DNA of 39,794 nucleotides from Nitrospinota bacterium. Its GTDB lineage: Bacteria; UBA8248. Numbering within the stretch: the stretch's first letter is position 1; the number at the start of each line of letters is the position of its first letter. Location: assembly GCA_030754595.1 (NCBI GenBank), contig JASLZZ010000118.1, positions 1 through 39,794 of the forward strand. Direction: 5' to 3'. The position numbers were made by a program, and so were the translations under genes. This document shows, piece by piece, positions 1 through 39,794 of this stretch. Below the pieces are notes generated by a model. That model was not told where the DNA came from, made no database searches, and saw only the letters and a list, made by a program, of their open reading frames with translations.

Positions 1-645
1 GCCGACAACGGTTTCGCCGAAGCGCTCACCCGGGCGCTCCGGCGCGAGGGGCACTTCTGCAAAGTGGCCGAAGAGGAAAACACCGCCCTTCAGGAAATCC
101 GCGCCCGCGGCCTCTCCCTCATTTTACTCGACGACGCCCCCGCGCTGCCCGCCCCTAGCGAGATTCGAACCTGGAGCATGTTGCCGATTCTGCTCATCGC
201 CGAGCCGGGCCGGGTTGAGACTCTCAGAACCCCCATCAAGGCCGACGACATACTTGTCAAACCCGTCCGCGAGGAAGAACTCCTCTTCCGGGTCCGGAAC
301 CTCTGCGAGCGGAAAGATTCAACGGACACCGATGTGGCCCGCTCCGGCGCCCAGGCAACCGGCCTCACCCTCGACGAGGACCATTACGAAATTCGTCTCA
401 ACGGCGTCCTTGTCGATCTCACTTTCCGGGAATTCGAGCTTCTCAAGCATTTGATTCAAAACCCCGGGAGGGTGTTTGACCGCAATCAGCTCCTAAATCT
501 CGTTTGGGGCGTGGACTATATCGGCGGGCCGAGGACGGTGGATGTCCATATCCGGCGTATCAGGGCGAAAATCGAAGCAGAAGGCGAAATCTTCATCACG
601 ACAATCCGGGGCGTCGGCTACAAATTCAACATCGGAACGGGTTAG
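1..645 (+). CDS. OmpR/PhoB-family winged-helix response regulator, GlnR-like (5' end runs off the window)
   Basis: Frame is open from base 1 (ADNGFAEALTRALRREGH...). Receiver-like ILLDD and DILVKP. C-terminal wHTH LTFREFELLKHL..PGRVF.R.QLL..VWG.DY.GG.RTVDVHIRRIRAK closely resembles actinobacterial GlnR. Lies directly upstream of amtB-glnA. Confidence 0.9.
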   Translation, partial: ADNGFAEALTRALRREGHFCKVAEEENTALQEIRARGLSLILLDDAPALPAPSEIRTWSMLPILLIAEPGRVETLRTPIKADDILVKPVREEELLFRVRNLCERKDSTDTDVARSGAQATGLTLDEDHYEIRLNGVLVDLTFREFELLKHLIQNPGRVFDRNQLLNLVWGVDYIGGPRTVDVHIRRIRAKIEAEGEIFITTIRGVGYKFNIGTG

Positions 646-698
646 CCACAAAACCGCAACACCGGGAGACAAGCGCTCCCTTCGGTTCCGGCCCCTAT

Positions 699-752
699 TT
701 AACTCCTCCGAAACTCATCCGAAATCTCCCTGAAACATATCCGCCCTAGCAT
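699..752 (+). promoter_or_regulatory. GlnR-box-like direct-repeat operator plus -10 element of the amtB promoter
   Basis: TTAAC(699)-n6-GAAAC(710)-n6-GAAAT(721)-n6-GAAAC(732), exact 11-bp period. TAGCAT at 747-752 lies 10 nt after the last pentamer. Confidence 0.7.
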
Positions 753-837
753 CAAAGTCCTCAAAGGGCGCATGCCCTATCGGTTTTTTTCTGGCTTATT
801 TAGAAACAATGCTGATTTGATAAACGGAGGATTTTAG

Positions 838-2214
838 ATGCGCTTTTTCGGCCTGGCAGCCGCCATCATCGCCCTGGCTTCGGTCTTTTCGGACGCCGGC
901 AACGCCTGGGCCCAGGACACCAAAGTTTTGGAGAAAAGCATTGTCGATCTTCGTGTCGCCCTCGACACGGTTTGGGTTCTGGTCGCTGGATTCTTGGTCT
1001 TTTGGATGCACGCCGGGTTCGCCATGCTCGAATCCGGCCTCTGCCGAGCGAAAAACACCATCGCCATCCTCTACAAGAACTTCGGCGTAGTGGCCGTCTC
1101 CTCTCTCGCCTTCTGGGTCATCGGCTTCGCCCTTATGTTCGGAGACGGAAATTACATTTTCGGGGCAAACGGCCTTTTTGTCTTTGGCGCCGACAACAGC
1201 CCCGCCATGGGCGACGCCTACAAAGGGGTTTTCTCCTCGCTCAACTGGTCGGGAATCCCGCTTCTGGCGAAATTTTTCTTCCAACTGGTATTCGCCGCCA
1301 CCGCGGCGACAATCGTCTCGGGCTGCGTCGCAGAGCGAATCCACTTTTCCTCGTTCATGATCTTCAGCTTTATCCTGGTCGCCGTCATCTACCCGATCCA
1401 GGGTCACTGGATCTGGGGCGGCGGTTGGCTGGGAAACTGGGGGTTCCTCGACTTCGCCGGATCGACCGTCGTTCACTCGGTCGGCGGATGGGCCGGGCTC
1501 GCGGGGATCATCGTCCTCGGCCCGCGAATCGGGAAATACGATTCCGCCGGGAAGATGACCCCGATTCCGGGCCACAACATGCCCCTGGTCACCCTGGGTG
1601 GTTTTATCCTTTGGCTCGGCTGGTTCGGCTTCAACCCGGGCAGCACAATGGGCACATCGGATCCCGGCCTCATCGCCCATATCGCCGTTACGACCAACCT
1701 CTCCGCGGCGGCGGGCGTGATCGCGTCGATCATCACCACCCGCGTTCTTTTCGGGAAACCCGATCTGTCGATGAGCGTCAACGGCGCCCTCGCCGGCTTG
1801 GTGGCCATCACGGCGCCGTGCGCCTTCGTCACACCGGCCGCCTCGGTCGTCATCGGGGCGATCGCGGGCGTCATCGTCTGCTTCTCGGTTCCGTTTTTCG
1901 ATAACCGAAAAATCGACGACCCGGTGGGCGCGCTCTCGGTCCACCTGGTGTGCGGCATATTCGGCACCATTGCCCTGGGTCTGTTCGGCGTTCCCGCGCT
2001 CACCGGCGGGGCGGCGGGGCTCTTCTATGGAGGAGGCGCGGCCTTCCTCATGAAACAAATCGTCGGCACCGTCGTCGTCGGCGCCTTTACTTTCATTTTC
2101 TCCTTGATTCTCTGGAATGCGGTCAAAACCTTCATCGGGGTGCGCGTGGACCCCGAGGACGAGCATATCGGCTTGGACCTCGCCGAGCACGGCATGGAGG
2201 CCTACCCCAGATAG
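838..2214 (+). CDS. amtB: Ammonium transporter (Amt family)
   Basis: Motifs GFAMLESG, FQLVFAATAATIVSG..AER, DFAGSTVVHSVGG, LWLGWFGFNPGS, IDDPVGALSVH (twin His intact), GLDLAEHG. SD GGAGG upstream. Confidence 0.97.
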   Translation: MRFFGLAAAIIALASVFSDAGNAWAQDTKVLEKSIVDLRVALDTVWVLVAGFLVFWMHAGFAMLESGLCRAKNTIAILYKNFGVVAVSSLAFWVIGFALMFGDGNYIFGANGLFVFGADNSPAMGDAYKGVFSSLNWSGIPLLAKFFFQLVFAATAATIVSGCVAERIHFSSFMIFSFILVAVIYPIQGHWIWGGGWLGNWGFLDFAGSTVVHSVGGWAGLAGIIVLGPRIGKYDSAGKMTPIPGHNMPLVTLGGFILWLGWFGFNPGSTMGTSDPGLIAHIAVTTNLSAAAGVIASIITTRVLFGKPDLSMSVNGALAGLVAITAPCAFVTPAASVVIGAIAGVIVCFSVPFFDNRKIDDPVGALSVHLVCGIFGTIALGLFGVPALTGGAAGLFYGGGAAFLMKQIVGTVVVGAFTFIFSLILWNAVKTFIGVRVDPEDEHIGLDLAEHGMEAYPR

Positions 2215-2258
2215 ATTCGCGGCGATATCGGGCCGGCCGCAGAAGCAAAAACGAACAT

Positions 2259-2289
2259 ATGGGGGGTCTTCACTTGGAAGGCCCCCCAT
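2259..2289 (+). terminator. Stem-loop between amtB and glnA (terminator or mRNA-stabilising hairpin)
   Basis: ATGGGGGGTCTTC-ACTTG-GAAGGCCCCCCAT, 13-bp stem with one G-U, followed only by a short TATTCT tail. Confidence 0.5.
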
Positions 2290-2356
2290 TATTCTGATAT
2301 ACGACCCTGTGGGAGGGATTCCCGGCATAACCCCCGAAACCACCCAGGAGGGGACA

Positions 2357-3703
2357 GTGAGCTCTGAAATGCAGGATCGGGACAAGGAATACGTACTCAA
2401 CCAGGCGCGCGAGCTGGGGGTGCGCTTCATCCGCATGTGGTTCACCGATATCCTCGGCTTCCTCAAGAGCTTCGCCATCACCATCGAGGAGCTCGATACC
2501 GCCCTGTACGATGGCCACATTTTCGACGGCTCCTCCATCGAGGGCTTCACGCGGATCGAAGAGAGCGACATGTTCGCCCATCCCGACCCGACGACCTTCT
2601 GCGTCCTGCCCTGGCGCCCCAAAAAGGGTGGCGCCGTCGCCCGCATGTTCTGCGACATCCGCCAGGCGGACGACTCGCCCTACGAAGGCGACCCGCGTTT
2701 CGTGCTAAGGCGATCGCTCGAAGCCGCCGCCAAGAAGGGATTCACCTTCTACGTCGGCGCCGAGTTCGAACACTATTATTTCGAGTCCACCGAGCTGCCC
2801 CTGAAAAAACTCGACAACGGCGGATACTTCGATCTCACCCCGCTCGATGTGGCCAGCGACCTGCGGCGCGACACCGTCCTCAACCTCGAAGAAATGGGCA
2901 TCGGCGTCGAATTCAGCCACCATGAAGTGGGGCCAAGCCAACACGAGATTGACCTTCGCTACGGCGACGCGCTCACGATGGCGGACAACGCGATGACCCA
3001 CCGGCTCGTCGTCAAGGAAGTGGCCATGCGCAACGGCGTCTACGCCACCTTCATGCCCCGGCCCCTCCAGGAGAGCAACGGCAACGGCATGCACACCCAT
3101 CTCTCGCTCTTCCAGGGAGCCAATAACGCCTTCCACGACGAATCAAAGCCCGACGGCCTCTCGGACCTGTGCCACGGCTTCATCGCCGGTCTACTTCGCC
3201 ACATCCCCGAGATAACCATCGTCCTCAACCAGTGGGCCAACAGCTACAAACGCCTCGTCCCCGGCATCGAGGCCCCACTCCATATCTCGTGGGCGCACAA
3301 GAACCGCAGCGACCTGATCCGCATCCCCACGAACCGCAAGGGACGCCCCTCGGACACCCGGGTCGAACTCCGCTCCCCCGATTCGGCGTGCAACCCCTAC
3401 CTCACTTTCGCGCTCATCCTCGCGGCAGGAATGAAGGGAATCGAGGAAAACTACCCCCCCGTTCCCCCGGTCGAGGAAAACGTCTTAAAGCTCAGCGAAG
3501 CCGAGCGGGCCGCCCGCGGCATCGGCAGCCTCCCGGCCGACCTCAACGAGGCCATCAAGGCGGCGGAGAACAGTGAACTATTGAAGGAAGTCTTCGGCGA
3601 GGAACTGCAGGACAAGTTCATCTCGAACAAGAAAATGGAGTGGGAGCGCTACCGGGCCCACGTCTCGGATTTCGAACTCACCACCTACCTGCCCATTCTC
3701 TAA
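2357..3703 (+). CDS. glnA: Glutamine synthetase family protein, type I-alpha / GlnA2-like
   Basis: RMWFTDILG.LKS, FDGSSIEGF, HHEVGPSQHEI, TFMP.P...NG.GMHTHLS, YKRLVPG.EAP, NRS.LIRIP, RVELRSPD. Start GTG 2357 after AGGAGGG (alternative ATG 2369). Confidence 0.93.
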   Translation: MSSEMQDRDKEYVLNQARELGVRFIRMWFTDILGFLKSFAITIEELDTALYDGHIFDGSSIEGFTRIEESDMFAHPDPTTFCVLPWRPKKGGAVARMFCDIRQADDSPYEGDPRFVLRRSLEAAAKKGFTFYVGAEFEHYYFESTELPLKKLDNGGYFDLTPLDVASDLRRDTVLNLEEMGIGVEFSHHEVGPSQHEIDLRYGDALTMADNAMTHRLVVKEVAMRNGVYATFMPRPLQESNGNGMHTHLSLFQGANNAFHDESKPDGLSDLCHGFIAGLLRHIPEITIVLNQWANSYKRLVPGIEAPLHISWAHKNRSDLIRIPTNRKGRPSDTRVELRSPDSACNPYLTFALILAAGMKGIEENYPPVPPVEENVLKLSEAERAARGIGSLPADLNEAIKAAENSELLKEVFGEELQDKFISNKKMEWERYRAHVSDFELTTYLPIL

Positions 3704-3814
3704 AGCAAAGCGTTTTCTTTCCTGGCGTCGGAAAAAGGTTTTTCGGCTATCCGAACCAGGCGCGCCTCGAAATTCTCCTGCTCTCGAAATTTTCATAGCC
3801 TAAACCCGACTTAT

Positions 3815-4153
3815 CTATTCAGACGAAGGAAGAACGCTCCCGGCAAGCCAATCCAGGTAGGGACCGCTCCCCTGGTCGATCCGAAGGGCGATCACTTCGG
3901 GAACCTCATAACTGTGGATGGCGCGGACCCTTTCCTCCAAGTCATTGAGAGCGTCCGCATCCGTTTTGATCACCATCAAAACCTCCCGATCGTCCTCCAC
4001 CTTCCCCTGCCAGCGGTAGATGCTCCGCACGCCGGGTATGATGTTGACGCAGGCGGCCAGCCGCTCCTCGACCAGCGCCCGGGCTATCTTCGCCGCCTCC
4101 TCGTCCGAGCCCGCCGTCACCAGCGCCACACGGAACGCCTCAGCCCCTTTCAT
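3815..4153 (-). CDS. cutA: Divalent-cation tolerance protein CutA
   Basis: IARALVEERLAACVNIIPG.RSIYRWQG, HSYEVPEVIA, YLDWL. ATG at 4153. Confidence 0.95.
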   Translation of the reverse strand: MKGAEAFRVALVTAGSDEEAAKIARALVEERLAACVNIIPGVRSIYRWQGKVEDDREVLMVIKTDADALNDLEERVRAIHSYEVPEVIALRIDQGSGPYLDWLAGSVLPSSE

Positions 4154-4179
4154 CCCTGCGCCCTCTCCGTGTGAAGTCC

Positions 4180-5154
4180 CTATCCCCCGGCGGAGCCCAA
4201 AAGCCGCTCCGCCGCCGTATAGGGGTCCTCCCTCCGCGCCGCGATATCGGCGAGTATTTTCTGAAATTCGGGCTCCCCCTCGCGGCCGCCGATGACGCGC
4301 TCGGCGGCGAGGGTTTTGAGCGTCTCGGTCAATACCTGCCGCGCGCGCGCGCGCCCCAGAGCCTCCGCCACCTCGGGATGAGATTCCAGATAGGCCCACC
4401 GGGCGGAAACCGCCCCCATGAGACCAGCAATCCCCTCGCCCACCAACGCCTCGGTTTTCAGAACCGGCGGGCGCCAGGCGTCCGGCCCTCGATCCGGCCC
4501 CTGGTGGAGCATCTCCTCGATCATTTTGGCGCTCCGCTCCGCGCCCTCTCGCCGTGCCTTGTTCACCACGAAAACGTGGGCGATTTCCATGATGCCCGCC
4601 TTCGCCGCCTGGATATCGTCGCCCTCGCCGGGCGCGAGAGCGAGAATAACCGTCTCGGCCATGTGCACGACCTCGACTTCGGCCTGACCGACCCCCACCG
4701 TTTCGACGAGGATGACGTCCCAGCCCATCACGTCGAGGATCTGGATGGCCTCACCGCTCGCCCGCGCGAGGCCGCCCAGGTGGCCGCGCGTGGCCATGCT
4801 CCGGATAAAAACATCGGGATCGGTGAAGTGCCGCCCGAGGCGAATCCGGTCGCCGAGGATGGCTCCGCCCGTGAACGGGCTCGTCGGATCGACAGCGAGG
4901 AGGGCAACGCGCTTTCCGGCCGCCCTGAATTCGCCAATCAACTGATCGGCCAGTGTGCTCTTGCCGACGCCGGGCGGCCCGGTCAAGGCGATGGTCCGGG
5001 CCTCTCCTCCGCCGCGATAGATTTCCTTGATCAGCGGACGGGCCGATGGGTCGCCGTCCTCGATTCGGCGGATAAGCCTTGAGGCCGCGAGAACGTCTCC
5101 CGAGAGGATGGCGGCGGTTTCTAGTGAAGATGGGAGTGAGGGTGATTTAGACAT
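4180..5154 (-). CDS. meaB: Methylmalonyl-CoA mutase-associated GTPase MeaB (ArgK/LAO family)
   Basis: TGPPGVGKST, AVDPTSPFTGGAILGDRIR, FIRSMATRGHLGGL, ETVGVGQAE, GDDIQAAKAGIME, VVNKA. Confidence 0.93.
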   Translation of the reverse strand: MSKSPSLPSSLETAAILSGDVLAASRLIRRIEDGDPSARPLIKEIYRGGGEARTIALTGPPGVGKSTLADQLIGEFRAAGKRVALLAVDPTSPFTGGAILGDRIRLGRHFTDPDVFIRSMATRGHLGGLARASGEAIQILDVMGWDVILVETVGVGQAEVEVVHMAETVILALAPGEGDDIQAAKAGIMEIAHVFVVNKARREGAERSAKMIEEMLHQGPDRGPDAWRPPVLKTEALVGEGIAGLMGAVSARWAYLESHPEVAEALGRARARQVLTETLKTLAAERVIGGREGEPEFQKILADIAARREDPYTAAERLLGSAGG

Positions 5155-5202
5155 GGCTACGGCTGCCAGAAGGGGCGAAGGGGGGCCGGGGCGAAAAGAT
5201 AC

Positions 5203-5685
5203 TCAGATTTCATCGATGGTCTTGTCCACCACGAGCGGCGGGCGGTAGCCGGGAAGCTCCTGGACATAAGGGCAATCCTCAGGGAGCCCCCCCATCTGCA
5301 TGATTTCGGCACCGACCGGCAAGCAAAGGGGCTCATTGTCGAAGCGGTCTTCGTAGCATTTACATAGGTTCGTCTTCGTGTCGAAGTAACCGCAGGCGCT
5401 CTTGAGGAGCATGAGCCGCGAGCCGCGCCAAACCTTATCGTAACAACACTTTCCGCATTCGGTGCACAGGGCCTCCCACTCGGGCGAACCCTGGGGCGGC
5501 AGGTTCCTTTTGAGCCACCTTTCGATGCGTTCGATCTCGAGCTGTTTTTTGGTCTTGCCCCCGGCGCCCCGCCCGGCCTTTGACCCCGAGGTCGACGAGC
5601 GGCCGTTCCGGCGCTCCCTGACAACGGCGAGCGCTGAATCGATGGCGCGCTGCTTCGCTGTTTTTCGGCTGGATTTTCGAGCCAT
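5203..5685 (-). CDS. YcgN/YkgJ-like cysteine-cluster (CxxCxxCC) protein with basic N-terminal extension
   Basis: EWEALCTECGKCC..K, AC......C.CYEDRF..EP.C, LPEDCPY match the UPF0260/YcgN pattern. ATG 5685 (TTG 5691 alternative). Confidence 0.75.
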   Translation of the reverse strand: MARKSSRKTAKQRAIDSALAVVRERRNGRSSTSGSKAGRGAGGKTKKQLEIERIERWLKRNLPPQGSPEWEALCTECGKCCYDKVWRGSRLMLLKSACGYFDTKTNLCKCYEDRFDNEPLCLPVGAEIMQMGGLPEDCPYVQELPGYRPPLVVDKTIDEI

Positions 5686-5698
5686 CCCCAAACCGTCC

Positions 5699-6481
<783 letters not shown>

Positions 6482-6610
6482 TAACTTATCCCCTAAAACC
6501 TATATTTACATCCAGGCAATCACCCGTAGGCCCTAAGTAGTCGAAGCAAATTCTCAATAAAGTCCAATAAAGCGTTGATTTCATTCATTTTTAACTTTCG
6601 TTTTGTACGA

Positions 6611-7801
6611 TCAGTCGGGAAGCGCCTCGACAACGACCGAAAGCCCCATTCCGCCGCCGATGCAGGCGCCGGCCAGACCGTATTTCCCGCCCCGCCGCCT
6701 GAGTTCCATTAGCGTCGTCAGGGTGAGACGGGCTCCGCTCGCTCCCACCGGGTGCCCGATGGCGATGGCGCCGCCGTTTACGTTCGTCTTCTCCCGGGGC
6801 AGACTCAGCTCCTTTTCGACCGCCAGATACTGGGCCGAGAACGCCTCGTTGATCTCGATCAAGTCCATGTCGTCGAGCTCAAGGCCGGCCTTCCTCAGGG
6901 CGATCCGGCTGCTCTCGGCCGGGCCGATTCCCATGATCTCGGGGTCGCAGCCCGACACCCCCCAGGATACCAGCCGGCCGATGGGCTTGAGGCCGTGCTT
7001 GTCAGCGGCCTCGAGCGATGAGATCACCAGGGCGGCGGCGCCGTCGTTGATTCCGCTGGCGTTGCCCGCCGTGACGACCCCGCCCTCCTTGAATACCGGC
7101 CTCAGGCCCGCCAGTTTCTCCGCGGTCGAACCGGGCCGAATGTGCTCGTCCCGATCAAAGGTGATCGTCTTTTTCCGCTGCTTGATCTCGACCGGGATGC
7201 ACTCCTCGGCGAGGCGGCCGCTGTCCCAGGCCTCGGTGGCGCGGGCCTGGCTCAGGGCGGCGAACTCATCCACCGCCTCGCGGTGAAGGTCGTATTTTTC
7301 GGCCAGGTTCTCGGCGGTGATGCCCATCTGAATATTGGCGTAATGGTCGCTCAGGGCGTTTTCCAGGCCGTCCTCCATCGAGGTCTGAAACAGCCCGATT
7401 CCCGTGCGCGAGTTGCGGATGATGTGGGGGGTCAGGCTCATGTTCTCAGCCCCCACGGCGAGGACGAAGTCGGCGTCCCCCGTTAATATCTCCTTGGCCC
7501 CGCTCACAACGGCCTGAAACCCCGACGCGCACATCCGGTTGACGCAGTAGCCCGGCTTGTCTTTCGGGACACCCGCCGCCAACGCGACGTGGCGGCCGAT
7601 ATACACGCCGTCCGCGGACGACTGGATCACGTTGCCGATCACCGTGTGGTCAATCATCCCCGGCTCGACGCCCGAGCGCACCAACGCCTCCTTCGCGGCA
7701 ATCGTGCCGAGCTGGGTGGCGGTCATGTCCTTCAACGTTCCCAGAAACGTCCCGAACGGGGTCCGCGCGCCGCCGAGAATGACAATCTCCTGATCAGGCA
7801 T
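6611..7801 (-). CDS. Acetyl-CoA C-acyltransferase (thiolase)
   Basis: VNRMCASG, NASGINDGAAA, EINEAF, GHPVGASG, ACIGGGMG. Confidence 0.96.
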   Translation of the reverse strand: MPDQEIVILGGARTPFGTFLGTLKDMTATQLGTIAAKEALVRSGVEPGMIDHTVIGNVIQSSADGVYIGRHVALAAGVPKDKPGYCVNRMCASGFQAVVSGAKEILTGDADFVLAVGAENMSLTPHIIRNSRTGIGLFQTSMEDGLENALSDHYANIQMGITAENLAEKYDLHREAVDEFAALSQARATEAWDSGRLAEECIPVEIKQRKKTITFDRDEHIRPGSTAEKLAGLRPVFKEGGVVTAGNASGINDGAAALVISSLEAADKHGLKPIGRLVSWGVSGCDPEIMGIGPAESSRIALRKAGLELDDMDLIEINEAFSAQYLAVEKELSLPREKTNVNGGAIAIGHPVGASGARLTLTTLMELRRRGGKYGLAGACIGGGMGLSVVVEALPD

Positions 7802-7881
7802 GGTGAAATCTCCCTAGACTCCCAGATTCATAAAATAAGATTCAAGAAAATAAAATTTCATACAATGCCGTGCAACTCGGC

Positions 7882-8922
7882 CTAAAGCCACGACAACGGG
7901 GTGGCCGCGTCTCCCGACAGCCGCCGCGCCGCGTCGCGGGCGAAATAGGTGAAAATCAGATCGGCCCCCGCCCGGCGGATCGAAGTCAAAACCTCCATGA
8001 ACGCCCGCTCGGGGTCGATCCACCCGTTCTGCGAGGCCGCCACCACCATCGCGAACTCCCCCGAGACGTTATAGGCGGCAACCGGGACGTCCACCCGGTC
8101 CCTCACCCGCGCGATCAGGTCCAGGTATGAGAGCGCCGGCTTCACCATCACGATATCGGCCCCCTCCTCGAGGTCGAAATCCACCTCGCGCATCGCCTCT
8201 CGCGCGTTGGCCGGGTCCATCTGGTAGGAGTTCCTGTCCCCGAACGAGGGAGCGCTCTCGGCCGCCACCCGGAAGGGGCCGTAAAAACTGCTCGCGAACT
8301 TCGCCGAATAGGCCATGACGGGGGTCTGGGCGAAGCCGGCCTGATCGAGGGCCCGGCGGATGGCGCCGACGCGGCCGTCCATCATGTCCGAGGGGGCGAC
8401 CATGTCGGCCCCGGCGGCGGCGTGGCTCACGGCCGTCCGCTCGAGAAACTCGAGCGTCGGATCGTTCAAAATCCTATCGCCCTCGACGATACCGCAGTGG
8501 CCGTGGTCCATGTACTCGCAGAGGCAGACATCTGTGATGACACAGAGATCGGGATAGGCCGACTTGAGGGCCCTGACGGCCTCCTGAACGACGCCGCTGT
8601 CGCTGTAGGCCTCGGTGGCCGCGTCGTCCTTATGGTCGGGGATTCCGAAAAGGATGACGCCCGGAATTTTAAGGGCAACGACCTCGGCGCACTCGGCCAC
8701 GAGAGCGTCCACCGAAAGCTGATACTGGCCCGGCATCGAGGAAATCTCATCCTTCACCCCCTCGCCTTCGACGACAAACATGGGATAAAGCAAATTGTCC
8801 ACGGACAAGCGGGTCTCCCGGACCATCCGCCGGAGCGTCGCCGTCTCGCGCGTGCGCCGGGTCCGCCGGATGATGTCCTCGCGGGTCCCGGTCAGAAGGG
8901 AGCCGGTGTCTCTCACTGCCAT
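7882..8922 (-). CDS. hemB: Porphobilinogen synthase (Zn-type)
   Basis: DVCLCEYMDHGHCG, APSDMMDGRV, YSAKFASSFYGPFR, MVKPA, YNVSGE. Start ATG 8922, or GTG 8916 which is better spaced from GGAGG. Confidence 0.97.
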   Translation of the reverse strand: MAVRDTGSLLTGTREDIIRRTRRTRETATLRRMVRETRLSVDNLLYPMFVVEGEGVKDEISSMPGQYQLSVDALVAECAEVVALKIPGVILFGIPDHKDDAATEAYSDSGVVQEAVRALKSAYPDLCVITDVCLCEYMDHGHCGIVEGDRILNDPTLEFLERTAVSHAAAGADMVAPSDMMDGRVGAIRRALDQAGFAQTPVMAYSAKFASSFYGPFRVAAESAPSFGDRNSYQMDPANAREAMREVDFDLEEGADIVMVKPALSYLDLIARVRDRVDVPVAAYNVSGEFAMVVAASQNGWIDPERAFMEVLTSIRRAGADLIFTYFARDAARRLSGDAATPLSWL

Positions 8923-8927
8923 GCCTC

Positions 8928-10517
8928 CTATTCGTGGTGTCCCACCCATGGGGCGGGATTTCGCCAATCAACGGCCGGGGAGAACCGGTAATAGTCTACT
9001 ATGGCCCGGGCGAGTCCGGGTATCGTCGAAACCTCGGCCTCGAGATGGAGCTCGAGGCCCATTTCCCGGGCCGTCTGGCTCGTTACCGGGCCGATGGAGG
9101 CGACCGCCACCCCGCGCATGGACTCCCCGATAAAATCCTCGCCGAGCATTTCGACGAAATTCCGCACAGTCGAGGAACTCGTGAACGTCACCATCTCGAT
9201 CCGCCCCCGGCCGAACTCGGCGCGGATTCGCTCCACATCCGCCTCCTCCGCGGGCAGTGTCCGGTAGGCGGGCACGACATTGACCTCCGCCCCCCGCTCC
9301 CCGAGGGTTTCGGGGAGGATTTCCCTCGCCTCGAGCGCTCGGGGGATGAGAATCCGCTGGCCCGCCAGATCCCGGCCAGCCAAATCTTCGCCCGGAATCA
9401 TCTCCAAAATTCCCTCGGCCACATAACGCTCGGGCACACCGTCGGCCCGGATGCGGAGGGTGTCCTCAAGGGCGCGGGCGGTGGCAGGCCCGATGGCCAG
9501 GATTCGAGCCCCCTTCCCGAACGCGCGGGCATCCCGCCCCGAGGCCCGAAGGCGGTCGGCGAAAAAGCGGACGCCGTTCGCGCTGGTGAATATCACCCAG
9601 GCGTAGGAAGCGAGTTCCTCGATGGCGGCGTCGAGCGGGCTCCAGTCCTCCGGCTCCGTGATGCGAATCGTCGGGGCGATCAGCGTCTCAACGCCCAACT
9701 CCCTCAAAACCCGGGCGAACCGATCAGCCTGCTCGCGCGGCCTCGTGATGAGAATCCGCCGCCCGTGCAGCGGCCTGCCCTCGAACCAGTTCAGTTCCAA
9801 ACGAAGCCGGGTCACCTCCCCCACCACCACCACGCAGGGCGCGGGCGAAACCTCCGAGTCCGGCGCGTCCGCCGCGTCCGGTGCGGCCTCAAGAGTGGTT
9901 TCGATCACGCGCTGGGACGGTGAGCCGCCGCCCTCGATAATCGCCACCGGCGTCGTGGCCGAAACGCCCCCCGCCATCAGGCCGGATTTCAGCCCTGAGA
10001 CGCGGTCCGACCGGGTCATGAAGATAAGAGTGCTCCCCTCGTCCGCCAGCCGGCAGTAGGCGCTTTTCCGAAGCTCCCCCCCGCCGGGAAGCGGAAATTC
10101 GGCCACCAAAAACCCTCCGGCCGCCGCCGGGCTGAGCGGGATTCCGGCGAAAGTGGGTGCGGTCACCCCCGGAATGACACCGGGAATAACCTCGAATGGG
10201 ATTCCCTCGCGGGTGAGGGCCCTCGCCTCATCGACGCACTCCCTCGAGTGATAGGGATCGCCCCCGTAAAGGCGGACCACCACTTTCCCCTCCTCGGCGC
10301 GGTTAACGAGGGTGCCGCTTACGGCGGAGCTCACCCCGGCGGGGACCGCCTCGATCCGCTCGCATCCGAGGGGAAAAAGCTCCCGCAACTCAACGGAAAG
10401 GGAGGGCTCGAACACCACGACCTCCGCCCGCTCCAACACCTCGCCGCACCGGCGGGTGAGCAGGGCCGGGTCTCCCGTGCCTGCTCCGGCGAGATAGACG
10501 ACACCCGTCTCATACAT
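8928..10517 (-). CDS. hemD: Fused uroporphyrinogen-III methyltransferase-like domain (degenerate) / uroporphyrinogen-III synthase
   Basis: N-terminal GAG.GDP..LT, VVRL.GGDP, FEVIPGV. C-terminal PLHGRRILITRP, FTSANGV, AIGPATA, FTSSSTV, SIGPVT. ATG 10517 overlaps the hemC stop. Confidence 0.9.
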   Translation of the reverse strand: MYETGVVYLAGAGTGDPALLTRRCGEVLERAEVVVFEPSLSVELRELFPLGCERIEAVPAGVSSAVSGTLVNRAEEGKVVVRLYGGDPYHSRECVDEARALTREGIPFEVIPGVIPGVTAPTFAGIPLSPAAAGGFLVAEFPLPGGGELRKSAYCRLADEGSTLIFMTRSDRVSGLKSGLMAGGVSATTPVAIIEGGGSPSQRVIETTLEAAPDAADAPDSEVSPAPCVVVVGEVTRLRLELNWFEGRPLHGRRILITRPREQADRFARVLRELGVETLIAPTIRITEPEDWSPLDAAIEELASYAWVIFTSANGVRFFADRLRASGRDARAFGKGARILAIGPATARALEDTLRIRADGVPERYVAEGILEMIPGEDLAGRDLAGQRILIPRALEAREILPETLGERGAEVNVVPAYRTLPAEEADVERIRAEFGRGRIEMVTFTSSSTVRNFVEMLGEDFIGESMRGVAVASIGPVTSQTAREMGLELHLEAEVSTIPGLARAIVDYYRFSPAVDWRNPAPWVGHHE

Positions 10518-11457
10518 CCCTGATCTCCCGGAGAATTTCCTCGCCCCCCGATTCGAGAAGGCGGCGGGCCACCTTTTCGCCCGCGGCGGCCGCCTCATCG
10601 GGAGCGGCCTCCTCTTCCGCCTCGACGAGGCGCTTACCATCGAGGCTCGCCACCAGCCCCCTCACGCGCAGCCCGCCGCCCCGAAACTCGGCGAAAGCGG
10701 CGAGGGGCACCTGGCACCCGCCCTCCATGACAGCCATCACCACGCGCTCGGCCGTAACGGCCTGGCGGGTGGGCGCATGATCGAGTGGAGCGAGCAACTC
10801 GGCCGTAGCCGCGTCGCCCTCTCGCGTTTCAATGCCCAGGGCGCCCTGCCCCACGGCCGGAAGCATGATCTCGGGCGCGAGGCTCTCGGTCGCGCGGCCG
10901 CCGTGGCCCAGGCGGTTCAGACCCGCCGCCGCGAGAATGGCGCCCGCCACCTCGCCCTCGACCACCTTCCGGAGGCGCGTGTCCACGTTTCCGCGCAGAT
11001 CGACGATCTCCAAATCGCTCCGGTACCGCCGAAGCTGGGCCTGGCGGCGAAGGCTGCTCGTCCCGACGCGGCTTCCGGAGGGGAGCCCCCGGATGGATTC
11101 CCCGCCGCGAGAAACGAGCACATCCCAGGGTTCCTCGCGCTCGGGAACCGCCCCCAGCCTCAGCCCATCGGGCAAGTCGCCGGGCAGGTCCTTGAGGCTG
11201 TGAACGGCAACGTCGATATCCTCGTTCAGGAGCTGGTCTTCAATCTCCTTGACGAAGAGGCCTTTTCCGCCGACCTCGTGGAGAGCCGCGTCGAGAATTT
11301 CATCCCCGCGGGTTCGGATGATGACTTCTTCGATCTCGAGACCGGGGTTTTTCTCTCGAATCCGGGCGGCCATCTGCCTCGACTGGGCCAGGGCAAGAGC
11401 GCTTCCCCTCGTTCCCAGCCGCAAAACGCCGTCCCGGACCCGGCTTCCTCCGCTCAT
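10510..11457 (-). CDS. hemC: Hydroxymethylbilane synthase (porphobilinogen deaminase)
   Basis: GTRGSALALAQ, GGKGLFVKEIE, VHSLKD, GTSSLRR, RGNVDTRL, PAVGQGAL, EGGCQVP. Confidence 0.97.
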   Translation of the reverse strand: MSGGSRVRDGVLRLGTRGSALALAQSRQMAARIREKNPGLEIEEVIIRTRGDEILDAALHEVGGKGLFVKEIEDQLLNEDIDVAVHSLKDLPGDLPDGLRLGAVPEREEPWDVLVSRGGESIRGLPSGSRVGTSSLRRQAQLRRYRSDLEIVDLRGNVDTRLRKVVEGEVAGAILAAAGLNRLGHGGRATESLAPEIMLPAVGQGALGIETREGDAATAELLAPLDHAPTRQAVTAERVVMAVMEGGCQVPLAAFAEFRGGGLRVRGLVASLDGKRLVEAEEEAAPDEAAAAGEKVARRLLESGGEEILREIRDV

Positions 11458-11482
11458 CCGAGGCTCCAGCCTCCGAGGGTTC

Positions 11483-12787
11483 TCATTCGCCCTCTCCGGG
11501 GCGGGAAGAATCGCTGTCCTCGTCGGAGTCGACGCCGAAAAGCCGCTGGGCGATGAAGAGGGAGTCGTCCCCGGCCTCCTCGTCCGCCATCTTGCGGAGC
11601 ACGTCGAACGGCCGGTGGAGCAGTTTGTTCACGATGGACCGCGACATGGCCTCGACCGCCTTGCGCTCTTTCTCGCCCAAATCCGGAAACCGGGAGAGGG
11701 TTTTCGAGACCTCTCCCTCCCGCTGAAACTCGGCCTCGATACGTATGGCCGAGAAAGTCCGCGAGAGGTCCTCCACCTGGGTTCGGCGCACGTAGGCCTC
11801 GACCTCTTTTTCGACTATCGAGAGCGCCTCCCGCGCTTCTTCCTCGCGTCCCTTGATGTTCGAGGCCACGACCGATTGCAGATCGTCGATGTCGTAGAGG
11901 TAGGCATTTTCAAGCCCGTCCACCGAGGGGTCGATGTTCCTCGGAACAGCGATATCGATCAAGAAGATCGGCGCATCGCGCCGGGCCTCGAGCGCGGCGG
12001 CCACCGCCTCCTGTCTCACAACGATGCCCTGCGCCCCGGTCGAGGCGATGACGATATCGGCCCGCGCCAGGGCGCCTACCAAATCTCCGAAATCCACAGC
12101 CGCCCCGCCGAGGTCCCCGGCCAGAGTCTCGGCCCGCGAGAAGGTCCGGTTGGCAACAAGGAGCATCTCCGCGCCGTGGCCGGCCAGGTGGCGGGCCGCC
12201 AGCTCGGCCATCTCCCCCGCGCCGATGAGGAGGACGGATTTCCCCTCCAGTGTCCCGAAAATTCTTCCGGCCAGCTCCGCCGCGACCGAGCTGACCGACA
12301 CCGCCTTTTTCCCGAGCGCGGTTTTGTCGCGGACTTTTTTCGCCACCCGGAAAGCCCGCGAGAAAAGGGCATTGAGGGTCTTTCCGGCGTGGCCCGCCTC
12401 CTGGGCGATGCGGTAGGCCTCCTTGACCTGGCCGAGAATCTGAGGCTCCCCCAAGACCATCGAATCCAGGCTCGACGCGACGCGGAACAGGTGGCGCGTG
12501 GCCTCTTCGTCGCGCTGGATGTATAGGTGATCGCTCAGCTCGTCGCTGCGGAGGTCCCGCGACTCCAGCAAAAACTCGTGAATCGCATCGACACCCTGCT
12601 CGTAGCTCTCGGCGTACCCGTAGAGCTCGACACGATTGCAGGTCGAGAGAATCACGCGCTCGCTCAGGGATCTAAACTGCGACATGCGGTCGAGCCATTC
12701 GGGCATGGTGTTTTCGGGGAAATAGAAACGCTCGCGCACCTCGAGCGGGGTGTTGTGGTGACTAACGCCCGCCAGGATTATCGCCAT
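11483..12787 (-). CDS. hemA: Glutamyl-tRNA reductase
   Basis: STCNRVE (catalytic Cys), HLFRVASSLDSMVLGEPQILGQVK, GAGEM, DIAVPRNI, NKLLH.P. Confidence 0.97.
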   Translation of the reverse strand: MAIILAGVSHHNTPLEVRERFYFPENTMPEWLDRMSQFRSLSERVILSTCNRVELYGYAESYEQGVDAIHEFLLESRDLRSDELSDHLYIQRDEEATRHLFRVASSLDSMVLGEPQILGQVKEAYRIAQEAGHAGKTLNALFSRAFRVAKKVRDKTALGKKAVSVSSVAAELAGRIFGTLEGKSVLLIGAGEMAELAARHLAGHGAEMLLVANRTFSRAETLAGDLGGAAVDFGDLVGALARADIVIASTGAQGIVVRQEAVAAALEARRDAPIFLIDIAVPRNIDPSVDGLENAYLYDIDDLQSVVASNIKGREEEAREALSIVEKEVEAYVRRTQVEDLSRTFSAIRIEAEFQREGEVSKTLSRFPDLGEKERKAVEAMSRSIVNKLLHRPFDVLRKMADEEAGDDSLFIAQRLFGVDSDEDSDSSRPGEGE

Positions 12788-12808
12788 CGTCCCAAAAACT
12801 CCCGCGAC

Positions 12809-13576
12809 CTAAAGATGGACGGCGATCGCGAAGACCACCGCCACGAAAGAGACCATCGAAAAAACCGCCGAGCGGTGCCCCTTCCAGCTCCGCGTCAACC
12901 GGCAAACCAACAAAACCCCATAGGCCCCCCAGACGAGCACCAGAGGCCAGGTTTTCATCGGATCGAGGCTCCAATAGGCCCCGTGCTTGGACTTGGCCCA
13001 CATCGAACCGATCAGCATGCTCGCCGTGAGGAAAGCGAATCCGAAGTAGAGGATTTTGTGGTTGAGATCGTCGAGAACACCGAGCGATGGAAGGCGGTGC
13101 AGCCAGGCGCTCGGGCGCTTGGATTTGAGTTGACCCGACTGGGTGACATACATCAGCGAAAATCCGAAAAGCAGGAAGAAGGAGGCCCCGCTCAAAAGGG
13201 CGAGAAGCGCGTGGCCCACCAGGAGGTAGCCCTGGACCTCGGTGGAGCCCGCACCCCAAACGCCGGGAAACGAGGAGGCGTATCCCTCCACCACGAATCC
13301 GATGGGCACGGCGAAGCCGCCGAGCGACATATCCCGGTAGCGGAAGAAAACGCCAAGGTAAAGGAGAATGATCACCCAGGAGAGGGCGCTGAGCCAGACA
13401 CCCCACCCCCGGCTTTCGGCAACCGAGAATGAGACCCCCAGCATCGCCGTATGAAGCAAAAACCCGCCAACGAGCGATGAGATGCCCACATATATGGCGA
13501 GAGTATGCCTTTTGAGGAGGTTGTAGAGATGGGCGATCGTCGAAATCAGATAGAGACCAACCAGCACTGCGACCAC
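12809..13576 (-). CDS. CcsA/HemX-family membrane protein (cytochrome c assembly family)
   Basis: About 8 hydrophobic segments, two His in TM segments, RLPSL..LD.LN, GSMWA....G.YWS.DP. Canonical position before hemA. Confidence 0.8.
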   Translation of the reverse strand: MVAVLVGLYLISTIAHLYNLLKRHTLAIYVGISSLVGGFLLHTAMLGVSFSVAESRGWGVWLSALSWVIILLYLGVFFRYRDMSLGGFAVPIGFVVEGYASSFPGVWGAGSTEVQGYLLVGHALLALLSGASFFLLFGFSLMYVTQSGQLKSKRPSAWLHRLPSLGVLDDLNHKILYFGFAFLTASMLIGSMWAKSKHGAYWSLDPMKTWPLVLVWGAYGVLLVCRLTRSWKGHRSAVFSMVSFVAVVFAIAVHL

Positions 13577-13781
13577 GACGCTCCGCTTTCCGCCCCATCT
13601 CCCCGGAGTGACCTGAAAACAGGGAACCGGTAGAGGCTAGGTATCTTTTATGTTATTTATCAATAGCTTAAGCATCGAAATTTAAAACAAAACATGAAAC
13701 CTAACTCCTCACGGGGCCAATATTAACCAATTCCCTGATTTTTGGGAAGATAGGGACGCCCGGAAATCAGACCTCACCATC

Positions 13782-13834
13782 CCCACCCGGTTCGGGCCCA
13801 CCCGGTTCAGGCCCACCCGGTTCAGGTCCACCCG
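13782..13834. repeat. 15-bp tandem repeat (3.5 copies) in the divergent ccsA/pyrD intergenic region
   Basis: CCCACCCGGTTCGGG, CCCACCCGGTTCAGG, CCCACCCGGTTCAGG, TCCACCCG. Confidence 0.9.
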
Positions 13835-13966
13835 ATCATCATCTGAAATATAGACCCATTTTCGGCGAACAATAGGAAAAATGATGCTTTCCGGGTTAAA
13901 TTACCCCCCCATATATGATAACAATTGATTCACTGATTCTGTTTCCGCCTCTGGAGTTCCAGGGTT

Positions 13967-14908
13967 TTGATAGCGCTCCCCGAAATCAACCCTCCGCTCA
14001 TCAACGCCAGCGGAATATTGAGTTACCCGGAGGTTTTCCGGGCCCTCGAGGCCTCAGGCGCCGCTCTGGGCGGATACGTCACCAAATCGGTGGGCCCGGC
14101 CGAAGGAGCGGGAAACGAAAACCCGGTGGTTGTCTGCCCCGAGGATGAGGGGCAACCCCTCCTGAACTCTCTCGCCCTCCCCACCCAGAGCCCGGAGGAT
14201 TGGGAGGCCGACCTCGCCCAGACCCGCCTCGAAAGCTCCCGGCTCATCGTGTCGATCTACGGGGGAGGCCCCGATGAGTTCGGGGAAATCGCCGCCCGGA
14301 TGTCGCCCTTCGCCGATCTTATCGAGGTGAATCTGAGTTGCCCGAACAGGGTTCCCGGCGAGGTGGCGCTCATGGAGAGCATCGGGCAGCGCCCTGACCT
14401 CTCGGGAGAAGTAATCGGCAGGGTCCGCGATTCCACTACAAAGCCGGTGATCGCGAAACTCTCGCCCAACAGCGACTATCTGGCCGTCGCCGCCGCTTGC
14501 ATGGACGCCGGTGCCGACGGTCTCGGATGCGGCAACACGCTGGGGCCCGGCCTCGCCATCGACACCGTCACCGGGAAGGCGATTCTCGCCGGAACAACGG
14601 GCGGCATCAGCGGCCCGGCCCTCAAACCCGTCAACCTCCGGATGACTTACGAATGCTACGCTCTCTTCGGGTGCCCGATCATCGGCTACGGGGGAATCGG
14701 GAGTTGGGAGGACGCCGTTGAATACACTCTCGCCGGCGCATGCATCCTGGGGATTGGAACGGCCTTCCTCGGGAAAACGACGAGCGAGGCCGCCAGGCTG
14801 ACCCGCCGGATCTGGGAGGGCGTTCAGGCCTATCTCGGCGGGGCACCGTTTCCGGAAATGGTGGGCAGGGCTCACCGCGATCCCGCACCGGAGGCAGCCC
14901 GTGCGTGA
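13967..14908 (+). CDS. pyrD: Dihydroorotate dehydrogenase family 1B-type catalytic subunit (divergent)
   Basis: INASG, VTKS, NLSCPN, AKLSPN, GNT, GGISGPALKP, IIGYGGI, GTA. Overlaps the electron-transfer subunit gene. TTG start. Confidence 0.8.
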   Translation: MIALPEINPPLINASGILSYPEVFRALEASGAALGGYVTKSVGPAEGAGNENPVVVCPEDEGQPLLNSLALPTQSPEDWEADLAQTRLESSRLIVSIYGGGPDEFGEIAARMSPFADLIEVNLSCPNRVPGEVALMESIGQRPDLSGEVIGRVRDSTTKPVIAKLSPNSDYLAVAAACMDAGADGLGCGNTLGPGLAIDTVTGKAILAGTTGGISGPALKPVNLRMTYECYALFGCPIIGYGGIGSWEDAVEYTLAGACILGIGTAFLGKTTSEAARLTRRIWEGVQAYLGGAPFPEMVGRAHRDPAPEAARA

Positions 14909-15626
14909 GAACGTCCGCGTCATCCGGAACCTGGCCGAGAGCCCTTGGACAAATACCCTTTTTTTCGACCGCGAGATCGCATGCGAGCCCGGCCAATTCA
15001 TGATGGTCTGGCTGCCCCGACTGGGCGAGAAGCCCTTTACCCTCTCCTACCCCAACGGGATCACGGTCAAGCGGGCGGGGAGGTTCACCGAGGCCCTCAC
15101 CTCACTCGGACCGGGTGACACCTTGGGGCTCCGCGGTCCTCTGGGCAGGGGATATCCTCTCCTGGAGCGCCCCGCCCTTGTCGGAGGCGGGGTGGGCATC
15201 GCCGAACTTCGCCTCCTCGCCCTGAGGAGCGATTCCCCAACCTTCATCCTCGGCGGGAGGACGGCCGAGGAAATACTCTACTTCGACGAATTCCAATCCC
15301 TGGGCCCGGTAAAGGTCGCCACCGAAGACGGCTCCCTCGGGGAGAAGGGACTGGTCACGGATCTTCTTCCGGTCGATGCCGGCTCCTATGCCGTCTGCGG
15401 CCCCGAGCGGATGATGGTGGCCTGCCGATCAATTCTGCCCGACGACCGGACCCACTACGCCATCGAGCGGTATATGAAATGCGCGGTCGGCCTCTGCGGG
15501 CAGTGCACCTGTTCGGGACAGCGGGTTTGTGTGGACGGGCCGATTTTCCCGGGGAAAATGCTTGAGAGCATGCCGGATTTTGGCCATCGCCGAAGGAGCA
15601 AGAGCGGGCGCTGGGAAAAAATTTAA
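14901..15626 (+). CDS. pyrK: Dihydroorotate dehydrogenase electron-transfer subunit (FAD/2Fe-2S)
   Basis: PGQFMMVW, RGPLGRG, GGGVG, TEDGS.G.KG.VT, CGPE.MM, ERYMKCAVGLCGQC......VCVDGP. Confidence 0.88.
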   Translation: MRENVRVIRNLAESPWTNTLFFDREIACEPGQFMMVWLPRLGEKPFTLSYPNGITVKRAGRFTEALTSLGPGDTLGLRGPLGRGYPLLERPALVGGGVGIAELRLLALRSDSPTFILGGRTAEEILYFDEFQSLGPVKVATEDGSLGEKGLVTDLLPVDAGSYAVCGPERMMVACRSILPDDRTHYAIERYMKCAVGLCGQCTCSGQRVCVDGPIFPGKMLESMPDFGHRRRSKSGRWEKI

Positions 15627-15753
15627 CGGAATAGTCCAAATAATGCTGGAATGAGAGTTGCTTTTCTTTTAAGAATTGGTGTGCTAAGTTTTAAAATGTG
15701 ATAGCTTGCCCCGTTTATCCTCATGTTTGGGGTAGTTAACGGAGGAAGCCGCT

Positions 15754-16515
15754 ATCCAACTTCGAGTGCTGGGCAGTTATGGCGGAAGGGAACCGGGTTG
15801 CTACCTCCCCTCCTTCCTCTTTAATGAGTGCCTCTTGGTGGATGCAGGCAGCGGCGCCTCCACACTTACGGTAGCCGAACAATCCAGGCTCAAGGGAATA
15901 CTGATCTCTCACACCCACCTCGACCATGTGGGCGAGATTCCCTTTATCGCGGACAATATATTTGGGACAAAAGACTCATCTCTTCTTATTATCAGCCTCC
16001 AGCCGGTTCTGGATGACCTCCATAAGTACTTGTTCAATAATATTATTTGGCCTGATTTCACGGTCCTCTCGGCGGGGGACAACCCCATCTTGGAGTTCAT
16101 CGGCATCGAGGAGGGCGAGGAAAAATGCATCGCCGGAATTAAATTCATCGCCTACCGTGTCAATCATTCGCTAAACGCGGTAGGATACCTATTAAGCGAC
16201 GAAAACGGGACGGTTCTTTTTTCGGGGGACACAGGACCGACCGAGAAAATATGGAAAAAAGCCCACGAGGCGGATAACCTCAGGGCGATAATCACCGAAG
16301 TGTCGTTTCCCAACTTCATGAAGGATGTGGCGGAGGTGGCCAAGCATCTCACGCCAAAATCTCTCCTCGAGGAGACAAAGAAAATGCCGGCCGATATTCC
16401 CATCTACCTCTACCATGAAAAGATTCGATTTCACGGCGAAATCGCCAAGGAGTTGGAGAAATTGAACGAACCCAGGCTTAAGATGTTGGTGCAAGGTGAA
16501 ATCTACGAGTTTTAA
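15754..16515 (+). CDS. Class II 3',5'-cyclic-nucleotide phosphodiesterase (metallo-beta-lactamase fold)
   Basis: LRVLGSYGG, LVDAG, SHTHLDHV, FNNIIWPDF, VNH, FSGDTGPT, EVSFPN, HLTP, YH.K. The natural N-terminus (x-Q-L-R-V-L-G) begins at ATC 15754, 8 nt after GGAGG. The nearest canonical start is GTG 15766. Confidence 0.85.
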   Translation: MQLRVLGSYGGREPGCYLPSFLFNECLLVDAGSGASTLTVAEQSRLKGILISHTHLDHVGEIPFIADNIFGTKDSSLLIISLQPVLDDLHKYLFNNIIWPDFTVLSAGDNPILEFIGIEEGEEKCIAGIKFIAYRVNHSLNAVGYLLSDENGTVLFSGDTGPTEKIWKKAHEADNLRAIITEVSFPNFMKDVAEVAKHLTPKSLLEETKKMPADIPIYLYHEKIRFHGEIAKELEKLNEPRLKMLVQGEIYEF

Positions 16516-16560
16516 AAAACCCGGCCCTTCCGGCTGAGGCCTTACCGGAAACAGTCAAAC

Positions 16561-19500
16561 ATGGCTTTGAAAAAATTCTTCGGGAAAAAAAAGCGAGGAC
16601 GACTGGGACTACGACGACGACATCCTCGGGCCATCCGACTCCAGCGATGGCGATGACGATGACGGATCTTCCCATTTCGAACTCGACGACAAAGACCAGG
16701 AAGTGGTCCGGGGAATCTCCATCCGCGCGCGGGCCTATGTCGATTACAACAAGCGGAAAGTCGCGACAATCCTTTCGAAACTCAACGATATCGACAAATA
16801 GATTTTTTTGATACTTCCCTCTCTTGTCCACCTCAACCTGCCCGGCGTTCCCGGTTACATCGAAGACCCCCAGCAGGTGCCGGACGGCGTTCTCGACTTC
16901 AAACCCGAGGACGACATACCCAGGCGAATCGAAAGACAGATTCCCTCCGCGAATGTCACCCTCGCCGATTTCGCCCGCCGCGTCGGAAGCAGCCCGATTT
17001 ATTCCCTGGCGGCCATGGGGAGCCTCGCCACTATCGCGCAAACCTCGAAGAGCGACTTCGATATTTGGGTATGCGTGAAAAAAGAAGAGTTCACCCTCGA
17101 AAAGATCGAGGGCCTCGCTGTCAAACTCAAGGAAATCGAAAAGTGAGCCGATAAAACGAACCGCTTCTAGTGCCATTTCTTCATCACCGACATCAACGAA
17201 GCGCGAAACAACAAATTTGGAGAATCCGACTCTAAGAGCGCGGGCTCGGCCCTGGGGAAACTTCTCAAAGAGGAATTCTTCCGGACCCATACGGTCCTCG
17301 CCGGAGCCGCCCCCTTGTGGACCGCGATGCCGCCCCACATATCCGACGAAGACTACGAGCGCTTCTCTCAGATGGCTTTCAGCCACTACACCATTAACCA
17401 TAAATCCTATATCGACCTGGGCAACGCCCAGCGAATCTCCATGGAGGAAGCCTTCGGCGCCGCCCTTTGGCAACTCAACAAGGCCCTCGGCAGCCCCTTT
17501 AAGTCGGCGATGAAGATGGGGTTAATCGAGGACTACATGGACTCGAGTTCCACCTCCTCTTTGCTGTGCGACTCCCTCAAGGAAAACATCACGGACCAGG
17601 CTGTCAAGTTCGAGGGGGATCGGACGACATTCGACTCCCTGGGGGATGGCGAGGAAATCGACTCGCACACGGATCGATTCTCTCTCGACGGCTACATGCT
17701 CATGTTCAACCGAATTCTTGAATTCTATAAACGGATGAACCGTAGCGACCTGCAGGAAATCCTGAGGCAGTGCTTCTACCTCAAGGCCGGCGATACGATT
17801 TCGGGAATCCACGATCCCCTGCGCGCCAAGAACCGCAAGAAAGACATGCTCGCCGAAATCATCGAAAGCTGGGGGTGGGAGAACGACCACATCATCGACC
17901 TGAACAACTTCAAGGTGTGGGCGTTCGACCTGAGCGTCAAGCTGGGCGGCGAGGTGAACAATTTTATCATCGAATCCTACAAGAGGCTCTCGCAAACCGG
18001 TGCGACCTCCAAGGCGATGATCAACGAAACGGACCTCACCGTTCTGGGACGAAAGCTGTTCACCTTCTATTCGAGAAAAGAGAAAAAGGTGGGTTATCTC
18101 CCGAAAACCTTCGAGGAGAGCCTTCACCAGAATCAAATAACGTTCGCCATGACCCCTTCGCGCACCGGCGGGGAGGCCTTGTGGAAGGTCTACCGTGGCT
18201 CCGTTTCGGCGACGGACCTGACCAGCGAGAAAGTCGGGGCCCAACTCCTCCGTCAGATGCGGAACCTGCCCGACCTCCTGACATGGCTGGTCATCAACGG
18301 CGTCTGGGATCGCCGGACCCAGGTCAACCTTCAGTCGCGGGAGTCGCGCCTGACCGCCGCGAATTTCCAGAATATTCTCGAATCCCTAGGCGATTTTTTC
18401 CCGCCGATCGACGTGGGCCACCTCCCTAACAACGATCTGATCAAGGACTCCCAGATCAGGAAGCTATACGCGATCGTCAACCTCGGCGACACCAGCCATA
18501 GCCAAGGAATTCACCGGGTCGATCTGGTTCACCGGACTTCGTGGGGAGAAATGTACACCGAGCGCCCCTCCGGAAAAGTAGACGACATGGGCGCCATGGC
18601 GTTTTGCCTGGACCGCCTGCCCTATTCCGATGCGGGGAAGGGCCCCTCCCTGAAAGTGTATGTTCCCACCGGAAAGATCTGTGTCGCCGCGGGAAGAAAA
18701 ATCTTCACGGACTTCGAGAATGTTCTCCAGGGGATCGCCACCTTTTTTCACGCATCCCCCCTCCCTCCGCTCACCCAACGCATTTTCCTGTTCAAGGGGG
18801 AACAGGGAGTCATCACCGCCTCTTGGAACGGCAAAGAAACCCAAACCAGCAAATTCTCCACGTTCGAGGAATTTTTCAAAAACGGGAACACGGCCAGCTC
18901 ATCCGCGACGAGAACGGCCTGGCCTCCTCGGCCACGGAGTTGCTCGCCCAGCAGGCCATCACCACGGGCCTCAAGCTCAACGAAATTCAAGTGATCATGC
19001 TCGGCGACGGCATCCGGGCCAGGGTGTACATCTCGGACGAGATGGGAAGCACGATGTGCCACAGCATCTCAAAGGAAGCCTGGCCGACCTACTCGGTCAA
19101 ACTCGGGGCCTTTTTAAGCAACGCCGCCAGCAAAATTATGGCCGAGCCCTGGCGGGCAAAAGCCAAGATGCCTCCCATCAAGTTTGCCTTCTATCATGTT
19201 GACGCCACCGGCACCGGCCCGAACCAGTATTCTCTCGTCGATGTCACCATGAAATACCTTCAGGCCATCGAAAACAGGGAGGGCGCTCCGGGTCAGGTCA
19301 CTTTTTCGGAAATGAAAACGAAGGACGGAAAGCGGGCCCTCGTTTTCGATATCGACGGGGAGAAAATCACCAGCCTCAAGCACGGCAGCGGTGTTTTTGC
19401 CGCAGTGGCGGCCCACTGCCACGCGCACCAGAAAGCCGCCGGTTCCATTTCTCTCGCGTATCTCTCCCTCCCCCTGGACTTCCGAAAGAAAAACTGCCCC

Positions 19501-19584
19501 CGGGGCGCGAAGACCTATCACTTCCTCGCCTACAAAAATCTACTCGAGCGGAAGCTGAACGAGCCGCTGAAAACGCTCAAGTAG
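16561..19584 (+). pseudogene. cyaA: Class I adenylate cyclase, ~1007 aa when reconstructed, disrupted
   Basis: LP.LVHLN.P..PGY, MGSLATIAQTSKSDFDIWVC (GS..DxD nucleotidyltransferase motif), HFF, GSA...LLKEEF.RT..LAG..PLW, GAALWQLNKAL.SPFKS..K. Lesions: +1 shift in A8 at 16585-16592, TAG 16799, TGA 17144, TAG 17168, -1 shift near A5 at 18878-18882. Confidence 0.85.
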
Positions 19585-19619
19585 CCTCAAGCGCGGCAGG
19601 CGCCCGCCTTCCTCATTTC

Positions 19620-19648
19620 TTGACACCCGCCGGCCGCCGGCCTACCCT
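19620..19648 (+). promoter_or_regulatory. Sigma70-type promoter for the small ORF at 19696
   Basis: TTGACA-17 nt-TACCCT. Confidence 0.55.
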
Positions 19649-19695
19649 GCGGTTCCGATGCCGTTTTTTATTTTATTTTTCGGGGAGATATTTCA

Positions 19696-19944
19696 TTGAC
19701 CGACGTGGAACAGCGACGACAACTCGGGCGAGACATGGCCGACAGAATCAGCCGCCTGCTCTCTGAGGAAATCCCGGGCATCGAGCACGACATACGATTC
19801 AGCTATGTGGACGACAGTTTCCACCTCTGGTGGGGAGAGCGCGGAAACCCCGACACAACACTTTTCATCACATTTGATCAACTACGGACGCTCAACGACG
19901 AAGAACTCAGGCAGGTCATCCAGAACACCTCCGAAAACGGCTAA
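19696..19944 (+). CDS. Small hypothetical protein (82 aa)
   Basis: TTG start after GGGGAG, preceded by a promoter. Protein-like composition (FSYVDDSFHLWWG). No family recognised. Confidence 0.65.
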   Translation: MTDVEQRRQLGRDMADRISRLLSEEIPGIEHDIRFSYVDDSFHLWWGERGNPDTTLFITFDQLRTLNDEELRQVIQNTSENG

Positions 19945-19995
19945 GACCCACCGCGTCCCGGATATTCGCATCGTGTTCCTGACATTAAAACCGGA

Positions 19996-20460
19996 TCAGT
20001 CCGTGAATGAAGCCTCGATGTAGAAATTTCCGTCATCGGTGCTGAAGGGTATCATCAAGGTCGTCCCGCCCTGGGCGACGTGGCGGACCGTATGATCCTT
20101 TCCCCGCACCACGGTGGGTATGGCGGCCGTGAAATCGAATCCCACTTTCTGAAGCTGAGAACGGGCGTCGCCGGAGATCATGTTCGTCAACTCGCCCACG
20201 GCATCCGCCACCTCCTCGTTCATCTCTTCATACCTCTCGCCAATTATGTTTTTGACTACTTTGAGCGCGCAAGAATCCGAAAAATTGACCGCGCGAGAGC
20301 CTTCCGAATGGCCCGTCAGACCAATGATCCCCGTAATGTCGCTCATCGCGACAACGCTTTTCTTAATCCTGGGTTTTCCAGGCTTGAGGGAGAGCATAGC
20401 CTTCGTGCTCAATACGTTAATCGGGGCTTGAAGGAAGGGATTCAAATACTCTGCTTTCAT
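19996..20460 (-). CDS. cheX: Chemotaxis phosphatase CheX
   Basis: MKAEYLNPF, DITGIIGLTG, DAVGELTNMISG (ExxN catalytic motif), IPTVVRG, IPF.T..G.F.IE. Confidence 0.9.
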   Translation of the reverse strand: MKAEYLNPFLQAPINVLSTKAMLSLKPGKPRIKKSVVAMSDITGIIGLTGHSEGSRAVNFSDSCALKVVKNIIGERYEEMNEEVADAVGELTNMISGDARSQLQKVGFDFTAAIPTVVRGKDHTVRHVAQGGTTLMIPFSTDDGNFYIEASFTD

Positions 20461-20594
20461 TACGCTCTTCCGGCACGAAAAAATGAACCGATATCTTCGA
20501 TTACAGGAAATTTAGGCTGAACGCCCCCAACGTCATCCGGGTGCTAGCATATACCACATAAATAAGGAAAACCACACCTTCAGCCACCGGAATC

Positions 20595-20606
20595 TTGAAT
20601 ATTCAA
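20595..20606. promoter_or_regulatory. Palindromic operator-like site TTGAATATTCAA (copy 1)
   Basis: Perfect 12-bp palindrome upstream of cheX. Identical core at 33912-33923. Confidence 0.45.
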
Positions 20607-21096
20607 ATTCCCCGGGGGTGATCGACCGGGCGGTTTGACCGGGGGCCTCAAGAAGCCGTCGCCGCTCCGGCCGCCCCGCAACCGGCCAGAAAAAACGAAT
20701 ATGAAAAGACTCCCGGCCGGCCTGAGGCATGGAAAACATGCGCCCACACCCCAGCGGGAGATACGGCACTCCCTAAAAACCCATTACTCAATGCCTATAG
20801 CCAAAAATCCCCAAACCTTTCAAACGGCCCCGGCAAACCGCCCCGGACAGAACCGGCGGATTTTTATTGCTACCATCTCGCTGTTTTTATTTTTTGAAAA
20901 TTTTTTTTGCCAACGAGCCTCGATAATAAAATAATTAAACTCGGACGTTGGCCTTCATCCACCCACCCGATTGACGTCTCAGGAGCAAAGCTGTAATCAA
21001 ATACCCTAGCGGGGAGCCCACCCCGATAGCGGTTGAGTGGATGGAAGGAAGCCGGCGCCACCGCGCGGCGGCCGGAACAGGAACCGGAGGCGAAAA

Positions 21097-21474
21097 TTGG
21101 ACCCCAATATTAAAGTTCTCGTCGTGGACGATTTCGCGACCATGAGAAAAGTTGTCCGCAACATGCTCCGCCAGCTCGGAGTCGATAAAGTGAACGAGGC
21201 CGAAAACGGCGAGGAGGCTTTCCGAATGGTCAAGGCTGGGAACTTCGGCCTGATCGTATCGGACTGGAATATGCCGGTCATGACCGGCCTGGAGTTCCTC
21301 AAGGCCGTCCGGGCGGACGAGAGTACGAAATCGATCCCCTTCCTGATGGTCACCGCCGAGGCGCTAAAGGAGAATACCATATAGGCCATCCAGGCCGGTG
21401 CGTCCAAATATATCGTGAAGCCCTTCACCCCAAATGTGTTCGCGGAAAAGCTCGGGACGATCTTCAAGGACTAA
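21097..21474 (+). pseudogene. cheY: Chemotaxis response regulator CheY with internal amber stop
   Basis: TTG after GGAGG. VLVVDDFATMRK, SDWNMP.MTGLE, PFLMVTAEA, then TAG 21382-21384, then in-frame AIQAGASKYIVKPFT...KD-TAA 21474. Confidence 0.88.
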
Positions 21475-21503
21475 CCCCCCCCGAAAGGACTAGCCCCCGG
21501 GCC

Positions 21504-22388
21504 TCAGGCCAAATTCGCCAGCTCCTTGTAGATTCTGAAGATCGAGCTTCCGTCCTCGTTCTGGCGGCCCTTGCTCCGCTGCACCATGTACAGATGCTCC
21601 AACAGACCCCCCAGCGGGACCGGCACGTCCAGGTCCTTCGCCGATTGTATCGCACACTCCAGATCCTTGAGGACAATCCAGATCGGCCCCGAGGGAGGAT
21701 AATTATCGTCCAGCATGTCCTTGCCCCGCACATCGAGGACGCTCGAGCCCGCCGCGCCCGCGCAAAGCGTCTCGAGCATGATTTCGGGCGAGATTCCCGC
21801 TTTCAGCCCCAGGGTCATCCCCTCGGCGGCCCCGGCCATGTTCACGAAAAGTACCAGGTTCACCACGAGCTTGAGCTGGGCGGCGAGGCCGTTCTTCTCG
21901 CCGACGTAAATGGTTTTTTTTCCGATGGCGTCGAAGGCGGGCAGGGCCAGATCGTAGGCGGCCCTCGGCCCCGAACTCATGACGACCAGGTCCTTGACCG
22001 CCGCCTGCTTGCCCACCCCGCTCACCGGCGTATCGAGCCAACTCAATCCCCTCTCCTCTGCCTGCCCGGCCATCGCGCGGGAAAACTTGGGCGGCACAGT
22101 GCTCATATCCGCGATAACCGCCCCCTTATCCGCGCCCTCGAAAACGCCGTCCTCCCCGGCCGCCGCCTTTTCAACCACTCCGTAATTGGGCAGGGAGGTC
22201 ATTATCAGTTGCACCCCCGCAGCGGCGTCCGCCGGCGAGGAAGCCCGCCGGAGCGGCTTTCCCTCCAGCTTTGCATACATCCCCTCAACCGGATCGAACC
22301 CCGCCACCTCGAAACCGGCGTCGAGAAGATGCCCGGCGAAAGCCCCGCCCATGACTCCCAGACCGACAACGCCTATTTTCATGCTCAT
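21504..22388 (-). CDS. NAD(P)-dependent 3-hydroxyisobutyrate/tartronate-semialdehyde dehydrogenase family oxidoreductase
   Basis: GVVGLGVMG, DMSTV, D.PVSG, KLVVN, KDL. ATG 22388 after GGAG. Confidence 0.9.
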   Translation of the reverse strand: MSMKIGVVGLGVMGGAFAGHLLDAGFEVAGFDPVEGMYAKLEGKPLRRASSPADAAAGVQLIMTSLPNYGVVEKAAAGEDGVFEGADKGAVIADMSTVPPKFSRAMAGQAEERGLSWLDTPVSGVGKQAAVKDLVVMSSGPRAAYDLALPAFDAIGKKTIYVGEKNGLAAQLKLVVNLVLFVNMAGAAEGMTLGLKAGISPEIMLETLCAGAAGSSVLDVRGKDMLDDNYPPSGPIWIVLKDLECAIQSAKDLDVPVPLGGLLEHLYMVQRSKGRQNEDGSSIFRIYKELANLA

Positions 22389-22615
22389 GGGAAATACTCC
22401 TTTTTTGGAAAAAATTTCGAAAATGAATTCCTGCCGGATTCCCCGCACTCTAGCCCGGTGAATCGGCGCAGGTAAAGGGAGCGGAGAGCGCCCCGCCGCC
22501 GCTAAATTCTCCGTCCTTGGCCCGGGGCGTTTTCCTCTGCCCGGGGGTTGCGCTAATATCCCCCTTTCCCGCCCCCGGGCGGCGGGTTGCCAAACAGAGT
22601 CAAGGAGAGGAATTT

Positions 22616-23221
22616 ATGACGATGCCGCGTCCCGGCCATACATTCGACGGCGTTCAGCACGTCGCCCTCAAGGTCTCGAATCTCGAAGAGTCGCTTCGAT
22701 TCTACACCGGAATTCTCGGCTTCAAGGTCTCCGAGCGCTATGCGCCGGGCGAGCATCCCACCATGCCGGTCGGCCTTTGTTTCCTGAGGTGCACCAGTCT
22801 CCACCACGACCTCAACCTCGTCTCGTTTCCCGAGGAGGCCGGCGATCTCCCCTCCTTCCGCCGGAAGGACCAGGGCCCCGAGGCCGACCTGGGCTACCAC
22901 CATTTCGCCCTCAAGGTGCCCGGCCGCCGGGAATACGAGGACTGGAAGGCCTGGATCATCGAAAACGGAATCGAAATCGTTCGCGGCTCCGTCGTTCACA
23001 GCCCGACCCACCCCGAGGGAGACGGGACCTGGGGCGAGAACCGCGCTTTTTACTTTTGCGATCCCGACGGCCACCGTATTGAGATCTTTTGCGAAATGGC
23101 CGAGATGAACGATCAAACGAACGGAATCGAGCCGGAATGGTTCGCCAATCGCCTTCGCCAGGAAGGGCACGATCCATCGAAATACGAACCCGCACCCTCC
23201 CAAGGAAGCGAAAGCGGCTAA
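22616..23221 (+). CDS. VOC-family protein (glyoxalase / extradiol-dioxygenase-like)
   Basis: HVALKV..LE.S..FY..ILGF, FLRC...HHDL, HHFAL, YFCDPDGHRIEIF. ATG 22616 after GGAGAGG. Confidence 0.85.
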   Translation: MTMPRPGHTFDGVQHVALKVSNLEESLRFYTGILGFKVSERYAPGEHPTMPVGLCFLRCTSLHHDLNLVSFPEEAGDLPSFRRKDQGPEADLGYHHFALKVPGRREYEDWKAWIIENGIEIVRGSVVHSPTHPEGDGTWGENRAFYFCDPDGHRIEIFCEMAEMNDQTNGIEPEWFANRLRQEGHDPSKYEPAPSQGSESG

Positions 23222-23281
23222 GCCGCTCTACGAGGCTGAGGGCTCCTCCGAGGAAGACCGGGCAACCCCGACGGACAGAAA

Positions 23282-25030
23282 ATGGAAAACAAAAAATTCA
23301 AGGTCCGCCTGCTGGAGTGGCTCCATCACTTCGGCGCCGACGAGGAGACGATCTTCTATTTCCTCACAATCCTCGTCGGCTTCGTCGCCGGACTCGCCGC
23401 CGTCGCGTTTCATCTCACCCTGGGCCTGATACACGAAATTTCCTTCGGCTCCCGCGACCTTTCGGAAGTTCTGCGCCCCTGGTATCTCGTTCCGCTCATC
23501 CCGGCCGGGGGCGCCCTCGTCGCCGCCCTGATACTCCGCGCGGTGCCCGAGGCGCGGGGAAGCGGCATCCCCCAGACGAAGATCGCCTACATCGTCCACA
23601 ACGGGGTCATCCCGGCGCGGGTCTGGATCGGAAAGTTTTTCATCGGCGCGCTGAACATCGGGACCGGCTCGAGCTTGGGCCGGGAGGGGCCGACGGTCCA
23701 AATCTGCGCGGGAATCGCCAGCTGGCTCGGCCAGACGTTCTCGCTCGGCCGCACGAGCATACAATCGCTGGTCCCCGTGGGCGCGGCGGCGGGCCTGGCC
23801 GCCGCATTCAACACCCCCATCGCCGCCGTCACCTTCACCCTCGAAGAGTTGGTCGGCGACCTCAACGCCCGCGTCCTCGGCGCCATCGTGGTCGCCTCGA
23901 TCACGGCCTCGGTCGTCACCCGCGTCCTCCTCGGGGACAACCCGGCCTTTCTCGTCCCCGCCTACTCGCTCGTCTCCTACTGGGAGCTGATTCCCTACGC
24001 CGCCGTCGGGGTGGTGTGCGCGGGAATCGGCGTAATCTTCAAGCGCGCGCTGCTCTTTACCAGGGGCCACTGGCTCGCGCTTTCGGGCGGCCGCGCCGTC
24101 GCCGCCGCCGCCCTGGGCGGGCTGGCCGTGGGCGTGATCGGAATCTGGTTCCCCCAGGTCTTCGCCGTGGGCTACCCCTGGGTCACAAAAGCGCTCACCG
24201 AGGGCTATACGTTCTGGTTCTTCCTCGCCCTGCTGGCGCTCAAGCTGTGCGCGACGACGATATCCTACGGGACGGGCTCGTCGGGCGGCATCTTCGCGCC
24301 CACGCTGTTCATGGGCGCGATGGCCGGCGGCTCGGTCGCCGCGGTCGCCGATTTTTTCTTCCCCGAACTCGTGCTCGGCCCCGGGGTGTACGCCCTCGTC
24401 GGCATGGGCGCCGCCTTCGCCGCCGTCGTCGGCGCCCCGATGACCTCGGTCATCATGATTTTCGAGTTGACCCAGGACTACCACATCATCCTCGCCCTCA
24501 TGGTCGCCAACACGATCTCCTACACCCTCGCCCGGCGCTGGGACCCCGAGCCGCTCTACAGCTCCCTCTCCACCCAGGAGGGCGTTCAGTTGCCCAACCA
24601 CGAGACCGAGCACCTGCTGCACGAAATCCATGTGGCAGACGCGATGATCACGGATGTGAAGACGATGGGGGCGAACGTCACGGTGAAAGATGCGATCGAG
24701 CGGATCGAGGAGATCGGGTTCACGGGCCTCCCGGTCATGAACGCCGCCGGCCGCATGGCCGGAATCGTGAGCGAGTCGGACCTGCGGCAGGCTCAGGGCG
24801 CGGGCCGGGAGAATGAAGCGGTGATCGAGGCCGCCACGACGAGCTACGTCATCCACGCCCACCCGGACCAATCCCTTGATTCGGCCATGGCCAAGATCGG
24901 CGCCCGGCAGATATCGCGCCTCCCCGTCGTCAGCCGGGAGGACCCGGCCCTCCTGCTCGGAATCATTACGGTCGAGGACGTGATGAACGCCTTTGGGGAG
25001 GCGCTCGCCAAGCTTCACCCGGAAGAGTAG
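23282..25030 (+). CDS. ClC-family Cl-/H+ antiporter with C-terminal CBS pair
   Basis: GSGIP, GREGP (gating Glu), AFNTPIAA..F.LEE (proton Glu), GGIFAP; CBS domains in the last ~130 aa. Confidence 0.93.
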   Translation: MENKKFKVRLLEWLHHFGADEETIFYFLTILVGFVAGLAAVAFHLTLGLIHEISFGSRDLSEVLRPWYLVPLIPAGGALVAALILRAVPEARGSGIPQTKIAYIVHNGVIPARVWIGKFFIGALNIGTGSSLGREGPTVQICAGIASWLGQTFSLGRTSIQSLVPVGAAAGLAAAFNTPIAAVTFTLEELVGDLNARVLGAIVVASITASVVTRVLLGDNPAFLVPAYSLVSYWELIPYAAVGVVCAGIGVIFKRALLFTRGHWLALSGGRAVAAAALGGLAVGVIGIWFPQVFAVGYPWVTKALTEGYTFWFFLALLALKLCATTISYGTGSSGGIFAPTLFMGAMAGGSVAAVADFFFPELVLGPGVYALVGMGAAFAAVVGAPMTSVIMIFELTQDYHIILALMVANTISYTLARRWDPEPLYSSLSTQEGVQLPNHETEHLLHEIHVADAMITDVKTMGANVTVKDAIERIEEIGFTGLPVMNAAGRMAGIVSESDLRQAQGAGRENEAVIEAATTSYVIHAHPDQSLDSAMAKIGARQISRLPVVSREDPALLLGIITVEDVMNAFGEALAKLHPEE

Positions 25031-25157
25031 CCGAGGCCTCCGACCCAAGGGTGCCAAACCCGCCGGGCGGGCGGAAAAAGCCACCGGAAACGGGTAGACT
25101 ATCCGCACGGAACCGGAATTCAGATTCAATTCCGCCATACTGGGGAGTCATCGAGCG

Positions 25158-26177
25158 ATGAATTCAGGAGATTCGGTACGCGCCTGCCTGGTCGGCCTCG
25201 GCTGGTGGGGAACCGAGCACGCCAGGGCCGCGAAAAAGGCCGAGGGCCTGGAGGTGATCTCGTGTTTCGCCCGGACCAAAGAGGCCCGCGAGACGTTTTC
25301 GGCTGAGCACGGATGCCGCCCCGCCGCCAGCTGGGAGGAGGCGCTCGCCGACACCGAGACCGAGGCCGTCATCCTCGCCACCCCTCATTCCACCCACGCG
25401 AGGATGGTCGAGGAGGCCGCCTCGGCCGGCAAGCATGTTTTCGTCGAAAAACCCTTTGTCCTTCATGTGCCCGACGGGCAGCGCGCCATCGCCGCCTGCG
25501 GGCGCGCCGGCGTCCGCCTCGGCGTCGGCCATCAGCGGCGCTACCAACCCGCCCACCGCGCCCTCAAGCGCCTCATCGAATCGGGCGAGATGGGTCCGGC
25601 CGTCCAGGCCGAGGCCAATTTTTCCTACGGCTACGCCGACAAGGTGGACCCTGCCAGCTGGCGCGCCCTCCCCGAGGAAAGCCCCTCGGGCTCCATGACG
25701 GGCCTGGGTATTCACCATGCCGACACCCTCCAGTATCTCCTCGGGCCCATCAAGAGCGTGTTCGCCTCGAGCCGCCCCCTCACCACCACGACGAATCTCG
25801 ACGATGTGACGGCGGCCCTTCTCGAATTCGAATCGGGCGCGCACGGCTACCTGGCCTCGAACATGCTCACTCCGAAGGTGTTTTTCGTCCACGTCTTCGG
25901 CACTGAGGCCAACGCCTTCGCCGAGGACGAAGGAAGACGCCTGACGGTCCAGCGCAAGGGCGAAGCAGCGCCCGATGTGAACGACTGGGAGGTCGAGGGC
26001 GACCCCGTCGCGGGGAACGTGGTGAACGAGTTGGCCGACTTCGCCGCCGCCATCCGCGAGGGGCGTGACCCCGAGGTGGACGGCGGCGCAGGCCTCCGCG
26101 CCGCCGCTATCGTCGAGGCCATCACCATCTCGGCCCGCGATGACCGCAAGGTCGAGATGGCCGAGCTCTACGAGTAG
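25158..26177 (+). CDS. Gfo/Idh/MocA family oxidoreductase
   Basis: VGLGWWG, ATP...H, GKHVFVEKP, GHQRR, GIH..D. Confidence 0.9.
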   Translation: MNSGDSVRACLVGLGWWGTEHARAAKKAEGLEVISCFARTKEARETFSAEHGCRPAASWEEALADTETEAVILATPHSTHARMVEEAASAGKHVFVEKPFVLHVPDGQRAIAACGRAGVRLGVGHQRRYQPAHRALKRLIESGEMGPAVQAEANFSYGYADKVDPASWRALPEESPSGSMTGLGIHHADTLQYLLGPIKSVFASSRPLTTTTNLDDVTAALLEFESGAHGYLASNMLTPKVFFVHVFGTEANAFAEDEGRRLTVQRKGEAAPDVNDWEVEGDPVAGNVVNELADFAAAIREGRDPEVDGGAGLRAAAIVEAITISARDDRKVEMAELYE

Positions 26178-26197
26178 CCCGCCCGCGCGGAGAGAGT

Positions 26198-26887
26198 ATG
26201 ACGCCCGGTTTGCCCGGAAGGCTTCCCTATAACGGCCAGCCCCGTTGGTTCAAGGCGCTTTGCGGGGCCTTCTTCCGGATGGCCTTCGGCGCGTGCAGCG
26301 TCCGGGGAACCGAACTAATCCCCGCCGAGGGGCCGCTCATCATCGCCTCGACCCACCGGAGTTATATCGATCCGATCGTCCTGGGCGCATTCATCCCCCG
26401 CCCCGTCTTTTTCATGGCCAAGATCGAGCTTTTCAGGAACCGCGCCTTCGCCGCCGTGATCAGGGGTTTCGGGTCGTTTCCCGTCGACCCGGAAATAGCG
26501 CTGGGCTCTACCTTCCGCACGGCGGTGGGCCTCCTGCAACAGGGCGAGGCCGTCGTCATCTTTCCGGAGGGGGGGATCGTCGATTCCCTCGGAGAGAATG
26601 GTTACAAGGAAGGCGTGGGACTCCTGTCCTCCCTGACGGGAGCGCCCGTCGTTCCGATCTACCTTGAGGATACGAACACGCTGTTCAGCTGGCCGGCGGG
26701 CCCGACGCGCCGGAGCCGGATGGCGTTTTGGGCGGGAGGGCCTATCGATCCGCCCGAGGAACGGGGCCGGGAGGGCCGGAACCAGATCGCCGAAAGGGTG
26801 GAGGCCGCCCTCGAGGAGATGAACCGGGAGTTTAGGGCCGGGGACCCTCCCGGGGGCGAAGCGCCCGGCCGGGCTGAGTCACCCTAA
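26198..26887 (+). CDS. 1-acyl-sn-glycerol-3-phosphate acyltransferase (PlsC family)
   Basis: HRSYID (HxxxxD), FMAK.ELF, IFPEG, PVVP. Confidence 0.88.
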   Translation: MTPGLPGRLPYNGQPRWFKALCGAFFRMAFGACSVRGTELIPAEGPLIIASTHRSYIDPIVLGAFIPRPVFFMAKIELFRNRAFAAVIRGFGSFPVDPEIALGSTFRTAVGLLQQGEAVVIFPEGGIVDSLGENGYKEGVGLLSSLTGAPVVPIYLEDTNTLFSWPAGPTRRSRMAFWAGGPIDPPEERGREGRNQIAERVEAALEEMNREFRAGDPPGGEAPGRAESP

Positions 26888-27046
26888 TAGAGGCCGTTGA
26901 GCCGGCCGGGGCCGGGGGCCCACCCTGGGGCGAGTCGCCCTTCCGGGGGCGCCGTGTTACTCCTAAGAGACGCGGCTATCATCCGGCCTCTTGTTTCGCA
27001 TCCGGCTTTACATTTTGAATCAAGGTTTTTCGAAAGGGAGCGAAGA

Positions 27047-27793
27047 ATGCCCATCCGTTTCGATTTCAGCGGGCGCAAGGTGATCGTCACCGGGGCCGCC
27101 GGGGACATCGGGAGCAAGATACTCGGCGGCTTCCTCGAGGCGGGGGCGCGGGTTTTCGCCACCGACCGCGCGGGCGAGCGCCTTGACGCCCTCGAGGGCC
27201 CCGAGGACCGCCTCATGAAATCGGGATGCGATCTGACCGATGTGGCCGCGCTGAGAGAAGAGCTCAGCGGAGCCCTCGAATGGCTCGGCGGGTGCGATGT
27301 CCTTGTCAACGTGGCGGGCTACATGCCCATCCGCGAGACGCTGGGGCTGACCGAGGAGGACTGGTCGGACGTTCTGGGCGTCAACCTCCTGGCCCCCTAC
27401 TTCGCCATCCAGGAGACCGTCGAGGCCCTCAAGGCCTCCCCCTCGGGCCGCATCATCAGCTTCGCCTCCATCGCCGGAAAAATGGGCGGCATCGGACCCA
27501 ACATCCACTACTCGGCGGCGAAGGCTGGCCTGCTCGCGATGACGTTCAACCTCGCCCGCGAACTCGCCAAGACGGGCATCACCGTGAACTGCGTTCTTCC
27601 CGGCCCGGCGGACACCGGGCTCCATTTCGAATCGCCGCCCGAGATGCTCGCCAACGCGGCCAGGGCGCACCCCCTGGGCCGCCTCACCGTGCCGGACGAC
27701 GTATGGCCGGCGGTTCTCTTTTTGGCCAGCGAGGAGGCGGGCCACATCAACGGCGAGGCGCTGGACGTGAACGGCGGCTTCTGGACCGACTAA
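27047..27793 (+). CDS. SDR family oxidoreductase
   Basis: TGAAGDIG, LVNVAG, YSAAK, VN...PG, VNGG. ATG 27047 after GGGAG. Confidence 0.92.
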   Translation: MPIRFDFSGRKVIVTGAAGDIGSKILGGFLEAGARVFATDRAGERLDALEGPEDRLMKSGCDLTDVAALREELSGALEWLGGCDVLVNVAGYMPIRETLGLTEEDWSDVLGVNLLAPYFAIQETVEALKASPSGRIISFASIAGKMGGIGPNIHYSAAKAGLLAMTFNLARELAKTGITVNCVLPGPADTGLHFESPPEMLANAARAHPLGRLTVPDDVWPAVLFLASEEAGHINGEALDVNGGFWTD

Positions 27794-27839
27794 CGGCTCA
27801 ACTTTCGACTAACGGTTCACCTTTAGCGGAGGATCTTTT

Positions 27840-28679
27840 ATGAACGCCGACAATCCGAAAGGCTATGAAAATCCCGATTTGCTATGGACGCCCGCCCAGC
27901 TCAATGAGCGGATGGGCGATCCGAACCTGCGGATCATCGACACCCGGCCCGGCGAGCGCTTCGCCATGGGCCACATCCCCGGCGCGCGGCATTTCAACGT
28001 TTATGCGATCAACTGCGACGACTCGGACGAGGCCCCGTTGATATCGTTTCTCAGGATGTGGGCCTTCCTCCTCGGAAACCGCGGGGTGTCGTTCGAAAAC
28101 ACGATTGTTTTCTACGACGACAGGGTCGGGAACACCTGCGTCCGCGGGTTCTGGTTCCTCGAGCTCTTTGGCCACGGGGATGTCCACGTACTCGACGGCG
28201 GCTACGGCGGATGGGAGCGGGCCGGGCTGGCGACAACGCGGGACTCCGAGCCGCTCAAGGCCGCGAATTTCGAATTTAATTTACAGCGCGACCGCATCGC
28301 CACCTACAAGGACGTGCTCGCCGCCATCGAGGACGATGACCACGTGCTCCTCGACACCCGGACCGAGGGCGAGTGGCTGGGCACCGAGGCCCGGGCCAAG
28401 AGAGGGGGCGCACTGCCCGGCGCGGTCTGGCAGGAGTGGCTCGCCCATCTCACCCCGGAGGGGGAGATGAAACCGGCATCGGAACTCAGGGCGCAGTTCG
28501 AGGCCATCGGGGTCACGCCTGAAAAAGAGGTGACCGCCTACTGACAGACGGGCTACCGTGCGGCGCACGGTTATCTCGCCCTCAGGCTCCTGGGCTACAC
28601 AAAGGTGCGCAACTATATGAGTTCGTGGAAGGAATGGGGCAACCGGGAGGGGATGCCCATCGAGATTCCGTCCCGGTAA
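27840..28679 (+). CDS. Two-domain rhodanese/sulfurtransferase (SseA/TST-like), probable selenoprotein (Sec at TGA 28542-28544)
   Basis: IIDTR, GHIPGA, LDGG...W, LLDTR..E. After the TGA the frame continues [27 protein letters not shown] to TAA 28679. The TGA sits exactly at the catalytic Cys of the Y-C-x-x-G-x-R loop. Confidence 0.88.
28541..28585 (+). promoter_or_regulatory. Bacterial SECIS-like hairpin
   Basis: Upper stem ACCGTGC(28555-61)/GCACGGT(28565-71) with a GGC apical loop starting 17 nt after the UGA. Lower pairings GGGC/GCCC and CTGA/TCAG. Confidence 0.7.
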
Positions 28680-29046
28680 ATTGCCGTCCCAATAAAGTAT
28701 TGTTTTAAAATCTATTAGCTGGTTCCTGCGCCAGATTCCAACCGGAGCATTCGGTACCGTTTCGGGCGAAAATGCGGAAATTCCCCCGCGCCCGGAAAGC
28801 CCGAAAAAAAAACCCGCATTCGCAGAATAAAACCCCCGCCGGTTTCTTCCAGGTATACGGCTCTTTTTTTGTTGAGATCGCCCGGAATCGATATTCCCTG
28901 ATGCCGGGGCCTATTTCTCAACAAAATAGCCGTTCTCAATTTCGATGAGCGTTTACCGGAAAGACCTATTTCACCAACGGGACGAAATCGGTGCGGAAGA
29001 CCGAAAGATCCCTCAGCGCCAGGCGGCTACTCTCCTGGAGGAGACA

Positions 29047-29493
29047 ATGTTCATGAAAAGGTTTCGCGTGATACTCGCACTAGCTCTTATCCTCGGACTG
29101 GGGACAGCTGGCTCGGCCACCGCCGCGCCCAAGCTCAACCTCGGCGCCGCCAGCAACAACGGCGGCATGATCGTCTTCGCGGGCGTGGGCCGGAGCATTT
29201 TCGCCAAGCACGGCATCGACGCCAAGGTGGTCGTCCGCAACACGGGTGCCCAGCACACCAAGTCGCTCAAGGCCGACCAGATAGATTTCGCCCCCGCCGC
29301 CTTCACCAACCTGCCCGCCGCCCTTGAGCGCGGCATCAAGGTGCGCGGCGTCGTCGGCTACGTGGGCGGCTCCTACTGGAAGCTCACCACCGACGGCATG
29401 GTCGGCATCGCCGTTCGCCCCGGCAGGGGGATCACCTCCATCGGCCGGGATCCCCCCCCGGTGCCGGGATCATTCCGCCCGTTTGGCATATGA
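29047..29493 (+). pseudogene. Truncated ABC transporter substrate-binding protein (SsuA/THI5/NMT1-like)
   Basis: SD GGAGG, signal peptide, IFAKHGID, LKADQIDFA, GIAVRPGRGITSI. Family-like sequence stops abruptly at ~29442, where 'DLKGK' would be expected. Only ~150 aa and no permease nearby. Confidence 0.7.
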
Positions 29494-29527
29494 TTGGGAC
29501 CAGACCTCCGATGCGATCGGCTTTTAA

Positions 29528-29589
29528 CTTCCGGGTGAAGGTCACCTTCTGGGTGAAGGCCACCTTCCGGGTGAGGGTCACCTTCCGGG
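29528..29589. repeat. 18-bp tandem repeat (3.4 copies) with internal palindromes
   Basis: CTTCCGGGTGAAGGTCAC, CTTCTGGGTGAAGGCCAC, CTTCCGGGTGAGGGTCAC, CTTCCGGG. Confidence 0.9.
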
Positions 29590-29622
29590 CAATCGCCCGG
29601 CTCAACCACTGGAGAAAATACC

Positions 29623-30384
29623 TTGAACAGATTCACGGGCCGAACCGTCATCGTCACCGGCGCGGGCGGAGGAATCGGCCGGGCATCCTGCCGCCGTCTG
29701 GCCGGTGAGGGCGCGAAGGTGGTCTGCATGGACATCGCCGACACCCGGGAGGAGACGACGAGGCTCGCCGCCGAGAGCGGAAAGGAAGCGGACGGGGTCG
29801 CCATACACGCCCCGCTCGACATCACCGACCCCGTGGGCGTGCGGGAGGCGATGGCCGCCGTCATCTCCGAGCACGGGCCGATCGACGCGCTCGTCAACTG
29901 CATCGGGGGGGGCCAGCCCCTGCCCTCGCTCGAGATTGGCGAGGCGGATTTCGAGTCCATGTTCGAATTCAATGTGAAGAGCGTCTACCGTTGCTGCTGG
30001 GCGGTGCTGCCGCACATGACCGAGAGAAAAACTGGGAAAATCGTGAACTTCTCGTCCGTGGCCGGGCGATCGGCGAGCGTCCTCCAGGGGGCACACTACT
30101 CGAGCTCGAAGGCAGCCGTCATCGGCCTCACCCGCCATCTCGCCCGTGAGTTCGGCCCCTCGGGGATCAACGTCAACGCCATCGCCCCGGGGGTCACCGC
30201 CACCGCCCGCATCGTGGCTCAGATGACGCCCGAGCAGGAGGCCCGCACCATCGCGGCCACTCCGCTGGGCCGCATCGCCGCGCCCGAGGACATGGCCGGC
30301 GTCGTCGCCTTCCTCGCCTCGGACGACGCGCGTCACGTCACCGGCGCCACCGTGGATGTCAACGGAGGGTTCTTTCTGGCCTAG
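29623..30384 (+). CDS. SDR family oxidoreductase (FabG-like)
   Basis: TGAGGGIG, LVNCIG, YSSSK, VNAIAPG, TPLGR, VTGATVDVNGG. TTG after GGAG. Confidence 0.92.
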   Translation: MNRFTGRTVIVTGAGGGIGRASCRRLAGEGAKVVCMDIADTREETTRLAAESGKEADGVAIHAPLDITDPVGVREAMAAVISEHGPIDALVNCIGGGQPLPSLEIGEADFESMFEFNVKSVYRCCWAVLPHMTERKTGKIVNFSSVAGRSASVLQGAHYSSSKAAVIGLTRHLAREFGPSGINVNAIAPGVTATARIVAQMTPEQEARTIAATPLGRIAAPEDMAGVVAFLASDDARHVTGATVDVNGGFFLA

Positions 30385-30543
30385 GGCACAGGGGACCGAA
30401 GAGTTGGGGTCCGCCCAGCGGAGGGGTATTCACGAGAGACGCCGCCGGGAATAAGGCGGGAGGGTTCCGGCCTGGCGCCAAAAGAGAAGCCGCCGGGAAT
30501 TAATACAGGAGCTACAGGGGTGTGTCTCGGCCGTTCCTGGTCC

Positions 30544-32685
30544 TCAACCCTCCTGGGCGTCCGCCTGCGCCGCCATGACGGGGACCTCGGGCTCCCCGAA
30601 CACCTTGGGCCGAGCCCGCTGCATCAGCAGGTTCACCACCATCAGGGCGAGCCCCACCGCCTTGAAGCCAATCCCGTTCCAGAAGAACAGAAGCGAGGCG
30701 GCGGACAAAATTCCCCTGTCCGGCCAGGTCAGCACCCGGATGAAATATCCTTCGAGCACCGCCGCCGAGCAAATAAAACCGAGGGACGCCCCCACCCAGA
30801 CAAGTATCACCTCGCTCCAGGGTCCGTCCATGAGGATGGGCGTATAGGCCATCAGGAGCGGAATGACGTAGAGCGGCTTGGCCAGCTTGAGGGATTTAAA
30901 GCCCGTCTCCATCGGATCGCACTGGGCGATGCCCGCCGCGATGAAAGCACCCAGCGCGAAGGGCGGCGTCAGCGCCGCGTCCTGGCTCAGCCACAGCACA
31001 ATCATATGCGAGGTGAGCATGGAGAGGCCGAGTTCTTGGAGGGCCGGGCCCGCGAGGATGATGATCAGGATGTAGCTCGCCGTGATCGTCATCCCCATGC
31101 CGAGGATATAACTCGCCAGCGCCACCAGCACGACCGCCAGGAAAATAAAACCGTACGAATACGACAGGATAATCAAGGTCATCTTCTGGGCGAGATCGGG
31201 GTGGGTCACCCCGGTGAGAACTAGGCCCATCACACCCGCCGTCGCGCCGATGACGAGGGAATTGGTGGAGCCCTGAACAAAGGCGCTCGAAATCTCGGTC
31301 ATGATCCGGCGGGCCTCGTCGTGGCGCCAGGCCGCCAGGCAGGCGATTGCCGTGTAGAGGTAGAGCATGTCGCCGCCGTAGGCGGCGCTCGCGACGAACA
31401 CGGCGGCCTCGATGCCCAGAAGATACCAGCACTTCTGCCGAATCGTGCTGAAAACGATGGCCGATGCAATCGACCAGAAACCCGCGAAGAAGGGCGAGAA
31501 TTGAAGGATCAGGAGCGTGATGAGAATAACCACCGGCATCAGCAGGATTCCGTCCTTGCGCATGATAGCCCAAAAGTCCGGCAATTCCTCTTTTCCCAGG
31601 CCGTGTAAATTATGGCGCGAGGCGTAATAGTGAACCGACATGAAGACGGACAGGTAGTACAGGAACGCCGGCACCAGGCTGATCAGCGCCACCCGCCAGT
31701 AAGGCGTCTCGGTCATCGCGGCGAGGATGAAGGCGGTCGAGGCCATGATCGGGGGCATGAGGTGACCGCCGATGCTGGCGACCGCCTCGGTCGCCGCCGC
31801 GAAGGTGGGACGGAACCCCCCCTTTTTCATCAAGGGAATTGTGAAAGTGCCGGTGATGACGATGTTGGCCGCGCCGCTTCCCACGATCGATCCGACCATG
31901 CCGCTCGATACGACCGCCGCCTTCGCGGCCCCGCCCTTGTAGCGGCCCACGAGGGCGAAGGCGAGGTCCACGAACACATCGCCCACCCGGGTGGCCTGAA
32001 GGAGCGCGCCGAAGATCAGGAAGATGAACACCACCTGGGCGTAAACCCGGGTAATGACGCCGTATATGCCGGACTGGCTGTAGAGATAGCTCATGACGTA
32101 GCCGAACTCGGCGCCCTTGTGAGAGAACTCGCCCGGGAAATAGGGCCCCGCCCAGTCGTAGAAAAGAAACACGATGGCGATGATGGGCAGGATGAGGCCC
32201 AACACGCGGCGGCACATCTCCCAGACGAGACAGGCGGCGGTAAAACCGAACACCACGTCATTCCAGGGGGGGATGTTTCCGGCCGTTTCGCCCCGGTAGT
32301 CGTAGAAATAGATGAATTCGCACAGAATGACAAAAGACATGACGCACATGGCGATGTCCAACCCCGAGGGGCGATCCTGGGGCGAACTCTCCCTCGCGGG
32401 ATAGAGCATGTAGGTCAAAACTGAGGTGAAGAAAATAAACAAAGGCAGCGAGAACTGCTCGCCGTAGTAGGGAAGATACGGAAAATCGATTTGAAAAAGA
32501 TTCCAGCTTCTCGGACCGAAGAGGGTGAAGCTGCCGTTGACGGCGCCGAACAGAAAGTAGACGGCGAAAATAAACCCGACGACCCGGAGCGCCCACAGGT
32601 AGCCGCCGGTCAGCGTACGGGTCTGGGCAAGGCCCGCCCCCAAGAAATCCCGCAACTTCGCTAAAAATCCATTTGATTCGGCCAT
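30544..32685 (-). CDS. TRAP transporter fused 4TM/12TM permease (TAXI type)
   Basis: GGAAKAAVVSS, GSGAAN...TGTFTIPLMK, EAVASIGG..MPPIM, LGMG...TASYI, TPP.AL.AF.AAGIA; highly hydrophobic. Confidence 0.93.
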   Translation of the reverse strand: MAESNGFLAKLRDFLGAGLAQTRTLTGGYLWALRVVGFIFAVYFLFGAVNGSFTLFGPRSWNLFQIDFPYLPYYGEQFSLPLFIFFTSVLTYMLYPARESSPQDRPSGLDIAMCVMSFVILCEFIYFYDYRGETAGNIPPWNDVVFGFTAACLVWEMCRRVLGLILPIIAIVFLFYDWAGPYFPGEFSHKGAEFGYVMSYLYSQSGIYGVITRVYAQVVFIFLIFGALLQATRVGDVFVDLAFALVGRYKGGAAKAAVVSSGMVGSIVGSGAANIVITGTFTIPLMKKGGFRPTFAAATEAVASIGGHLMPPIMASTAFILAAMTETPYWRVALISLVPAFLYYLSVFMSVHYYASRHNLHGLGKEELPDFWAIMRKDGILLMPVVILITLLILQFSPFFAGFWSIASAIVFSTIRQKCWYLLGIEAAVFVASAAYGGDMLYLYTAIACLAAWRHDEARRIMTEISSAFVQGSTNSLVIGATAGVMGLVLTGVTHPDLAQKMTLIILSYSYGFIFLAVVLVALASYILGMGMTITASYILIIILAGPALQELGLSMLTSHMIVLWLSQDAALTPPFALGAFIAAGIAQCDPMETGFKSLKLAKPLYVIPLLMAYTPILMDGPWSEVILVWVGASLGFICSAAVLEGYFIRVLTWPDRGILSAASLLFFWNGIGFKAVGLALMVVNLLMQRARPKVFGEPEVPVMAAQADAQEG

Positions 32686-32763
32686 AAATCTATCCAGCGA
32701 GACGGCGGAGCCCCTTCGGTTCGAGGAATAAAATTTTCAGGGCGGACTAGCGATAATAGCGCT

Positions 32764-32794
32764 CTCCCGGGAAGGCTCACCGCCTCCCCGGGAG
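32764..32794 (-). other. Intercistronic stem-loop between the TAXI receptor and permease genes
   Basis: Minus strand CTCCCGGGGAGGC-GGTGA-GCCTTCCCGGGAG, 13-bp stem with one G-U. Typical position for a hairpin that stabilises binding-protein mRNA. Confidence 0.6.
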
Positions 32795-32812
32795 GGTACA
32801 AACAAACAATCC

Positions 32813-33799
32813 TTACTGTATGTTGGCCGGAATCTTGTGGCCCTGTTCTTTCCAATAGCGGGCGGCGCCCGGATGGATCTTCATGTTGATCGCGCCCATC
32901 TGATCTAGCGCGGGCGAGATCGCGAATCCGGTAGACCAACCCTTGTGCACCTTGAGCAGATAACTTCTTCCCTTTTTCGAATAGTTCAGGCGCGTCACTT
33001 CGTACACCACGTCCGCCGGGACATTGCAGCCGGCAATCGTCCAGGCAGTGTAGCCGATGGTGGGCACTTCCTTATCCTGACCATCGTAGGAATTCGCCGG
33101 AATGCTGATCGGGAAGTAAGCCTTGTTCATCGTCAACATCGTTTTAAGGACCTTACCGTCCACCGGTAAAAGCGTGATGGGCTGCGCGGTGGAGAATTTC
33201 ACGAACGCCGGCGAAGGGACCGGATTCGGAATCGTGAACGCGTCCAGCCGGTTGTCCTTCACGGCGTCGGCGGCCACGTTCCAGTTCAGGTTCTCCTCGC
33301 GCACCTTGATGCCCGCCAGCTTCATGATGGTCCGGGTCATGAAGTGGGTGCTCGATCCCTTCCGGGCGAAGCTCACGCGCTTTCCATCCAAATCCTGCAC
33401 GGTTTTGATCCCGGAGCTTTTCTTCACGCCGATATGGAACAACGAGACGGTTCCGGGTCCAACGCCACACTGGTTGGTATAGGGCTTTTTGAACATCTTT
33501 TTGCCCTTGATCGCCAGGTCCACAAGCGTGGCGACGCCGAGCGCGAATTCGGCCTTGCCGTTTTCAACCAGCCGGATATCTTCGACCGCGCCGCGCGTGG
33601 TGAGGTTGCTCATCTCGACGGTTTTCGATGTCTTGGAAACATAGGCCGCCAGGCCGCCCCAAATCACATAGGCCGCCGCTCCGGGTGCCGCGCCCGCGAC
33701 CGAGGTCTTCACCCGCGCCGCGAAGGCGCCCGGCGCCGTCATGGCCACCACGACAAAAATCGCTACAAATGCGACCACTGCTCTACGAATTGCGCTCAT
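32813..33799 (-). CDS. TAXI-family TRAP solute-binding protein
   Basis: Signal peptide, T.GAVE..RL, SGIKTVQDLDGKRVS...GS, IPANSY.GQ, VVYE.T, HPGAARYWKE. ATG 33799. Confidence 0.92.
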   Translation of the reverse strand: MSAIRRAVVAFVAIFVVVAMTAPGAFAARVKTSVAGAAPGAAAYVIWGGLAAYVSKTSKTVEMSNLTTRGAVEDIRLVENGKAEFALGVATLVDLAIKGKKMFKKPYTNQCGVGPGTVSLFHIGVKKSSGIKTVQDLDGKRVSFARKGSSTHFMTRTIMKLAGIKVREENLNWNVAADAVKDNRLDAFTIPNPVPSPAFVKFSTAQPITLLPVDGKVLKTMLTMNKAYFPISIPANSYDGQDKEVPTIGYTAWTIAGCNVPADVVYEVTRLNYSKKGRSYLLKVHKGWSTGFAISPALDQMGAINMKIHPGAARYWKEQGHKIPANIQ

Positions 33800-33910
33800 C
33801 TTCGCCTCTCCTTTTAATGAAACCGGGGTTACCCCCTCTTTGAAATCTCTCCCACCCCTCACGGGTGAGAAAAAAATCCGCCTCAAATAAATTGTAGAAC
33901 TCTCGTTTGA

Positions 33911-33924
33911 CTTGAATATTCAAG
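33911..33924. promoter_or_regulatory. Palindromic operator-like site CTTGAATATTCAAG (copy 2)
   Basis: Perfect 14-bp palindrome upstream of the TAXI gene in a divergent promoter region. Confidence 0.5.
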
Positions 33925-34231
33925 ATGGTAACGAATCGCACCTGCGAAAGCAATCAAGCTTTTCCCGGCCCGGGCGCGGGCCAAAGCGCGGCGCGGCCGC
34001 TAAAGCCCCTTATTCAACGGGTTTAGGGAGGAGGGTTCCCCAACTAAGAGTGGTCCCCAGTTCCCGTTGGAGGCCGCACGGCCCCCCACCGGGACCCGGA
34101 GGGGCGCCCCTGCCGCTTGCCTGGGCTGTGGGAGCAGGCCAGAATGTCCCCCGATTCGTAAAAAGAAACGTGAAAATAAATTCGCCCCGGACCGCCCCGA
34201 GGGGGTACTGTATTAAGGAAACCCGGCGATT

Positions 34232-35401
34232 GTGCTGATCTTCAAATTTCAGGGGAGGCGGGCCACTAAGTGGCGAGCCACCCGGGGAACCACTCGGGGA
34301 GCGCCTCTCGCCAGACGGCTCCTTCGCAACAAACTATCTGCGCCTCTCGCCGCCCTGCTGGCTCTCGCGCTTATGACTTCCCCGCCAGCCCGGGCAGACG
34401 AAGAGGCAGCCGGCAAATCACAGCTCCTCTACACCTCGGTTCCAAAATCCCTTCTCGCGCCGCTCAGAAAGAGCTTTGAGAAAAATCACCCGGGCTGGAG
34501 GCTCCGGGTATTCCGAGCCCGAGCGGGTACGGTCATCGATCGCATCGAGACCGAGTGGCGAGAGGGCCGCGCCCGCGCCGACATTTTGTGGGCGGGCGAC
34601 GCCTCCCTTTTCGCCGCCTATAAAAAAGCCGGGCGGCTCTCCCCCTATTCTCCACCCGGAGCCTCGGCCGTCCCTCCCGATCTCAAGGACCCCGGTGGCT
34701 TCTACCACGCCGTCCGTCTCTTCCATTTGATCCTCGCCCACAACAAAAGCTCGCGCGCCCCCGCGCCCAAGGGTTTCGCCGACCTCGCCCGCCCCATTCC
34801 CCGGAAAAAGGGGCCCGGGCCCGGCCCCCTCGTCCTCCCCTCCCCGGTAAAATCGGGCGCATCGCTCGCCGGTTTTTTCGCCTGGAGCCGGGCGCCGGAC
34901 CTCGGCTGGAAATTTATTCGCCGCCTGATTCTCGGCCATCCGGAATTCGGGGATACTTTCGGCGCCGCGGCTGAACTTCTCAAAAAAAACGAAGCGCGGG
35001 CCGCTGTGATGGCCGATTTTATCGCCTACCCCCACTTGAAGAACCGCCCGGGCATCGAAATCGTCTGGCCCGCCGAGGGAGCGATCACCATTTCCGGCCC
35101 CGCCGGGATCGTCAAAAAAAGCGGCCCCGCCGGAATCGCCGGGAAAGCGGCCGAAAACGCCGGCGCGCGGCGCCTCGCCGATTTTCTTCTGTCGAAACCG
35201 GCCCAGGAAATTATCAGAAAGAGCGGCCTCTACGCGGCGCGCACCGACATACCTCCGCCGGAAGGGCGCCCGCCGCTCGATAAAATAAAGAGGATGCCGG
35301 TCGCCTGGGAGGAACTCCCAGCCGCCGAGCGGGAGTTGCTCTCGCAGGTTGGCGGGCTGATATCGCTGGCAAAAAGAAATGAGAAGAAGAGAAAAAAATA
35401 G
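34232..35401 (+). CDS. ABC transporter extracellular solute-binding protein (Fe3+/AfuA-like family)
   Basis: Signal peptide ending PPARA, LYTS, F....G....RI..E, ADILW, L.PY.P, KDP.G, P.P.KSG, P.EG, FLLSK.AQ, R.DI.PP. Start position uncertain. Confidence 0.75.
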   Translation: MLIFKFQGRRATKWRATRGTTRGAPLARRLLRNKLSAPLAALLALALMTSPPARADEEAAGKSQLLYTSVPKSLLAPLRKSFEKNHPGWRLRVFRARAGTVIDRIETEWREGRARADILWAGDASLFAAYKKAGRLSPYSPPGASAVPPDLKDPGGFYHAVRLFHLILAHNKSSRAPAPKGFADLARPIPRKKGPGPGPLVLPSPVKSGASLAGFFAWSRAPDLGWKFIRRLILGHPEFGDTFGAAAELLKKNEARAAVMADFIAYPHLKNRPGIEIVWPAEGAITISGPAGIVKKSGPAGIAGKAAENAGARRLADFLLSKPAQEIIRKSGLYAARTDIPPPEGRPPLDKIKRMPVAWEELPAAERELLSQVGGLISLAKRNEKKRKK

Positions 35402-35425
35402 CGGCCGCGTCAATCCACCCGCCGC

Positions 35426-36055
35426 CTAGTTGACCGATTCGCCTCCGATCCCGCCGTCCTCCGGGAGGAAGTGTCCTTTACGGCCGGCCGGGCCCTGCCC
35501 TCGCCACTTTTCGAAAAGATTCTGCTCGAGCCCGATGGCGTTGAGGGTTTTTCCGACAACGTGGTCGACGAGGTCCGCCAGGGTTTTGGGATGAAAATAA
35601 AAGCCGGGTGAGGCGGGAAGAATCATCACCCCGAGGCGCGACAGTTTGAGCATGTTCTCGAGATGAATCGCCGACAACGGCATCTCGCGCACGACGAGCA
35701 CCAGCCTGCGCCCTTCCTTGAGAATGACGTCCGCCGCGCGGCCGACGAGGGTGTCCCCCGTGCCGTGCGCGATCTGGGCGAGGGTCTTCACCGAGCAGGG
35801 CGTGACCACCATGGCGTCGAAGCCGGCGCTCCCGCTGGCGGGGGCGGCGCCGATGTCGGCCTCGGGGTGGTGAACGTCGGCCCACCGGGCGAGATCGGCC
35901 TCATCGTAGGCGGTCTCGTGGCGGAGCACGCGGCGGCCCGCCCGGCTGACGATGAGGTGGCTTTCGACATCGGGGTAGGCCTGGTGGAGAACCTCAAGAA
36001 GACGCACGCCGTATATCGAGCCCGAGGCGCCAGTGACTCCAACGATGATCTTCAT
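35426..36055 (-). CDS. ubiX: Flavin prenyltransferase UbiX
   Basis: VGVTGASG..YG, ASGS, PCS.KTLA.IA.G, RAADV.LKE.R.LVLV.RE.P, HLENM, P..P.FY..P. Confidence 0.95.
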   Translation of the reverse strand: MKIIVGVTGASGSIYGVRLLEVLHQAYPDVESHLIVSRAGRRVLRHETAYDEADLARWADVHHPEADIGAAPASGSAGFDAMVVTPCSVKTLAQIAHGTGDTLVGRAADVILKEGRRLVLVVREMPLSAIHLENMLKLSRLGVMILPASPGFYFHPKTLADLVDHVVGKTLNAIGLEQNLFEKWRGQGPAGRKGHFLPEDGGIGGESVN

Positions 36056-36229
36056 GACATCCCCTTCAAAATATTTGACTTATCCGGCCATTCCGCCGAT
36101 ATAGTACCCTTGCGTCGGCCCGCGTCCAACCCTCTCCCGTTATATTGCGCGCAAGGGCGCCACGGCCGGTTCGGAGGCCGGCGCGGCCAATGAGTCTAAC
36201 CCGAGAAATCCGAGCCCCAGGAGGTGTCG

Positions 36230-37225
36230 ATGCAGGTCCCCAGCCCCGAGGAGAGCCCCGAGAAAACTCCCTACCGCCAGCTCCACCAGCACGGCCGGCT
36301 CGGCGATCTCCTTGTGATTCACCTCATTAACACCCTCCTGAGGTGGGTCACCCTGAACATCTACCATTTCTGGGCGAAAACGCGGATTCGAGAATACCTG
36401 TGGAGCCACCAGAGCTTCGAGGACGATCGGTTCGAGTACACCGGGCGCGGGGGAGAGCTTCTCGTCGGCTTCCTCAAGGCCGCGCTCGCCATGATTGGCC
36501 TCCTCGCCCTGGCCGCGCTTATTTTCACGGGCGCCGCTCCGTCGGTGGACCCTCTCCTCGTGGGCTTGGGCGCCGCCGTCTATCTCGCAGGCAACCTCCT
36601 CGCCGCCGCAGCGGGCTACAGCGCCCGGGGCTATCTCCTGAGCCGGACCCGCTGGCGGAGCATCCGCATTGGCCAGACGGGCTCGGCGGCGAACTTCGCC
36701 CTCCGCTCGGTGGGGCTCGGCCTCCTCACCCTCATCACCCTGGGGCTGCTCTGGCCCATCCGGCGCCACTATCTCTTCGGCTATAAGATCAACAACACCC
36801 GCTTCGGAAGCACACCCTTCGCCTATGGCGGCGACGGGCGCGACCTATACGCCTGGTTCCTTCTGAGCTACCTCCTCACGATCCCCACCCTCGGGCTCAT
36901 CTGGTTCTGGTACATGGCGCGCGACACGGCCTATGTCGCCTCCCGCACCCGACTCGAGGGGCTTCGCTTCGAGATCGGCTACACCGGCGCTCAGCTCCTC
37001 GGGCTCCGCCTCGGCAACCTGTTGATCACAATCCTCACCTTCGGCTTGGGCTATCCCTGGGCGCTCCTCAGGAATTTCAGGTTCCTGTTCGCCCACCTCC
37101 GCCTCGAGGGCGAGATCAACTACGAGCGCATCCTCCAGAGCCAGGAGGAGACACCCCGGAGCGGCGAGGGCCTCGCCGAAATTTTCGGCATGAGCGGCAG
37201 CTTCCTCGGCCTGGGCCGGGTATAG
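36230..37225 (+). CDS. YjgN/DUF898 family inner membrane protein
   Basis: N.LL..VTL.IY.FWAKTR.R.YLW, FEYTG.G.EL..GF, T.WR.IR, repeated LT..TLGL..PW/W. ATG 36230 after AGGAGG. Confidence 0.88.
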   Translation: MQVPSPEESPEKTPYRQLHQHGRLGDLLVIHLINTLLRWVTLNIYHFWAKTRIREYLWSHQSFEDDRFEYTGRGGELLVGFLKAALAMIGLLALAALIFTGAAPSVDPLLVGLGAAVYLAGNLLAAAAGYSARGYLLSRTRWRSIRIGQTGSAANFALRSVGLGLLTLITLGLLWPIRRHYLFGYKINNTRFGSTPFAYGGDGRDLYAWFLLSYLLTIPTLGLIWFWYMARDTAYVASRTRLEGLRFEIGYTGAQLLGLRLGNLLITILTFGLGYPWALLRNFRFLFAHLRLEGEINYERILQSQEETPRSGEGLAEIFGMSGSFLGLGRV

Positions 37226-37227
37226 CC

Positions 37228-38319
37228 GTGTACCCGGCCTCCCTCACCGACGGCCGATCGGCAGCCCGCCGCCCTGTCACCGTTCAGGTCACGATGGGCC
37301 GCCTCGTCATCATCGGCGAGGATGGTGAGACCGTTGACGAGTGGCCCCTCGAGGGACTACGCCTCGCCGACGAAATCCGGTCGGCGGCCCAGCCCGTCCG
37401 GCTCGCCCACCGCGACCGGGGGGAGGCCCGCCTCACCTTCGAGAGCCAGGAAATCCTCCGCGCGCTGGGAGAGGTTCCGGGCGCCCGGCGAAAATGGAGC
37501 TGGGGAAAGAGAATCGCCGTCTACGCCGGGATCGCCGCCGCCGCCCTGGGCATCCTCGTCGGGGCGGCCATCGCCGTCCTTCCCCGGGCCGCCGACCGGC
37601 TTTCGCTCCTCGTGCCCGCCGGGCTCGAGGACGCCGCCGGGGCGAGGATCATGGCCGCCATCGCGGCTCAATACCCCGAGTGCCGGAGCCACCGGGGCGA
37701 GGCGGCCATCGCCTCCCTCGCGCGCCGCCTGGCCGCCGGTCGTACCTTCCGGAATCCGATACGGGTCCGTCTGTTCCGCTCGAAAATCCCCAACGCCTTC
37801 ACCGCCCCCGGCGGGCACATCGGCATCTTCGCCGGCATTTTCCGCTTCGCCAGAACGCCCAGTGAACTCGCCGGGGTGCTGGCCCACGAGATGGGCCACG
37901 CCGCGCTGCGCCACCCGGCGAAATCCATCCTTCGTCAGGCCGGGCTCGGTCTGATATTCGCCGTGATAACAGGCGACGCCGCAGAGCTCGCCGCCTGGGC
38001 CGGGAAATTCACCCGAAACCTCCTGAATCTTTCCTTCACCCGCGAGGCCGAGCTCGAGGCCGACTGCGCGGCCATCGCCATGCTCGCCGGCGCGGGTATC
38101 CGCCAGGACGGCCTATCGCGGTTCTTGGAGCGCATCTCGCGGCGCGCCCCCGGCATGGCCGAGGGCGGCTACTTCTCCACCCACCCCGCCGCCCGGGACC
38201 GCGTCGCCGCGATGAGCGCCCTGACCAGGCCCGGCGGACCGTCACGCGGTGGCCCGGCCATGACGCAGGCCGAGTGGGAATCGATCCGGGGGATTTGCGC
38301 CAACACGGGAAACTGGTAG
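37228..38319 (+). CDS. M48 family metallopeptidase
   Basis: PNAF.APGG, ELAGVLAHEMGH, F.REAE.EAD, STHP. Follows the DUF898 gene, a common pairing. Confidence 0.92.
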   Translation: MYPASLTDGRSAARRPVTVQVTMGRLVIIGEDGETVDEWPLEGLRLADEIRSAAQPVRLAHRDRGEARLTFESQEILRALGEVPGARRKWSWGKRIAVYAGIAAAALGILVGAAIAVLPRAADRLSLLVPAGLEDAAGARIMAAIAAQYPECRSHRGEAAIASLARRLAAGRTFRNPIRVRLFRSKIPNAFTAPGGHIGIFAGIFRFARTPSELAGVLAHEMGHAALRHPAKSILRQAGLGLIFAVITGDAAELAAWAGKFTRNLLNLSFTREAELEADCAAIAMLAGAGIRQDGLSRFLERISRRAPGMAEGGYFSTHPAARDRVAAMSALTRPGGPSRGGPAMTQAEWESIRGICANTGNW

Positions 38320-38493
38320 CGTCCGCTTCCTAGAGGCCGCGCCGGATGCCGCACCGGCCGCGCCGGGGCTGGCGATCAGCGCTCCCGTCCTTTAGATATA
38401 GTGAGATAAGATTCGCCAGGCGAAACGTCAGCCTAAACGGGGGAAATGTTCACGCCCATATTCCTGAAATTATCTCGTCCCGGAGGATAACCG

Positions 38494-39366
38494 ATGACCG
38501 ATCAAGCCAAATACCGTTTTCTGCTCATTCCCCCCTTCCGCCTTCCCGAGACCTCCCGCTTCAACGTCAGCATCACCGGGGTCCCGATAGACCTCCCCAA
38601 GGAGAAGCGGCTGATGAACTCCAGCCTCATCCTGCCCCACCTCGAGGACGTGGAATGGGAACTCCACCCCGGCGAACTGGCCACCTACGGCGACTGGCCG
38701 GTCGAAACCCGCGAGGAGTTTGCCTACGCCGCCTCAGCCCGCCTACCCAACGTCAAGAAGGCCTGCGAAACGGGAAAATACAACGGCATCGTGCTGCTCG
38801 GCGGCGGGGAGCCTGGATTCGCCGAGGCGCGCGAGATCGGCCTCCAGCACGGCGTCGTCGTCACCGGCAACGCCTTTTCGCAACTCCATCTGGCCACCAT
38901 GCTGGGCAACAAATTCACCGTTCTCGACGTCATGGGGGTGCACAACTTCTACTACCGGGACGTGATCATCACCCACCAGCTTCAGCACCGTTGCGCCTCG
39001 ATCCGCAACATCGGCTACCACCTCCCCCGGCCTGGCAACGAGGACCATCCCCAGCTCAACGACGAGCGCGAAAAGATGCGCCGGGGCGAACCCACCCGCG
39101 CCGCCGAGATCGCGGTCGAGCAGGCCCACGCCGCCCTCCTCGAGGACGGCGCCGAGGTCATCACGCTGGGCTGCTCGGGGGTTTTCTGGCTCCAGCCGTT
39201 CATCAAAAAAGGGCTCAAGGAACTGGGGTGGGATGTGCCGGTTCTCGAGGGCTACAGCGCCTCGATCGCGCTCGCCAAGCTCATGATCGACCTCGACATC
39301 AACGCCAGCGGTGTGACCTACATGTCGGACAGCACTGGGCGGTTGCCCATCAAAGTCGTCTTGTGA
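38494..39366 (+). CDS. Asp/Glu/hydantoin racemase superfamily protein lacking the first catalytic Cys
   Basis: YNGIVLLGGGEPG..EARE, LG.KFTV, ASIR, EDGAEVITLGCSG, VPVLEG. SD GGAGG. Confidence 0.8.
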   Translation: MTDQAKYRFLLIPPFRLPETSRFNVSITGVPIDLPKEKRLMNSSLILPHLEDVEWELHPGELATYGDWPVETREEFAYAASARLPNVKKACETGKYNGIVLLGGGEPGFAEAREIGLQHGVVVTGNAFSQLHLATMLGNKFTVLDVMGVHNFYYRDVIITHQLQHRCASIRNIGYHLPRPGNEDHPQLNDEREKMRRGEPTRAAEIAVEQAHAALLEDGAEVITLGCSGVFWLQPFIKKGLKELGWDVPVLEGYSASIALAKLMIDLDINASGVTYMSDSTGRLPIKVVL

Positions 39367-39368
39367 CG

Positions 39369-39463
39369 GGTAGCGCCCTACCTACGGGATAGGGCGCTGT
39401 AGCGAGCTACCTGAGCGCCACCGGATTAATCCCAAGCAGATTCCTCGCTGGCGCTCGGAATGA
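39369..39463. repeat. Cluster of REP-like palindromes downstream of the racemase-family gene
   Basis: AGCGCCCTA/TAGGGCGCT stem (39372-39398); GTAG-n4-CTAC twice; CTGAGCGCCA/TGGCGCTCGG stem; AGATTCCTCGCTGGCGCTCGGAATGA (39438-39463). Confidence 0.55.
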
Positions 39464-39720
39464 AAGATCACCGCTCCTCATCGGACCAGGCGGTGGGGGG
39501 TTGGCGGAGTTTTGTTTGGCCCCGGTTTGTCCCTTCATTTAAAATCTTCTCGGCTGGCTTTGGTTATTATATTTCTTTACTCGCGGACTATTCGCCATGA
39601 CTTGTTTCTTTGGTGGATGAGCGATAATTCCAAAAAATCCGCCGGTAAATATTGAGCCTTTCTTACAGTCATTTTACCCCACATTATGCGGCGGAACAGA
39701 GCAAAAAGAGGCGGGAATCT

Positions 39721-39750
39721 TTGTAACCATATGATATAATTGGCTAAAAT
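39721..39750 (+). promoter_or_regulatory. Sigma70-type promoter for a gene starting near 39773
   Basis: Extended -10 TGA-TATAAT (39732-39740), or TTGTAA-18-TAAAAT. GAGGA SD then ATG 39773; this ORF runs off the window. Confidence 0.5.
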
Positions 39751-39794
39751 CGCCCGAGCGAGAGGATATCAGATGCTCGGAGATGGTGGCAGCC

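Follow-up and report, generated by a model that had tools for sequence, protein, structure and literature searches.

A probable selenocysteine-containing tandem rhodanese sulfurtransferase encoded by a Nitrospinota bacterium of the UBA8248 lineage

A gene at positions 27840-28679 of a contig from a Nitrospinota bacterium (GTDB lineage UBA8248, NCBI GenBank assembly GCA_030754595.1, contig JASLZZ010000118.1) very probably encodes a 279-residue tandem rhodanese in which selenocysteine (Sec) replaces the catalytic cysteine, a reading that we derive from comparative sequence analysis and to which we assign a probability of roughly 90%. The window, i.e. the whole stretch of DNA that was analyzed, comprises 39,794 nucleotides. 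An initial annotation, made from the letters of the window alone, had proposed a Sec active site with the loop U-Q-T-G-Y-R, and this proposal is borne out by the conservation of the in-frame UGA, by selection on the codons that flank it, by a SECIS-type hairpin directly downstream, and by a complete Sec machinery in the genome. The features of the locus are collected in Table 1.

Table 1. Coordinates of the predicted selenoprotein gene, its signals and domains, and the neighboring genes in the window
Feature	Position	Strand	Details
SDR-family oxidoreductase gene, FabG-like	27047..27793	+	Pfam adh_short_C2, E 1.1e-43; best NCBIfam score 173.7 vs cut-off 222 bits
Shine-Dalgarno-like GGAGGA	27828..27833	+	6 nt upstream of the ATG at 27840; read from the sequence
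Whole predicted selenoprotein gene	27840..28679	+	279 codons including Sec235, then TAA; tandem rhodanese sulfurtransferase; translated with TGA=U
N-terminal rhodanese domain	27888..28220	+	Residues 17-127; best Pfam stretch
C-terminal catalytic rhodanese domain (predicted)	28302..28655	+	About residues 155-272; approximate bounds from the model
Predicted Sec codon UGA, residue 235	28542..28544	+	Opens the active-site loop U-Q-T-G-Y-R-A
Predicted SECIS upper stem-loop	28555..28571	+	7-bp stem ACCGUGC/GCACGGU; triloop GGC at 28562-28564; no mismatches
Predicted true stop TAA	28677..28679	+	Followed by a spacer, GC 0.46
Truncated SsuA-like ABC substrate-binding protein gene	28945..29493	+	Keeps residues 15-146 of a 352-aa relative

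The open reading frame that starts at 27840 terminates with ...EVTAY-TGA at 28542-28544, and beyond this TGA the same frame stays open for 44 codons (28545-28676) up to the TAA; the sequence and the list of open reading frames agree with the initial annotation, in which this continuation had been described. Base composition follows the extended frame, with a third-position GC content (GC3) of 0.84 upstream and 0.82 downstream of the TGA, and an overall GC content of 0.46 past the TAA. A scan of 26800-29100 for promoters and terminators returned no promoter-like sites and three terminator-like sites, against 2.7 expected. Of the 13 studies counted, ten contributed metagenome runs (14 in total) that contain the stretch nearly complete, although the assembly itself may derive from seven of these runs (four studies), and a 1606-nt contig from one independent metagenome run covers 27238-28845 with zero base differences. 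In addition, short contigs from RNA libraries match exactly at 27835-28004, 28342-28489 and 28605-28755, as well as at 27474-27688 in the upstream oxidoreductase gene, which hints only weakly at transcription before and after the UGA, as RNA libraries can contain DNA and only fragments are covered, the uncovered parts being uninformative.

The 279-residue read-through product contains two stretches that match the Pfam family Rhodanese (PF00581, E 4.9e-32), and the Pfam stretches, the structural model and the fold matches all span two rhodanese domains in one chain. In the N-terminal domain an Asp-Asp pair (YDDRVG) stands where the catalytic loop would begin, with fyDDrvg aligning to vyDDeggg of PDB 1e0c, and this domain is therefore presumably inactive. 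Residue 235 is aligned with the Cys of HCQTHHRS, chain residue 230 of 1e0c, which we take to be the catalytic Cys230 of Azotobacter RhdA, and it also lies opposite the loop Cys of PDB 1uar; the alignments to both structures extend to residues 274-276 and agree with the earlier placement of the TGA at exactly the catalytic Cys position of the active loop. The catalytic nucleophile, here the predicted Sec, opens a six-residue loop ahead of a helix in the C-terminal domain (U235-QTGYR against CQTHHR of 1e0c), and the N-terminal domain has no nucleophile. An AlphaFold2 model built with 48 homologs reached a mean pLDDT of 95.6 and a pTM of 0.93, and its best fold matches are 1uar (TM 0.88) and 1e0c (TM 0.86), at 30-31% identity. 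The modeled elements comprise a strand (230-234), a loop from residue 235, a helix (239-250), a further strand (256-259) and a last helix (263-268), and the strand-loop-helix arrangement around residue 235 has, in the model, the geometry of a rhodanese active site.

Using the read-through protein as query, we searched 61 genomes (the genome of the window and 60 relatives) and found orthologs with exactly one in-frame TGA in 27 of them, at 72-100% identity, within one family and four genera. In the alignment a single column holds the TGA of all 27 sequences, directly followed by invariant residues, a coincidence that places the TGA beyond chance; one more ortholog ends at a contig edge, at residue 198, and stands outside this count. 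Orthologs without a stop were found in three genomes, at 71-73% identity and with TGC at the site, a paralog in genome G001 likewise carries TGC, and four more distant forms carry TGT or TGC, making it TGC/TGT in 8/8 of the Cys-form relatives from genomes. Among the 120 database matches listed, all 94 full-length homologs have Cys at this position, with the pattern C-x-TGYRSAHAY, and 25 are exactly 234 aa long and end in ...TAY. The survey of homologs for TGA versus TGC/TGT that had been put forward as a check of the Sec reading thus gave TGA in every close ortholog (27/27) and TGC/TGT in relatives of 71-73% identity or less. When the 27 sequences were pooled, the Nei-Gojobori method gave a dN/dS of 0.17 (pS 0.48, pN 0.12) for codons 1-234 and of 0.12 (pS 0.55, pN 0.11) for codons 245-274, and by this comparison of sequences the codons past the TGA are under purifying selection.

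These data also bear on the possibility that the 234-residue protein is the main product, with Sec insertion being minor or conditional (e.g. a selenium-dependent switch), which we regard as improbable. In bacteria, release factor 2 is a competitor of Sec insertion at the UGA, and in the absence of selenium only the truncated form would be possible. Against this, truncation would, according to the model, remove the active site along with a quarter of the catalytic domain: the whole loop that opens at residue 235 would be gone, as would helix 239-250, strand 256-259 and helix 263-268, and such a product would be unlikely to fold or act. Selection on the 30 codons downstream is, in addition, as strong as that upstream.

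The hairpin at 28555-28571 begins 10 nt after the TGA and folds as a 17-nt element with an energy of -9.7 kcal/mol. Its triloop occupies nt +21 to +23, counted from the first base of the UGA, at a spacing of 17 nt. According to the legend of Fig. [quoted passage not shown] Like the bSECIS consensus typified by E. coli fdhF, it has a G-rich apical loop and lies within the coding sequence just past the UGA, at a 17-nt spacing and with an MFE below -7.5, and it differs from this consensus by its very short GGN triloop on a perfect, GC-rich stem of 7 bp.

The hairpin region is frozen at synonymous sites. Codons 236, 238, 239, 241, 242 and 243 are each represented by a single codon in 27/27 sequences, compared to two to six for codons from 245 on, and the pS of codons 236-244 is 0.07 versus 0.48-0.55 on the flanks. 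The 9-codon windows of lowest entropy in the whole gene start at residues 233-236 (mean 0.12-0.15 versus a gene mean of 0.78), and none of 100000 random draws of nine codons for invariant residues was equally low in entropy. In the Cys forms (n=8) the same 17 nt fold with 0 to -2.9 kcal/mol, and the hairpin is absent in 8/8. The Sec clade reads RAAHG where the Cys forms read RSAHA, i.e. it carries the replacements S241A and A244G, and at the codon level three of the seven stem pairs arise from the corresponding changes (TCG to GCG, GCC to GGT), so that the active-site loop has been adjusted at the protein level to form the RNA element. Other measures gave no support: a 75-nt region folds with -25.4 kcal/mol, equal to its dinucleotide shuffles (z-score 0.00), so that stability alone is no evidence in such GC-rich DNA, and RNAalifold found zero compensatory pairs among the 27 sequences, as expected for a nearly invariant stem, in which pair 24-32 is a C-A mismatch in two sequences and pair 20-36 an A-C mismatch in two others. 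With no covariation or excess stability to draw upon, the case for the hairpin rests on the frozen synonymous sites and on the contrast between Sec and Cys forms. Searching 28400-28750 against Rfam at E up to 10 returned no SECIS family and three chance matches (snoRNA, viral).

The genome (138 contigs, 96.9% complete) encodes the complete Sec machinery, with selA (551.8 bits), selB (364.5 bits), selD (345 bits) and tRNA-Sec (selC, 73.6 bits) all scoring above their curated cut-offs, and ARAGORN calls a tRNA-SeC with the anticodon tca; all four genes that the initial annotation had named for a search were therefore present. Across the family, a search of 41 genomes recovered selA in 39, the two misses being 67% and 79% complete. 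The selD gene has an in-frame TGA of its own, with U at the canonical site GGUGSK, and a hairpin GGUCC-GGA-GGACC with its triloop at +21 to +23; it was recognized by homology and fell outside the tighter of our two hairpin filters. A genome-wide structural filter for SECIS-like elements gave 262 candidates and is thus not specific, and the tighter filter gave 22, of which seven were put to Pfam, four being of GrdB type and three having no family. The four GrdB-type genes, two of them GrdB homologs (389 and 455 bits on Pfam GRDB) and two GrdB-like, each have a GGN triloop at +22, and they speak for consistency rather than independence, since the filter had demanded such a loop; the three candidates without a family look like chance. 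As far as the available portion of the BSepDB paper goes, MAGs of NCBI-Nitrospinota (GTDB UBA8248) are described as being among the richest in selenoprotein genes, with 48-54 each.

The hairpin and the machinery bear on a second possibility, namely that the UGA is read as an amino acid other than Sec, either because near-cognate tRNAs insert Trp, Cys or Gly or through a lineage-wide reassignment. Selection on the downstream frame would be expected under read-through of this kind too, and the sequence alone does not name the inserted residue. However, TGA is the real terminator in 9 of the 27 orthologs, so that UGA is not reassigned in this lineage, a SECIS-type hairpin with frozen synonymous sites stands at the canonical distance alongside a full set of Sec genes, and the site itself is that of the catalytic Cys, a typical position for Sec/Cys exchange, all of which makes non-Sec recoding very improbable.

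The history of the Sec forms was examined in a tree of 73 proteins, comprising the 27 Sec forms, the eight genomic Cys forms and 38 full-length database homologs (270-300 aa, among P0003-P0060, leaving out truncated 234-aa entries and lower-ranked matches), with the Sec column masked and a quick search. The 27 Sec forms group together with an SH-aLRT of 100, and their clade lies inside the Cys forms with one change of state, so that one Cys-to-Sec change explains them all. Read from these sequences, the pattern reads as a single Cys-to-Sec change in the ancestor of the four genera, with Cys paralogs of 45-50% identity as the outgroup. The notion that the gene is a pseudogene, with a nonsense mutation at the catalytic Cys codon (TGC/TGT to TGA) and a decaying frame downstream, appeals to the single-base change that turns TGC into TGA, to the truncated neighboring gene at 28945-29493 and to the database gene calls that end at the TGA (the 25 entries of 234 aa among the 120 matches listed), but it is scarcely credible given a TGA shared by 27/27 orthologs of 72-100% identity in four genera, a single well-supported clade of Sec forms, and the dN/dS of 0.12 at a normal pS of 0.55 together with the kept GC3 of 0.82 past the TGA, which exclude a decaying tail.

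The surroundings of the gene are conserved as well. A short-chain dehydrogenase/reductase (SDR) gene lies directly upstream, as originally noted, and this arrangement is kept in 25/25 related loci; every NCBIfam match of the SDR stayed below its cut-off, and a specific function is therefore not assignable. As an SDR gene also adjoins two of the four Cys forms checked, the pairing of SDR and rhodanese predates the change to Sec. On the downstream side, a gene for an SsuA-like substrate-binding protein (SBP) is present in 14 of the 25 related loci. In the window this gene is truncated and the gene for an ABC ATPase is gone, while genome G001, from the same genus, keeps both a 338-aa SBP and the ATPase; the ATPase gene that follows the SBP gene is complete in both relatives read far enough, and the start of one is seen at the end of a third locus. 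The SBP of a relative reached 113.1 bits with the model SsuA_fam, whose cut-off is 163.5. The SDR gene and the SsuA-like ABC importer of relatives give a hint, at the level of gene content, of organosulfur metabolism. The initial annotation had cautioned that nonsense lesions exist elsewhere in the window, a caveat that does not weaken the case, the truncated transporter gene being the sole nearby lesion found.

Among characterized folds, the protein resembles the Azotobacter vinelandii RhdA (PDB 1e0c, E 1e-39), with which it shares the two-domain fold, an inactive N-terminal domain and a C/U-Q-T-x-x-R loop like CQTHHR, and from which it differs by the predicted Sec in place of Cys and by the loop QTGYRA instead of QTHHRS; the Thermus thermophilus rhodanese (PDB 1uar, E 1e-37) has the same two-domain fold and likewise an inactive N-terminal domain, and both enzymes are tandem rhodaneses of the Cys type. 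No curated NCBIfam model scored above its cut-off. The best match was the 3-mercaptopyruvate sulfurtransferase (3-MST) model NF008557 (SseA; PDB 1urh, E 2.1e-29), which has the same tandem architecture and scored 127.4 against a cut-off of 250 bits, and the loop pattern of 3-MST, CG[ST]GVT, is absent from the loop of the present gene; the protein was accordingly not assigned to 3-MST. Two further models that combine Sec with a rhodanese domain, NF041203 (rhodanese_LYCAU, a single domain with CxU; 32.1 against a cut-off of 115) and NF045694 (TsoB, a rhodanese/DsbD fusion; 17.2 against a cut-off of 805), were likewise rejected as identities, and they differ from the present protein both in architecture and in the position of the Sec.

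Selenoproteins of a related kind have been predicted from metagenomes since about 2004-2008. In the sections of these reports at hand, three genes of 'Rhodanese-related sulfurtransferase, COG2897' are given for the Sargasso Sea (PMC1088965), three genes of 'Sulfurtransferase COG2897' for Olavius symbionts (PMC1976440), and one for GOS (PMC2398784), and a 2026 review distinguishes five rhodanese-like selenoprotein forms and gives a UxxG motif for two. The statement in the initial annotation that Sec-containing rhodanese-type proteins had been predicted but little characterized holds in the light of these excerpts, with predictions reaching back to about 2004-2005, and calls for the correction that the family is not new. 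Indeed, the present gene belongs to this known predicted kind by its UxxG motif (here U-Q-T-G) and its COG2897-type architecture. It is alike to the predicted Sulfurtransferase COG2897 (form 4) in being a Sec-containing, rhodanese-related sulfurtransferase whose function is assigned by homology only, a likeness that we draw from motif and architecture as described, the earlier members coming from ocean-surface and worm-symbiont metagenomes. In contrast to these earlier predictions, the present gene is tied to a defined bacterial family, a single Cys-to-Sec origin, a defined SECIS element and a conserved SDR partner. Our literature search, over sources available in part, brought up neither biochemical work on a Sec rhodanese nor any account of the present clade, and the one BSepDB supplementary file searched contained no occurrence of rhodanese, sulfurtransferase or UBA8248.

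Taken together, we propose that SelB carrying Sec-tRNA(Sec) would bind the hairpin at 28555-28571, with its GGC triloop 17 nt past the UGA, and that the UGA at 28542-28544 would be decoded as Sec235 rather than as a stop. The ribosome would then go on through the U-QTGYRA loop, the next helix, and the last strand and helix, to the TAA at 28677. By analogy with the Cys enzymes, we infer a thiosulfate-rhodanese-like mode of working, in which a sulfane sulfur (or a selenium atom) would become bound to Sec235, giving a Se-S (or Se-Se) intermediate, and would then be handed to an acceptor. To our knowledge, an enzyme-bound selenopersulfide or perselenide has not been characterized in any natural rhodanese. 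The enzyme probably acts jointly with the upstream SDR and, in relatives, with the SsuA-like ABC importer. A more far-reaching suggestion, which we consider doubtful, is that a single selenium-dependent module unites the Sec rhodanese with the adjacent SDR and, in relatives, with the SsuA-like importer, and handles an imported organosulfur or thiosulfate-like compound, or selenium traffic, via a Se-S or perselenide intermediate; were such a module to exist, the fact that two different tandem rhodaneses of the family have changed from Cys to Sec would mark a lineage-specific chemical need of these marine bacteria.

The Sec reading has consequences for how these organisms are annotated. The 25 cut entries among the 120 database matches listed would be Sec forms shortened to 234 residues and lacking the whole active site, and of the three among them that bear names, two are called thiosulfate/3-mercaptopyruvate sulfurtransferase and one plain sulfurtransferase; with the Sec forms cut at the UGA in databases, metabolic reconstructions of these marine bacteria carry an enzyme that looks dead. 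For the family itself, the gene would represent an unusually clean natural case of a Cys enzyme becoming a selenoenzyme, through one Cys-to-Sec event, two replacements (S241A and A244G) that build the SECIS stem, and the subsequent freezing of synonymous sites in about ten codons. The clade would also allow a direct comparison of natural Sec and Cys counterparts that are 71-73% identical.

In five genomes, all from one sister genus, another tandem rhodanese that shares about 30% identity with the first carries a TGA at its catalytic position (LVLY-U-RLSHRAS). This second rhodanese has Cys at that position (YCRLSHRA) in the window's own genome (G000) and in G010, a relative with a Cys-form ortholog of the first. 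A change from Cys to Sec therefore seems to have taken place in two different rhodaneses within this bacterial family. Among the 120 listed database relatives of the first rhodanese, 25 are exactly 234 aa long and end in ...TAY (P0002, P0004, P0006 and 22 others); these entries are Sec forms ended at the UGA by gene callers, and only three are named, two as thiosulfate/3-mercaptopyruvate sulfurtransferase and one as plain sulfurtransferase.

Coordinates of the features discussed
Feature	Location	Strand	Remark
ORF, 559 aa	window 17315-19584 region	+	class-I adenylate cyclase profile match
SsuA-like substrate-binding protein gene, truncated	window 28945-29493	+	match to 352-aa relative
Second rhodanese, Sec form	loci L084-L088		genomes G027, G025, G028, G011, G029
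Second rhodanese, own-genome counterpart	L093 = G000:C27:18263-19078		Cys form
GrdB-type gene	G000:C18:13623-15014	-	
GrdB-type gene	G000:C66:19782-21164	-	
GrdB-type gene	G000:C108:6702-7727	-	
GrdB-type gene	G000:C109:5206-6231	+	
selD Sec codon TGA	G000:C16, contig position 24570 = L011 position 1528		

Two rhodanese copies occur in one relative (L076 and L080, same isolate), and since the match to the L080 copy (L080:3001-3823) is split into two overlapping pieces in different frames, a frameshift or sequencing error is suggested for it. Within the window, the 559-aa ORF covers only positions 65-340 of the 601-position adenylate cyclase profile, no family was found for a 347-aa ORF that overlaps it in a different frame (18541-19584), and the region may represent a frameshifted or diverged gene. 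Downstream of the first rhodanese, the SsuA-like gene retains only residues 15-146 of its relative, and the ABC ATPase gene that follows it in the same-genus genome G001 and in other relatives is absent from the window; this truncation and loss are due to a deletion or else to faulty joining of the MAG contig near 29450-29620.

The own-genome selD is itself a selenoprotein gene, with an in-frame TGA (KAGG-U-GSK) and a SECIS hairpin (GGUCC-GGA-GGACC) whose UGA-to-triloop spacing equals that of the first rhodanese gene. All four GrdB-type genes likewise combine an in-frame TGA with a GGN-triloop hairpin: two are GrdB homologs (Pfam GRDB, 389 and 455 bits) sharing the Sec motif T-U-GT[GS]TRSGA, and the remaining two are shorter, GrdB-like genes with the motif V-U-PLC. 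Selenoproteins of the glycine/sarcosine/betaine-reductase type in a marine genome with Nitrospinota-labelled relatives are possibly of separate interest.
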